From: a virus
Direction: 5' to 3' (one strand)
Virus record (IMG/VR): IMGVR_UViG_3300027659_000014
Span: 32,001 to 96,000 of that record
Length of the DNA: 64,000 bases
The translations under genes and the position numbers were made by a program. The notes below the pieces were generated by a model that made no database searches, was not told the DNA's origin, and saw nothing but the letters and a program-made list of their open reading frames with translations. Positions 1-64,000 of this stretch are shown here, piece after piece (positions within the stretch are counted from its first letter, which is position 1; the number at the start of each line of letters is the position of its first letter).

Positions 1-717
1 ATTTCTCATAATATCTGTTGAAAAATTTGTATGAAGACCAGACCCATTCCATTTACCATGTGTAATTGGTTTTGGGTGTAAATCAATGTGGTATGAATAT
101 TTCTCTGAGGTTTTAAAAAGAAAATATCTTGTCATCCAAAGATCATCTCCACTTTTTAATTTTTCTTTAGATAATACTTGGTATTCCCATTGTCCTAACG
201 CAACCTCAGCATTAACTCCTGTAATATCAATTCCATAATTTAAACACATATTTAAATGTTTATCAACAAAATCTCTTCCAACAACATATTGACCAACTCC
301 ACAATAATATTTACCTTGTGGTTCCAAGTTGTTTTGATCATGACCTAAAACGCATTTGTTTTTTTTGTCGTATATAAAGTATTCTTGTTCAAAACCAAAC
401 CAAAGATCTTCAAAACCTTCACCAATACTTGATCTTTTATTTGACTCGTGTGGTGACCCATCAGAATTTAATACCTCACATAAGACATATACGGTTGATT
501 CCATATCTTTAAAATAATGTCTAACAGGTTTTAAAATACAATCTGAACTTCCTGTTTCAGCCTGTAATGTTGAAGACCCATCAAAGTTCCAAATTGGGAA
601 ATTTCCATCAAGAAACGCTTCCTTAATAGATTGATAGTCAACTATTTTTACCTTACTTCTAAGATTTGGTTCTGGTTTATATCCATCTAACCACACATAT
701 TCTAATTTAACTTTCAT
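1..717 (-). CDS. glnII: Glutamine synthetase type II (3' end runs off window)
   Basis: Not in the ORF track; translated by hand from ATG at 717: MKVKLEYVWLDG...WNFDGSST...FGFEQEY...NAEVALGQWEYQ...HPKPITHGKWNGSGLHTNFST, all GSII signature motifs. Confidence 0.93.
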   Translation of the reverse strand, partial: MKVKLEYVWLDGYKPEPNLRSKVKIVDYQSIKEAFLDGNFPIWNFDGSSTLQAETGSSDCILKPVRHYFKDMESTVYVLCEVLNSDGSPHESNKRSSIGEGFEDLWFGFEQEYFIYDKKNKCVLGHDQNNLEPQGKYYCGVGQYVVGRDFVDKHLNMCLNYGIDITGVNAEVALGQWEYQVLSKEKLKSGDDLWMTRYFLFKTSEKYSYHIDLHPKPITHGKWNGSGLHTNFSTDIMRN

Positions 718-725
718 ATACAATT

Positions 726-1508
726 TTAAAAATTTAATTCTTCTTTGTTTTTTTTATAATTTTCAATCATTTGAGTTTGATTAATGTAGGTAATCAATTT
801 TCTTTTAAACAATGGAAGAAGCGTTTCATTTATTGGGAAATTCGCTTCACATAACATTTCATACAAAGGTAATTTTGATATATTATCTTGATTCCATTGA
901 CTAAATGTATTTATAATTTTTGTAATTGTCAAATTATTTTTTTTTTCAGAATAAATTAAATTTACTAATGTTTTACTTTCAGGTGATTTTTTATTTACTT
1001 GTTTAACATTAAATTCCCAAACATAAAACAAATTATCTTTTGAGTCTAAATAATAAAAATATCCTTTTTTTTGTAAAACCTCATTTTTGTTTTTTTTTAT
1101 TCTTAAAATTACACTATCAAACACTATTTCCCAAACAGATTTAGCAATGTTAAAATATTCTAACATTCTTGGAGCACTATATGTTAATATTTTGTTAAAT
1201 TCTTCTTTTTCCTCATTGTTTAATATTGGGATGTCTTTTATTTTTAAATCTTTTACTAATAATTCATCATCTATTGTTGTAAATTTTTTATTAGTATACA
1301 TTATTTTTTTATCTCTGATTAAATTTTGAAGATTTGCCACGTGTAATGACAACTCAATGAATCCAGGATAGAGTTCCATATTATCTAATTTTTCCCCCAT
1401 TTTTTGAAAGTAAGATAATAATTTATACTCTTTGTGTTCTTGATCAATGGGTTTTTCAAACATCCATTCAGTGTTCATTAAAAATTCTATTTTTTTCTTT
1501 TTTTCCAT
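726..1508 (-). CDS. Hypothetical protein (260 aa)
   Basis: Long ORF co-oriented with glnII; upstream TTTACA-N17-TATCTT promoter-like element. Confidence 0.8.
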   Translation of the reverse strand: MEKKKKIEFLMNTEWMFEKPIDQEHKEYKLLSYFQKMGEKLDNMELYPGFIELSLHVANLQNLIRDKKIMYTNKKFTTIDDELLVKDLKIKDIPILNNEEKEEFNKILTYSAPRMLEYFNIAKSVWEIVFDSVILRIKKNKNEVLQKKGYFYYLDSKDNLFYVWEFNVKQVNKKSPESKTLVNLIYSEKKNNLTITKIINTFSQWNQDNISKLPLYEMLCEANFPINETLLPLFKRKLITYINQTQMIENYKKNKEELNF

Positions 1509-1549
1509 TACACATAAAGATAATAATATTATTTCATTCTGTAAAGGTA

Positions 1550-3082
1550 TTAGTCAGTTCTAAATACAATATAGGTATTTGAATTTATATTAACTTCTTG
1601 GTAATCCCCATCATAATGACTTATTACGCTATAGTCAGATTCATCAATTAAGTCACGTAGTAAACTTCTTGTATTAACAAAATTATCATAGTTCATACCA
1701 TAATCATCCAACCAAGATATCGGGTCAGACTCTATCTCATCTCTTTTTTCTTCCATAACTCGTTCAATATCATCATCACTTAAATCTCCATCAGGATTCT
1801 CTTCAATTTCTTCAATTTCAGAATCTATTTCTTCCGCCCTATTCTCAATTTCTTCAATCCTTGATTCATTATCCGATTCATGTTCTCCATCTTCATCTTC
1901 ATCTTCATAAGTTACTGACTCAACCTTTTTATTGTTTTGGTAAATTTGCCATTTATCGTCAGACCATTCAACAACTAATAAATTGTTCATATAATCTTTG
2001 AATTTAAAGTATTTCATACTTTCTATTCCTTCTTCAATAAGAGGAGATCTAGCCCCATTTGAAATTAAATAATTTTCTATCTCAAGAGATTTTTTTTCAT
2101 TTTTAAGGTTTATTATTTCTTGATCTTGTTCTTTACTAGTTTCTTTAGAAATATCATAATCTTCATAATTTTCATAAATATCGTCACGAATCGAATCTTC
2201 AAAATACTCATACACATCTTCACCATCAATGTGATTACTTAGTGTGCTTTTATCAAAATTATTTAAATCATTTACCATATCTTCATAATATTCTTCAATG
2301 GAGTCATCCACCTCACCTTCAGTACCAACAGCATAAGTATTTCCATTTGTATCACCATGAATTGATTTAAATACTGTCATTTTATAGTGAGAATGCCGAT
2401 CTTCGGGAACTAAACCATATTGATCATTATCTTTTTCCTTTAAGGCGTCAATATTTTCTTCTAACTCATCTCTTTCAGTATATAAATCATCTAAAATTTC
2501 ATCATCTTCCTCATTATCAATTTTTTCTTCAAGTTCCACCATTTGTATTTCTAAATCTTCTAATTCTTCACGTTCTCGTCCATCTAAATATCCAATATCA
2601 TTTTGTTGAACCATATAGTCAAAAACTGCGTTTGCCATCTCACTTATTTCATCTGTATTTTTTATATTCCATTCGTCATTTATTCTTCTTTCATTAGCGT
2701 CTTCCCTTTCTTGTTTTAATCTTTTTTTCTCAATTTCATCAGCATATGGTGTCATATGATACGCACCAAGTTTTTCAAATTTTACCCCGTCTAAGTTTTT
2801 TATTCCGGTATAAGGAATATCTAATTGTCCACTTACCGTTAAATCACCTAAACTAGTAATTTGTCTTAAACCATTTAATTTCAAATTACCATTAACTCTT
2901 ATTTTTTTACCTTTAAACATTGGTAATCTTGAAATAACTTTTGCATTAAAATTAACAGATACCAACAATTTATGATATTGTTCCGGGGTAATTTCAAAGT
3001 AATCATTTTCAGATTCTTCAACAATAATATTTTTTATTAAATTTATTAATTTGTTTTCTGTAATTTTTATAATTTTTTTCAT
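1550..3082 (-). CDS. Very acidic protein with N-terminal helical tag and short LRR-like repeats; putative head/internal protein
   Basis: N-term MKKIIKITENKLINLIKNIIVEE; solenoid-like VNGNLKLNGLRQITSLGDLTVSGQLDI; D/E-rich coiled coils; TATTTAT motif 6 nt upstream. Confidence 0.6.
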   Translation of the reverse strand: MKKIIKITENKLINLIKNIIVEESENDYFEITPEQYHKLLVSVNFNAKVISRLPMFKGKKIRVNGNLKLNGLRQITSLGDLTVSGQLDIPYTGIKNLDGVKFEKLGAYHMTPYADEIEKKRLKQEREDANERRINDEWNIKNTDEISEMANAVFDYMVQQNDIGYLDGREREELEDLEIQMVELEEKIDNEEDDEILDDLYTERDELEENIDALKEKDNDQYGLVPEDRHSHYKMTVFKSIHGDTNGNTYAVGTEGEVDDSIEEYYEDMVNDLNNFDKSTLSNHIDGEDVYEYFEDSIRDDIYENYEDYDISKETSKEQDQEIINLKNEKKSLEIENYLISNGARSPLIEEGIESMKYFKFKDYMNNLLVVEWSDDKWQIYQNNKKVESVTYEDEDEDGEHESDNESRIEEIENRAEEIDSEIEEIEENPDGDLSDDDIERVMEEKRDEIESDPISWLDDYGMNYDNFVNTRSLLRDLIDESDYSVISHYDGDYQEVNINSNTYIVFRTD

Positions 3083-3165
3083 TCAATAATAAATATTATA
3101 TTATTTACAAATTTAATAATATTATAATATTTATATATAAATAAACTATATAAAATTAAATTATT

Positions 3166-3306
3166 ATGGGATGCGGATGTAAAAAAAATCAGTCTGAAGC
3201 GGCTCCTCAGCCACAAACACCAGTTCAACCTCAACCACAAACACAAAATGTTACGGTTCAGGAATCTGTTAAAAAAATTGTTGAGAAATATTATAAAAAT
3301 AAATAA
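3166..3306 (+). CDS. Small protein (46 aa) MGCGCKK...
   Basis: Below track cutoff; MGCGCKKNQSEAAPQPQTPVQPQPQTQNVTVQESVKKIVEKYYKNK; TATTTAT at 3128-3134 upstream and a terminator downstream. Confidence 0.8.
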   Translation: MGCGCKKNQSEAAPQPQTPVQPQPQTQNVTVQESVKKIVEKYYKNK

Positions 3307-3329
3307 TAGTCGTTTATAATATTTACTTG

Positions 3330-3358
3330 AGTGGGAAATTAGTTTTCTCACTTTTTTT
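3330..3358 (+). terminator. Rho-independent terminator
   Basis: AGTGGGAAA-TTAGT-TTTCTCACT stem (one G:U, favouring +) followed by a T run. Confidence 0.7.
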
Positions 3359-3376
3359 ATATTTATTAAAAAAAAT

Positions 3377-4498
3377 ATGACGGTAAACAATATTATAGAA
3401 GAATTTAATGATGGTAATTGGGATAAAATATCTTCTATTTTTAATGGAAGAATTTTAACTTTTTTTAGATTTATAAAAGGAAAAAATTTATTAAATAAAA
3501 TAGATATAAATAATATTCCTTCTGATGATTTTAGTAATGAAGTGTTTGATTATTTGGTTGAAAGTGATATAATATCTAATTTAGAATATGATTCTGTTCC
3601 TGAATCGTTTATAAACAATTATTTACTACATGGTTTAGAACATAACTACGATAATACTATTAAGTATATTACAAGCAACCTTTTAACTGATGTTGAAATT
3701 AGACCTGATGGGTTCTATTTATATTTAGGTAAGGATAGAGATGAGTTGGCTTCTTTTTTCTGTGGTTCCTCCCGTCGTGACATTTCTCCTGAAGATGTTG
3801 CAAAACAAATATTTGACGGAGATGGTTTAAGTGACGATTGGTATTTTGATGTTGACACAAAACCATCTGAAGTTATTGACGATTTAGACGAAAAAAATAC
3901 CGCCCATTTAAAAGATGTTATTTTTAAAGAAATTGGTAATGTTGAATTATCTTTAGAAGATTATGATTCTGATTTTTTTGAAATCTTATCAGAAGATCAG
4001 GGAACTGAAGGTTATTTTAAAATTGGACCTGAAGACTTAAATGAATTAATTAAAGATTCCGAGGCAATAAATGAACTATGTAAAAATGATTTGAGTGAGT
4101 TAGGTCAAGAATTACAAAGTGTTTATTGGAACGCATATAATTCTGCTTATCAAAATGAAATATATGAATTAGTATATAATGGTTTAGATGAATACTTTGA
4201 AGGTAAAGTTGATGAATTCCCAAAAGAATATACCATGTCAGATGGTAAAAAACACTCCATATATGTAAATTATATTAAAATTAGAAATTTTGTTGGTGAC
4301 ATTACTTTATTTTTAGAAAACAATAGAGGCCAATCATATTCAGATTCATATTTAGATTATTTTGGTAGTTATACGACTTTGATGAAACAACTAATCTACG
4401 ATGGTGATTTTGAATGTATAGATTTTAGAACTCCTGATTATCCAGATTGGTCTGATATTCAAAAAGAGATAAACGAAAACTTTGGTCATTATATTTAA
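3377..4498 (+). CDS. Acidic hypothetical protein (373 aa)
   Basis: Long ORF, D/E/Y-rich; TATTTAT at 3360-3366. Confidence 0.8.
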   Translation: MTVNNIIEEFNDGNWDKISSIFNGRILTFFRFIKGKNLLNKIDINNIPSDDFSNEVFDYLVESDIISNLEYDSVPESFINNYLLHGLEHNYDNTIKYITSNLLTDVEIRPDGFYLYLGKDRDELASFFCGSSRRDISPEDVAKQIFDGDGLSDDWYFDVDTKPSEVIDDLDEKNTAHLKDVIFKEIGNVELSLEDYDSDFFEILSEDQGTEGYFKIGPEDLNELIKDSEAINELCKNDLSELGQELQSVYWNAYNSAYQNEIYELVYNGLDEYFEGKVDEFPKEYTMSDGKKHSIYVNYIKIRNFVGDITLFLENNRGQSYSDSYLDYFGSYTTLMKQLIYDGDFECIDFRTPDYPDWSDIQKEINENFGHYI

Positions 4499-4522
4499 AT
4501 AAACTTTATATTTAAATAAACT
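4489..4522. repeat. 17-bp perfect tandem duplication TTATATTTAAATAAACT x2
   Basis: 4489-4505 identical to 4506-4522; spans the stop codon of 3377..4498. Confidence 0.8.
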
Positions 4523-4567
4523 ATTTATTTATTCATTTATAATCCATATCAATTGTAAAAAAAAGAT

Positions 4568-5263
4568 ATGAGATTAATTAATAAAAATTCAAAAAGAGGC
4601 ATTGTTAATTTATTTGCCGAATTTATTTTATCTAAAATTGATAAAAATAAAGATTCAATAATACAAGTTTCTGATGTGGGATCTTTTTATGTTGTAAACG
4701 GTATAACCACAAGTGAAATTTTTTTAGATATAAATTTAATAAGAGATGAATTTACAGAAAAATTTAAAGAAATATTAATTGAGTTAAATATTAAATTACT
4801 TAATGTTGTTGACGTTATAAACTATAACCAAAAAATAAGTAACATTGAAACAGGTTGGGTTAAAGTTAATAAAATTCCATTTACACAGGAATATGAACCT
4901 TTAAGTGAAATTTCAATTAATTCTGAGTTTCCATATGGTCATAGTTTAAATTGTGGTAGATTAATGGTTTATTATACTCATTATATGTTTAACCAAGTTT
5001 ACAGTACAATTATGACTGATGAGGTACATTTCTTTTTCACAAAAGAATTAAATGACGATGAAGATTTTAACATTAAAATTTTACCTAAATCAGGTTTAGA
5101 TAAAACCATTATCAAATCTTTAATATTAGACTTATTTGACTTTGATTTAAAAGACTTTAAAACTAAAGTGGAGGGTTATGACCTTATTCAGGACATATTA
5201 GATCCTACGGGAGAAAAACCTTATTTAATTCAAGATAGATTGGAAGATGTTATTATCTTCTAA
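4568..5263 (+). CDS. Shortened, degenerate S-adenosylmethionine synthetase (MetK)-like protein
   Basis: Hydrophobic pattern follows the MetK N-domain (VVNGITTSEIFLDINLIRD vs VAGEITT..VD...IVR) and C-domain (LILDLFDF...EKPYL); GHPDK and GAGDQG motifs absent. Confidence 0.45.
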   Translation: MRLINKNSKRGIVNLFAEFILSKIDKNKDSIIQVSDVGSFYVVNGITTSEIFLDINLIRDEFTEKFKEILIELNIKLLNVVDVINYNQKISNIETGWVKVNKIPFTQEYEPLSEISINSEFPYGHSLNCGRLMVYYTHYMFNQVYSTIMTDEVHFFFTKELNDDEDFNIKILPKSGLDKTIIKSLILDLFDFDLKDFKTKVEGYDLIQDILDPTGEKPYLIQDRLEDVIIF

Positions 5264-5548
5264 TTACCCATTAATAAATTCTTTAATAATTTTTACTCCT
5301 TCATTAATATCTTCAAAATCTCTATCAGGAGCAAATAATCCAGTAATTGGATCATCATCGGGTGACTCTATTAACATAAATGATGGAACATACTCATTGT
5401 TAGTTACCTCAACAAATAAATTATATTCCTCCTCATATTCATGTATATCACGATCAACATACTCAACATTTTCTTTATCCAACATTTCTTTTAACATATG
5501 ACAAAACGGACATTGTTTCATCGTAAATAATACTACAACTTTATCCAT
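5264..5548 (-). CDS. Glutaredoxin/NrdH-like redoxin
   Basis: FTMKQCPFC active site, cis-Pro motif YVP, 94 aa. Confidence 0.85.
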   Translation of the reverse strand: MDKVVVLFTMKQCPFCHMLKEMLDKENVEYVDRDIHEYEEEYNLFVEVTNNEYVPSFMLIESPDDDPITGLFAPDRDFEDINEGVKIIKEFING

Positions 5549-5855
5549 TGATTAATTCTGTTAACATACCTTTTAGATCTTTTTCATTCAACATTCCCAC
5601 TTTTGTTTCAATAACATTCCCCCCATTTATTACTTTAATAGTAGGAATACTTCTAATACCTAATGATGCTCCAACCTCACGATTTAAATCTACGTTCATT
5701 GTAAACATTTGAACATCGGAAGTATTTTCTTTTGATATCATTTCAAAAATAGGTTTCATCATTCGACAAGGTCCACACCATTCCGCCCAAAATTCAATAA
5801 TTAATTTTTCACCTTTATTGATTTTTTCTTGTAATTCTACACTTGTAATTTCCAT
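5541..5855 (-). CDS. trxA: Thioredoxin
   Basis: EFWAEWCGPC active site, GIRSIPT, 104 aa. Confidence 0.95.
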   Translation of the reverse strand: MEITSVELQEKINKGEKLIIEFWAEWCGPCRMMKPIFEMISKENTSDVQMFTMNVDLNREVGASLGIRSIPTIKVINGGNVIETKVGMLNEKDLKGMLTELING

Positions 5856-5881
5856 TTGTTTTATTATTTTAATATTTATTA

Positions 5882-6226
5882 TTAATCAGTTTCTTTTAGT
5901 TTTGATAAATTTTTTATAAAAAACTTAACTTCTTCTAATTGACTTACGTCGTAATAAACTTTTATTTTAAAATTTATCTCAGATAATGTAATCTTTGATA
6001 AATATAAATAGAATCCTGATCTATTTTTAAATATCCCATCGGAGTGTTTAATTTCTCCATTATATTCAAAACTATTAAGATATTCAACTTCAAAGTTTTT
6101 TTTTATTAAGAGTTCAGGTTCTATTGATAAAACACTGTTAACGTTAATTATTGCATATAATTTTTGATGTCTTTCTTTTAGAATATCTAAAAAATTTTTT
6201 TCTTTTGTAAAATATTGTTCTTCCAT
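5882..6226 (-). CDS. Hypothetical protein (114 aa)
   Basis: ORF in the same operon, normal spacing. Confidence 0.7.
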   Translation of the reverse strand: MEEQYFTKEKNFLDILKERHQKLYAIINVNSVLSIEPELLIKKNFEVEYLNSFEYNGEIKHSDGIFKNRSGFYLYLSKITLSEINFKIKVYYDVSQLEEVKFFIKNLSKLKETD

Positions 6227-6232
6227 TATAAA

Positions 6233-6988
6233 TTATAACATTAATTCGGCTGTCTCCCAAAGTTTTGTGTTTAATGTATTTAAAGTAATAATATTTTTTA
6301 ATCCTCTCAATCCTGTTTTACGTCCGGATTGTGATTTATATTCAATTCCACCACGGACAAATTTCTCTTGTACTACATTAAATACTCTCCATAGGTCATC
6401 TCCTTCATCTTCATTACGATTAGGTGTTAACAAGTCAACTAAATCAAGTGTTGAGGGTACTGATCCTGCTGTCCACCTAAGTTTAGATGCTTTTTGAACA
6501 AAATCTATTTTTTCGGACATAGTAAGTTGACGTTCCATCATTCTTCCAACAGACTGTTGAATTATTGGTAATTTTTTTGCAAAACTTTCAGTTAAACTTT
6601 TAACATCGTCAAGTTCAAAATTTTTGTGTCTAAGTTTAAATTGGTCAGCTACTGATGTTGGAACTGTTAATCCATTACTACATACTAATCTGTGAAGTCC
6701 AGAACTCATTGAGAATGAACACATACCATTGTGAGAGTTTCTAATAATCGCCTCAACTAAAGTGTCTCCAACCGATGGAAGTTGTTGATTACGAAACTTT
6801 ACTTCATGTACTGAGTGTATATCCTTACCATTTTGGTTAACTGATGAAATTTCCCACCCTTCTCTTTCAAAATATTCCATAATTTTGTCGGTAGGAACAA
6901 ATTGGTACTTGTTTGTCATTTTTGACGATGGGGATGTTGCAAAAATAGACGGTGCCATTGTTTGAATTAATTCTGTTGTATAGTTCAT
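6233..6988 (-). CDS. DUF932/DUF945 family protein
   Basis: APSIFA, KYQFVPT, NSHNG, RLVCSNGL and LWRVFNVVQE motifs. Confidence 0.88.
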   Translation of the reverse strand: MNYTTELIQTMAPSIFATSPSSKMTNKYQFVPTDKIMEYFEREGWEISSVNQNGKDIHSVHEVKFRNQQLPSVGDTLVEAIIRNSHNGMCSFSMSSGLHRLVCSNGLTVPTSVADQFKLRHKNFELDDVKSLTESFAKKLPIIQQSVGRMMERQLTMSEKIDFVQKASKLRWTAGSVPSTLDLVDLLTPNRNEDEGDDLWRVFNVVQEKFVRGGIEYKSQSGRKTGLRGLKNIITLNTLNTKLWETAELML

Positions 6989-7011
6989 ATTTTTAAATTT
7001 TAATTATACAA

Positions 7012-7019
7012 CAAAGATA
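7012..7019 (-). promoter_or_regulatory. Bacteroidota-type -7 promoter element TATCTTTG
   Basis: Matches TAnnTTTG 23 nt upstream of the DUF932 start; same element at 11463-11470, 20273-20280, 21639-21646, 28705-28712. Confidence 0.65.
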
Positions 7020-7060
7020 GTCTTTTTTTTTTAATCAACAATACTTTTTTTAAAAAAATT

Positions 7061-7357
7061 TTAATTTAAAAATATATTACCAAATTTTGTTTTTAATATA
7101 ATATTTTCAATATTTTTAATATCGTCTTTTTTTTCATTTAAATTGGGGTGTTGAAGTTCAATAACAATATCAATCATTTGTTCTTTAGTTAATATCAAAT
7201 CTTTTTCTTCTTTTACGTTTTTTAAAGATCTCTCCTTCATTTTATTGTAAAAAATTTCTTTTTGTATGTTACCAACTAAGTCTATAAAATCTTTTGGGTT
7301 TTTTTCAAAAAAAGTTATCATTTGACTAATGTAAATTTCAACATCTATATTTTTCAT
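7061..7357 (-). CDS. Hypothetical protein (98 aa)
   Basis: ORF co-oriented with neighbours. Confidence 0.7.
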   Translation of the reverse strand: MKNIDVEIYISQMITFFEKNPKDFIDLVGNIQKEIFYNKMKERSLKNVKEEKDLILTKEQMIDIVIELQHPNLNEKKDDIKNIENIILKTKFGNIFLN

Positions 7358-7367
7358 AAACTATAAG

Positions 7368-9317
7368 TTAAATTGATGTGATTCCTTTGCAATGTTGTTT
7401 CATATTATCGGGGAATTCTACTAAGAAAAAATCTTCATCTATTGTCATATATTTTCGTAAAACTTCCGGAATTATAATATCTGGATTAGATCCCTCAATT
7501 GAAACAAATTCTAAACAGGTTAAATTTACCATTGATTTGGGTAACCTTTCTAACTCAATGTTATTAGTTAAATTTAAAAATGTTAAATTTTTACATTCAC
7601 CAATACTTTCAGGTATACTTTTGATCATATTATCAAGAACCAAAGTATCTAAATTTTTAAATTTACCAATTGATTCTGGTAAATCTAACAGTATTGGGGA
7701 TGATCCTTTATTTTCAATATTAATGAATTCAATATTTTCTGATAGGGATTCAAAAAATTCTTCAAATCCAAACATCACAATAAATTTAGATGGGTCATCT
7801 TTAGGGTACTGTAATATTACTTTGTTATCCGCAAAAATTGTGTTTAGTTCATTTTTATATTTTCGTTTTAAATCTCTAAAATATGGTCTCATTTCTTGAG
7901 ATAATATTACTGCAATATCGTTTTCTGTTACTTCTTTTAAAGTTTTTGTTAGTATTTTTTCTTTTTTCTTAGAAACATAATATGTCATTGCTGCAGGGGC
8001 TAACCTCTTAACCATGTTACCATCTAATTCATTTCCAAGACCAATATATTTTTTTTGTAATTCTTCAGGTAAATTACCAAATATTTCATCACCATTAGTA
8101 ATATGTTTAAAATCAGGACCTCTTAATTCCATCCATAATTCAACCTCATCTACTGATCCTAATTCTTTAACAGGATCAGAGGTTGTAAGATTAAGACTTT
8201 TATATTTGGTTAGTTTTTTTGTGTCTTCATCAGTAAATGGTTTTGGTACAAGATAATCTTCCTTACCTTCAAGACTAGGAACTTTTTGAGTTATTTCTCT
8301 CCAAGATATTTCTTCTCCTCCCGCAAATCGACCGGAATTTGATCTATCCGCTAATTTCATTCTTCCGTACTTATCAACAAGTATAACAACCGCATAATTT
8401 AAATCAGATTCTTCAAGGTTTTTACTAATAACATAATACAATGTTAAGTTTTGATTTAATCTATAATTGTAATAATAATTACTTGATCCTTCCCATGATG
8501 TACACCATCTTCTATCTGGAGCATATTTTTTTCTAATATTAATACACTTATGTTTTTGATCAGGAGCAAAAATTAATATGTTATCATCTTCATATGCAAT
8601 GTCCACGTCACTCACATCAATTTCAGGCATACTATATTCATCTTCTCCAGCCGGAGTATAACCATCAACAATGTGTTCAAATTCATCAAAAGACATAAAT
8701 GAACTTAATTTTGTGTTTAATGGTATTAATAAAAAATTAGTGACAAATCTTTTAACTCTTGGTAGTATAACTGTAAGTGGATCCTCATCAGGAATTTCTT
8801 TTGCGAATTTCTCAGTCATTCTTTTTGTTAATGCATTTTCTCCGTTCTCATTAAATCTATCAAAATATTTTCTAACAAGACTATCAAGTTGTGATGGGTT
8901 TAAATCTGTAACCGGATTTTTAAACGCTTTATCTTCAGGAAACAATGTTTTCAACTCAAAATATTTTTTAATATTTTGTTTTGTTAGTAGTAAATCCGTT
9001 CCTTCGTATTTTGTAACAAATTCTTGAGCAAAACTATCAAGATCTTTTTTAGTTTGTTGTTTTGTGGATTTATCCTTAATTAACTGTTTTAACTTAATAT
9101 AAGTGTGTCTAAAAATATCCTTATCTTCGTTAGCAAAACCACTTTTAAATCTTTCAAAGTCAGAAATAACTTTTTTTATATCATCCTCACTATCGTCTGT
9201 TTCTAATGAAAATTTATCAACTAATCGTTTAATTGTTGATTCAGGATATTCTAATAATATTTTTTGTATATTTAGATTTTCATTAATTATCTTTGACAAA
9301 ATTTTTACTAATTCCAT
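7368..9317 (-). CDS. Leucine-rich-repeat protein with WCTS-motif domain; putative head-packaged protein
   Basis: C-terminal LRRs LPESIGKFKNLDTLVL / IPESIGECKNLTFLNL / LPKSMVNLTCLEFVSI; central RRWCTS...YYYNY; N-term MELVKILSKIINE; TATTTAT motif at 9332-9338. Confidence 0.8.
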   Translation of the reverse strand: MELVKILSKIINENLNIQKILLEYPESTIKRLVDKFSLETDDSEDDIKKVISDFERFKSGFANEDKDIFRHTYIKLKQLIKDKSTKQQTKKDLDSFAQEFVTKYEGTDLLLTKQNIKKYFELKTLFPEDKAFKNPVTDLNPSQLDSLVRKYFDRFNENGENALTKRMTEKFAKEIPDEDPLTVILPRVKRFVTNFLLIPLNTKLSSFMSFDEFEHIVDGYTPAGEDEYSMPEIDVSDVDIAYEDDNILIFAPDQKHKCINIRKKYAPDRRWCTSWEGSSNYYYNYRLNQNLTLYYVISKNLEESDLNYAVVILVDKYGRMKLADRSNSGRFAGGEEISWREITQKVPSLEGKEDYLVPKPFTDEDTKKLTKYKSLNLTTSDPVKELGSVDEVELWMELRGPDFKHITNGDEIFGNLPEELQKKYIGLGNELDGNMVKRLAPAAMTYYVSKKKEKILTKTLKEVTENDIAVILSQEMRPYFRDLKRKYKNELNTIFADNKVILQYPKDDPSKFIVMFGFEEFFESLSENIEFINIENKGSSPILLDLPESIGKFKNLDTLVLDNMIKSIPESIGECKNLTFLNLTNNIELERLPKSMVNLTCLEFVSIEGSNPDIIIPEVLRKYMTIDEDFFLVEFPDNMKQHCKGITSI

Positions 9318-9362
9318 AATATTTTTTTACTATAAATATCATTTAAATAAAAAAAAAACAAA

Positions 9363-10271
9363 TTATACATAAATATGCTTAAACATATCCAATTGTTCTC
9401 CAACTTTTATTTTTTTAACTTTATTTTCACCGTAATTCATAATTAACAATTCTTCCCCCATATTTTGTTTCACCCCACTTTTAGCTGATGCGGCTTTAGC
9501 AAATTCTTTCATCTCCCACGAGTATTCATCTACTGGAAACCATTTTCTTAAAATTGGAAAATCATAATAACTAAGTGAAAATTTTCCTTTAATTTGTTTT
9601 AAAGAATTTGCCAATCTTTCATGGTCATTTCTATCAAAATCATGGTTTGAATAATAGTTCTCTGTTTTCCAATAGGGTGGGTCAACATAAAAATATGTAT
9701 TTGGTGAATCATACATTTCAATTAATATTTGAAAATCTAAATTTTCAACAAATGTTATCTTATCAAAATGATCTCTAAATTCTTTATTTTTTAATTTATC
9801 CATAAATATTAAAATTTTACATCTGTATTTACCTTTATAATCGGTATATTTTGATGTTTCAGGTTTAGATCCAGAAAATACCTGAGTTAATACATACACA
9901 TATTTTGCTGCAACCTCAAATCTATTATTTTCAGTTATATCAATTCCACTATGAAAAACTTCTTGTTGGAACTGATTAAACATTTCTTCGTATTCTGGAG
10001 GTGTATTTTCAACCCCTACCTGTTGACAAGGGTATTTATTTAGTTCATCCCAAAGTCTGTCATAATCTTTAGAACATCTAAATAAATTGGCATTTAATCC
10101 ATTAAAATCATTATAAACAACAGTTTTAAGGTTTGGGTACTCATTTAACTTTGTTTTAAAAAAAACCCAATACATACCACCAAATGGTTCAACATAAGTT
10201 TCAATGTTTTTTGGAATAAATGGTACAATCCATTTACCAATTCGAGCTTTTCCTCCGATGTAAGATATCAT
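9363..10271 (-). CDS. DNA adenine methyltransferase, D12/Dam class
   Basis: YIGGK, motif I YVEPFGG, VVYND, motif IV YVDPPY, LSY, EELLIMNY. Confidence 0.92.
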   Translation of the reverse strand: MISYIGGKARIGKWIVPFIPKNIETYVEPFGGMYWVFFKTKLNEYPNLKTVVYNDFNGLNANLFRCSKDYDRLWDELNKYPCQQVGVENTPPEYEEMFNQFQQEVFHSGIDITENNRFEVAAKYVYVLTQVFSGSKPETSKYTDYKGKYRCKILIFMDKLKNKEFRDHFDKITFVENLDFQILIEMYDSPNTYFYVDPPYWKTENYYSNHDFDRNDHERLANSLKQIKGKFSLSYYDFPILRKWFPVDEYSWEMKEFAKAASAKSGVKQNMGEELLIMNYGENKVKKIKVGEQLDMFKHIYV

Positions 10272-10351
10272 ATATATATGTTTTATATAAAAATAATAAT
10301 TTTATATTTATTTGTCAAATATGTAACACTATATTTATTAAAAAAGAAAGT

Positions 10352-10507
10352 ATGAAAACTGAAGCAACACAAGTAACCGGATGTAAAAAATGTGGACAAT
10401 CGCCAAGTAAAACACAAAAATTTGTTTTTATTACTGGAGCAATAATGTTTTTATTGACAATATATGGTTTAGTTTCTTTAATATATGATATTAAATCACT
10501 ATTTTAA
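10352..10507 (+). CDS. Small membrane protein with CxxC (51 aa)
   Basis: Start moved to ATG 10352 (MKTEATQVTGCKKCG...), 13 nt after TATTTAT; one C-terminal TM helix. Confidence 0.7.
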   Translation: MKTEATQVTGCKKCGQSPSKTQKFVFITGAIMFLLTIYGLVSLIYDIKSLF

Positions 10508-11430
10508 CTTCTATTGTATTTAATATATTGATTTATTAATAAATCACCATTATGTTGGTTTTTATACCCTTTTCCTTTAACTCTTAATGGTGTTGATGTA
10601 TCAACATTATTTGGGAATTTAACATTTATTTTTCCATCTGGATGTGGAACATCAAATGATCCTCTTTTTAAATCATCAAGATTTAAAAAAGCACTATATA
10701 TAAGATTTGTTCCTAATTTTTCAAAGTTACCCTCATTAGTTGTTTTAACTCTAATAACCAAATTACCATATCCCCCGTTTCTATAATCACCAAGTCCTTG
10801 TAATCTTAAAAACTGACCATCATCAATTCCATGTGGTAGTTGGATCTCGATTGTTTTAATCTCATTTTTTGTTCCTTGTCCCCCACAAGCATAGCAAGCT
10901 GCTGTTGTTATTTTACCAACACCATTACAAGTATTACACGCTACTTGGACTATCTGTATAAACATTCCTGAACCCATTTGTTTTACAACAAATCCTTTTC
11001 CATTACAAACATTACATGGTTTTTTCTCTCCCCCATTTCCATTACATGGAGGACATTTATCTTTTCTGTTATATGTTATACTTTTTTTACCCGCTAAGTA
11101 TGATTCCAATACACCAATATTTATATCAATTATGGTGTCGTGAACTCTATTTTGTGAATTACGACCACCAAACATATTATTCATAATGTCATTCATTGAT
11201 TGACCTCCAAAACCGTTCATGTTAGAAAATGGGTTATTTCGTTGGTTGTTGTATTGTGATCTTTTATTTTCGTCTCCAATAGTATCATATGCAGTTGAGA
11301 TTTTTTTAAACTTTTCCTCATCCCCACCTTTATCGGGGTGATTTTCTTTAACTAAATTCCTATAAGCTTTTTTAATTTCGTCTTGAGTTGCACTTTCTGT
11401 AACTCCTAACACATTATAATAATCTTCCAT
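10504..11430 (-). CDS. dnaJ: DnaJ co-chaperone
   Basis: DYYNVLGV J-domain with HPD, four CxxCxGxG zinc repeats, C-terminal substrate domain. Confidence 0.95.
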   Translation of the reverse strand: MEDYYNVLGVTESATQDEIKKAYRNLVKENHPDKGGDEEKFKKISTAYDTIGDENKRSQYNNQRNNPFSNMNGFGGQSMNDIMNNMFGGRNSQNRVHDTIIDINIGVLESYLAGKKSITYNRKDKCPPCNGNGGEKKPCNVCNGKGFVVKQMGSGMFIQIVQVACNTCNGVGKITTAACYACGGQGTKNEIKTIEIQLPHGIDDGQFLRLQGLGDYRNGGYGNLVIRVKTTNEGNFEKLGTNLIYSAFLNLDDLKRGSFDVPHPDGKINVKFPNNVDTSTPLRVKGKGYKNQHNGDLLINQYIKYNRS

Positions 11431-11480
11431 ATTTATTTTTACTAATTTATAATTATACTTAACAAATATATCATAACCAA

Positions 11481-12119
11481 ATGAGTAACTTTATAATTGT
11501 TTTATTTAAAAATAAGATAAAAAAGAAAATAATAAAGAAATTTAAAACTTATAATAACGCAAAAAAATTTTATGATAAAATTTTAAGTGAAAGTAATACA
11601 GTTATTTTTAATATGGAGACAGAAAATGGTAAGTATTGTGAATATGAACTTGGGTTTTTAGAAAGAGGTGTTGCTCACAGACCTTATTTTGTTCGAGATA
11701 AATACGGAAGACAAATAAGGGTTGACCTTGAGGATCCTGATTTTAATTTAAAAATACTTAATGACTATAAAAAAGAAGAATTATTATTTGATATAACAAA
11801 ATCTAAAAGAATTACAGTTTTAACAATGATAAAAGAATATCTTCCAAAAGTAGGAATAAAAATGATTTCTAAACTGAATAATAAAATTATTATTCAAAAT
11901 AACGAAAAAATACATTTGTTTTCATTAAAGACTGAAGAGGATTCAAATAGACTAATAGACACTCTATCAGAATACATGATTAACCAACAAAGGATTGATT
12001 GTATATTAATTAAAGATGGGTCAAAAGAACAAAAAAAGTACATGTATGATCTTTTAAATAAGAATGGTTATGATAAATCAATTCTTTACCGTAAGTTTAC
12101 CACTTATAAAAGATTTTAA
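11481..12119 (+). CDS. Hypothetical basic protein (212 aa)
   Basis: Long ORF divergent from dnaJ; overlaps the convergent gene by 42 bp. Confidence 0.75.
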   Translation: MSNFIIVLFKNKIKKKIIKKFKTYNNAKKFYDKILSESNTVIFNMETENGKYCEYELGFLERGVAHRPYFVRDKYGRQIRVDLEDPDFNLKILNDYKKEELLFDITKSKRITVLTMIKEYLPKVGIKMISKLNNKIIIQNNEKIHLFSLKTEEDSNRLIDTLSEYMINQQRIDCILIKDGSKEQKKYMYDLLNKNGYDKSILYRKFTTYKRF

Positions 12120-12386
12120 TTTACCAAAAATACTAATTTTTACAGGTTCTTCTATTTTAATTGTATTTTCTAAAATAAAAACAACTTCAATTCCCGATAA
12201 ATCAATTTTAAACTGATTAAATCCACTATCTATATGTCTAAAATTAGATTGTACTTTTTTAAAATCTTCATAATTTAATTCAAAAACAATAAACGATTTT
12301 CCATTTGGGAATAATGTTTGAATTCCATCGGTTATCAATGCCAATTTTTCTATTACCCCATCAACACTTTTTTGATTTTTTCCCAT
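12078..12386 (-). CDS. Hypothetical protein (102 aa)
   Basis: One of an overlapping minus-strand run. Confidence 0.7.
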   Translation of the reverse strand: MGKNQKSVDGVIEKLALITDGIQTLFPNGKSFIVFELNYEDFKKVQSNFRHIDSGFNQFKIDLSGIEVVFILENTIKIEEPVKISIFGKLKSFISGKLTVKN

Positions 12387-12559
12387 AATGTTAATTTTAT
12401 TTCTTTTTGGTTTAAGACAATATCTTCTTTTTTTATTTTTTTAATCTGTTCAATAAACCGATTTTTTTCATGTTTTAAATTAAGAATATCTTTTTCAATT
12501 TCATTATTTAACCACTGTTGGGTTTTCTCCGGATGGCTTAATAGTTTCTTCTTTGTCAT
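12353..12559 (-). CDS. Hypothetical protein (68 aa)
   Basis: Overlaps both neighbours; amphipathic C-term TLWEKIKKVLMG. Confidence 0.65.
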   Translation of the reverse strand: MTKKKLLSHPEKTQQWLNNEIEKDILNLKHEKNRFIEQIKKIKKEDIVLNQKEIKLTLWEKIKKVLMG

Positions 12560-12941
12560 CTAATTCAATTTTATTTTCAGTAATTTCAAATTTTAATGCT
12601 TGTAAATTATTTAAATTTTCTTTTTCAAACATTTTTTTTAACTCATCAACTTTTATTTGGAATAATCTTTCTTTTTCTTCTCTTTCTTTATTATATGCAA
12701 TAATATTTTTTATGTTAAAGATTGTTTCATCCACTAACTTTTCACTAAACTCAGAAACAAATGAAAAGGATCTATGTCCTGTGTTTGATTTCTGATTTTC
12801 AATTACTTTTTCTTCGTTAACAAATTTTTTGGGTAATTTCCATGTATCCGGAAACTCAATATCAAAAGATAAATATGATTTTAGTTTCCTAACTGATTGT
12901 AGATACGGAAAAAGTATTGTAAATTCTTTATATATGCTCAT
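12504..12941 (-). CDS. Hypothetical protein (145 aa) with C-terminal coiled coil
   Basis: ORF track; abuts the upstream gene. Confidence 0.75.
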   Translation of the reverse strand: MSIYKEFTILFPYLQSVRKLKSYLSFDIEFPDTWKLPKKFVNEEKVIENQKSNTGHRSFSFVSEFSEKLVDETIFNIKNIIAYNKEREEKERLFQIKVDELKKMFEKENLNNLQALKFEITENKIELDDKEETIKPSGENPTVVK

Positions 12942-13130
12942 TTATACTTGTATTAAATACGTTATTAAATAACTTAATGATAAACCATTGAATAAAATTT
13001 CCCTATTACTTAAAACCATTTTTTCTGGTTTTGTTTGTAATAGGGAAATAATAAATTTTAATGCTGTTCTCACCAATAAAATTGTTGAGAATATAAAAAC
13101 AAATAAATATATTGTTTCTATATTAGTCAT
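12942..13130 (-). CDS. Small two-TM membrane protein (62 aa)
   Basis: Two hydrophobic segments; coupled to neighbours. Confidence 0.7.
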   Translation of the reverse strand: MTNIETIYLFVFIFSTILLVRTALKFIISLLQTKPEKMVLSNREILFNGLSLSYLITYLIQV

Positions 13131-13296
13131 TTTTTTTTGTCTCTAAAATTTCTCCACGAAGAATTTGTAATAATGCCTTTAATTCTTGTGATGTTTTTCT
13201 AGCTCTTGTTCCAGCGCTTTTATTTCCACCAAAAAATTTAGTTACATTAAGATTTAGTTCTTCAGTTAGAGAATTGATTTTTTCTAAAGTTTTCAT
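13123..13296 (-). CDS. Histone H1-like (Hc1 family) small DNA-binding protein
   Basis: Not in track; MKTLEKINSLTEELNLNVTKFFGGNKSAGTRARKTSQELKALLQILRGEILETKKND with the family motif GNKxAGTRARK; TTTACA-N17-TAAACT upstream. Confidence 0.85.
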   Translation of the reverse strand: MKTLEKINSLTEELNLNVTKFFGGNKSAGTRARKTSQELKALLQILRGEILETKKND

Positions 13297-13363
13297 TTTT
13301 TAAATTAATAATAGTTTATTTTTATATATTTAAGTTTAATAAAAAAAATGTTGTTTGTAAATA

Positions 13364-13831
13364 CTACAGGACCATATTTTTATCTAATGACTTATAAATG
13401 TTTAATATTATATCTAAATCAGATTTGGTAAACGATTTTTTTTTATTAAATACATCATTAAAAAATGTTTCAATTGTTTTTCTCATTTTATCTTCTTTTT
13501 GATTATAAAACGTGTCTATAAAAAATTGATTAAAATAATCATAATGTTCTCCTTTATCTTTGAAGACTATGTTTTCTTTATTGAAATTATTAATGGTTTT
13601 ATCCCAACACCAATCAAAGTGTTTTTGTTTGTCTTCATTTGACATAACAATTTTAGTTTCATTTATATTATCATCTTCCCCCAAATAAGTTTCAAGTATT
13701 AAATAATATAAAGAAAATGAAAAGTCATAATATAATTCCATTTTTTCAGAAATTATATTATTTATCCTGAACCAGATGTCTACATCTTCAGGTTTAATTG
13801 GTTGGGTTATGTAGTTAAAAAAATTGTCCAT
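13364..13831 (-). CDS. Hypothetical protein (155 aa)
   Basis: ORF track; aromatic-rich helical protein. Confidence 0.75.
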   Translation of the reverse strand: MDNFFNYITQPIKPEDVDIWFRINNIISEKMELYYDFSFSLYYLILETYLGEDDNINETKIVMSNEDKQKHFDWCWDKTINNFNKENIVFKDKGEHYDYFNQFFIDTFYNQKEDKMRKTIETFFNDVFNKKKSFTKSDLDIILNIYKSLDKNMVL

Positions 13832-13851
13832 AGATTAATACCTATGGACAA
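13817..13851 (-). terminator. Terminator-like hairpin overlapping the next start codon
   Basis: Perfect 10-bp inverted repeat TTGTCCATAG-N8-CTATGGACAA followed by T7 on the minus strand. Confidence 0.7.
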
Positions 13852-13879
13852 ATAATAATATAGATTATTTATATGTAAA

Positions 13880-15094
13880 TTATTGAGTCTTTTCTTTGTA
13901 TCCCATTAACGATTTCATTCTGTCAAACTCCTCTTTCAATTTACTTTTACCACCTTTTTTATTTTTTAATGGTATTTCATCATATACTGGAGAAGGTACT
14001 CTTCCGTATGATTCATCTTTCCATTTTGCCAATTGGTCATCTTCAAAATATTTTGAAAATTTATCGTTAACTCCAGTATTTTCAGCATTTGCCCATTCTT
14101 GGTTGTTACCATTAGTAGAACTTCCTTTTATTTGTTTTTCAATTGTTTCTTTTTTAGGTGGTTTTCCGTCGTAATCAGGAATATTCTGTCCCGCAACTTC
14201 CACATTAAAGTCAGTTCCTTCATCATCAATTTCATAAGCCATTTTATCCATTTTAGCCAATTGACCGTTACCTTTTGGAAAATGTTTTGGCTTGGTATTA
14301 AATTTCTCTTTAGATCCACTTTTAGTATAATCTAACATTTTTTTAGAAAATTCTTTCATGTAATTTTCATTTTCTTTACCAGATCCTTTATGTGCTTTTT
14401 CATAAGCTTCCAAACCTGCTGGTGTTTTTCCTTTTTTTATATTACTTTTTTCTTTTTCTTCAATAATAATATTTTCTATCAGATTAATAATCTCGTTCTC
14501 TGTAAACAATTCAGACCCATGACCAGAATTTAACCTATATAAAACATTATTATTTTCTTCCAAGGAAGAATTATCAGTATATTCTTTATTACCAAGTTTG
14601 AATTTTCCACCTTTTGGTGTTTGTCTTAATTTATTCGTGAATGAATTTCCTTCCGCAGTTTCATCTTCTTCCATGTAAGATTTATCACCACACTCCATAC
14701 ATTCACCTTTATTCTCTTTTGTCTCTCTTTTCTTTCTTAAGAGTGTAAAATCTTCTTTATCAATTCTATTATTTTTATTTTTATCTATATTTTTTTGTTT
14801 ACCAAATAATCTTTCGGTTATTTCTTCAATATCAGAATCACTTAATTTATTATTATTTCTATAACTCTTACGAGTTTCTAAAACCTCACTATTTTCTTTA
14901 TATCCACATGATTCACACGCTTCTCCTTCTCTAATTTCTCCACCGCATGATTCACACATTTCTCCTTCAACATAGTCAAATGAAGTTCCAGGTTTATTAA
15001 ATTTTAATTTTTCCATTACTTCTTTTGCTTTATCCTCTAAAGTTTCATTAAGAATTTTTTTTAATAAAACATTATAATAATTGTTATTTTTCAT
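13880..15094 (-). CDS. Charged putative prohead core/internal head protein
   Basis: CESCG zinc-knuckle repeats, EF-hand-like DKNKNNRIDKEDF, helices ending in I/L-x-E; TATTTAT motif at 15109-15115. Confidence 0.5.
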   Translation of the reverse strand: MKNNNYYNVLLKKILNETLEDKAKEVMEKLKFNKPGTSFDYVEGEMCESCGGEIREGEACESCGYKENSEVLETRKSYRNNNKLSDSDIEEITERLFGKQKNIDKNKNNRIDKEDFTLLRKKRETKENKGECMECGDKSYMEEDETAEGNSFTNKLRQTPKGGKFKLGNKEYTDNSSLEENNNVLYRLNSGHGSELFTENEIINLIENIIIEEKEKSNIKKGKTPAGLEAYEKAHKGSGKENENYMKEFSKKMLDYTKSGSKEKFNTKPKHFPKGNGQLAKMDKMAYEIDDEGTDFNVEVAGQNIPDYDGKPPKKETIEKQIKGSSTNGNNQEWANAENTGVNDKFSKYFEDDQLAKWKDESYGRVPSPVYDEIPLKNKKGGKSKLKEEFDRMKSLMGYKEKTQ

Positions 15095-15115
15095 TTTCTT
15101 GTTTATATATAAATA

Positions 15116-15883
15116 TCAATGTTTATTCAATTTTTCCATTTCTAAATAAATTATATTTCTAACATAGTTTTCTGTTATTCCATAAGACTCACTTATATTT
15201 GTTATAACTCTTTTTAATCCTTTGTTTTCAAAAATTTTAAGTGCGTTAATATCCCCTTGATTACAATAAGGAAACTTTTTACATTTTTTCTTAACTTGGA
15301 CAAATTTACCTCCAGGAATTTGAGTGTTACGGCTTGGTCCCCAATCTTTTTTGTTGGTTGACTTTGCCCATATCGAGGGTCCTGAGTATTGACCTGATGA
15401 TACGGTACTTGCGCCTTCTTTTGTTTCAAACTTTTTAGGTCTATTACAAGTACAATCTTTTTCTATGTTTTTACATTTTTCACAATATTTCTTTTCTTTA
15501 ATTTCTTGAGATGAAAAAAGTGCTCCACCTGAATATGCTCCGGCAGATACCGATCCAGTTTCTTTAGTTTCTTCTTTTTTACTTTTAGTTATTTCTAATA
15601 ATGAATGTAGAAAATCGTTAATATCTTCAGGATTTTCTAACATTTTTTTTAATTCAGTTCTTGTTTTACTTACTGACATTTTGTTTTTAACTAATGTTAG
15701 TATGTCATTTAAATTAGTTTTTTTATCTTTTAAATAATCTTGTGGTTTTGTTTTTTTCTTTTTTTCTTTTTCTTCTTCCATTGGTTGGAAGTTTTTTCTT
15801 TGTTTGGACAAGTCAACCCCATTTACCCCCAATCCGTTTGCGGCATTATTATATTCTTTATTAAACATGTTAATCATATCCAT
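15116..15883 (-). CDS. Hypothetical late protein with repeated E-x-S/T-x-S-x-G-x-Y-S-G motif
   Basis: ETGSVSAGAYSGGALF and EGASTVSSGQYSGPSIW; CKKFPYCNQG. Confidence 0.7.
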   Translation of the reverse strand: MDMINMFNKEYNNAANGLGVNGVDLSKQRKNFQPMEEEKEKKKKTKPQDYLKDKKTNLNDILTLVKNKMSVSKTRTELKKMLENPEDINDFLHSLLEITKSKKEETKETGSVSAGAYSGGALFSSQEIKEKKYCEKCKNIEKDCTCNRPKKFETKEGASTVSSGQYSGPSIWAKSTNKKDWGPSRNTQIPGGKFVQVKKKCKKFPYCNQGDINALKIFENKGLKRVITNISESYGITENYVRNIIYLEMEKLNKH

Positions 15884-16128
15884 TATGAACTTTTAAATTT
15901 AGATTCCCAAAAATTTCTTTGTTGGTACATTATAGTATAAAACTCCCTAAACGATTTAATTATTAATTCTTTAACATCTTTCTCTAATTTACCTCGTTTC
16001 ATCTCTTTAGAAATTCTTTCTAATAATTTATCTTCAAATTGTTTAGCTGTTGCCGACCCTAAAAAGTCTTTTATTTCTTTTTTTATTAATGATTCAATTT
16101 CTCTTTTATCCGATTGTGTTAGTGCCAT
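15883..16128 (-). CDS. Hypothetical protein (81 aa)
   Basis: Coupled to the downstream gene by a 1-bp overlap. Confidence 0.75.
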   Translation of the reverse strand: MALTQSDKREIESLIKKEIKDFLGSATAKQFEDKLLERISKEMKRGKLEKDVKELIIKSFREFYTIMYQQRNFWESKFKSS

Positions 16129-16129
16129 T

Positions 16130-16543
16130 TTATTTTACTATTATCCCATATGTTAATCCTCCTATAATAGCTGAGGAAATAATCTGAATTATTGTATTTT
16201 TTCTTTTTAATTTTCTATTGTCTGATGTAAGATCTTTATTAATATTATCAACAATTTGAAATTTATCATTTGTTTTTTGAATAATTATTTCACTTGTTTT
16301 AAACTTTTCTTCCATTGTTATAATAATAGATTGTTGTACCTCAATTTTTTTATTTAACTCAACAACCTCATTTTTGGTTAATTTTAAAATCGCGGAAGTA
16401 GAATCCAATTTATTTAGATCCATCATGATCTGTTTTCCTACTTTATAAGGAATACATATTTCAGTAGTATCTTCTTTTTTTGTTGTTTGGGATAAAATAG
16501 AAACCCCAAAAAACACAAATAATATTAGTATTAAATTTTTCAT
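16130..16543 (-). CDS. Signal peptide + coiled coil + C-terminal TM; spanin-like candidate
   Basis: N-terminal hydrophobic signal, heptad coiled coil, C-term IIQIISSAIIGGLTYGIIV; near the amidase-fold gene. Confidence 0.5.
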   Translation of the reverse strand: MKNLILILFVFFGVSILSQTTKKEDTTEICIPYKVGKQIMMDLNKLDSTSAILKLTKNEVVELNKKIEVQQSIIITMEEKFKTSEIIIQKTNDKFQIVDNINKDLTSDNRKLKRKNTIIQIISSAIIGGLTYGIIVK

Positions 16544-16546
16544 GTT

Positions 16547-16900
16547 TTAAAAATTATATCTTAATCGTAATAAACTATCAATTTGTTTAGGGTTTGAGTT
16601 TTTAATTTCATTACCTTTTTGTTGGTAATAGTTATTAACAACTTCTTTTTTGATTTTAATATTAGATATTGTTGAATCAATTTTATGTATATCTTCATTA
16701 TATTTTGTTATTTTTTCATCTAATTTTTTTTGATAGTTAATCATACTATCAATATCTTTATTAAGTTGTTCAATTTGTTTTTTATCCTCTTTTGACATTC
16801 CATTATCAACTTTTGTCATATCGTAAATAATTAAACCAATTAATATAATAACAAATGTTAATATAATGTATTTGAAGTTTTCATTTAAAAAATTTTTCAT
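16547..16900 (-). CDS. N-terminal TM + coiled coil; i-spanin-like candidate
   Basis: YIILTFVIILIGLIIY anchor followed by a coiled coil. Confidence 0.5.
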   Translation of the reverse strand: MKNFLNENFKYIILTFVIILIGLIIYDMTKVDNGMSKEDKKQIEQLNKDIDSMINYQKKLDEKITKYNEDIHKIDSTISNIKIKKEVVNNYYQQKGNEIKNSNPKQIDSLLRLRYNF

Positions 16901-17526
16901 GTCTCACTTGTTTTTTTTCTTGATGAAACAATTTTAGACCATTTGGTTTTAAATTTTTCATAATATGTTTTTAATTTTAACGACATTTCACTAAATTCAT
17001 CATCAAGTTTGGTCATAGTTCCATTTATATATACCCCATTTGTTTCTCCAATTGAAAAGAAAAAATCTAAATCTAATTCAGTTATTTTTCCTGACCATTC
17101 AACATTTGTTGGATATAAATTTAATTTATTAAAGTCAACGATTTCGGTAACATCTTGTTTAAACTCATCCATACTTTCTTGAAATGCGGACTTATCATCA
17201 GTTGTTAATTGTAAATCTGTTGTGTTTTTACTATGAATAACTAAAATCCCCCCCGATATTCTATATGCCTTTTTTTTATCTGATTTAACTTTATCAAATT
17301 CTTTATCTTCATCTTCATCTTTTTCCGCAGTTTCATACTTATCGTTTTGTATTTTATCCTCAATATCTGTCATTACATCTATTTTATTGTCAGGATCTTC
17401 AACAGGTTGTTCAATTAATAAACCATAATTTTTTTTAATACTCTTAATATCCTCAGTTAATTGGTTACCCCCAAGTAATTTTCTTGATGCTGATAATAAT
17501 TTTTTTATTTCTTCGTAATTAGTCAT
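16897..17526 (-). CDS. Hypothetical protein (209 aa)
   Basis: Overlaps both neighbours. Confidence 0.75.
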   Translation of the reverse strand: MTNYEEIKKLLSASRKLLGGNQLTEDIKSIKKNYGLLIEQPVEDPDNKIDVMTDIEDKIQNDKYETAEKDEDEDKEFDKVKSDKKKAYRISGGILVIHSKNTTDLQLTTDDKSAFQESMDEFKQDVTEIVDFNKLNLYPTNVEWSGKITELDLDFFFSIGETNGVYINGTMTKLDDEFSEMSLKLKTYYEKFKTKWSKIVSSRKKTSET

Positions 17527-18118
17527 TTTTTAAATATTTATTAAAAATTTCAAAATTAAAGGCCGGACTAACATCAGTAAAATCACTATCAAAATTACTT
17601 TTAGTTACAATACCTTCAAATTTTTCTATACCGTTTATTTTTGTATTATGTTCCACACTTTTTAATGGGATATTAGTTTCTTTGGTTAACTTAACACACA
17701 ATTTTGAGGTTAAAATAATTTGTTCCTCAGGATATGGTTGCCAAAAAAAATAATCTCTCCATGTTTTATTAAAAACCTTTTGTTTATAAATATCACCAAT
17801 CCAATTAATGTGATAATTTTTTAATGGTTCTTTTTCTAACCAACCTAAATTTTCCAAACAAACAATTACAGAGTTTCTGTTTATAGATGATGTTGTGTTA
17901 TAATTAGTATATTCATCATTGTCCAATAACTGAAGAACTTTACCATCTCTTGTTACAATATAGTTAGGAATTTTATCATATTTACCATTATGTCTATATT
18001 TTAATGATTGTAAAAAATCATTTATGTTTCTAGACGTATTAGTGAGTATAATTTGTGTTTTGTTTTTATTTTTTTTCTCTGATCTAAAATTTCCGTATTT
18101 TATTATTTCATCAATCAT
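17519..18118 (-). CDS. N-acetylmuramoyl-L-alanine amidase (Amidase_2/PGRP) fold protein, Zn ligands apparently lost
   Basis: QIILTNT (IxxHxT), PNYIVTRDGKVLQ, NRNSVIVCLEN, YPEEQ, GIVTKSNF...DVSPAF. Confidence 0.75.
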   Translation of the reverse strand: MIDEIIKYGNFRSEKKNKNKTQIILTNTSRNINDFLQSLKYRHNGKYDKIPNYIVTRDGKVLQLLDNDEYTNYNTTSSINRNSVIVCLENLGWLEKEPLKNYHINWIGDIYKQKVFNKTWRDYFFWQPYPEEQIILTSKLCVKLTKETNIPLKSVEHNTKINGIEKFEGIVTKSNFDSDFTDVSPAFNFEIFNKYLKND

Positions 18119-19208
18119 TTGTTTTAGTATATCTTAAAACTTTATTTTGTGTGGTTGTATTTACGGTGGTTAGTCCTGTACTACCATATTCTATATTTGA
18201 TAATTCAATAATTTCAGGTTCGACTTGGGGGGTGACTTGGGGGGTATAATGCGTGGTATGATGTGTTAAATAACTTTCAGGAATCTCAATCTCATCATGT
18301 ATGGTATCATGTATGGTATCTTCTTTGTGAGGGACACCAGTGTCCCCCTCTAAATTTTCTGTGAATTTTAACAGAGGGACATCCGTGTCCCCCTGTGAAT
18401 CTTCGTCTTTTCTTTTTCCTTTAAATGCTTGGTTTGTTGCAATAACTAACGTAATTGCTAATGGATCAAAAACAAAGATCAAAATTAAAATAAAAAGATT
18501 TGCGGTTCGTTTAATATCCCAATCAAGTAGTTCACTAACATACTTTAAAGCTCCCAACTCACTTCCCGAAATTTCTTTTGATTCCATGTTTAAGATATTA
18601 ATATCAAGTTGGGTGATACTATCATTCATACTATCAATTCTTTTTGCTATTGTGTCTCTCCTTACTTGTGCTTGTGATAGTTGAGATTCAAATAATTTTC
18701 TATTACCGTCGTTGGCTCTTGTAATTACCTGTCCAGTTCTTCTATCCACAGATTGTGTTGTTGTATTATTAGATACCCCGTCTCTTAACTTAGTAATGTC
18801 TCCGTCTAAAATGTTTTTTTCTTTTGTTAATTCGTCTTTAACTTCTTCAAACCTTTTCTTTTTTACCTCAATATTTTTGACTTGTTTTTCGTTAATTTCA
18901 AGTTTTGCAATATTCCCTTGAAATCCTGTACTTAAAAGTCCGTATATTCCAAGTGAAGTTATTAAAGAAAGGGTCACAAGAGCAATGGACATATAAATTT
19001 TTAAAATTCCATATGTTTCTTTCCATTTGTCGTGAAGATATGTTGCAATTGCAATTTTAGATATCTCAAGAAATGATCCCATAATAATAACGGGTAATGC
19101 CACACCAACAAATACGATTGATAAACCAACAACACTATAATATGCTGCGGTTCCTGACAAACCCAAAGCACAAAATAATAAAAACCAAGGTAAAAATTTT
19201 TCTTTCAT
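18111..19208 (-). CDS. Multi-pass membrane protein with long coiled coil and low-complexity tail
   Basis: Three N-terminal TM helices, coiled coil, TM LFILILIFVFDPLAITLVIA. Confidence 0.75.
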   Translation of the reverse strand: MKEKFLPWFLLFCALGLSGTAAYYSVVGLSIVFVGVALPVIIMGSFLEISKIAIATYLHDKWKETYGILKIYMSIALVTLSLITSLGIYGLLSTGFQGNIAKLEINEKQVKNIEVKKKRFEEVKDELTKEKNILDGDITKLRDGVSNNTTTQSVDRRTGQVITRANDGNRKLFESQLSQAQVRRDTIAKRIDSMNDSITQLDINILNMESKEISGSELGALKYVSELLDWDIKRTANLFILILIFVFDPLAITLVIATNQAFKGKRKDEDSQGDTDVPLLKFTENLEGDTGVPHKEDTIHDTIHDEIEIPESYLTHHTTHYTPQVTPQVEPEIIELSNIEYGSTGLTTVNTTTQNKVLRYTKTND

Positions 19209-19221
19209 AATAATTCTAATA

Positions 19222-19251
19222 TATTTATAAATACTAATATAAGGTATTTAT
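19222..19251. promoter_or_regulatory. Divergent putative late promoters (TATTTAT on both strands)
   Basis: Palindrome TATTTATAAATA at 19222-19233 serves the minus gene; TATTTAT at 19245-19251 lies 6 nt before ATG 19258. Confidence 0.55.
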
Positions 19252-19257
19252 ATAATT

Positions 19258-19677
19258 ATGTCACTACTTAGAGAAACAATACGTAAAGTTTTAATCTTAG
19301 AAAAGAAGATTGCTGAGATCCAAGCAAAACTTACTGTTACCATGAATTTAAGATACCAACAGGTAAATGTACCTGGAATGAAGACCCACGCTGAAATACG
19401 AAAAAAAAGAGATTTTTCAAAAAGTGGTGATATAATTAGAGATTATGATATCTTAAATTCAGTAAAAAAAGTAAAGGATGATATAGTACAATATATTGTC
19501 ATTGGTGAGTTATATGATGGTGTTGAGTTTGTAATTAAAGATGAATCAAGCTTACTTAGTATTGCAATTAGAATAGAAGAAGTTAATCCTTACGAATTTA
19601 ATCTTTTTATTAAAACCGTTATGAGGGATGCTAATTTTTATGTTGGTAGAAATCAACTAGTTATTACCGCAAAATAA
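19258..19677 (+). CDS. Putative BECR-fold (RelE/DUF4258-like) ribonuclease with N-terminal helical tag
   Basis: THAEIRKKR (T-HA-x-x-R-x-x-R) helix and terminal strand FIKTVM; N-term MSLLRETIRKVLILE. Confidence 0.45.
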   Translation: MSLLRETIRKVLILEKKIAEIQAKLTVTMNLRYQQVNVPGMKTHAEIRKKRDFSKSGDIIRDYDILNSVKKVKDDIVQYIVIGELYDGVEFVIKDESSLLSIAIRIEEVNPYEFNLFIKTVMRDANFYVGRNQLVITAK

Positions 19678-19700
19678 ACCCCCACTGGTACCAATGGGGG
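19671..19700 (-). terminator. Rho-independent terminator
   Basis: Minus strand CCCCCAUUG-GUAC-CAGUGGGGG followed by UUUAUUUU; the G:U pair favours minus. Confidence 0.85.
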
Positions 19701-19805
19701 AGTGTAATTTCATCTTACATCACGAGTAAGATTGAGGATTTTCACCTAGAGAACATCGTGTCTCATTCCGCCGAGTTGTAAGGGTAATCTCGGTTCAACC
19801 CTTTT
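19701..19805 (-). ncRNA. Putative structured RNA: H-type pseudoknot, kissing-loop pair and T-loop-like hairpin
   Basis: GC-enriched non-coding gap; pairings 19780-85/19798-803, 19771-75/19789-93, 19749-52/19761-64, 19735-37/19745-47, 19712-18/19726-32; loop-loop 19721-25/19756-60. Confidence 0.6.
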
Positions 19806-19810
19806 TGTAA

Positions 19811-20257
19811 TTAACGATCCTCTATTGTAAATCCTTGAGAATCAACCTCAGGTCCATTATCAATTAACATTTCAACTTTGATTTCTCCATCAACAAATCT
19901 TGACACAGAACAGAATTCAATTTCAACATCCTCATTAAGATTCATTTTAAACTCGTTATACTGTTCCTCAGTTTCAAATGACCCAACTTGACTTGCCGGT
20001 GATTGGTAAACTTTTAGACGATACGAACCAAATGGATTTTTAAGTTCAGAAACTTCCATAATAAGATTATCAAACTTATAATTATCAGTACCATCTTCGG
20101 TTACAAATTTCCCATCATTATCCCTTTTTAATGTTTGAGAATAATGGTACCCACAATTACCACAATTTATATAATCTTCACCTGTTTTGTAATAGAAATC
20201 GCTAAACGCTTCTTGTTTACAATTTGGACATTCAATATAATCAATTACACTTCCCAT
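19811..20257 (-). CDS. Zinc-ribbon protein (148 aa)
   Basis: CPNC...CGNC at the N-terminus; own host-type promoter. Confidence 0.8.
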   Translation of the reverse strand: MGSVIDYIECPNCKQEAFSDFYYKTGEDYINCGNCGYHYSQTLKRDNDGKFVTEDGTDNYKFDNLIMEVSELKNPFGSYRLKVYQSPASQVGSFETEEQYNEFKMNLNEDVEIEFCSVSRFVDGEIKVEMLIDNGPEVDSQGFTIEDR

Positions 20258-20272
20258 TTTTTTATTTTTTTA

Positions 20273-20304
20273 CAAAGATATATAACTTATTTTAATTTGC
20301 CAAA
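20273..20304 (-). promoter_or_regulatory. Complete Bacteroidota sigma-A promoter
   Basis: TTTG-N20-TATCTTTG, matching the -33/-7 consensus. Confidence 0.75.
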
Positions 20305-20310
20305 TTTTTA

Positions 20311-21111
20311 TTATAAATAGTCAAATAATTCTGAACTATCGTTTCTTAATCTTCTTAACGCCTTTTCTTTTATTTGTCTAACTCTTTCTTTTGTTAATCC
20401 AAAATCACTCCCAATATCTTCCAAAGTTCTTGGTGTTCCTGTGATCCCAAAATAATCGCCAATAATTGATTTTTCACGATCATCTAAATTATTTAATAAA
20501 TTTAACATTTTTTCTTTTAAAATATCGTTTGTATTAAAAATGGCATCAGGAGCTTCAGCCTCTTGATTAACAATCATATCAATAAGGGTATCACCGTCTT
20601 CATTTATTTTCATGTCTAAATCAACAATAGATGGTAATCCAGTAAACTTATCATCCATTTTATTTCCAGATTGTTCAACTTCTTTTTTCGCCCTATGTAA
20701 ATCTTGTACAACATTAACTGGTAATCTTATTGTTCTCGAATTATCATTTAATGATTGTAAAATTGATTGTTTAACCCACCATACTGCGTATGAAATAAAT
20801 CTAAGATCTTTATTCCAATCAAAATTTTTAATTGCTTTCAGTAAACCATGATTACCCTCAGCAATTAGATCTTGTAAATCTAATCCTTGGTTTTGATATT
20901 GTTTTGCAACTGTTATAACAAACCTTAAGTTACCCACAAGTAATTCTTCTTCAATTTGTTTTTTTTCAATTTCAGAAATATTATCTGATTTCATTTTTAT
21001 CGCCAAAGTTTTTTCCCTTTCTGGTGACATAACTTTAATTTTTCTAATATCTTTAAGATAGTAATATACTTCTTCTTGATTAATTGGGATTCCTAAATTT
21101 TTACTTTTCAT
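20311..21111 (-). CDS. rpoD: RNA polymerase sigma-70 factor, Bacteroidota primary-sigma-like
   Basis: Region 1.2 YLKDI, region 2 NLRFVITVAKQYQNQGL and RFISYAVWWVKQSILQSL, RTIRLP, region 4 TLEDIG..FGLTKERVRQIKEKAL; no region 1.1. Confidence 0.92.
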   Translation of the reverse strand: MKSKNLGIPINQEEVYYYLKDIRKIKVMSPEREKTLAIKMKSDNISEIEKKQIEEELLVGNLRFVITVAKQYQNQGLDLQDLIAEGNHGLLKAIKNFDWNKDLRFISYAVWWVKQSILQSLNDNSRTIRLPVNVVQDLHRAKKEVEQSGNKMDDKFTGLPSIVDLDMKINEDGDTLIDMIVNQEAEAPDAIFNTNDILKEKMLNLLNNLDDREKSIIGDYFGITGTPRTLEDIGSDFGLTKERVRQIKEKALRRLRNDSSELFDYL

Positions 21112-21117
21112 TTTTTT

Positions 21118-21615
21118 TTAATTTAATTGTGAATATTCGTCTAATTTTTGTTTTTCTAAATCTGTTAAAGATTCTAAACCACTATCTATAATTTTATCCA
21201 ACAATTCATCTAATGTTAGATTACAACGTTGATTAAAGTTCTTAATTAAATTAAGAAAATCAAATGGGTCATTGTCAAAAAAATTAAGTTCTTTTTTTTG
21301 TTTTGGTTTTCTTGTTTTTTTCAAAGATAAAAGATAATCAAGATGCTCTTTTGGTATATTAGAAGAGGTTTTATTTGGTTTTGGTATTAAAAAATATTGA
21401 GTACTGCCCAAGTTGATAAAAATAAAATTAACCCATTCTGACACATATTCAATATGTAAGTCTGATGAAAAATGGATAATTGCATTTTTTTCACCAGAAA
21501 TTAATTTGGCTTCGTTTGATGTCATTTCTTTTGATACTTCAAATGCGATCTCTTTTGTTTTTTCTTCTGAGTTTTCTATGGTTTCATCGTAGAAAATAAA
21601 AAGTAAGTAATTCAT
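21118..21615 (-). CDS. Protein with DUF6576-like C-terminal helical domain
   Basis: LDELLDKIIDSGLESLTDLEKQKL; start moved to ATG 21615 because a TATATTTG element lies at 21639-21646. Confidence 0.65.
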   Translation of the reverse strand: MNYLLFIFYDETIENSEEKTKEIAFEVSKEMTSNEAKLISGEKNAIIHFSSDLHIEYVSEWVNFIFINLGSTQYFLIPKPNKTSSNIPKEHLDYLLSLKKTRKPKQKKELNFFDNDPFDFLNLIKNFNQRCNLTLDELLDKIIDSGLESLTDLEKQKLDEYSQLN

Positions 21616-21665
21616 ATGTGTGTTTTTAATTGTTTTTACAAATATAGGAATAAAATTATAATAAA

Positions 21666-24038
21666 TCACAAAACTTTTGAAAAATTATTTTCTTTTTTAA
21701 TTTTAACCACATGATCCCCCCATGTACCCACAATACTATTGTGACTAATAACAAAAATCTTTTCAAAGTAATCCTTGATCTTTGTAAAGAACTCATATAC
21801 CATCTCTAAGTTGTCATTGGCAATTTTTCCAAACACCTCATCTAAAACCACAAGATTTGGTTTTGGTAAACTTGAGATCTTGGTAAGAACAGATCTTAAA
21901 GCTAAAGATGAAATTGTCTTTTCAAATCCTGAACCTGAAGTCATTAATTTTTCAATACCCGTTTCATTATCGGTCATAATAAACTCGACTTCATTTTTAT
22001 CGTTGATTCGAACTTCCAATTTAAAGTAACAAGAATCTTCCATTAATCTTTGTAGTTCAGAGTTTATTAGTGGCATCATGGTTTTCATAATCATTTTAGA
22101 TATACCATTCTTACCATAAATTTCTAAGTAAATCTTATATATTTTATCTTTTTTCTCTTCTTCTTTTATTGTTTCAATTTTATTTTTATTAAGATCAATT
22201 TTTTCTTCAAGTGATTTAATTGATGATTCACTTGTAGTAATTGAATTACTAATTGTTCTTCTTTGGATTTCCAAATCATCTAATCTAATGTCAGCTTTTA
22301 TTAATAATGAATCAATCTTTTGGTTTTCTTGAATTTTATCTTGTATCTCTTCCCACCTTTTAATCTTATCGTTTAATGATTCAATTTTTAAATCACAACT
22401 TTCAATACTTAATTCATACTTTTCTTTAATGAGTTTGTTTTTTTCATACTCATCAAATTCTTTTTTAAGTTGTACAAAACTTTGTTCTTTGCTTGATAAA
22501 ACATGCATAAGTGTCGTTTTTGTGTTTTTTTGCACAATTAACCCATCAAGTTCTGTAATTTTTGCGTTGGTGATCGATGCGTTCATTAACTCAATTCCAC
22601 AATGAGAACATTTAATTCCTCCCTCTACTTCTGATTTTAATTTAGTTATTGATTCAATTTCAGTGTCAAGTTTAATTGTCTCTTTATAAACTTCATTATA
22701 TTGTTCTTTAACCTCGTCATGTTTATTTTCATAATAAAACTCAGATGGTTCAACAACTTTGATTTCGGATATTTTTAATAAAAAACCATTCTTATCTCTT
22801 TCAATTTCTTGTATCTCAACTCTTGTTTTATCAGGTTTTAACAAACTTAACTCATGATTAATATTTGTATGTTTTTTCTTTAACATATCATCACGATATG
22901 ATTTACCCTTTGTAATTGCATCATTAACATTAAACAAACTTTGTTCATTAGTTTTAATTTGAACCTTTAATTCTAAAATTGATTCTTGATGTGTTTCAAT
23001 CTCACTTTTTAATTGTTCTGAAGAATAAATGTTTGATATCTTTTGTTTTGAGAAATCCCCATATATTTCTTTGGCAACTTCTTCTTTTCTTTTTAAAAAT
23101 TCAAGACCCATAAATCTTGACAATACTTGTCCTCTTGATGTTGGTTTTGCTTCTAACAAATCTTCAAGATTTGATCCTGTTGTTAGAATTGTAGTTAAAA
23201 AATCTTCTTTTGTTCCAATTGAGTTTTTAATAAAAGATTCAGTTTCTCTTCTTTGTTCTCCAGTAAAGTTTAATAATGTTCCATCTGATAATTTTTTAAA
23301 AAAATCCAACTCTGTTTTAACATTCGATTCATTTTTTTTGGATATTTTTCTTTCAATGTTTCTAACAATAACATAATCCTCACCGTCAATTGTAATTTCA
23401 CCTTTAACATGAACCTTGTCTTTGTTTGAATACCTGTTAAATATTTCTTCGGCTTTTGTGGTCTTGGTTGTTTCATTAAAAAACAAGAACATTAATAAAT
23501 CTACAGTAAGAACTGTTTTACCACCAAAATTTGGTGGATCAGACTCAACAACCACAATACCATTTAATTTATCAAAATCTAATTTTTGATTTTCACCATA
23601 TGATAAAAAGTTTGAAAATTCAATGTTTCTAATATACCACTTTTTAAATTGAGATTGATTTTCTTCATCACCAGACATTTTGTTTTCAACCATATTATTA
23701 ATTGATAACACATCTTCTGTCATATGATTATAATCTTTTGAAACAAGAAAGTTTTTTATAAGATCCAACTGATAGTTTTTATCAGTAATATTAACGGAAA
23801 CGTCAATACTTTGTGTTATATCAGTTTCAAATATTTTTGATTTAGTCAGGACATTAACATTAGTTGTGTTATATTTTTTTTGAAAGTAATATTTAACACT
23901 TTTGATCTTGTCTTGTGTAAAGTTTTCTGGTAAATCCTCCCAAACAACTTGAACTGTTGGGTTTTCAAATACAGAAAAGTCTAAATTTTTTATCATTATA
24001 TTATAATTAAATAATTTTGGGGGATTAAATAAATCCAC
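21666..24038 (-). CDS. sbcC: SbcC/Rad50 (T4 gp46-like) ATPase
   Basis: IEFSNFLSYG, Walker A PPNFGGKT, zinc hook CSHC within coiled coil, signature SGSGFEK, Walker B VVLDEVFG, VISH. Confidence 0.92.
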   Translation of the reverse strand: MDLFNPPKLFNYNIMIKNLDFSVFENPTVQVVWEDLPENFTQDKIKSVKYYFQKKYNTTNVNVLTKSKIFETDITQSIDVSVNITDKNYQLDLIKNFLVSKDYNHMTEDVLSINNMVENKMSGDEENQSQFKKWYIRNIEFSNFLSYGENQKLDFDKLNGIVVVESDPPNFGGKTVLTVDLLMFLFFNETTKTTKAEEIFNRYSNKDKVHVKGEITIDGEDYVIVRNIERKISKKNESNVKTELDFFKKLSDGTLLNFTGEQRRETESFIKNSIGTKEDFLTTILTTGSNLEDLLEAKPTSRGQVLSRFMGLEFLKRKEEVAKEIYGDFSKQKISNIYSSEQLKSEIETHQESILELKVQIKTNEQSLFNVNDAITKGKSYRDDMLKKKHTNINHELSLLKPDKTRVEIQEIERDKNGFLLKISEIKVVEPSEFYYENKHDEVKEQYNEVYKETIKLDTEIESITKLKSEVEGGIKCSHCGIELMNASITNAKITELDGLIVQKNTKTTLMHVLSSKEQSFVQLKKEFDEYEKNKLIKEKYELSIESCDLKIESLNDKIKRWEEIQDKIQENQKIDSLLIKADIRLDDLEIQRRTISNSITTSESSIKSLEEKIDLNKNKIETIKEEEKKDKIYKIYLEIYGKNGISKMIMKTMMPLINSELQRLMEDSCYFKLEVRINDKNEVEFIMTDNETGIEKLMTSGSGFEKTISSLALRSVLTKISSLPKPNLVVLDEVFGKIANDNLEMVYEFFTKIKDYFEKIFVISHNSIVGTWGDHVVKIKKENNFSKVL

Positions 24039-24042
24039 TTTT

Positions 24043-24279
24043 TTATTTTTCTATGTTAATATTTTTTTCGTCTATAACTATATTATTTTTTACCTCTTCA
24101 ACAACTTCAAAACCTAAATCTTGACCATTCAATTCAACATTTAAGTTTTTAGTTTCTGACATCATTTTTTGAGCCTCAAACATTTTTTCAATTGCCTTTT
24201 TCATTGCGTATTTTTCTACTGTAATTTTTTGGTTTCTTTTTTCTACTTTTGCTCTATGAGCTTTTGACGACTTTCCCAT
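24043..24279 (-). CDS. Hypothetical protein (78 aa)
   Basis: Basic N-terminus; in operon. Confidence 0.7.
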   Translation of the reverse strand: MGKSSKAHRAKVEKRNQKITVEKYAMKKAIEKMFEAQKMMSETKNLNVELNGQDLGFEVVEEVKNNIVIDEKNINIEK

Positions 24280-24302
24280 TTTTATTTATTTTATTTTATT
24301 TA

Positions 24303-24665
24303 TTACTCTTCAATGTTGGTGTTTGGTCTATTTTCTTCAAACCATTCAATTATTGCGTTAATCCCCCAAACTGATCCAGCGGATAACATTCCATCAAAAA
24401 ATACGGAATAATATTGGTTAAGTCCAATAAAATGTGAAATAGGTGAAAAAAAACATAAGGATAAGAAAAAACCAACCCATGTGCTTGTACACAATATACA
24501 TTTTATTAATTCAGACACAAAAGAAAACACAGGTGTAAATAAAACCCACCCAGTGTTTGGTTGTGCGTTTTTGTGTATCCATTTTCTCAACCCATTAAAG
24601 ATTGACCCGTAAACAAGTATTGTTGTCATACCATATGCAACAATCATAAAAATTAAAACTTCCAT
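24303..24665 (-). CDS. DUF1360-like membrane protein
   Basis: TM helices with LIKCILCTSTWVG (CxxC-x-x-x-W) motif. Confidence 0.65.
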   Translation of the reverse strand: MEVLIFMIVAYGMTTILVYGSIFNGLRKWIHKNAQPNTGWVLFTPVFSFVSELIKCILCTSTWVGFFLSLCFFSPISHFIGLNQYYSVFFDGMLSAGSVWGINAIIEWFEENRPNTNIEE

Positions 24666-25318
24666 TATATTCTATTATTTAAATTTGATCCCCTAAGATA
24701 AACAGCTCCTTTATTTGAACTGAGATTCTCAAGATCTCGGTTTATTTTTTCTAATTCTTTTATTCTTTCGTTTTTTGTTTGAAGTTCTTTCCTGAGAGAT
24801 ATTAATGTTTCTTGTAACATTTCCACCCTATCATTTGGTTTCTCAACTTCTTTGATGACTTCAACTATTTTTTCCACCTCTTTGATTATTTCAACTGGTG
24901 GTTCGTCTAAAGTAATGTCTAAAATAATGTCTAAATTACGTCTAAGTTCGTCTAATTTTTCATCCTTTTTAGACATTTCTTCTTCCAACTGTTTGATTTT
25001 TAATAACAGTTCATTTTCACCACTTTTGTCACAAATGTATTCTATTTTTGTGACAATTTTCTCAACCTCCCTTATAACTTCAACGGGTACTTCCACCCGT
25101 ATTTCCTCAATCTCACCTGTTTTTAAGTCTTTTTCTCCTTCATTAAGTGTTTCCCCCAAAAGGCCAAACTTCTTAATGTCAAAACCTTGTTTGAAACAAA
25201 GGTAGATAAAATTGTCTTTATCCTCAATATTGTTTGCATCACAAAATGAAGACACCGACTGCATTATTGTTTTATTAAATATTTTGGAGTCTTTCTGTTC
25301 CATTCTCAATATCTTCAA
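24665..25318 (-). CDS. Coiled-coil protein with V-E-K-I-V repeats
   Basis: EVPVEVIREVEKIV and IIKEVEKIVEVIKEVEK; true start may be ATG 25303. Confidence 0.75.
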   Translation of the reverse strand: MKILRMEQKDSKIFNKTIMQSVSSFCDANNIEDKDNFIYLCFKQGFDIKKFGLLGETLNEGEKDLKTGEIEEIRVEVPVEVIREVEKIVTKIEYICDKSGENELLLKIKQLEEEMSKKDEKLDELRRNLDIILDITLDEPPVEIIKEVEKIVEVIKEVEKPNDRVEMLQETLISLRKELQTKNERIKELEKINRDLENLSSNKGAVYLRGSNLNNRI

Positions 25319-26054
25319 ATGATTTTATGGTGAACTTTAAAAATGGTTTTGGATTTGGTAGATCAACATAATCATAACCTTTTGTCACAACATCGTATAT
25401 ACCATATCCGTGTTTACCAATACTTTCACCAATATTTTGTTGTATTGGACTTCCAATCATATAACCTTTACCCGTCTTAAACTTAAATTCTTGTCTTTTA
25501 TGAATGTCCCCACATAATACGGATTCAAGTCCATTAAACTTTTCTACGTCATAAGCCTCCTCACCAAAATCAAATCCAAGATCCGTTTTCATTCCTTGAA
25601 TTGGACCGTGAAACAACCCAATTCTTTTTCCTTTAGCATCTGTTAAATCAGGAGGAATATTTCCTTGATACTGTGAATACACACACCAACTAATGTTTTC
25701 ATCTTCGTAAACACCTCTATCTTTATAGTAAACAATATTATTACTATTTAAAGAATTTATAATCGGAGATAGTGCGTCTAACCTTTCTGTATTATTTACT
25801 AAAAAATCATGATTTCCAGGAATTATAATTATTTTACAAATGTTAGAACATTCAGTTAATAACCATGAAACAATATCTATTAGTTCCGGTGTGAGTTGAT
25901 TTTTAGAATGAACAAGGTCACCCGTAAAAATAATCCTATCAGGTTTTAATTCTTTCCATTGATCAATCGCCGTTTCTAATATTGATCGATACAAATCGTG
26001 GTCTTTGAAAAGACGGATGTGTAAGTCAGAAAAGTGTACTAAAGTTTTAATCAT
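25275..26054 (-). CDS. sbcD: SbcD/Mre11 (T4 gp47-like) metallophosphoesterase nuclease
   Basis: HFSDLH, TGDLVH, PGNHD, LFHG, GDIH motifs; start moved to ATG 26054. Confidence 0.92.
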   Translation of the reverse strand: MIKTLVHFSDLHIRLFKDHDLYRSILETAIDQWKELKPDRIIFTGDLVHSKNQLTPELIDIVSWLLTECSNICKIIIIPGNHDFLVNNTERLDALSPIINSLNSNNIVYYKDRGVYEDENISWCVYSQYQGNIPPDLTDAKGKRIGLFHGPIQGMKTDLGFDFGEEAYDVEKFNGLESVLCGDIHKRQEFKFKTGKGYMIGSPIQQNIGESIGKHGYGIYDVVTKGYDYVDLPNPKPFLKFTIKSFEDIENGTERLQNI

Positions 26055-26229
26055 TTTTACTTCTATTAAATGGTTCTTTCTTAAAGAAATATCCGGAGAT
26101 ATCAACATACCTTAATAGTTCAATATTACCTTCAACAGTTGTTGTTCCTTTTGATGATTTAAGCATTGCAATTTTGTATCCAAATCGGTTCGATAACCAT
26201 TTAATAAATAATGCGGGGTATCTTTTCAT
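26047..26229 (-). CDS. Hypothetical protein (60 aa)
   Basis: 8-bp overlap with the sbcD start. Confidence 0.6.
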   Translation of the reverse strand: MKRYPALFIKWLSNRFGYKIAMLKSSKGTTTVEGNIELLRYVDISGYFFKKEPFNRSKND

Positions 26230-26341
26230 ATTTTATATTGTTTTATTTTTATATCTTCAACACACAAAAAAAATTTTGGTTATCTAAGTTTTCTTAAAAT
26301 ATATTTTAATAATTTGTATCTTAATTTATATATCATATTAT

Positions 26342-26791
26342 TTAATTGTTCGGTTTAACCGTTATCGTATATTTTCTAGTATAACTAGAATCCTCATTTT
26401 TTACTAACACACCTAACACAGGTGTAAACCCATCTGGGTCATACATAACTGGCGTAATAACAACATTTATGTTAGAGTTTTCTAATTGGGTTTTAATTTG
26501 TTGGGTTATTAACATCTCATTAATTTCTGTAATTACATACTTATCCTTTAACGGTGGTTTGTAACCATATTCCGTTTCTTGTCTCCGCTTCAACCAATTG
26601 TTTGCGGTCAAGTATAAACTTTTATAATTAGTATTCTTTTTAAAATTTTCGATGTTATTTAGAATGTCGTCAATTTGTTGTTTAGAATATTCCAACCTTA
26701 ATTTATTAAATTCATCGACGCTTAAACTTAAATGTGCGAATGCCCTATATGTATTTTCTTTATTATTCTTGTTTGTTGTTATTTTTTTCAT
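26342..26791 (-). CDS. Hypothetical protein; N-half resembles a replication-initiator C-terminal domain
   Basis: [16 protein letters not shown]...[28 protein letters not shown]. Confidence 0.55.
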
Positions 26792-26809
26792 TTTTAATTA
26801 TTTGTTTGT

Positions 26810-27142
26810 TTATTCTATTATTTTTTCAACATAAGTTGATGTCTCACCTTCAGTAAATCCTTTTTCAATTAATAATGGTAATGAACCTGGTTTACACCAA
26901 GCATATACTGTATACCCACTATAACGAGTTTTAACATATTCCCATCTAGTATCCCATAACTTTCTAAAAATACCTTTTAGTCTATGTTCCTCATGTACCC
27001 AAGCATCTAAGAATTTTATTTTATTACTCTCTTCTCGTTCCATATATATGTGTCCCACAATCTCACCATTTAACATGGCAATCCATGTTTCAAGTTGTTG
27101 AGCATTACTCTTAAGATGAATAATTTTAATATCTTCAATCAT
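26810..27142 (-). CDS. GNAT family acetyltransferase
   Basis: AWVHEEHRLKGIFRKL (motif A, R-x-x-G), LIEKGF. Confidence 0.85.
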   Translation of the reverse strand: MIEDIKIIHLKSNAQQLETWIAMLNGEIVGHIYMEREESNKIKFLDAWVHEEHRLKGIFRKLWDTRWEYVKTRYSGYTVYAWCKPGSLPLLIEKGFTEGETSTYVEKIIE

Positions 27143-27144
27143 AA

Positions 27145-27363
27145 CTACATTACTATTTTTGGTGGATATCCCAAATCATTATCTATTGGGAATGGATTAA
27201 TAGGTATTGGTATTGACCTATATGGTTCCGCAATACCAAATTTACTTTCTTCTTTTACTTGACCCATTTTTTCAACAATAGGTAAAATTTCTATGTGTTT
27301 GTTTTCAAGTTTACCATAAAGATAACCTTCTAACCAAATATAAAATTCTTTGTGTGTTAACAT
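27145..27363 (-). CDS. Hypothetical protein (72 aa)
   Basis: EFYIWLEGYL N-terminal motif, Pro-rich tail. Confidence 0.7.
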   Translation of the reverse strand: MLTHKEFYIWLEGYLYGKLENKHIEILPIVEKMGQVKEESKFGIAEPYRSIPIPINPFPIDNDLGYPPKIVM

Positions 27364-27503
27364 AATTCTCTACTATAAAGATTTACTAAAATAATTCTTG
27401 CAAACTTAAAATCTTTTGCTCTGTTTAATTTTAAACCATACGCCAACGCCACACTATTAAGGTGTGGATATGCTTCAGTTAATGTCATTTTACCAATTTC
27501 CAT
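27357..27503 (-). CDS. Small hypothetical protein (48 aa)
   Basis: Not in track; MEIGKMTLTEAYPHLNSVALAYGLKLNRAKDFKFARIILVNLYSRELC fills the gap and overlaps both neighbours. Confidence 0.7.
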   Translation of the reverse strand: MEIGKMTLTEAYPHLNSVALAYGLKLNRAKDFKFARIILVNLYSRELC

Positions 27504-27721
27504 TATTCAAAAATTAAAAATTCTTCATTTACAAATCCACAACTATTACACATATATGTAGGAAACGGAACAATTGTATCTTCGTGACTTCCTGTTAATA
27601 ATTTAGGTACTTTTTTTAACATACTTACTTCTTTAAAAAACTTTGAACCACACTCTTCACAGATTATAGTTGGTTGTATTCTAAGATCAATTTTAGGTTT
27701 TATACTGTTATCTTCTCCCAT
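27503..27721 (-). CDS. Zinc-ribbon protein (72 aa)
   Basis: CEECG...CNSCG. Confidence 0.8.
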   Translation of the reverse strand: MGEDNSIKPKIDLRIQPTIICEECGSKFFKEVSMLKKVPKLLTGSHEDTIVPFPTYMCNSCGFVNEEFLIFE

Positions 27722-27829
27722 TTTATAATATAATTTATATTTATTTTAATTGTTGTATTGTCCCAACTTGTGTTGGTGAACCAAACTGGTGTAATTATAG
27801 TTTTCATACTCAATAATAGTTTATTTTTA

Positions 27830-28684
27830 TTATTTTGTCAAATACTTTTTCATATCCATTTCAAGAATTGTGTTAATCGTTTTCTTTAAGACTCTATGTT
27901 CAACATATTCTCTTTCTTCCGTTAATAAAACAACAATACAACCCATCAATTTAATGTTCTCATATTTCGTACCCTCTAACATCTTCAATAATAACTTACC
28001 GTAAAATGGTAATTGAGTGTTGTAGTGACCAAGAGCGTTATCAGGTAAATCTTCAAATGGTTTCTTCATTGGTTTTGTAAACTTATTCTTTTCAAAGTTT
28101 TTAGGTTTGTTTGTTTTCCAATCCGTAATTAAAATACCAAGATCACCATTTGTACCAATAATTAACCATACCTTATCGGGTTGCCCTGTATAACCCAATT
28201 CAGGGTGACCCAAAACCATTTCCGTATCAAGTAAAATACAATTACGTTCTTTAAGTAAATCAATGTATTGTTTACCCGCAACAACCATAGTATCTCCTTT
28301 TACAATCTGTTCGGCATCACATTCATAAATTGGTTGTCTAACTTCTTTACTAATACCAAATTCTTCTAAGGTATGTTTTTCTAATAAGAAGTGAACACGA
28401 GAACCCATGTTTGTGGAATATGTTCCAGCGGCAGCCCATTCCTCCAATAATCGTTGTTGTTCATAAGGATCACCATTCGCCTTTCTAAATGAAATTCCTT
28501 CAGAATCAAATTCCGTATAGAAATATTTCATCAATTTAGAAACAGAAGGGAAATCGTCTCTTAATTTACCACTAACATCCAACATTGTGTACTTGTGAGC
28601 ATCTTCTTCAAATGTTAATTGAAACTCTTTTTGTTTTTCTGATATAATTTCTCTGATCTCTTCAGATATTTTTTTTAAATCCAT
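27830..28684 (-). CDS. PD-(D/E)XK exonuclease
   Basis: GSRVH, TE, GQPD, ITDWKT and YNTQLPFY motifs. Confidence 0.85.
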   Translation of the reverse strand: MDLKKISEEIREIISEKQKEFQLTFEEDAHKYTMLDVSGKLRDDFPSVSKLMKYFYTEFDSEGISFRKANGDPYEQQRLLEEWAAAGTYSTNMGSRVHFLLEKHTLEEFGISKEVRQPIYECDAEQIVKGDTMVVAGKQYIDLLKERNCILLDTEMVLGHPELGYTGQPDKVWLIIGTNGDLGILITDWKTNKPKNFEKNKFTKPMKKPFEDLPDNALGHYNTQLPFYGKLLLKMLEGTKYENIKLMGCIVVLLTEEREYVEHRVLKKTINTILEMDMKKYLTK

Positions 28685-28726
28685 GTTTTTTTTGTTTTAT
28701 TTTACAAAGATAATACTTTTTTTTTA

Positions 28727-29626
28727 TTAATCCCTAATTTTTACAAAAAAATCTTCAATGTTTCCTTTTAAGTCACAAACATCTTGATCCATAGGTAATC
28801 TAACAATTTTTATTCTATCATATAGTTCACCCCCATTTAACTCTCGATATAATTTAACCGCATTATTAAAAGCGTCACCATCAAGGGATATAATTATATC
28901 TCTTTTAGCTTTATTATATATTTTTTCAAATAAAAGTTCTGACATATGTTTACCTAACATTGGAATTGAGTTGTCCAAGAAAAACCCATCAAAAACCCCT
29001 TCGACTAAGTAAATGTCTTTTTCCCAATCTATTAATCTTTCGTTAAATATAATCTTATCTTTTTCTTCCTCAGGGTTTTTATATTTAAATTTACTTTTTG
29101 TGTCCCAACTGCGAGCAACATAGTAATTTAATTCCCCATTAATATTATATGATGGGACCACAATACGTCCTATATGACTACCACGATCACAAAAACCAAT
29201 ATTATATTTGGTAATGATTTCATCCGTTATTCCCCTACTTTTTAAATAATTATACGCTTGTCTTCTTACTGGGTATACCGGACTTGAATCCGTAAATAAA
29301 GTGAAACCCTCAGGAAGTGTTAATTTTTTTGTTCGTTTTTGTTTTGGCTGTACCGTCTCAGGTTTTAAGATATTATATAATTTCTTTAATTTTTTGTTTC
29401 CGTACTTATCAAAAAGTTTTCCCAAAGATCCGTGAGTTCCATTAGTGTCCCCACACGACCAACATTTGTACACATTATTTATATAGTTAATCTCTAAATT
29501 GTGTTTATTTTTATCGTCATCACAAACCGGACAATTAAATGAAATTTGACCACGATTATGGTAATGTAATCCGTGATCCCCTAAAAGTCCCTCTAATAAT
29601 TCAACAATTGCATCACTTTCTTCCAT
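28727..29626 (-). CDS. dnaG: DNA primase (zinc finger + TOPRIM)
   Basis: CPVC...H...CWSC zinc finger, YLKSRGI, RIVVP, KYKNP, YLVEGVFD, LDGD; start moved to ATG 29626. Confidence 0.92.
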   Translation of the reverse strand: MEESDAIVELLEGLLGDHGLHYHNRGQISFNCPVCDDDKNKHNLEINYINNVYKCWSCGDTNGTHGSLGKLFDKYGNKKLKKLYNILKPETVQPKQKRTKKLTLPEGFTLFTDSSPVYPVRRQAYNYLKSRGITDEIITKYNIGFCDRGSHIGRIVVPSYNINGELNYYVARSWDTKSKFKYKNPEEEKDKIIFNERLIDWEKDIYLVEGVFDGFFLDNSIPMLGKHMSELLFEKIYNKAKRDIIISLDGDAFNNAVKLYRELNGGELYDRIKIVRLPMDQDVCDLKGNIEDFFVKIRD

Positions 29627-29701
29627 TGTTTTAAAAATATAAATAAAATAAAAGAACATATCAACTACACAAGTTTTTAATAAGTTCTATATTTATAAGA
29701 T

Positions 29702-29947
29702 ATGCCAACAAATATAACAATTAATAACGTTACGGGAGCACAACCATTTGATATCTATGTTTGTGATTCACCAATTACTACTTGTATTTATGTCTCAACT
29801 ATTAATACGGTTGACACCTCCAGTCCCTATTATCAGACCCTACCATATAGTTTTGATATTCCTTTAGTTTATTCAAGTTTAACTGAATTTGTTGTTAAAG
29901 TGGTTGATAATAATGATTGTATCGTTACAGATACTTTAAATATATAA
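29702..29947 (+). CDS. Small beta-rich virion-type protein (81 aa)
   Basis: TGAQPFDIYVCD...VKVVDNNDC resembles one SprB/Ig-like unit; TATTTAT 5 nt upstream. Confidence 0.7.
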   Translation: MPTNITINNVTGAQPFDIYVCDSPITTCIYVSTINTVDTSSPYYQTLPYSFDIPLVYSSLTEFVVKVVDNNDCIVTDTLNI

Positions 29948-29948
29948 T

Positions 29949-31559
29949 ATGAGTTGTAGTACAGATATTTGTGTTGTTAATTCCGGAATATATAATGATA
30001 ATTATACATTCAGTGGTCAATATGGTGGTATAGATTATTTTGAAAATTCAACCTCATCATATTACATTTTTTATTCTCAAACAGAATTAAGGTGGTGTTT
30101 ATCGTCATACATAGGGGATCCGTGTATTTTATTTGGTCCAACAAATTCCGTTGATCCATGTCCTGATTTTTATTCTGGAATAATAGTTAACGGTTTATGT
30201 CCAACCCCAACTCCTACCCCAACATTAGCTTGTGCTATTGATTTTGACGCAATGTTTGATTGTGATGTATTTGTAACTCCAACTCCAACTCCAACTAAAA
30301 CAAAAACCCCAACACCAACACCAACACCAACAGTAACTAATGTTTGTGGGGGTGTTTCTTTATCTGTTACAGGAAACACATATTCACCAACACCAACTAC
30401 AACACCAACTTTAACTCCAACACCTTCAATTCCAATTGATAGACCATGTAATTTTGATGGTATTGCCAAATTTAATAGTGTTGATGGGTTTATTGTATGT
30501 GCAACCAGTAAAAAATTTGAGGATTGTTTTACTGGTATAGAATACTATACAACACAAACATTATTTGATTCTTTAGGTAATTTATTAGTTGTTGGTGACG
30601 TTTATGGTGGAACAATAAACAGAATATCTTCATGTTTTATTTTTCAAACAATTGTAGATAACATAAGTGGTGGTGACAAAGTTGTTATTACCACAGAATA
30701 TGGACCTTCTAGTCAAGGTAGTTGTTTAAATTGTTTCCCAATTAGTAATACTCCTACATTAACACCTACTATAACACCAACCCCAACAACACCTTGTTTA
30801 TGTTTGTCATATAGAATTTCAAATATAACTGGAAATCCCAACAGTGGTGGTATAGAATTTATGAGTTGTGATAATAAAGATGTTTTATTAAGACCTGGTT
30901 CTATGGGTTGGGATGATTGGTTAAATCATGTTCTAATTATTTGTTCTAAAGATATACCGACACTTAATTCAGGATCTGCAACTATTACAAATATTGGTGA
31001 TTGTTGTAATGGAAATTGTATTCAATACTTATTATTTAATACATCCACAACAGTTCAATCATATGTTTATACAAATTTATTAGGTGTTGTTATAAACCAA
31101 ACATTAAATTCTAACACAAGTATTTTAATTAATTCATTTTCAACACCATATTCTATATATGGTGGAATAAATGTAAACCCCACAGGAAGAGATTGTTTTT
31201 CAACACCGGGATTGACTCCTACCCCAACTAATACACCAACAAAAACTCCAACGCCAACTCCAACGCCAGCTAATCTTCCTTATATAAGTAGTCTTTATTT
31301 TCCTATGAATACCGGTATTATGGTAAATATCTGCATAAATATTAATAACGATGGTGGAAGCCCAATAACACAATGTGGTGTGGTTTACAATACAACAGGA
31401 AACCCAACAACAGCAGATAATATAATTCCATATAATATTCAAATAGGGATTCAATGTCAGAATTTTATTAGACCAATACTAAACCAACCATATTATTTTA
31501 GTGCGTTTGCTACAAATTCTGTAGGAACATTTTATCGTATTTACCCAAATCCAGTATAG
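29949..31559 (+). CDS. Cys-rich, Pro-Thr-repeat putative tail fibre/decoration protein with C-terminal FN3-like domain
   Basis: Five PT-repeat linkers; C-term DGGSPITQCGVVYNTTGNPT...YYFSAFATNSVGT. Confidence 0.65.
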   Translation: MSCSTDICVVNSGIYNDNYTFSGQYGGIDYFENSTSSYYIFYSQTELRWCLSSYIGDPCILFGPTNSVDPCPDFYSGIIVNGLCPTPTPTPTLACAIDFDAMFDCDVFVTPTPTPTKTKTPTPTPTPTVTNVCGGVSLSVTGNTYSPTPTTTPTLTPTPSIPIDRPCNFDGIAKFNSVDGFIVCATSKKFEDCFTGIEYYTTQTLFDSLGNLLVVGDVYGGTINRISSCFIFQTIVDNISGGDKVVITTEYGPSSQGSCLNCFPISNTPTLTPTITPTPTTPCLCLSYRISNITGNPNSGGIEFMSCDNKDVLLRPGSMGWDDWLNHVLIICSKDIPTLNSGSATITNIGDCCNGNCIQYLLFNTSTTVQSYVYTNLLGVVINQTLNSNTSILINSFSTPYSIYGGINVNPTGRDCFSTPGLTPTPTNTPTKTPTPTPTPANLPYISSLYFPMNTGIMVNICININNDGGSPITQCGVVYNTTGNPTTADNIIPYNIQIGIQCQNFIRPILNQPYYFSAFATNSVGTFYRIYPNPV

Positions 31560-31624
31560 CGGTATTACTAAATTATTTAGTCCTTCAACAGTTTTATGTG
31601 TATTTGTAATTAAAAATATAAGAC

Positions 31625-31657
31625 AAAAAAAAATATCACCTAAAAAGACGATATTTT
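31625..31657 (-). terminator. Rho-independent terminator after ruvC
   Basis: Minus strand AUAUCGUCU-UUUU-AGGUGAUAU (two G:U pairs) followed by a U run. Confidence 0.6.
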
Positions 31658-31681
31658 CAATTATCGGTTATTTAGACGATA

Positions 31682-32290
31682 TTAATCCCAAATTTTTTTA
31701 CTTCTCATATAACCTAAAACACAAGCATAAGCATCTGTTTGGTCAAAATTTTCTTTCTTTAAAGTATTGTTTTTAGTGTAATGCCATTGTATTTGTGGTT
31801 CTTTTTTTGCAACTAAATCCCAAATAATCATTTTTTTGTCTATATCTTTAGGAAGTCCTCCAAATAAAACATGTTTTTTTTTATCGTTTTCTTTTACTAA
31901 TTCAGGAAACGCAAATTTTCTTGAGTTATATGTAGATATGAATTCAGGAACAATACCTATCATATCATAAATTGTTTTACATATTAATGTATTAAATCTT
32001 AGTAAAGTTTGGATAGTATAAACATTGTTTGAATTTAATAGTGGTTCTTCAATTATAACACTAACAATCCCTAAATTTTTATATCCTTCCAATTTAGTTT
32101 TAAATACTTCAGATTTTAATATTAATTCTAACATTTTATTTTCTTCCGTATCTTTATTTTTTGGTCTCGGGGATACATGAGTTAATTCTAGTAATTCTTG
32201 TGATTTAATATCAAAAAGTGCCCAACCTATTGTTTTAGTGGAAATGTCTAACCCTAAGACTTTAGGTGAATTTTTAATTGATGTTCGCAT
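31682..32290 (-). CDS. ruvC: RuvC-like Holliday junction resolvase
   Basis: VLGLDISTKTIGWA, IIEEP and DQTDAY catalytic acidic motifs. Confidence 0.85.
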   Translation of the reverse strand: MRTSIKNSPKVLGLDISTKTIGWALFDIKSQELLELTHVSPRPKNKDTEENKMLELILKSEVFKTKLEGYKNLGIVSVIIEEPLLNSNNVYTIQTLLRFNTLICKTIYDMIGIVPEFISTYNSRKFAFPELVKENDKKKHVLFGGLPKDIDKKMIIWDLVAKKEPQIQWHYTKNNTLKKENFDQTDAYACVLGYMRSKKIWD

Positions 32291-32343
32291 AAACTTATTT
32301 TTAATTATAATATAACTATATCGTTGTAAAACTAAAGTTTTTG

Positions 32344-34911
32344 TTATAAATCAAACTTAACTAAGAATTGTTGAATTCCTTGTCTTAAAACAGGAGATTG
32401 TAACTTTGAGACAACTAATACGTCTTTTTTATCATCTAACAACGCTATTTCAGTAATATAAGAATTAGTTCCTGATTTCCAAGTTGGATTTGATGTTTTT
32501 TGAAATTCAGTATAATTTAAATTAATCTTATACATCATTTCATATATTGTTGCTTGTATATCAGTTTCAATACCTCCGTAGAAATAATATTCATCACCAA
32601 AATTTAATTTTGGTCCAACATTACCAATAGGGGTTAAATCAATATATTGGTTTAAATCGTAAAATGGTGCGGAATTATATAAGGATTCGGTAACAATAAA
32701 TGTAGTTCCTGTTAATGAATCTTCAGTAATATAACCATTTATTGTTTGTCCACTTATATTATTAGTAAAATCAATTAATTTCCATTTTGAGGAATCTGGT
32801 CTTGTTCCTGTAGGTACTTTTTGTGCTAACACTTCAAATTTAGTCCCATAAAATCCATTTGGAATATCACATGTAGGACATAGTGTTGTAGTTGTTGTAA
32901 CAATAGGATTAAGTGTTGTAGTTGTTGTAACAATAGGATTAAGTGTTGTAGTTGTTGTAATAATAGGATTAAGTGTTGTAGTTGTTGTTGTTGGGTTATA
33001 CCCAGGAACAACCAAACACCCAAATTCACCCGCAAATCTTATTGCAACATTTTTAGATGTATCAGGAAAACAATCATTATTATTACCCACAATTTTAACG
33101 TAATAATTACAATGTAATGAATTTGTAAATCCATAATCATTACTAATTCTATATGTAATATACATAGTCTCATTGTTTCCTGTTAATATACCATTAATTG
33201 TTGATGAGGTTGTATCACAAATATTTGGAGTTATTAAAGAAACTTGTGGTGCAGGTAATGTCCAATTTCTATTTGATTTATAAGATAACGCAGCAACAAT
33301 TTCTTCATCATCAATAATAATTGTTTGACTATCCGGAAATACTTTACCAATTCGACTTGGTAATCCATTATTATTTGGGTGTGTATCCCATAAATGATAG
33401 TATCTTAATCCAGGATTATTCATATTATTATTTTGGTTTGATTCCATATAATGAACTTCAAATAAGTTTTCATTGTCAAATCCAGGTGGGTCAACCCAAA
33501 AGGTAGATCCAAAGCAACATTGTGGATTTTTATGCCACATAATCCATGGTATATATAATTTAAAATTTCTAGCTTGACCTGTTGTATTATTAGTATTAAC
33601 CGGATCATATGGTTCTAATGCAAATTTTTCACCATAAAAGAAATCAATTGTTTGGTTTGTATAATGAATAATTGCAATTGTTTTTTGTTCTTCAGGTTCA
33701 ACCTTAATAACCTCATCAAATGAATTATAATAATAAGTGTCAGTAGTTTCAGCACTTAATACTGAATTTACGTAAAATGTCTGTCCTAAATTTGAATTAT
33801 AACCAAAATACTCTTTACTCCCAATATAATTAACAGACCCAAAATAAGTATAATCTTCATATTGTGTTGGTAATAATCCAGCGGGATTTTCGGTCCAAGG
33901 AATATTCATGTTCCAAATTTTAACGTCAAAGTTATCAACATCACATAATGTTTCATAATTAATAACACCATCACCCCAATGTGGACTTGGTGTTACACTA
34001 TCATATAGTTCTGTCATACTTTTAGGATAAACTAAAGCTCTAAAACAACATTTATTATTTATTAATCCAAAATCTGGTGTTGTTCTATCTAACGTTATTT
34101 TATTTTCACAAATTCCAATAATTCTATAAGTTAAAATTGGGTAACAACTATATAATGACATCAAACAAACGGGTTCAGGTGGTGCGGGACACTGTCTACT
34201 TGGTGTTGGCGTTAAACATTCTGTTTTTGTAGGGGTTGGCGTTGGGGTTGGACTTACACAATTAATATGACCACTACTTACTGATGGTGTGAGTGTAGGT
34301 GTAGGTGTGGTTCCTTGTGATGTTGTTGGTGTTGGTGTTGGTAAATTGGTGCATGAACAATTTTCACATCCTAAACCATCAAAATAAATAGTAATAAAAT
34401 CACCAACCTCGTAACCTCCAAATGAAGATGTGTTACATCCTGAATAAATTAAAGTTATTTCATTAGTACCATTTAATGATAATGGATTTACCAAATAATT
34501 AGAAGTTTTAACATAATTATTACTTGTTAACGCACTCCAATTAATTGTACTTGCGGTTGTGTTACCACTAAAAAATCCCCTTAAAGGAGCCCGATTAAAT
34601 ACAGACTCAACTGTTGAGTCCATGTATGGGATTCCGTACGTATTTTTCCCAATATTATCCACATAATACGGGTATTTAACATTTTGTTTATTTGATTGTG
34701 GTATTCCGTCACTATTTTGACTTCCAAACGGTGGAGTTAAGACAAAACTATTAACTTGATTATAATTAACAGAAACTTTATCATAAGAAACTTCACTATC
34801 CCCTACCTGAAAATAACTTACATTAAAATTTCCTTGTGACATCTTTAACCTACCAGTATCCGTTATTCTGGTGTTAATAAGTCCTGATGTATTTTTTATT
34901 ATATATGACAT
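32344..34911 (-). CDS. Virion structural protein with PT and poly-Thr linkers
   Basis: N-term INTRITDTGR...YFQVGDSEV and C-term YITEIALLD....LVVSKL..PV of tail/baseplate type; TATTTAT motif at 34919-34925. Confidence 0.7.
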   Translation of the reverse strand: MSYIIKNTSGLINTRITDTGRLKMSQGNFNVSYFQVGDSEVSYDKVSVNYNQVNSFVLTPPFGSQNSDGIPQSNKQNVKYPYYVDNIGKNTYGIPYMDSTVESVFNRAPLRGFFSGNTTASTINWSALTSNNYVKTSNYLVNPLSLNGTNEITLIYSGCNTSSFGGYEVGDFITIYFDGLGCENCSCTNLPTPTPTTSQGTTPTPTLTPSVSSGHINCVSPTPTPTPTKTECLTPTPSRQCPAPPEPVCLMSLYSCYPILTYRIIGICENKITLDRTTPDFGLINNKCCFRALVYPKSMTELYDSVTPSPHWGDGVINYETLCDVDNFDVKIWNMNIPWTENPAGLLPTQYEDYTYFGSVNYIGSKEYFGYNSNLGQTFYVNSVLSAETTDTYYYNSFDEVIKVEPEEQKTIAIIHYTNQTIDFFYGEKFALEPYDPVNTNNTTGQARNFKLYIPWIMWHKNPQCCFGSTFWVDPPGFDNENLFEVHYMESNQNNNMNNPGLRYYHLWDTHPNNNGLPSRIGKVFPDSQTIIIDDEEIVAALSYKSNRNWTLPAPQVSLITPNICDTTSSTINGILTGNNETMYITYRISNDYGFTNSLHCNYYVKIVGNNNDCFPDTSKNVAIRFAGEFGCLVVPGYNPTTTTTTLNPIITTTTTLNPIVTTTTTLNPIVTTTTTLCPTCDIPNGFYGTKFEVLAQKVPTGTRPDSSKWKLIDFTNNISGQTINGYITEDSLTGTTFIVTESLYNSAPFYDLNQYIDLTPIGNVGPKLNFGDEYYFYGGIETDIQATIYEMMYKINLNYTEFQKTSNPTWKSGTNSYITEIALLDDKKDVLVVSKLQSPVLRQGIQQFLVKFDL
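32882..32988. repeat. 30-bp tandem repeat, about 3.6 copies (encodes TTTTTLNPI[IV])
   Basis: Unit AGTGTTGTAGTTGTTGTAACAATAGGATTA at 32882, 32912, 32942 and (partial) 32972. Confidence 0.95.
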
Positions 34912-34934
34912 TTTATGTATAAATATTTATTTAT

Positions 34935-36998
34935 TTATTTTTTTATCCCCACACCTAAAGGATTAACTACCCTTACCGTATCGCAATTATTATTTATTTT
35001 TACATTATTTAAATAAATGTGATAGTATCTGTACGCAATAAAACAATGCGGGGTTGGTAAAATAGGTGATATTGTATCAGTATAAGAACCGTTTATAATA
35101 GTTCCTGATGTCATAGATAAATTAATCCAATTATATTGTCTTGTTGTGGTATATTTAAAAAAGTCCTTACAAGGATCTGGTTGTGGAATTGGTAAGAATG
35201 GAGTTATTGTTTGATTAGTGTTGGATACAGGTAACCCATTAACATTTAATGTTACTATGTTGTTATAAGTGGCAGCTGCCGCTGATGGTCCAACGTTAAA
35301 TGTGTTAGTATGAATTACATCAAAAGTAATTGTTGTTCCAATTGGTAATGAAGGTGAGACATTTATATTAAACACATTAGTACCAAATATAGTAGAAGCG
35401 TAAGACATAGTAACAATATAGTTTATACTTGAAGTTGGAGGAGGTAAAACAACCGTTTGGGTACTTGTAAATCCTGAAGAATCTCTAACATAAACAATAT
35501 ATGATCCTTGACATAAGTTATTATATATTGTTGTAGGTTGGTAAGTTGTTCCCCCGTTGATTGAATAGTCATATGGTGGTGTTCCCCCAAAAGGAGTTAA
35601 TATTATACTTCCATCACAACCACATTCGGGTCTATTAGTATTTATTGTTAAGTTAGGGGTACTAAGTTCATTACATGGTCCTAAATTTGCGGTTATTGAT
35701 AATATTTGATTAGGTAATGATGATCCAACCGAATTCCACCCAGATAATGGTGGGCTACCACTATTTAAATTAATTATTTGTCCCGCTGTCCAACCCGATA
35801 CTTGCCATTGATTACCATTAAGATTCCATACAATATCTAAACTATTTGTTGTATCTTCCCAAGTTGGGTAATCCCCAATGTACCCATTATATTGAAATTC
35901 ATAATATTCAGCAAAAGATTGTGTTAGTTTTCTTCTTATAATTGTAAGACAGATATCTTCATATGTTGGTAAAGGATTAAAAGTTGTTGTACTTGTTGTA
36001 ATTGGTATTTCAACCCCTAAAACACAAGTGGTATATGCTGTAAAATCCCCGTAATAATCAGTAACGATTGAATCATAATTTCCAGCCCCAAGATTACTTA
36101 AAGATTGTGAGAGGGAACCATTTTCCCAAATAACCTCATAAGGAGGGGTTCCTCCTGTTATACCCAAAGTAATTAACCCGTCAAAAGAATTTGGGGTTGA
36201 TGGATCAACTGTAAAACATTCAACACCGAGAGGAAAAATTGTTATAACATCACATTCGTTTTTAGGTTCAATTGGTGGATTTGGTGGGGCAAAAGTTGTT
36301 GTAGTTGTAACAATCGGGTTAGTCGTAGTTGTTATTGTACAAGGGGTACATTTACCATTGTTAATAATTTGTATCTCTCCCGATAAAACTTTTACTCCTG
36401 TTGAGCTACATATGGAAACCGATGTTTGGAAACCCAAATCATAAGGTGATTTTTTTTCCTCATCACAACATGGGGTGAACTCTATTCTTGTTTTAACATT
36501 TTGTGAAGATTGATTAGTTACATAATAATTATTACAACAACTATTATCTATAACACAGGTATCACAATTATTATACTCATTAACATTAAACTGAACTAAA
36601 GTAACACTTTCAGATCCAACTATATTACAGTCATATGTGGCGGAGAGACCACGACCTACTAATTCATAACAACCAGATTTATAATTATTAGGGTTTGAAG
36701 ATAGTAAAGCCGCATTAAAATAAATTATAACACCATTTAAATAATTTCCAAAAACTGAATTAACTGGTCCGTCAAAATAAAAAGAATCATCATTACAACA
36801 ACTTTGAAAACAATATCTGATTGTTGCTTTTGCAAGTGAGTTAAGATAAAAATTTGTAGGTTGTGGTGGAGTTACTAAGGTGTTAATATAATAAGAAACA
36901 CCAGGTAATAAATCAACTACTTTAATAACGTTATTGTCGTCAGTAAACGTATAGTTATTATATATTACTGAACTATTATTTATTACTTCAAAAACCAT
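34935..36998 (-). CDS. SprB-repeat, Cys-rich putative tail fibre/adhesin
   Basis: GLITLGITGGTPPYEVIW...NLGAGNY, GSIILTPFGGTPPYDYS...NLCQGSYIVYVRDSSG; Thr-rich linkers. Confidence 0.7.
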   Translation of the reverse strand: MVFEVINNSSVIYNNYTFTDDNNVIKVVDLLPGVSYYINTLVTPPQPTNFYLNSLAKATIRYCFQSCCNDDSFYFDGPVNSVFGNYLNGVIIYFNAALLSSNPNNYKSGCYELVGRGLSATYDCNIVGSESVTLVQFNVNEYNNCDTCVIDNSCCNNYYVTNQSSQNVKTRIEFTPCCDEEKKSPYDLGFQTSVSICSSTGVKVLSGEIQIINNGKCTPCTITTTTNPIVTTTTTFAPPNPPIEPKNECDVITIFPLGVECFTVDPSTPNSFDGLITLGITGGTPPYEVIWENGSLSQSLSNLGAGNYDSIVTDYYGDFTAYTTCVLGVEIPITTSTTTFNPLPTYEDICLTIIRRKLTQSFAEYYEFQYNGYIGDYPTWEDTTNSLDIVWNLNGNQWQVSGWTAGQIINLNSGSPPLSGWNSVGSSLPNQILSITANLGPCNELSTPNLTINTNRPECGCDGSIILTPFGGTPPYDYSINGGTTYQPTTIYNNLCQGSYIVYVRDSSGFTSTQTVVLPPPTSSINYIVTMSYASTIFGTNVFNINVSPSLPIGTTITFDVIHTNTFNVGPSAAAATYNNIVTLNVNGLPVSNTNQTITPFLPIPQPDPCKDFFKYTTTRQYNWINLSMTSGTIINGSYTDTISPILPTPHCFIAYRYYHIYLNNVKINNNCDTVRVVNPLGVGIKK

Positions 36999-37026
36999 TT
37001 AAGTTATTTCTTTACTATATAAATAA

Positions 37027-46583: not shown

Positions 46584-48339
46584 CTGTAGTTGGTTCTGCT
46601 ATTACTGTTATGTTCTGAACTCCAATATTACTTCCTTCTGGTGTTATTCTAAAAACGGTATTTACAAAAGGATAGTGTTTTCCATTTATAAACGGATAAT
46701 CAACCCCCACCCCATCATTATCAATAAAACCATACGGATATAAATCTCTCCATCTAAAACTATTTGATAAATTAGAATAAAATGAATAGTCAGGAATGTT
46801 AGATACTTTTAATGGATCTCCCTCTTCAACATATGTTGAATATTTTCTTAAAACAATTGGGTTATGTGGTTTGTAAAAATAACCAAATTGATTCGTTTGT
46901 GGTGCATTAGTGTCTATACTAAAATAAGATTGGTTGAAGGTTATTTTATGGTTGTACCTGGCAATCACTCTTTCAGTTTGTTCATAATCATTCCATTCAC
47001 AATGATCACCATCAATTAAATCTTCAGATTTAAGATTTTCATTATATAAAAACGGACCCACTATTGGTGTTGTTAAACTATTATATGTGTTAGTTAAAAT
47101 TGAAGTATTCGATAAAGGATTAAAAAAATCCCACCAAGAATTTGGTAGTGAGTTATTTAAATATAAATTAAAGTCCCAACCTTGTTTTAATGATTTTGTC
47201 CACCCAAAATACCCTTTCCATATAGTTGTAAAAAATAATTCACTTACTGGTCTATTTTGATTATCTCTTAAAGGGTTAATATCTATATCAACATTAAAGG
47301 ATAATGAATACGACTGACTTCCTTCTAAAATTGATGTTCTTGAAACATTGTTTGGTGTTAACACCGCATTTTCAAATTTACTTTTTGCGTTATATATATT
47401 TTGTTCAAACCCAGCTTTAACCATTACAGCATCTTCTGAATTTGTTAATATTTTATGAACCCTAACATAATATTTTGAAGTAGTTTCAATTTCATTACTT
47501 TTATTTATTACTCTTTTAAATGTTCCTGTATTTCCGTTATTAAATGTTGTACCAACATAACCAATATTATAAATGTTAAATATAAATTCTTCACTACCAA
47601 AAGCGTTGTCTCCTAAACTATTAATTTGGAATATGTTTGTTCCATTGTATGTTAACGATAATTTTACAAACTCCCCAACATTTAACCCATGTTTCATAGG
47701 ACATCTAAATTCAATGTTTGGTCCAAAATTATTATTACCAACATTAATTATAAATGGAATTCCATCTGAAACCATCCAAGCCCAACTTGCTGTTGTTTTT
47801 GTATCAATAGCATACATTTGTTTAGTATAGTTATTTTTATAACCATAACTAACATAATGTGTCCAATTATATGTACTAGCACTTTTATTTACAAAATTAA
47901 TATGGTTATTTGGTGGAGAAGTATATCCAACATTATTATTATCCGTTCTAATAAAATCAAATTCAAAGTATTGTGGACACCCCTCCCAAGGAACATTTGG
48001 TGTAGGAATTGATCCTGGTTGGTTTCCACCTGGAAATGTTAATATAGTATTTTCTATAGAGTTAGTGTAATATAAATTATTTTTAAATGGACTATAATTT
48101 GTTTTCCCTATATAACCATTTTTAAAAATAATAGAATATTTTGTTACAGGTCTAAAAATTGTACTTGATTCTCTTTCATCAATAAAAACTTGTTGTAAAC
48201 CTAAGTCCACATTTCTATCAAATTCAATAATTTCTTTTTCATTTTGATTTAAATCAACATTTACCGATAATACGGAATTTGGTGAAGACTTATATCTTAA
48301 CGAACCTAAAACTATTTTTGTTGTGTCATTTACTCCCAT
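46570..48339 (-). CDS. Putative structural protein (589 aa)
   Basis: Coupled within the baseplate operon. Confidence 0.65.
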   Translation of the reverse strand: MGVNDTTKIVLGSLRYKSSPNSVLSVNVDLNQNEKEIIEFDRNVDLGLQQVFIDERESSTIFRPVTKYSIIFKNGYIGKTNYSPFKNNLYYTNSIENTILTFPGGNQPGSIPTPNVPWEGCPQYFEFDFIRTDNNNVGYTSPPNNHINFVNKSASTYNWTHYVSYGYKNNYTKQMYAIDTKTTASWAWMVSDGIPFIINVGNNNFGPNIEFRCPMKHGLNVGEFVKLSLTYNGTNIFQINSLGDNAFGSEEFIFNIYNIGYVGTTFNNGNTGTFKRVINKSNEIETTSKYYVRVHKILTNSEDAVMVKAGFEQNIYNAKSKFENAVLTPNNVSRTSILEGSQSYSLSFNVDIDINPLRDNQNRPVSELFFTTIWKGYFGWTKSLKQGWDFNLYLNNSLPNSWWDFFNPLSNTSILTNTYNSLTTPIVGPFLYNENLKSEDLIDGDHCEWNDYEQTERVIARYNHKITFNQSYFSIDTNAPQTNQFGYFYKPHNPIVLRKYSTYVEEGDPLKVSNIPDYSFYSNLSNSFRWRDLYPYGFIDNDGVGVDYPFINGKHYPFVNTVFRITPEGSNIGVQNITVIAEPTTDECE

Positions 48340-51300
48340 TATATATCAGTAAAATTAACATATTTTTTTATGAATCTATTCAATGCGGTATTTCCATTAT
48401 TTAACCCAAAATAAAAATGACTAGGTGCTCCAACCAAATAAAGATTACCGTTTACCGCAAGGGGTTGACCAGGTATTGTTGGTGACGGAAGTCCTGTTGA
48501 CGCATTAAAATTAGTTATAAACCCTTGGGGTAATAGTGGTAAATTATTTCCAGGTATTAATGAAGGTGTTGTAAAATACGGATCAACACTATAATCTAAA
48601 TCTTGGTATCCTTTCTTAAAGAATCCTACCCCACCACTTTGATTAGGGGTTGTGTGCCAATTGTTTTGTTCCGAACCAAAAATTACACTAGATGATCGTA
48701 AATTCCATTTATAATGGGGTACCACTTGGGTTTTAGGATACCCATAAGCATCTTGTAATAAAGGTGAAATATTGTAAAGATCAATACCAGGTGTTAATTT
48801 TCTTCTGTAAGAATAATCAATTGGTGCTGATCTATAAAATATACCAAAAACAGATCTGCTTGGTGAGGGAGCCTGACCATCATCACCAATAAAAATATCT
48901 GAATTACCATAATTTTCATCAATAAATGGATTAATTTTATGTTCTGAATTAATTGATAATGCTTGAGCAAAATCACCGTCAATTCTATCACCACCACGCC
49001 CACTATTAAAAAACTGACTTATACCTTGACCTTCAGAATCATTTGAATCAGTACTAATAGGTATTAGTGCTTGTCTAAAATTTTCGTTTAGTATTCTAGA
49101 TAAAAAACCTATTTGTATAATGTCACCACCTTCATTATAACTTGTTGATTTAAACTGATCACCCATATATCCCTTAAAATTATCACTATTACAAATTTCA
49201 CTTATATATGAATCCCTTGGCCCCATATCTAATATTGTGGTTGGAAACATTATATTTTTTTGGTTATATCCTGCATTAACACCAAAAATATTCCAACTTG
49301 CTGGTTGTGATATTTCTTTACCAATAAATTCTTGTGAAATATCGTTCCATGGAGAACTTCTATAAAAGAAATTATTATTATTATTGTTATAAACAACAAT
49401 ATCTTTACAATAAACATAAGTAGGTGATACTATATTAGTAAGGTTGTTTGTTGGGTATAACGATCTTTTGTTAAAACTTGGCATGTATAGTGTACCATTT
49501 ATCCAGTTATTTTGAAAAGTTTGAGCAAATACCCCCCTACAAATAGCAAACACTAATGTCATTCTTGTTTTCCATTCCATAAACAATCTACGATCGTCTC
49601 TAAACGCATTTCTTATTAAATAATAATGTTTATTATTATCACTATTATCTTTATTTAATAAACAATAACAACCTTTAGTTACTCTATTTTCAGGAATAGA
49701 ACATTGGTTAGCAGGGATTACCCCTACATTAGTACCACTACCCGAATAACAATCTAAAGCAACCAATCCATCACAAGTAAGTGTTTGAGTTAATCCAGTA
49801 TTACCACTATATTGATCTAAAAATTCAGAAACATCATAAATACTAGCAAATGATGATGTCTGTTGACTATTAACACCGTTAGTTTTATAATAACAGAACT
49901 TATTGTTTTGGTGTAAAGCATATCCAGTTCTATCTCCAGGTGCGGGATCAATACAAGTGGATGTAGGTAATCTGTCACTTCTCATAACAATATTAGCTGA
50001 GTTACTAAAATCAACACCTAACAAGGAAGTGTCTTTAAAATAAGCTGGTGAATATAACGCAAAATAATTGTTTACATTGGTTGGCCAACCATAGTCCTCT
50101 TTTTCACTAACTTCACCCACAAAAACTCCATTTATAGAGTACGAATAATTAAAAGACGCAGCAATAAAAGGACCTCCACCTATATAGTCTGTTTGATTTC
50201 TAGGTAAAGTATAATTACTAATTGGTGATAATAAATAAGGATTTATATCTAAAGCTTGTTTTGTTTGAAATCCTGATACTGGAACATATGTGTTTACAAA
50301 TGACGATGTCTCATCTGTTGATAAATAGTAATACGGTAATGTAGACGTGAAACCTGTATAATTATTAGGATTAACCGAAGGTGGCGTAATTGTAAACGTA
50401 AATGAAGGGAAATATAAATTGGTGAACGTATTTGTTGGTGTATTATGTGTCAATGGTGTTTGACCAACAGGTTTTATTGGTTGATTTAAATAATATTTAC
50501 CTCTTATTTTTAAATTTGCTTGTGGTGTTGTATATCCTAATATTTTTGATATATCATATTCTATTGTTTGTTTTTCGGTATGTGGATCAACACCTCTAAC
50601 AAACATTAATACCTCATAATTTGCCGAATTAGATAATGAATCAAGACAATCATAATCATTTGCCCGTATAGAAGCCACCCCACTTTCATTATTATAAGTT
50701 TGTCCATTAACAAAAGGGGGTGGGGTAATAGGGCTGGAGTTATTAAAACTATTAAAGACCCCGAAAAGAAACGGTACAAAATAAGTTAATTCACAAGGAT
50801 CGGTAATAACATATTGAATTTGGTGTCTTAAATATTTTTTTGGAAATAAATTTAGATTTGTAGTATTAGCTAATAAATTAAAATTAGAAATGGAAATTCC
50901 TGTTATTACTTGAAAATATTCAACATCTGTTGGATATTTTAAATAATCATCTTTACTTAGATCAGTTATTGTGTCACCAGTTTGAAGTATGTTGATAGTT
51001 GAAAAAAGTGGCATACTTGGGTTGGTTGGGTTAGCATATGTAATAGTTGTTGAGATTGGAGCAATATTAGATGTAGTATTTGGTGCTGCAGATAATGATG
51101 TTGTTCCTGTTACCGAGTTATTACCAAATGCGTTTTCCGTTGCACCAGTTAAATTTATATTTCTTGGGATTAGTTGTCCATTGTTAAAATTATTATCCTG
51201 AAATGTTACAAGTTCTCCAATCCCTAAAGTTTGTGCTGTTCCGGCATTTGCCAAAACAACAATTATTTGATCTGTAAATGAGTCCTGAGTCCCTAAATTA

Positions 51301-54059
51301 TAAGGCGCCACCTCCAACTGAGGGTTTACCGTAGTGGTTATTATATTTGGTCCTCCACCGGGACCAGTAGTATCAAAATATTTATCTCTAGTGTTAAACT
51401 CATTTAATTTTTGTGGGTAGGTTTCTTTTGTTGGGTATCCAAACCATCTTTGGTCATTATTTCCACCCCCAGAAATTCTTTCAGCAGCAAATAAGAATGG
51501 TTGTGGTGCGTGGTATTTTTTAAAATCCAAAGTTCCTGGTGTTATTATATCAGTACCTGAAAATAATCTTCTAAAATCAATTACCGCATTTATAACAACA
51601 TCACCATCTATCTGTTGATCCACAACTCGATTTATTAATGATTTATATTGGCACTGTCCTAAACCAAAACCAATACTTGTTGGGCAATAAAAATATCCCT
51701 TAGAATTTGCATCCGAGTCTTCCTCCGGAAAGTTGTCAAAATTTGGGTGTGGTACGTTATATGACGCCGATAAATTTACAGGAGCAATAAATGATGATGA
51801 CTGTGCATATGTTATTCCACTATCATCTAACCCACTTTGTTGTGCAGCAATATCAGCATTAACAGAGTTGGCATCAATATCATCATCAATTTCTGCGTTT
51901 CCACAATCACAATCACAACTTGTACATTCTGGATAAGACAACATTGGTAATCCAAATCTTGGGAAATCTGTTATTCTTATTAAATAAATTAGAGTAAATG
52001 CTGCAAAAGATAACCCTAACGCTAGTTTAAAAAGAAGTTTTGCATAATACAAAGCAATTTGTAATATGTCACCCGCACTAAATACAGGTCCTCCAGGAAC
52101 GGCAACAGTGGAAGTCGATGAAATAATCCAATTTGTTAATTGAATCCCATCCGATATCGCTTCATAAGCAAAATAAAGTCCTAAAACAATTAATAAATAT
52201 TTTAAAACAGGCCAAATAAATGCAATAAAATGCATAAGCCATAATATGATTATAAAAGGTATTGCCAATATATTGATTAATAGATTAAATATAAAAAACA
52301 AACTATCAAAATTTTTAATTATATCATTAACCGGAAATGTGTTAGTTGTGGACTTACATTGTCTATCATCAATTTCTTTAATTCCTAAGTGTTTTGCTCT
52401 TCCAACTCCTCTTTTATACCTATCCAAAAACATTGATGTGGTATAAACTTTATTATAATTAAATTCATAGAACTTATCTTCACAATTAATCGCGTCTTGT
52501 ATTATTTGTTGACCTGCGGTTGTAGTATTATCTCCATAATCATTCCAATCCACACTAAAAGCATAAGACCTTAAAGCATCAAAAGTTGGTTGTTGGTAAA
52601 ACGTATAATTAATTTGGGTTAGGGTTCCAGGATTTATAGGAACTACATTTATTATTATAATTGTATTAATAACGGTAATTGGAATACTTTCTAAATCACC
52701 AAAATATAGGACATTATTTAATAAAATTGAAAAACTTTCAACGTTAGTTTTAAAATCTAAAGCTAAACCACCTGTTGATGTATTATTTAGAGGATATGTA
52801 AAAGTAACCGTACCATTTGGTATTGTAATTAGATGTGGCGTAGTTGGGAAATTTATCAATGGGTCAAAGTTTGATAATATCCATCCGTGTTCTTTAATAT
52901 TTGGAACAAGAAAATGTCCTCTTTGAAATGGATTTTGCAAACCTTGTTCATTTTGCCATTTAAATTTAAATCTATATTTTCCTTTTGTTGGTAGACCTTT
53001 ATTAGGGTCATCAGATAAAACTTGTTCCCCAAATTCATTGGTTATAATATAATTTAAATTCATTGGGACATTTACTAAAAATGTACCATCCGAATCAATA
53101 ACTTTTCCTCCTTCAATTAACGAATAAGATTCAAGAATTGGTCTACCAACTGTATCAAGATTAATGGTTTGTCTAATCGCAACTATTTCTCCGGGTCCTG
53201 CAACTAATTCACATAAATTTCCAGTATTATTTCTTGGTGAGCAACTAACTCTAACCGCATCATCGTTTGTAGTCGAAATTAATGACCCCATAAATACTGC
53301 TGTTGGTTGTATATTAATATTTAGATTTGCCGTCAAATCAAAGTCAGATCTAGTTATTCCTAATAAACAAATTTCAGGTTCACCCCATAATGGTGATACC
53401 TCAATAATTTTATTTAAACTAACAATTTGTGGTAACTCATTTAAATTTGTTGATTTTTTAAATCTAGACCCATCAACCTGTGAATCAACAGCAATACCAA
53501 TATCTAATAAATCTTGTGGTGATAACGAAAAACAACCAATATCAGATAAATCAACGTCCATTAATATTGTTTGAGTACCTGTTGGTACTCCAAATATCAT
53601 GTAATCACCACTTTCATTTGTTCTTACTGAGAATTTATAGTATTTATCGTATACCTCAACATATGATTGATCTGTAAGGATTTCTGTTTTTGATGGAAAA
53701 TTTCCTGTTGCACTGTGTCCATTATATGATGGTTCTTTCGGTAATAGGTTATATCTATACCCATCTTCATTTATGTCAGAAATTGTTTTATAAGGGTATA
53801 ATTCAGAAATTATTGGGTTTTCTAAATCTAAATCACTAATAGGAATAAAAACAGATACCCGAGCATTTGGGACTCCAAATCCATTATTAACAATAACTCT
53901 ACCAACAACTACCCCATAATCGGAGCACATTCTATTATAGATTTCGCCTTGGTTAATTTTTAAAGATAATATCTCTAAAAACTCAAAGTCCTGTTCTAAT
54001 TGAATGTTGATAGTTTTTTCACTACCAGGGGTAGTTCGTATTCTATATGATTTTGGCAT
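48339..54059 (-). CDS. Giant baseplate-associated protein (1906 aa) with internal TM segments
   Basis: N-term carboxypeptidase-regulatory-like GVVVGRV...GVPNARVSVF; hydrophobic block at about aa 585-695; TATTTAT motif at 54076-54082. Confidence 0.65.
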   Translation of the reverse strand: MPKSYRIRTTPGSEKTINIQLEQDFEFLEILSLKINQGEIYNRMCSDYGVVVGRVIVNNGFGVPNARVSVFIPISDLDLENPIISELYPYKTISDINEDGYRYNLLPKEPSYNGHSATGNFPSKTEILTDQSYVEVYDKYYKFSVRTNESGDYMIFGVPTGTQTILMDVDLSDIGCFSLSPQDLLDIGIAVDSQVDGSRFKKSTNLNELPQIVSLNKIIEVSPLWGEPEICLLGITRSDFDLTANLNINIQPTAVFMGSLISTTNDDAVRVSCSPRNNTGNLCELVAGPGEIVAIRQTINLDTVGRPILESYSLIEGGKVIDSDGTFLVNVPMNLNYIITNEFGEQVLSDDPNKGLPTKGKYRFKFKWQNEQGLQNPFQRGHFLVPNIKEHGWILSNFDPLINFPTTPHLITIPNGTVTFTYPLNNTSTGGLALDFKTNVESFSILLNNVLYFGDLESIPITVINTIIIINVVPINPGTLTQINYTFYQQPTFDALRSYAFSVDWNDYGDNTTTAGQQIIQDAINCEDKFYEFNYNKVYTTSMFLDRYKRGVGRAKHLGIKEIDDRQCKSTTNTFPVNDIIKNFDSLFFIFNLLINILAIPFIIILWLMHFIAFIWPVLKYLLIVLGLYFAYEAISDGIQLTNWIISSTSTVAVPGGPVFSAGDILQIALYYAKLLFKLALGLSFAAFTLIYLIRITDFPRFGLPMLSYPECTSCDCDCGNAEIDDDIDANSVNADIAAQQSGLDDSGITYAQSSSFIAPVNLSASYNVPHPNFDNFPEEDSDANSKGYFYCPTSIGFGLGQCQYKSLINRVVDQQIDGDVVINAVIDFRRLFSGTDIITPGTLDFKKYHAPQPFLFAAERISGGGNNDQRWFGYPTKETYPQKLNEFNTRDKYFDTTGPGGGPNIITTTVNPQLEVAPYNLGTQDSFTDQIIVVLANAGTAQTLGIGELVTFQDNNFNNGQLIPRNINLTGATENAFGNNSVTGTTSLSAAPNTTSNIAPISTTITYANPTNPSMPLFSTINILQTGDTITDLSKDDYLKYPTDVEYFQVITGISISNFNLLANTTNLNLFPKKYLRHQIQYVITDPCELTYFVPFLFGVFNSFNNSSPITPPPFVNGQTYNNESGVASIRANDYDCLDSLSNSANYEVLMFVRGVDPHTEKQTIEYDISKILGYTTPQANLKIRGKYYLNQPIKPVGQTPLTHNTPTNTFTNLYFPSFTFTITPPSVNPNNYTGFTSTLPYYYLSTDETSSFVNTYVPVSGFQTKQALDINPYLLSPISNYTLPRNQTDYIGGGPFIAASFNYSYSINGVFVGEVSEKEDYGWPTNVNNYFALYSPAYFKDTSLLGVDFSNSANIVMRSDRLPTSTCIDPAPGDRTGYALHQNNKFCYYKTNGVNSQQTSSFASIYDVSEFLDQYSGNTGLTQTLTCDGLVALDCYSGSGTNVGVIPANQCSIPENRVTKGCYCLLNKDNSDNNKHYYLIRNAFRDDRRLFMEWKTRMTLVFAICRGVFAQTFQNNWINGTLYMPSFNKRSLYPTNNLTNIVSPTYVYCKDIVVYNNNNNNFFYRSSPWNDISQEFIGKEISQPASWNIFGVNAGYNQKNIMFPTTILDMGPRDSYISEICNSDNFKGYMGDQFKSTSYNEGGDIIQIGFLSRILNENFRQALIPISTDSNDSEGQGISQFFNSGRGGDRIDGDFAQALSINSEHKINPFIDENYGNSDIFIGDDGQAPSPSRSVFGIFYRSAPIDYSYRRKLTPGIDLYNISPLLQDAYGYPKTQVVPHYKWNLRSSSVIFGSEQNNWHTTPNQSGGVGFFKKGYQDLDYSVDPYFTTPSLIPGNNLPLLPQGFITNFNASTGLPSPTIPGQPLAVNGNLYLVGAPSHFYFGLNNGNTALNRFIKKYVNFTDI

Positions 54060-54132
54060 TAATTACTCTTTTTTGATAAATAGTTTATTTCCTATTTTCA
54101 AAAAATAATTCTTTTATTCAAAAAATAAATTA

Positions 54133-55971
54133 TCAAGAGAAATTAATTGTTTTTAAATTAAGAACATTAACGGTAATGTCTTTGTTTGGATACCTAATTT
54201 GATATATTTGAGTTGGTTCTGCAAATATTGTATCGGCAATTAATTTAATCATATTTGTTGATGGATCTTCATATGCTTGTGAAGTTTGGGAAGATGAATA
54301 TTGTCCCCCAACTTTATTATAAATGAATATTCCCGAAACAGAAATAATACCATTTTCACTCTGTATTAATCTTCTAATTTCAGAAACATAAACATTTTGA
54401 CCTAACCCCCTAACAGTTGGACTAAAATATTGTGTAACAATATTAATAATTTTAGCAACAACTGACCCTTGATTTTGACTTGAGTCTAAAACAACATCTA
54501 CATCAACACTTAAATCTATTACATTAGCCGTCTCAACGGATATGTAATCGTTTATCATCCTATAATTTGATAGATAGTTTGCAACATTACTTTTAAGTGT
54601 GTTAGAAATAACTTCTGTTAGATTACCATTAGTGTCGTAGGATAACATTTTAATTTTTATTTTATTATTTTCTTCAACAATAGATACTTTACCCGGTGCA
54701 CCAAATTGAGACGGCATAGTTCTTAATACCGACTCATAATCATTTATTGTAACCGCTCTGTTTTGTGCGGAAAAATTATAAGATACATATTGCCTTACTT
54801 CCTCAGTTGTTGGTGGATTAGCTCCCCCAATTGCTGCGGTAACATTATTAACTCTAAGTGAATTAACTACCGTTGAGTTAATTGATTCTGAGGGTCCGTT
54901 AACAAAAAACGAAACTGTTCCAATCTGTGTAATAATGTTAACACCTAAATTGGTTGATTGTCCTCCCCCAACACGATATTGTATAAATAATGTTGAATTT
55001 GGCTTTAATGTACTACCTAAAGCTAAATTATTAACATATTTGTTAAGATCAAATCCAACACCGTCTCTTGCAAATTCTCTCAATTGTTCATCAGCTGAAA
55101 CATTTCCACCACCAAAAGTCATTTTAGTATAACCTTCTGGAGTATACTCACTAATAAATTTAGTATTTGTAACAATGTATTTACCAACTTTAATTCCAGG
55201 TTGATCTGATGGTTTTGTCGGGTCTTCAACAAAAACTCTGTCTTCCGCCAATGCCTTTACTTCATACCATCTATTTAATAACGACATAAATTCTTGTGTT
55301 TCCGGTGGAGAAGTATATTGTGTCCCGTCTTTAAGTAAGACACTGGTTATACCTAAAACATTTTTTTCAGGTAAAAATAATTCAAAAAATGGTTTTACAT
55401 CATTTGGTGTAATAACTCTTTTAAAAACTTTTGTTATACCATTAACAATAACCTCTCTTTTTGTTATTGTGTAATTAGTAATATTATTATTTGCGTCAAA
55501 ATTTGGAATTTTTAATCTGTTTGGTGATCCTTCGGCATTTGTTGGTGATGAAAAATCAATATCATATACTGTTTCAAATGGTTGTCCAGCTCCATTAACC
55601 TGAGACCCTCTTCTTAAAACTCCACAATATCTTAAATCTTCTCTATCTCCAAAAGCTGGAACTGTTATTGAAAAGTCTACTAATGCAACCGAAGGTCTTG
55701 ATCCAGGTATTTTTAAACCATAAGTTTTGGCAATATTATAAATAGATGACTTTTGTTGTGCGTATTGTAATACTGTTTCTTGTATACTTCTATCAATCTG
55801 AAATTGTAAGTTATCAGTTACCGCAGCGTTTAAATCCAATAATACCGAAAATACTCCAGCATCATTAAAATTTTGTACTAAGTCGGGATAATAAGATCTT
55901 GTAAAGTTTATTAATTCAGTTCTTATTCCTGCGAAGTCTCTAGTTGTGTAAGATATTTTTTTATTTGCCAT
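54133..55971 (-). CDS. Baseplate wedge subunit (T4 gp6 / baseplate-J-like)
   Basis: YTTRDFAGIRTELI, IAKTYG, FGGG, YRVGGG..TN, GGA.P.T.EEVR, AQNRAVTINDY. Confidence 0.9.
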   Translation of the reverse strand: MANKKISYTTRDFAGIRTELINFTRSYYPDLVQNFNDAGVFSVLLDLNAAVTDNLQFQIDRSIQETVLQYAQQKSSIYNIAKTYGLKIPGSRPSVALVDFSITVPAFGDREDLRYCGVLRRGSQVNGAGQPFETVYDIDFSSPTNAEGSPNRLKIPNFDANNNITNYTITKREVIVNGITKVFKRVITPNDVKPFFELFLPEKNVLGITSVLLKDGTQYTSPPETQEFMSLLNRWYEVKALAEDRVFVEDPTKPSDQPGIKVGKYIVTNTKFISEYTPEGYTKMTFGGGNVSADEQLREFARDGVGFDLNKYVNNLALGSTLKPNSTLFIQYRVGGGQSTNLGVNIITQIGTVSFFVNGPSESINSTVVNSLRVNNVTAAIGGANPPTTEEVRQYVSYNFSAQNRAVTINDYESVLRTMPSQFGAPGKVSIVEENNKIKIKMLSYDTNGNLTEVISNTLKSNVANYLSNYRMINDYISVETANVIDLSVDVDVVLDSSQNQGSVVAKIINIVTQYFSPTVRGLGQNVYVSEIRRLIQSENGIISVSGIFIYNKVGGQYSSSQTSQAYEDPSTNMIKLIADTIFAEPTQIYQIRYPNKDITVNVLNLKTINFS

Positions 55972-55977
55972 ATACTA

Positions 55978-56436
55978 TTAAATATTAATAATTAAAAAAT
56001 CACTTGAGTTAAATGCATTATTAGTATTTTTGTAATCAATTCTAACTTTTGCGGTATGTTCTAACTGTGATATATTTGGTACCGTAAATTCTTTTTCCCC
56101 ATATTGATTTACATATGTTCCTTGATTTTGGTCTTCTTTTGATGCATCTGTTATCTTAATGTTTGTTATTAAGATCCCTGGCATATATTTACTAACAGAA
56201 TCCCTTATTTCATTTTCAATTTCACTAAATGTTGGTCCGTCTAAAGGTTCAAAAAGATATTCGTATAATCTAGATCCAAAATCAGGTAAAAAATATCTTG
56301 TTCCCTTTTTACTTAATAATAAGTGTACAAGATTACTTCTTATTTCTTCATCACTATCATTAGAGGTATCTAAATATCTACCAACGAACGAATCCCTAAA
56401 CGGGAAACTTAAACCATATGTTATTCCATTTGCCAT
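55978..56436 (-). CDS. Baseplate gp25-like protein
   Basis: IRSNLVHLLLSKKGTRYFLPDFGSRLYEYLFEP. Confidence 0.92.
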   Translation of the reverse strand: MANGITYGLSFPFRDSFVGRYLDTSNDSDEEIRSNLVHLLLSKKGTRYFLPDFGSRLYEYLFEPLDGPTFSEIENEIRDSVSKYMPGILITNIKITDASKEDQNQGTYVNQYGEKEFTVPNISQLEHTAKVRIDYKNTNNAFNSSDFLIINI

Positions 56437-56484
56437 ATCTAATAAATATAAGGTTAAGAATTTTTGATTAAATAGATATAAAAT

Positions 56485-56515
56485 AAAAAATCACGACTTT
56501 TGCCGTGATTTTTTT
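56485..56515 (-). terminator. Rho-independent terminator after nrdA
   Basis: Minus strand AUCACGGC-AAAA-GUCGUGAU flanked by A and U runs. Confidence 0.85.
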
Positions 56516-56530
56516 AAATAGTGATTTATT

Positions 56531-58960
56531 TTAAGATGAACAACCAAAACATTCAAACTCTGAACTATCCGGTTTTAATGGTAAACCTTCATTTACATGT
56601 TCAAATTTTGGTACTTCTGAGTTAAAATTTATTTTTTCTTTTTTACTTGTGTCCAACGCCAAATGTTTAGCCCCCGTTGAGATTGCCTTTGTTCTTACAT
56701 AATAACAAAGGGTTTTTAAACCTTTTTCCCAAGAATGGAAATGTGATGAGGTAATTTTAGATAATGTAGGACTTGACATATAAATGTTCATTGATTGTGA
56801 TTGATCAATAAATGGGGCTCTATCTGCCGCCATATTAATTAATTCTTTTTGTGATATCTCCCAAATTGTTTTGTATTTAGGTATTAAATGTTCAATTCTT
56901 TTAACTTTTTTATTATAATTTTTGTCATCAGGATCTAAATAGTTATTAAAATTAATATTTTTAATTGATCCTTCATTCATAATAATTTCATTTTTTAAAT
57001 CTTCAGACCATATCCCAATTTTTTCAAAATCAGTAATTAAGTATTTGTTTACAATCATTATTTCACCACCAACAACTCGTCGATTAAATAATGCCGAATG
57101 TGCGGGTTCTGTCATTTCAAATGAACCTGTAATCTTAGCTGAAGACGCTACAGGCATTTGTGCGGTAAATAATGAATTACATACACCATACTGTTTTACA
57201 TCATCTTTTAATGTGTTCCAATCCCAATATCCTGATAAATTATCATCAGTTAATCCCCACATGTCAAATTGAAATATTCTTTTCGACATTGGTGATCCTT
57301 TAAAGAATTTATATGGTTTATATTTATTTTTTTTACATAAATCATTACTCTCGTATATTGCACCATAATATATCGTTTCAAAAATTTGTTTGTTTAATAA
57401 TTTTGCCTCTTCTTCAGTAAAAATCAAATCAAGTAAATAAAAAACATCTGCCAAACCTTGTGTTCCAATAGCAATTGATCTTTGTTCTAACCCCCCTTTT
57501 AATCCTTTTTTAGTTGAGTAACTATTTATATCGATAACTTTGTTTAAAGTTCTCACAACTTTTCTAACTTCATTAAATAATAATTGAAAATCAAATTTAT
57601 TTCCAATAATAAAGTTTTTAAGTACAATAGACGATAGGGTACAAATTGCAGTAGTTTCTTCATCCGTATACTGATATATCTCATTACAAAGATTAGATTG
57701 TTTAATTACTCCAATATTTTGATGATTAGTTTTTCTGTTTGCATTATCTTTGGAACATAGATAAGGAATTCCAGTTTCAATTTGTGATTCAATTATTTTA
57801 GACCATATATCTTGTGCCTTAACTTTCTTACCTAACCCTAAAGAAACAGCTTTATTATAATTTTCCTCATATTCATTACCAAATGATTCTTGTAATGGTT
57901 TAATCCCCGCTTTAATTATATCGTTAGGACATAACAAATACCAATCTTCATTATTTTTAACTGATCTCATAAAGTTGTCAGGAATCCAAAGTGCCGTAAA
58001 TAAATCACGAGCTCTTAATTCTTCAGCACCAGTATTTTTTTTAATTTCCAATAAGTCTATAATATCTTTATGCCAAGGTTCCAAATAAATTGCTGCGGAT
58101 CCAGGTCTACGACCTTGTTGGTTAAAAAACCTTAATGATTCGTTAACAATTTTTAAATACTTCAACAACCCACCAGAGTGTCCACCTGATGTAGATATTC
58201 TACTTTCCTTACTTCTAATGTTAGACATAGATAATCCAATTCCCGCAGCATCTGAAGAGTAAGTTGAAATATCGTTTAATGTGTCCAATAATCCTTGTCT
58301 TGAATCCGAATTATTATAATGTAAAACACAAGAAGCCAATTGAGGTACTTTTGTACCAGAATTAATCATTATTGGTGTTGCTTTAGAAATAAGTTGATTT
58401 GATAATGATTTATAATATTCAATTGCATCTTCAAAAGTATCTGTAACCCATAAGGCAACCCTCATATACATATGCTGTGGTCTTTCAATTACTTTTCCTT
58501 GTGGTGTTTTTAGTAAATACATCTCTTGTAATGATCTCCAAGCAAAATAGTCAAAATTATAATCGTTATTATGGTTTATAATTTCATCAATATTTTTTTC
58601 TCCGTATTTTTGAATTGTTTCCACTAACACATCATTAATAATTCCATGTGAATGTAACTCTGACATTGTTTCTGAAAAACTTGGGTTAGTTTCTTTATGG
58701 TATGAAGAAATTGCAATTGAAGATGCTAATCTTGAGTAATCATGATGACTTCCAGTGTAAGACGCAGCTATCTCATAAATTAATTTATCTAATTCTTTTG
58801 TTGTTATATCACCTTCAGTTGGTACTGAAGTGATAACCTTGATAAAAATCTCATCTGAATTGACACTCAAACCTTTTGCGGATTTTTTAACACGATTGTA
58901 AATTTTTTGTGGGTTAAATGTTACATTATCCCCATCTCTTTTTATTATTTTAAGTGACAT
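56531..58960 (-). CDS. nrdA: Ribonucleotide reductase class Ia alpha subunit
   Basis: ATP-cone IIKRDG, QLASC, QQGRRPG, SNLCNEI, DQSQSMN, LCYYVRT, C-terminal CFGC. Confidence 0.97.
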   Translation of the reverse strand: MSLKIIKRDGDNVTFNPQKIYNRVKKSAKGLSVNSDEIFIKVITSVPTEGDITTKELDKLIYEIAASYTGSHHDYSRLASSIAISSYHKETNPSFSETMSELHSHGIINDVLVETIQKYGEKNIDEIINHNNDYNFDYFAWRSLQEMYLLKTPQGKVIERPQHMYMRVALWVTDTFEDAIEYYKSLSNQLISKATPIMINSGTKVPQLASCVLHYNNSDSRQGLLDTLNDISTYSSDAAGIGLSMSNIRSKESRISTSGGHSGGLLKYLKIVNESLRFFNQQGRRPGSAAIYLEPWHKDIIDLLEIKKNTGAEELRARDLFTALWIPDNFMRSVKNNEDWYLLCPNDIIKAGIKPLQESFGNEYEENYNKAVSLGLGKKVKAQDIWSKIIESQIETGIPYLCSKDNANRKTNHQNIGVIKQSNLCNEIYQYTDEETTAICTLSSIVLKNFIIGNKFDFQLLFNEVRKVVRTLNKVIDINSYSTKKGLKGGLEQRSIAIGTQGLADVFYLLDLIFTEEEAKLLNKQIFETIYYGAIYESNDLCKKNKYKPYKFFKGSPMSKRIFQFDMWGLTDDNLSGYWDWNTLKDDVKQYGVCNSLFTAQMPVASSAKITGSFEMTEPAHSALFNRRVVGGEIMIVNKYLITDFEKIGIWSEDLKNEIIMNEGSIKNINFNNYLDPDDKNYNKKVKRIEHLIPKYKTIWEISQKELINMAADRAPFIDQSQSMNIYMSSPTLSKITSSHFHSWEKGLKTLCYYVRTKAISTGAKHLALDTSKKEKINFNSEVPKFEHVNEGLPLKPDSSEFECFGCSS

Positions 58961-58976
58961 AGTATTTTTTTAATTT

Positions 58977-59924
58977 TTAAAAATCTTCTTCAAACGTAAT
59001 TTTTTCATTTAATTTTGCTTTTTGATATTCCATTGTTCTTGACTCAAAGAAATTACCTTTTGTTTCAACAGCAATTTGTTCCATAAATTTAAATGGTTGG
59101 TCAACATTAAATTCTTTATTACAACCAAATTTTACCAAAAGACCATCTACAACAAATTCCAAATATTGTTTCATTAAATTTGAGTTCATTCCAATCAATG
59201 AAACTGGTAAGGATTCGGTAATAAATTCTTTTTCAATCTCAAGTGCGGATAATAAAATTTCTTTAATTCTTTTTTCTGATGGTTTATTTTCACAATGGTT
59301 ATTTAACAAATGAATTGCAAAATCACAATGTAGATTTTCATCTTTAAAAATTAGAGAATTAGCGTTACATAGTCCTTGCATAATTCCTCTTGACTTTAAC
59401 CAAAAAATAGAACAGAATGAACCTGAAAAGAATATTCCTTCAACTGCCGCAAAAGCAATTAACCTTTCTTGGAAAGATGAATTATCAATCCAGTTTAATG
59501 CCCATTTTGCCTTCTTCTGTACCGCAGGTAGTCTATCAATCGCATTAAAACATTCGTCTTTTTCTTTAGTATCACTAATATATGTGTCAATCAATAATGA
59601 ATACATCAATGAGTGAATGTTTTCCATTGCTAATTGGAATCCGTAAAAGAATTTTGCTTCAGGATATTGTACCTCACGATAAAAATTTTCCGCTAAGTTT
59701 TCATTAACAATACCATCAGATGCTGCGAAAAATGATAATAAATTTTTAACAAAGTATTTTTCATTATCCGTTAGTTTTTCCCAATCACGAATATCATTTG
59801 TTAAATCTACCTCTTCTGCCGTCCAAAATGCTGCTTGATGTTGTTTATAAAATTCCCATATGTCATTATGTTCAATTGGGAATATGACGAATCTTGAGGG
59901 GTTTTCAATTAATATTTTTTCCAT
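58977..59924 (-). CDS. nrdB: Ribonucleotide reductase class Ia beta subunit
   Basis: [49 protein letters not shown]. Confidence 0.97.
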
Positions 59925-59940
59925 TTTATTTAATTATTTT

Positions 59941-61326
59941 TTAATTTTTTTGTTTTTCTTGTCTTTCTTGTCTTTTTTCTAACAATTCTGTTACTCTTTG
60001 TCTTTGTCTTTCTTCTTGTTTTTCTTCTAAACCTAAGAAAGTCATAGAACTCTCGGTGTCAATGTCTAACATTGCATTATCAAATTTACAATTTTCAAAT
60101 ATTACACCGTCATCTCCAACCCTTGATTTTGTAATTGCTATTGTCGCTAATTTCATCTCTTTCTGTTGAAGTGTTTTTGCAACCGTAATAATAACGTGAC
60201 CAACTTGTGCCTTTTTAATTGACCCACCCATTTGATCAGTTGTTACAACCTCAGAAGAAATAGAACTTCTATTACCTTGTGTTGCAGTCCAACCAACTAA
60301 ATTAAGTTCATGACACATAGCTTCAAACCCTCTCATAACAGAACCTTCGCTTTTCCATTCATCACCCAAATTTTTTTCAGGAACAACACAGTCAATATAA
60401 TCTAATAATACCATATCAATCTTTGTTCCTTCAGCAACCATTTTTCTAATTTGATTTTTAATTTGTAAAATAGTTACAGTGTCAGAAGGTAATTTATTCA
60501 TTATTAACTTATTTGGCATTGACTCTTCGATAGTTTTAACTTTTTCTATTACCTCATCCCTTTTTTCAGATAATTCGTCAGGATGAATTTTTGTCCAAAG
60601 AGTAAAATGTTTTCTTTGAATTACCTTTGGGTTATCTTCAAAAAAGATCTGAAGTACGTTGTTTCCTAAGTTAAATGCGTGGTTAGCAATTTTAGTTAAG
60701 ATTGTAGATTTACCCACTCCTGTTGGAGCTAAAATAACTCCAATTTCACCTCTAGCTAAACCACCTTTTAATAGTTTATCGATACCTGGAATTCCCATTG
60801 GTATTGGATGTCTGTAATCATCATCAAGTACTTGATAAATATTAGAAAAAACATCCATAGCATTAGTATTTTTTTCTCCTACTTGTAATGCTCCTCTAAC
60901 TAACTCTTCAAGAGTGTCATAATTTTCAAATTCACCTCCATCAATTATTTTTTGAGCTTTAGTCATGACTTTTTGAAGTTCTTGTTGTTTACAGAATTTC
61001 AAAGCCTTTTCTTGTACAAAATTAACACCGTCAATAGGTGAATCCTTAATTTTTTTAATTGTGTCCAAAACTATTTTAGATGCAATTTCTTGTTGTAATT
61101 CAGATTTAGTAATCTGTTCCAATGTTTCAAATGATGGGGTATGTTCGTATTTTACATAATACTCCTTAATCATTTGAACAATTATTTTAAAGTATTTATT
61201 TTCAAAATAATTGTTTTCTATTACATCAATAATTGACTGTGAAAAGTCTTTATCTAATATGATTTGGTTTAATAATTGTAGTTGAAATACATTACCTAAG
61301 TACTCAAAGTTTTTGTTTGTCGCCAT
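59941..61326 (-). CDS. dnaB: Replicative DnaB-family (gp41-like) helicase
   Basis: Walker A APTGVGKS, LLDYID, WTATQGNR, KSR. Confidence 0.93.
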   Translation of the reverse strand: MATNKNFEYLGNVFQLQLLNQIILDKDFSQSIIDVIENNYFENKYFKIIVQMIKEYYVKYEHTPSFETLEQITKSELQQEIASKIVLDTIKKIKDSPIDGVNFVQEKALKFCKQQELQKVMTKAQKIIDGGEFENYDTLEELVRGALQVGEKNTNAMDVFSNIYQVLDDDYRHPIPMGIPGIDKLLKGGLARGEIGVILAPTGVGKSTILTKIANHAFNLGNNVLQIFFEDNPKVIQRKHFTLWTKIHPDELSEKRDEVIEKVKTIEESMPNKLIMNKLPSDTVTILQIKNQIRKMVAEGTKIDMVLLDYIDCVVPEKNLGDEWKSEGSVMRGFEAMCHELNLVGWTATQGNRSSISSEVVTTDQMGGSIKKAQVGHVIITVAKTLQQKEMKLATIAITKSRVGDDGVIFENCKFDNAMLDIDTESSMTFLGLEEKQEERQRQRVTELLEKRQERQEKQKN

Positions 61327-61356
61327 GTTTTTTTGTTTTGTTAGTAATGATAAATA

Positions 61357-61809
61357 CTATTGGTTTTGATTAAAATTCGGGTAATAATAATTAAAATTTT
61401 TACCTGAAAAAATGTCAGTAAGATCGTTAAGTACACTTTTTAATTGTGGTCGTAGATCTACTGTATACCTTATTTTTGGCGGGTAATGTTTTGCGTTAAA
61501 TGTTCTCTGACATATTGTCATATCACCAATTTTAACATAAACATTAAAATTTTCAGGTCCATCAGTAATTGATGTGTTTAACATATCAGGATTTACACCT
61601 ATTTCGTATTGGTTATCTAACATATAGATAACACTCCTCATTTTTAAATTATTTTTTAATTTATCCGTAAATAAACGAAAATAATCATAAAATTCAACTG
61701 ATTTGTGAGAGTTTTTGTTTAAACCTTTCACATTAAAAAATCTTTGTACGACAATATTGTCATTACACATTAATAAAAATTCTACTTTTGTTACATCTTG
61801 ATCTTTCAT
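61357..61809 (-). CDS. Hypothetical protein (150 aa) in the replication operon
   Basis: ORF between the exonuclease and helicase. Confidence 0.75.
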   Translation of the reverse strand: MKDQDVTKVEFLLMCNDNIVVQRFFNVKGLNKNSHKSVEFYDYFRLFTDKLKNNLKMRSVIYMLDNQYEIGVNPDMLNTSITDGPENFNVYVKIGDMTICQRTFNAKHYPPKIRYTVDLRPQLKSVLNDLTDIFSGKNFNYYYPNFNQNQ

Positions 61810-61818
61810 ACTTTTTTT

Positions 61819-62829
61819 TTAATTTTTGTTTCTAAATTTTGTTTTTTCTTTTCTTGATAATTTTAAAAATGGTTTTAAAAAATTAATCCACACATCATCT
61901 CCTTTTGGGAGGTACTTGAAGAACCCGTCGGTCATCATCATTCTAATTAGGTTTCTATGTCCTCTTCCATCAGGATCCATTGACTCAGAGTAATATTCTC
62001 TAACCATTTTTTTACCATCTTCATCAATTAAAGGTTCTGATAAATCTACGAGTTTTTTATTGATTCTAAAAAAATCATCACCCATAATACCTTCTTTTGT
62101 TTTTCCAATGATTAAATTTCCTAAAACAACATTTTTTTGTTGTTCTTTTAATAGTTGTTCACCTTTTGTTAAAATATCGGTTAAATATATCTTTGAATCA
62201 AGTATTTCAGGAAAAAATTTAATTAAAGTTTTCTCACCCATTAAACTTATTCCATCAATATTATCCGAAGTATCACCAGCAAGGATCTTAAATGTCATAA
62301 CATTATAATGAGGAATCGAACAATTTTTAAATTTAATGTTGTCACCAAATTTATAATACGACTTTAAGTTTGGTGAATAAATTAATACCTTTTCTGAAAT
62401 TAATTGAGTTAAGTCTTTATCACTTGAGAATATCGTTTTCTCTTCATCTAAAGAGATTTGACAGTAATACGCAATAAGATCATCGGCTTCCGAATTTTCA
62501 ATCTCTAATTGTCTAATAAACATCTCTTCAAGATATTGTTTAACTCTTGTTTTTTGTTTGTTAAATGAATCTGTCTTCTCCACATCATTAGGAGAAGATT
62601 TACGATTCATCTTATATTTTGGATATATTAATTTTCTTTGAGATGAGTTTGTGTCACTATCCCAAAAGACCATAACTTTATTAAAATTGGTTTCTTCTAA
62701 GAATTTACGAATTGTGTTAATAAAATGCCAAGTTCCACCAATGTGTTCCCCATTATTATAAAAATCTTTAACTCCGTGAAATCCTATTTTTAATAAATTG
62801 TTACCATCAACAATTAATGTTTTGACCAT
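61819..62829 (-). CDS. 5'-3' exonuclease / flap endonuclease (PolI N-terminal, T4 RNase H-like)
   Basis: LIVDGNN, YKMNR, EADDLIA, SSDKDLTQL, GDTSDNIDGI..MGEKT. Confidence 0.93.
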   Translation of the reverse strand: MVKTLIVDGNNLLKIGFHGVKDFYNNGEHIGGTWHFINTIRKFLEETNFNKVMVFWDSDTNSSQRKLIYPKYKMNRKSSPNDVEKTDSFNKQKTRVKQYLEEMFIRQLEIENSEADDLIAYYCQISLDEEKTIFSSDKDLTQLISEKVLIYSPNLKSYYKFGDNIKFKNCSIPHYNVMTFKILAGDTSDNIDGISLMGEKTLIKFFPEILDSKIYLTDILTKGEQLLKEQQKNVVLGNLIIGKTKEGIMGDDFFRINKKLVDLSEPLIDEDGKKMVREYYSESMDPDGRGHRNLIRMMMTDGFFKYLPKGDDVWINFLKPFLKLSRKEKTKFRNKN

Positions 62830-62860
62830 TTAAATTTTTTAAGTCGTTTGAAAATACTTT

Positions 62861-63844
62861 TTACTCGTCAGAGTCATCATCAGATTCGGCTAAAGAATAA
62901 TCAGAATATCCTAATTTTGTTTCCCAATAATCAGAATAGTCTTTCTTATAATTATCCAAAGATTCTTTTGTGTCTGCAATATAACCTTGTGGTACTGCAA
63001 TTATCTTACCATCTTTATACCCAAGACCATTAACGTGATTCTTTAATATCGAAATCTTAGTTCTAATTGCAAAAGACACTTTTCTACCATTCTTAGTTGC
63101 ATCAATGTGACTAATACCTGCCTTTTTCTGATTACCAAATAAAAACACTAATGATGATGCCAACCATACCGCTTCGCCACCTTTGGCCTTGATTTCAGGT
63201 TGTCCAAATGGATTATCAGGAAGTAACACCCAAGGTTGATTTAAGATCACTAAAGTATTGTAATATGGGTAGTCTTCTTTTTTAGATTTTGAGATTCTTG
63301 AATGAATTCCCATACCAATTTTATCCGCTAATACTTTTGCGTTGTGCATTCCACCACCTTTACCATCAAAAGTCATCTGACAAGGTATACTTCCAATACT
63401 GTCCCACAAAAATAATAAACTATAAGGAATATCTCCCTTTTCTTGAGCGTCAAGAATGTTATTAATAAATTCAGTTGCTTGTTCAATTACATCAAATGAA
63501 TCGTTAAAAATAAACATACCATCATACTCACCAAGTTCGTTTTTTTCCGCCTGTAATCCCAATTCAATAGCATGTTCCCAAGACCATTTTTTCTCAGTAA
63601 TAATAAGAATAGGTAAATGACCTTTTTTCTGAGCGTCAGCTGCTGCAAGGATCATTGCCGTTGTTTTTGAGGTATTTGAATGTCCTAAAAACATATTTAT
63701 ACCACCCATAATAGGGCCAGGTAATCCACATGATCCCATAAAAGCTTCTCCACAATTATAGAAACTTTCTGGTTTGTATTTTGTTTTTGTCGAATATTTA
63801 CCTTTAATTGTTTCTAAAGATATTTCTCTTTTTCTTATCGCCAT
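62861..63844 (-). CDS. recA: RecA/UvsX-like recombinase
   Basis: P-loop GHSNTSKTT, FLWDSIGS, ILNQ, KAKGGEA, KNHVNG. Confidence 0.85.
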   Translation of the reverse strand: MAIRKREISLETIKGKYSTKTKYKPESFYNCGEAFMGSCGLPGPIMGGINMFLGHSNTSKTTAMILAAADAQKKGHLPILIITEKKWSWEHAIELGLQAEKNELGEYDGMFIFNDSFDVIEQATEFINNILDAQEKGDIPYSLLFLWDSIGSIPCQMTFDGKGGGMHNAKVLADKIGMGIHSRISKSKKEDYPYYNTLVILNQPWVLLPDNPFGQPEIKAKGGEAVWLASSLVFLFGNQKKAGISHIDATKNGRKVSFAIRTKISILKNHVNGLGYKDGKIIAVPQGYIADTKESLDNYKKDYSDYWETKLGYSDYSLAESDDDSDE

Positions 63845-63848
63845 TTTA

Positions 63849-64000
63849 TTATAAAATTTCTGAATTATATTTACGAATTTTTTCTAATGACTCAAGTTTA
63901 TCTTGTGCGTTTGCGAATTTTTCAACTAACTTATCCATTTCTTCTAAATGTTGTGGATGTTCACCAATACCAACAGATGAAGTTAAATAAACTAATAACG
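63849..64000 (-). CDS. Small conserved phage protein with VGIGEHP motif (5' end off window)
   Basis: Hand translation ...LLVYLTSSVGIGEHPQHLEEMDKLVEKFANAQDKLESLEKIRKYNSEIL*. Confidence 0.8.
   Translation of the reverse strand, partial: LLVYLTSSVGIGEHPQHLEEMDKLVEKFANAQDKLESLEKIRKYNSEIL

What the first reader, a model, noticed from the sequence alone, without database searches (positions are those of the whole stretch)
19671..19810. Unannotated ~105-nt RNA with two predicted pseudoknots in the 3' region of a Zn-ribbon gene
Seen: a markedly GC-richer non-coding gap, read on the minus strand. (i) H-type pseudoknot AAGGGU/ACCCUU crossed with CCGAG/CUCGG. (ii) Hairpin GAGA..UCUC whose loop CACGA is complementary to UCGUG in the loop of a 7-bp hairpin AUCUUAC/GUAAGAU. 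(iii) Between them a T-loop-like hairpin AGG-UGAAAAU-CCU. (iv) A strong terminator. Upstream are a complete Bacteroidota promoter (20273-20304) and one Zn-ribbon ORF, so promoter-protein-RNA-terminator looks like a self-contained unit. I cannot match the fold to tRNA, to hammerhead, twister, pistol or HDV ribozymes, or to FMN, cobalamin, SAM or preQ1 riboswitches. Inference: a new ncRNA, such as a ribozyme, nuclease-resistant element, protein decoy or partner of the Zn-ribbon protein.
Basis: partly seen in the sequence, partly recalled or inferred. Interest (0 to 1): 0.82.

Follow-up and report, generated by a model that had tools for sequence, protein, structure and literature searches.

The report
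Pseudoknotted phage RNA facing RNase gene
This is a real, uncatalogued small RNA of about 130 bases from large freshwater Bacteroidota phages; it lies tail-to-tail with a gene for a predicted RelE-like RNA-cutting enzyme whose relatives almost always have a small-RNA gene beside them, so it is probably that enzyme's antidote or regulator and not a partner of the Zn-ribbon protein.

Summary
The flagged stretch (minus strand, about 19806-19671) is a genuine structured small RNA. It matches no Rfam family. I found about 120 copies in IMG/VR phage contigs and lake metagenomes. Covariation supports three hairpins, the terminator and the first pseudoknot. The crossing helix is invariant in the main family, but it is replaced by a different, still complementary 8-bp helix in a divergent subfamily. 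The second proposed pseudoknot (loop-loop kissing) is not conserved.

The Zn-ribbon gene is incidental: it is present at 16 of 94 loci. The consistent neighbour is a small protein with a RelE/ParE/BrnT-like predicted fold, which is window ORF 19258-19677. When I sampled by this protein, 73 of 80 homologues faced this RNA or another promoter-driven small RNA. A second family with the same fold (178 aa) had an adjacent small RNA at 33 of 35 assessable loci.

Best reading: an RNA partner of a phage RNase, resembling a type III toxin-antitoxin pair. It differs in having no tandem repeats, a different toxin fold and convergent genes. About a third of the copies have no adjacent RNase gene.

Earlier reports of this scan, on other genomes, found the same family and reached the same reading. 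The function is inferred from gene neighbourhood only and has not been shown.

The parts
19671..19806 (-). The whole small RNA (type 1): pseudoknot domain, three hairpins, linker, intrinsic terminator and U-tract
   Evidence: Covariance model R1 matches 19662-19806 at 160 bits. Alignment A1 holds 60 distinct homologues. No Rfam match.
19798..19802 (-). P1, 5' strand (pairs with 19781-19785)
   Evidence: The outer pair switches between A-U (31) and U-A (21), with 8 unpaired. The inner G-C pairs never vary.
19781..19785 (-). P1, 3' strand
19789..19793 (-). P2 (pseudoknot helix), 5' strand, lying in the P1 loop (pairs with 19771-19775)
   Evidence: Invariant in the main family. In subfamily B it is replaced by a different complementary 8-bp helix, with further compensated variants inside B. 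L272 shows a one-sided A-U to G-U change.
19771..19775 (-). P2, 3' strand
19749..19764 (-). P3 hairpin (4 bp, 8-nt loop with a conserved ACGA core)
   Evidence: All 4 pairs show changes on both sides.
19735..19747 (-). P4, a short T-loop-like hairpin. It is the module shared with the other small-RNA types found beside RelE-like genes.
   Evidence: The outer pair is A-U 29, G-U 19, G-C 9. Similar hairpins occur in the type 2, 3 and 4 RNAs.
19712..19732 (-). P5 hairpin (7 bp). The loop sequence is not conserved.
   Evidence: 4 pairs show changes on both sides. The loop differs between subgroups.
19679..19700 (-). Intrinsic terminator hairpin, followed by the U-tract 19671-19678
   Evidence: Terminator scan. 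7 of 9 pairs show changes on both sides.
19258..19677 (+). Convergent 139-aa gene with a predicted RelE/ParE/BrnT-like (BECR) fold and an extra N-terminal helix. Its stop codon lies in the complement of the RNA's U-tract. Proposed partner of the RNA.
   Evidence: AF2 model with pLDDT 80. VIA-align top hits at Z 5-6.2 are almost all RelE-superfamily RNase toxins, plus T4 RegB. DUF4258 hit in 1 of 26 members. 73 of 80 homologues face a small-RNA gene.
19811..20257 (-). Zn-ribbon ORF (148 aa) upstream. A neighbour here, but not a consistent partner.
   Evidence: Present before the RNA at 16 of 94 loci. Of 47 loci sampled by this protein, 11 have the RNA next to it.
20273..20304 (-). Bacteroidota-type promoter (TTTG, 20 nt, TAnnTTTG) of the Zn-ribbon gene. 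The likely source of the RNA's transcript in this phage.
   Evidence: Read directly. In other phages an equivalent promoter lies directly before the RNA.
20311..21111 (-). Phage sigma-70-family gene. The RNA sits in the variable slot downstream of it.
   Evidence: Pfam Sigma70_r2 and r4. Upstream of the RNA at 74 of 94 loci.

Best explanation
The stretch encodes a small RNA of about 130 nt that acts in trans and folds on its own. Its parts are an H-type pseudoknot, three hairpins, a conserved linker and an intrinsic terminator. In this phage it is made as the 3' end of the Zn-ribbon transcript. In many relatives it is made from its own host-type promoter.

It belongs to a modular superfamily of phage small RNAs whose genes are tied to genes for small proteins of RelE/ParE/BrnT-like fold. 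Here that gene is the convergent ORF 19258-19677.

The most likely mechanism is that the folded RNA binds this putative endoribonuclease and holds it inactive, or acts as a decoy substrate. That makes it an RNA antidote in the manner of a type III toxin-antitoxin pair.

Shown:
- the RNA family and its structure;
- the gene linkage.

Inferred:
- RNase activity of the protein;
- direct binding between RNA and protein;
- the direction of the effect.

Graded confidence: a real structured RNA, about 0.95; a functional partner of the RelE-like protein, about 0.6; an inhibitor or antidote, about 0.35-0.4.
For: Structure:
- Covariation on 60 distinct sequences.
- P2 is compensated in subfamily B.
- G-U pairs, promoters and U-tracts fix the transcribed strand.

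Linkage:
- A convergent 139-aa homologue lies at 39 of 94 main-family loci.
- It is also present at the 9 subfamily-B loci and the intermediate L272, although both flanks there are unrelated to the window's and the sigma gene is absent from those flanks at the 9 B loci.
- Sampling by the protein: 73 of 80 homologues face this RNA or a type 2 small RNA with its own promoter.
- A second family (178 aa) gives the same list of fold matches. It has an adjacent small RNA at 33 of 35 assessable metagenome loci. At 16 of these the type 1 RNA lies directly after the stop codon on the same strand.
- Control: the Zn-ribbon gene has the RNA beside it at 11 of 47 loci.

Other points:
- Type 2 RNAs show the same loop motif of about 17 nt two or three times, as expected of a protein-binding RNA.
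- The same RNA serves in convergent, co-directional and solitary settings, which argues against a purely antisense role.
- Fold matches: 5e3e_B CdiA-CT Z 6.2, ParE/RelE 5.2-5.8, BrnT 4.6, T4 RegB 5.0.
Against: - No experiment exists, and I had no expression data.
- The fold matches are modest (Z below 8). Foldseek found nothing at E below 0.2. Sequence support is a single weak DUF4258 hit.
- About a third of the main-family loci (30 arranged sigma gene, RNA, membrane-protein gene) have no adjacent RelE-like gene.
- Two near-complete genomes with the RNA lack any 139-aa homologue. Their only 178-aa-family gene lies elsewhere and has its own different RNA.
- On the protein tree the nearly invariant type 1 RNA pairs with proteins from both deep clades, which are about 30% identical. 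RNA type has switched several times. That fits poorly with tight, specific recognition.
Confidence: 0.45

Rival explanations
1. An independent small RNA aimed at a host factor, for example a decoy for a host defence or housekeeping protein. On this reading its closeness to RelE-like genes reflects a shared insertion hot spot and a shared two-way terminator, not a joint function.
For: - The slot after the sigma gene is a variable island holding DNA methyltransferases, a GIY-YIG gene, the Zn-ribbon gene and other non-coding units.
- The RNA is dispensable: some close relatives have only a terminator there.
- 30 loci have no RelE-like neighbour.
- The RNA core is almost invariant whatever protein lies beside it.
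Against: - The pair is kept together at subfamily-B loci, where both flanks differ.
- 73 of 80 and 33 of 35 protein-sampled loci carry some small RNA, against 11 of 47 for the Zn-ribbon control.
- The link holds in three different gene arrangements.
Confidence: 0.2
2. An antisense regulator in the manner of a type I toxin-antitoxin pair. The RNA would pair with the mRNA of the convergent gene, either at the overlapping 3' ends or at its start codon, and block translation or trigger decay.
For: - The stop codon of the convergent gene lies in the complement of the RNA's U-tract. The hairpin is not followed by a good U-tract on the plus strand, so the two transcripts should overlap.
- In the window, 19753-19743 and 19723-19715 are complementary to the start region 19256-19275. 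The duplex energy is -28.6 kcal/mol, against -16.1 +/- 3.3 for shuffles (1 of 300 as low).
- One subgroup changes both sides in step.
Against: - Complementarity to the start region is not general. The median z is -1.0 over 36 distinct pairs, absent in subfamily B, and -0.4 for the 178-aa contexts.
- The same RNA also occurs on the same strand as its neighbour gene, and alone.
- An antisense role does not explain the conserved pseudoknot and loops, or the repeated loop motif of type 2 RNAs.
- The protein is not a short hydrophobic peptide.
Confidence: 0.15
3. A regulated terminator (riboswitch-like or antitermination element) that controls read-through from the sigma operon into the downstream membrane-protein and amidase genes.
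For: - The downstream genes lie on the same strand at about half of the loci.
- A highly conserved pseudoknot next to a terminator resembles small riboswitch aptamers.
Against: - A convergent gene lies between the RNA and those genes at 39 loci, and at all subfamily-B loci.
- I saw no alternative pairing with the terminator's 5' strand.
- The downstream genes carry their own promoter-like motif after the terminator.
- No riboswitch family matches.
Confidence: 0.05
4. A self-cleaving ribozyme or processing element that frees the RNA from the upstream mRNA. This was one of the first reader's options.
For: - At 79 of 94 loci the strict promoter pattern finds no promoter of the RNA's own, so the RNA would be the tail of a longer transcript.
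- The core is strongly conserved and pseudoknotted.
Against: - No match to hammerhead, twister, pistol, hatchet or HDV-like models, even at E up to 10.
- There is no positive evidence, and it cannot be tested here.
Confidence: 0.05
5. An RNA partner of the Zn-ribbon protein.
For: The two are adjacent in the window and at 15 other loci.
Against: - The Zn-ribbon gene is absent from 78 of 94 RNA loci.
- 36 of 47 Zn-ribbon loci lack the RNA next to the gene.
Confidence: 0.03

Closest known systems
Type III toxin-antitoxin systems (ToxIN, CptIN, TenpIN; criteria from PMC3401426)
   Same: - A small structured RNA gene with a terminator lies beside a gene for a putative endoribonuclease.
- The RNA forms a pseudoknot.
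- Orphan RNA copies in phages recall the pseudo-ToxI RNAs that phages use.
- At some sister loci (types 3 and 4) the order is RNA, terminator, then gene, as in the canonical type III locus.
   Different: - No tandem repeats: there is one complex unit of about 105 nt instead of 34-45-nt repeats.
- The protein looks RelE/BECR-like, not ToxN/AbiQ-like.
- The genes converge in the window.
- The module is carried by lytic-looking large phages.
- Toxicity and inhibition are untested.
Type I toxin-antitoxin pairs with convergent, 3'-overlapping genes (Bacillus txpA/RatA and bsrG/SR4; from my own knowledge)
   Same: - Convergent RNA and protein genes share their 3' ends.
- They are carried on phage-derived DNA.
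   Different: - The protein is a 139-aa soluble alpha/beta domain, not a short membrane peptide.
- The overlap is limited to the terminator.
- The RNA is also found on the same strand as its neighbour gene, and alone.
Phage T4 RegB endoribonuclease and RelE/ParE/BrnT (DUF4258) toxins, for the partner protein
   Same: Predicted fold: two helices packed on a four-stranded sheet. Z 5.0 to RegB, 5.2-5.8 to RelE/ParE, 4.6 to BrnT. An invariant His lies at the start of the first core helix.
   Different: - No significant sequence match, apart from one weak DUF4258 hit.
- There is an extra N-terminal helix.
- No protein antitoxin gene lies beside it.
- RegB has no known RNA partner.
Multi-site protein-sponge RNAs such as CsrB/RsmZ (from my own knowledge)
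   Same: The sister type 2 RNAs present the same loop motif on two or three hairpins.
   Different: - The motif, the protein family and the genetic linkage to the protein gene all differ.
- The window's type 1 RNA carries only one partial copy of that motif.

Membership tests
Any Rfam family (riboswitches, ribozymes, known sRNAs, tRNA/tmRNA) | Match to the family's covariance model | tested here: not met
   No match at the gathering thresholds in the whole window. Only chance-level matches at E up to 10 in 19500-20000. No tRNA or tmRNA. Sister RNAs also have no match.
Type III toxin-antitoxin | The RNA gene lies directly beside the gene of a protein toxin | tested here: met
   Adjacent at 39 of 94 main-family loci, all 9 subfamily-B loci and L272. 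73 of 80 and 33 of 35 protein-sampled loci carry a small RNA. Toxicity of the protein was not tested.
Type III toxin-antitoxin | The antitoxin is a tandem array of short nucleotide repeats (PMC3401426) | tested here: not met
   Tandem Repeats Finder finds nothing in 19550-19900. The RNA is a single unit.
Type III toxin-antitoxin | The RNA lies upstream of the toxin gene on the same strand, separated by a terminator | tested here: not met
   The genes converge in the window. The canonical order is seen only at sister loci with type 3 and type 4 RNAs.
Type III toxin-antitoxin | The toxin is a ToxN/AbiQ-type endoribonuclease | tested here: inconclusive
   The model's best fold matches are RelE/ParE/BECR proteins at Z 5-6.2. 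No ToxN-like chain is among the listed rows.
Type III toxin-antitoxin | The RNA binds and inhibits the toxin, and the toxin processes the RNA | not testable with these tools
   Needs co-expression, binding and cleavage assays.
Type I toxin-antitoxin | The toxin is a small hydrophobic peptide | tested here: not met
   A 139-aa protein with a predicted soluble alpha/beta fold.
Type I toxin-antitoxin | The RNA is complementary to the toxin mRNA | tested here: inconclusive
   The 3' overlap is confined to the terminator. Complementarity to the start region is strong in the window (1 of 300 shuffles as low) but not general.
RelE/ParE/BrnT (BECR) RNase superfamily (partner protein) | The fold, and a family profile match | tested here: inconclusive
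   VIA-align Z 5-6.2, with the list dominated by this superfamily for two independent models. Foldseek found nothing significant. Pfam DUF4258 in 1 of 26 members at E 0.0011.

The most novel reading that the evidence does not exclude
Large freshwater Bacteroidota phages carry a new class of RNA-protein modules. Modular small RNAs (at least four architectures sharing a T-loop-like hairpin) neutralise RelE-fold RNases that carry a capsid-targeting-like N-terminal helix. The RNase would be packed into the virion and injected to attack host RNA. The RNA, made early from a host-type promoter, would then switch the RNase off and protect the phage's own transcripts. Solitary RNA copies would give immunity against RNases injected by related phages.
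Probability: 0.25. Interest if true: 0.85.

Novelty: new variant of a known kind. Interest (0 to 1): 0.72.

Why it matters
If the RNA is the antidote of a RelE-fold RNase, it extends RNA-based (type III-like) toxin control in three ways: to the largest toxin superfamily, to non-repetitive complex RNAs, and to the genomes of lytic jumbo-type phages. It would also give a compact, highly conserved pseudoknotted RNA-protein pair for structural study.

The superfamily (types 1-4) shows modular shuffling of RNA domains next to a diversifying protein. That is a rare natural system for studying how RNA and protein evolve together.

Even without a known function, this is a well-supported new RNA family with about 120 members, suitable for Rfam.

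Tried and rejected
- **Known RNA families:** Rfam at gathering and permissive thresholds, and ARAGORN, gave nothing.
- **Isolated phages:** INPHARED phage records gave no DNA match, so no isolate carries it.
- **Kissing-loop pseudoknot:** rejected on covariation.
- **P2 variants in the main family:** a pattern that left P2 free found none; every extra hit was a chance match. One pattern scan was wasted on a miscounted spacer.
- **Homology between the 139-aa and 178-aa families:** not detectable by profile comparison (probability 3%), although both models hit the same fold list.
- **Pfam/PHROGs for the 139-aa protein:** nothing. A PDB sequence search also gave nothing.
- **Zn-ribbon protein:** only a weak, sub-threshold Lar-like match.
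- **Literature:** the IMG/VR structured-RNA survey (PMC10690425) may list this motif anonymously, but its supplements are not held, so I could not check.
- **CM alignment of subfamily B:** the covariance-model alignment misaligns the pseudoknot region of subfamily B, so I counted P2 pairs with a script.

Full report
**What is there**

- The terminator scan finds one terminator, at 19700-19679, followed by a U-tract.
- GC reaches 0.40-0.42, against 0.19-0.35 in the flanks.
- Single-sequence folding energy is not exceptional (z -1.49), so the case rests on comparison with homologues.
- Rfam gives nothing at the gathering thresholds for the whole window. Between 19500 and 20000 it gives only chance-level rows at E up to 10.
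- There is no tRNA or tmRNA.
- Isolated-phage records hold no similar DNA.
- The window lies in a 106-kb virus record that CheckV rates 36% complete, so this is a jumbo-type phage. The RNA occurs once in it.

**The RNA family**

Pattern scans of IMG/VR found the element on about 94 contigs. A covariance model built from 60 distinct copies (A1, R1) later matched 86 of 86 chosen sources, including 17 lake-metagenome loci. The only hit among 185,579 species genomes is a 5.7-kb contig binned into a Crocinitomicaceae MAG. This fits the Bacteroidota-type promoters seen at these loci.

On A1 the proposed structure pairs in 95.8% of cells, against 87.4% in shuffles (0 of 500 shuffles reach it). When the 3' partners are slid by one to three columns, pairing drops to 39-54%. 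By helix:
- P3: changes on both sides in all 4 pairs.
- P5: in 4 pairs.
- Terminator: in 7 pairs.
- P4: varies A-U, G-U, G-C at its outer pair.
- P1: covaries only at its outer pair (A-U 31, U-A 21, 8 unpaired).

Frequent G-U pairs, the promoters and the U-tracts fix the minus strand as the transcribed one.

**The pseudoknots**

The crossing helix P2 never varies in the main family, so A1 says nothing about it. A scan that left P2 free found no variants.

A scan anchored on the 3' half instead found a divergent subfamily B on nine contigs, plus an intermediate, L272. In subfamily B the eight bases between the conserved loop start and the P1 3' strand are different. They are matched by a different downstream segment, giving an 8-bp helix. 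Four variants inside B compensate one another, and L272 shows a one-sided A-U to G-U change. All 18 sequence classes keep 5 of 5 pairs at the homologous positions. The first pseudoknot is therefore supported.

The second one, pairing the P3 loop with the P5 loop, pairs in 43.7% of cells. That equals the shuffles. It exists only in the window's close relatives.

**Context**

Over 94 loci:

| Neighbour | Position relative to the RNA | Loci |
|---|---|---|
| Phage sigma-70 gene | upstream, same strand | 74 |
| Membrane-protein gene | downstream | 79 |
| Amidase gene | downstream | 67 |
| Zn-ribbon gene | between sigma gene and RNA | 16 |
| 178-aa gene | between sigma gene and RNA | 16 |
| 139-aa homologue | convergent, between RNA and membrane-protein gene | 39 |

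- A strict Bacteroidota promoter pattern lies directly before the RNA at 15 loci, and at all subfamily-B loci.
- Among 80 loci sampled by the sigma gene, 41 have the RNA within 1.5 kb. The others hold DNA methyltransferases, a GIY-YIG gene, other non-coding units, or only a terminator.
- The slot is therefore a variable island, and the RNA is an accessory element.
Of 47 loci sampled by that protein, 11 have the RNA beside it.

**The partner**

*The 139-aa protein.* It has no Pfam or PHROG match and 155 unnamed relatives. An AF2 model (pLDDT 80) found nothing significant with Foldseek. With VIA-align its top rows, at Z 5.0-6.2, are almost all RelE-superfamily RNase toxins: CdiA-CT, ParE, RelE, HigB, YafQ, BrnT and YoeB, plus phage T4 RegB. 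One of 26 members hits DUF4258 at E 0.0011. These scores are modest, so I treat the fold as probable rather than proven.

*Linkage.*
- At all nine subfamily-B loci and at L272 a homologue again lies convergent, directly after the terminator, although the genes on both sides are unrelated to those in the window.
- Among 80 loci sampled by the protein, 7 face this RNA and about 66 face a different small RNA with its own promoter (type 2). Only 7 face neither.
- Type 2 RNAs carry the same loop motif of about 17 nt on two or three hairpins, one of which is the terminator. They also have a middle hairpin that resembles P4.

*The 178-aa protein.* It is not detectably similar in sequence to the 139-aa protein, but its model returns the same fold list. 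Among 36 metagenome loci sampled by it:
- 16 have the type 1 RNA directly after the stop codon, on the same strand.
- Most others have a further promoter-driven, terminated RNA (types 3 and 4) immediately upstream or downstream.
- In total, 33 of 35 assessable loci carry an adjacent small RNA.

Types 1, 3 and 4 share the P4-like hairpin and the short linker that follows it.

**Limits of the linkage**

- Thirty loci arranged sigma gene, RNA, membrane-protein gene have no RelE-like neighbour.
- Two near-complete genomes of that kind (99% and 93% complete) lack a 139-aa homologue. They hold one 178-aa-family gene far away, and that gene has its own type 4 RNA.
- On the protein tree, RNA type is clustered (7 changes, against 33 in shuffles). 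However, the nearly invariant type 1 RNA sits beside proteins from both deep clades.

**An antisense lead**

In the window, two RNA segments are complementary to the start region of the convergent gene. The duplex energy is -28.6 kcal/mol, against -16.1 +/- 3.3 for shuffles, and 1 of 300 shuffles is as low. Over 36 distinct RNA-gene pairs the median z is only -1.0. The strong cases are related to one another, and the 178-aa contexts give -0.4. I keep antisense regulation as a rival explanation, not as the main reading.

**Reading**

The RNA is real and new. Its best-supported role is as partner of the RelE-like protein, most likely as an RNA antidote.

It resembles type III toxin-antitoxin systems, but it fails their defining locus criteria (PMC3401426):
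- it has no tandem repeats;
- the toxin fold is different;
- the genes are convergent.

Both protein families begin with an amphipathic helix ending in a conserved Glu. I did not test this.

Earlier follow-up reports of this scan, on other genomes, described the same family and reached the same reading. I read them only after my own analysis, and they are not independent evidence.

Noticed in passing
L311:1909-2026 (minus strand), and about 65 other loci among L305-L384: Type 2 small RNA, convergent with 135-137-aa RelE-like genes. It has its own Bacteroidota promoter. Two or three hairpins each display the same loop motif of about 17 nt, and one of them is the terminator. A middle hairpin resembles P4. 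No Rfam match.
   Followed up: partly
L399:790-1000; also L400, L402, L404 and L392-L394: Type 3 small RNA, with promoter and terminator, lying immediately upstream of 178-aa-family genes. The order RNA, terminator, gene is that of a canonical type III locus. It shares the P4-like hairpin.
   Followed up: no
L408-L411 (upstream of the gene); L412, L414, L421, L422 (downstream): Type 4 small RNA beside more distant 178-aa-family genes. These include the distal copies in two near-complete genomes whose type 1 RNA has no adjacent partner gene.
   Followed up: no
L049:1583-2119 (minus strand), and 15 other loci: A 178-aa protein family directly upstream of the RNA. Its predicted fold gives the same RelE/ParE/CdiA-CT/BrnT match list as the 139-aa protein, but no sequence similarity to it is detectable.
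   Followed up: yes
window 19258-19305, and the N-termini in alignments A3 and A4: Both RelE-like families start with an amphipathic helix ending in an invariant Glu at residue 14-15. Several unrelated neighbouring proteins at subfamily-B loci start in a similar way. This may be a capsid-targeting and protease-cleavage signal.
   Followed up: no
L186-L265, downstream of the sigma gene (for example L194, L198, L226): The slot after the phage sigma-70 gene is a variable island. It holds cytosine DNA methyltransferases, a GIY-YIG endonuclease-like gene, the Zn-ribbon gene and, in L226, another promoter-driven non-coding stretch with a terminator.
   Followed up: partly
L095, L110, L131; L184:3019-3187: Type 1 variants that keep the pseudoknot, P3 and P4 but lack the usual P5 and terminator. 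L184 is the copy in a Crocinitomicaceae MAG contig.
   Followed up: no
window 19256-19275 (plus strand) against 19715-19723 and 19743-19753 (minus strand): Two stretches of the RNA are complementary to the start-codon region of the convergent gene. Only 1 of 300 shuffles gives a duplex as stable. The feature is limited to related subgroups.
   Followed up: partly
directly after the terminators and before RelE-like genes, for example L399:975-1000 and L421: A TATTTAT-like motif lies 5-8 nt before the start codon, right after a terminator. It may be a phage-specific (late) promoter, in contrast to the host-type promoters of the RNAs.
   Followed up: no
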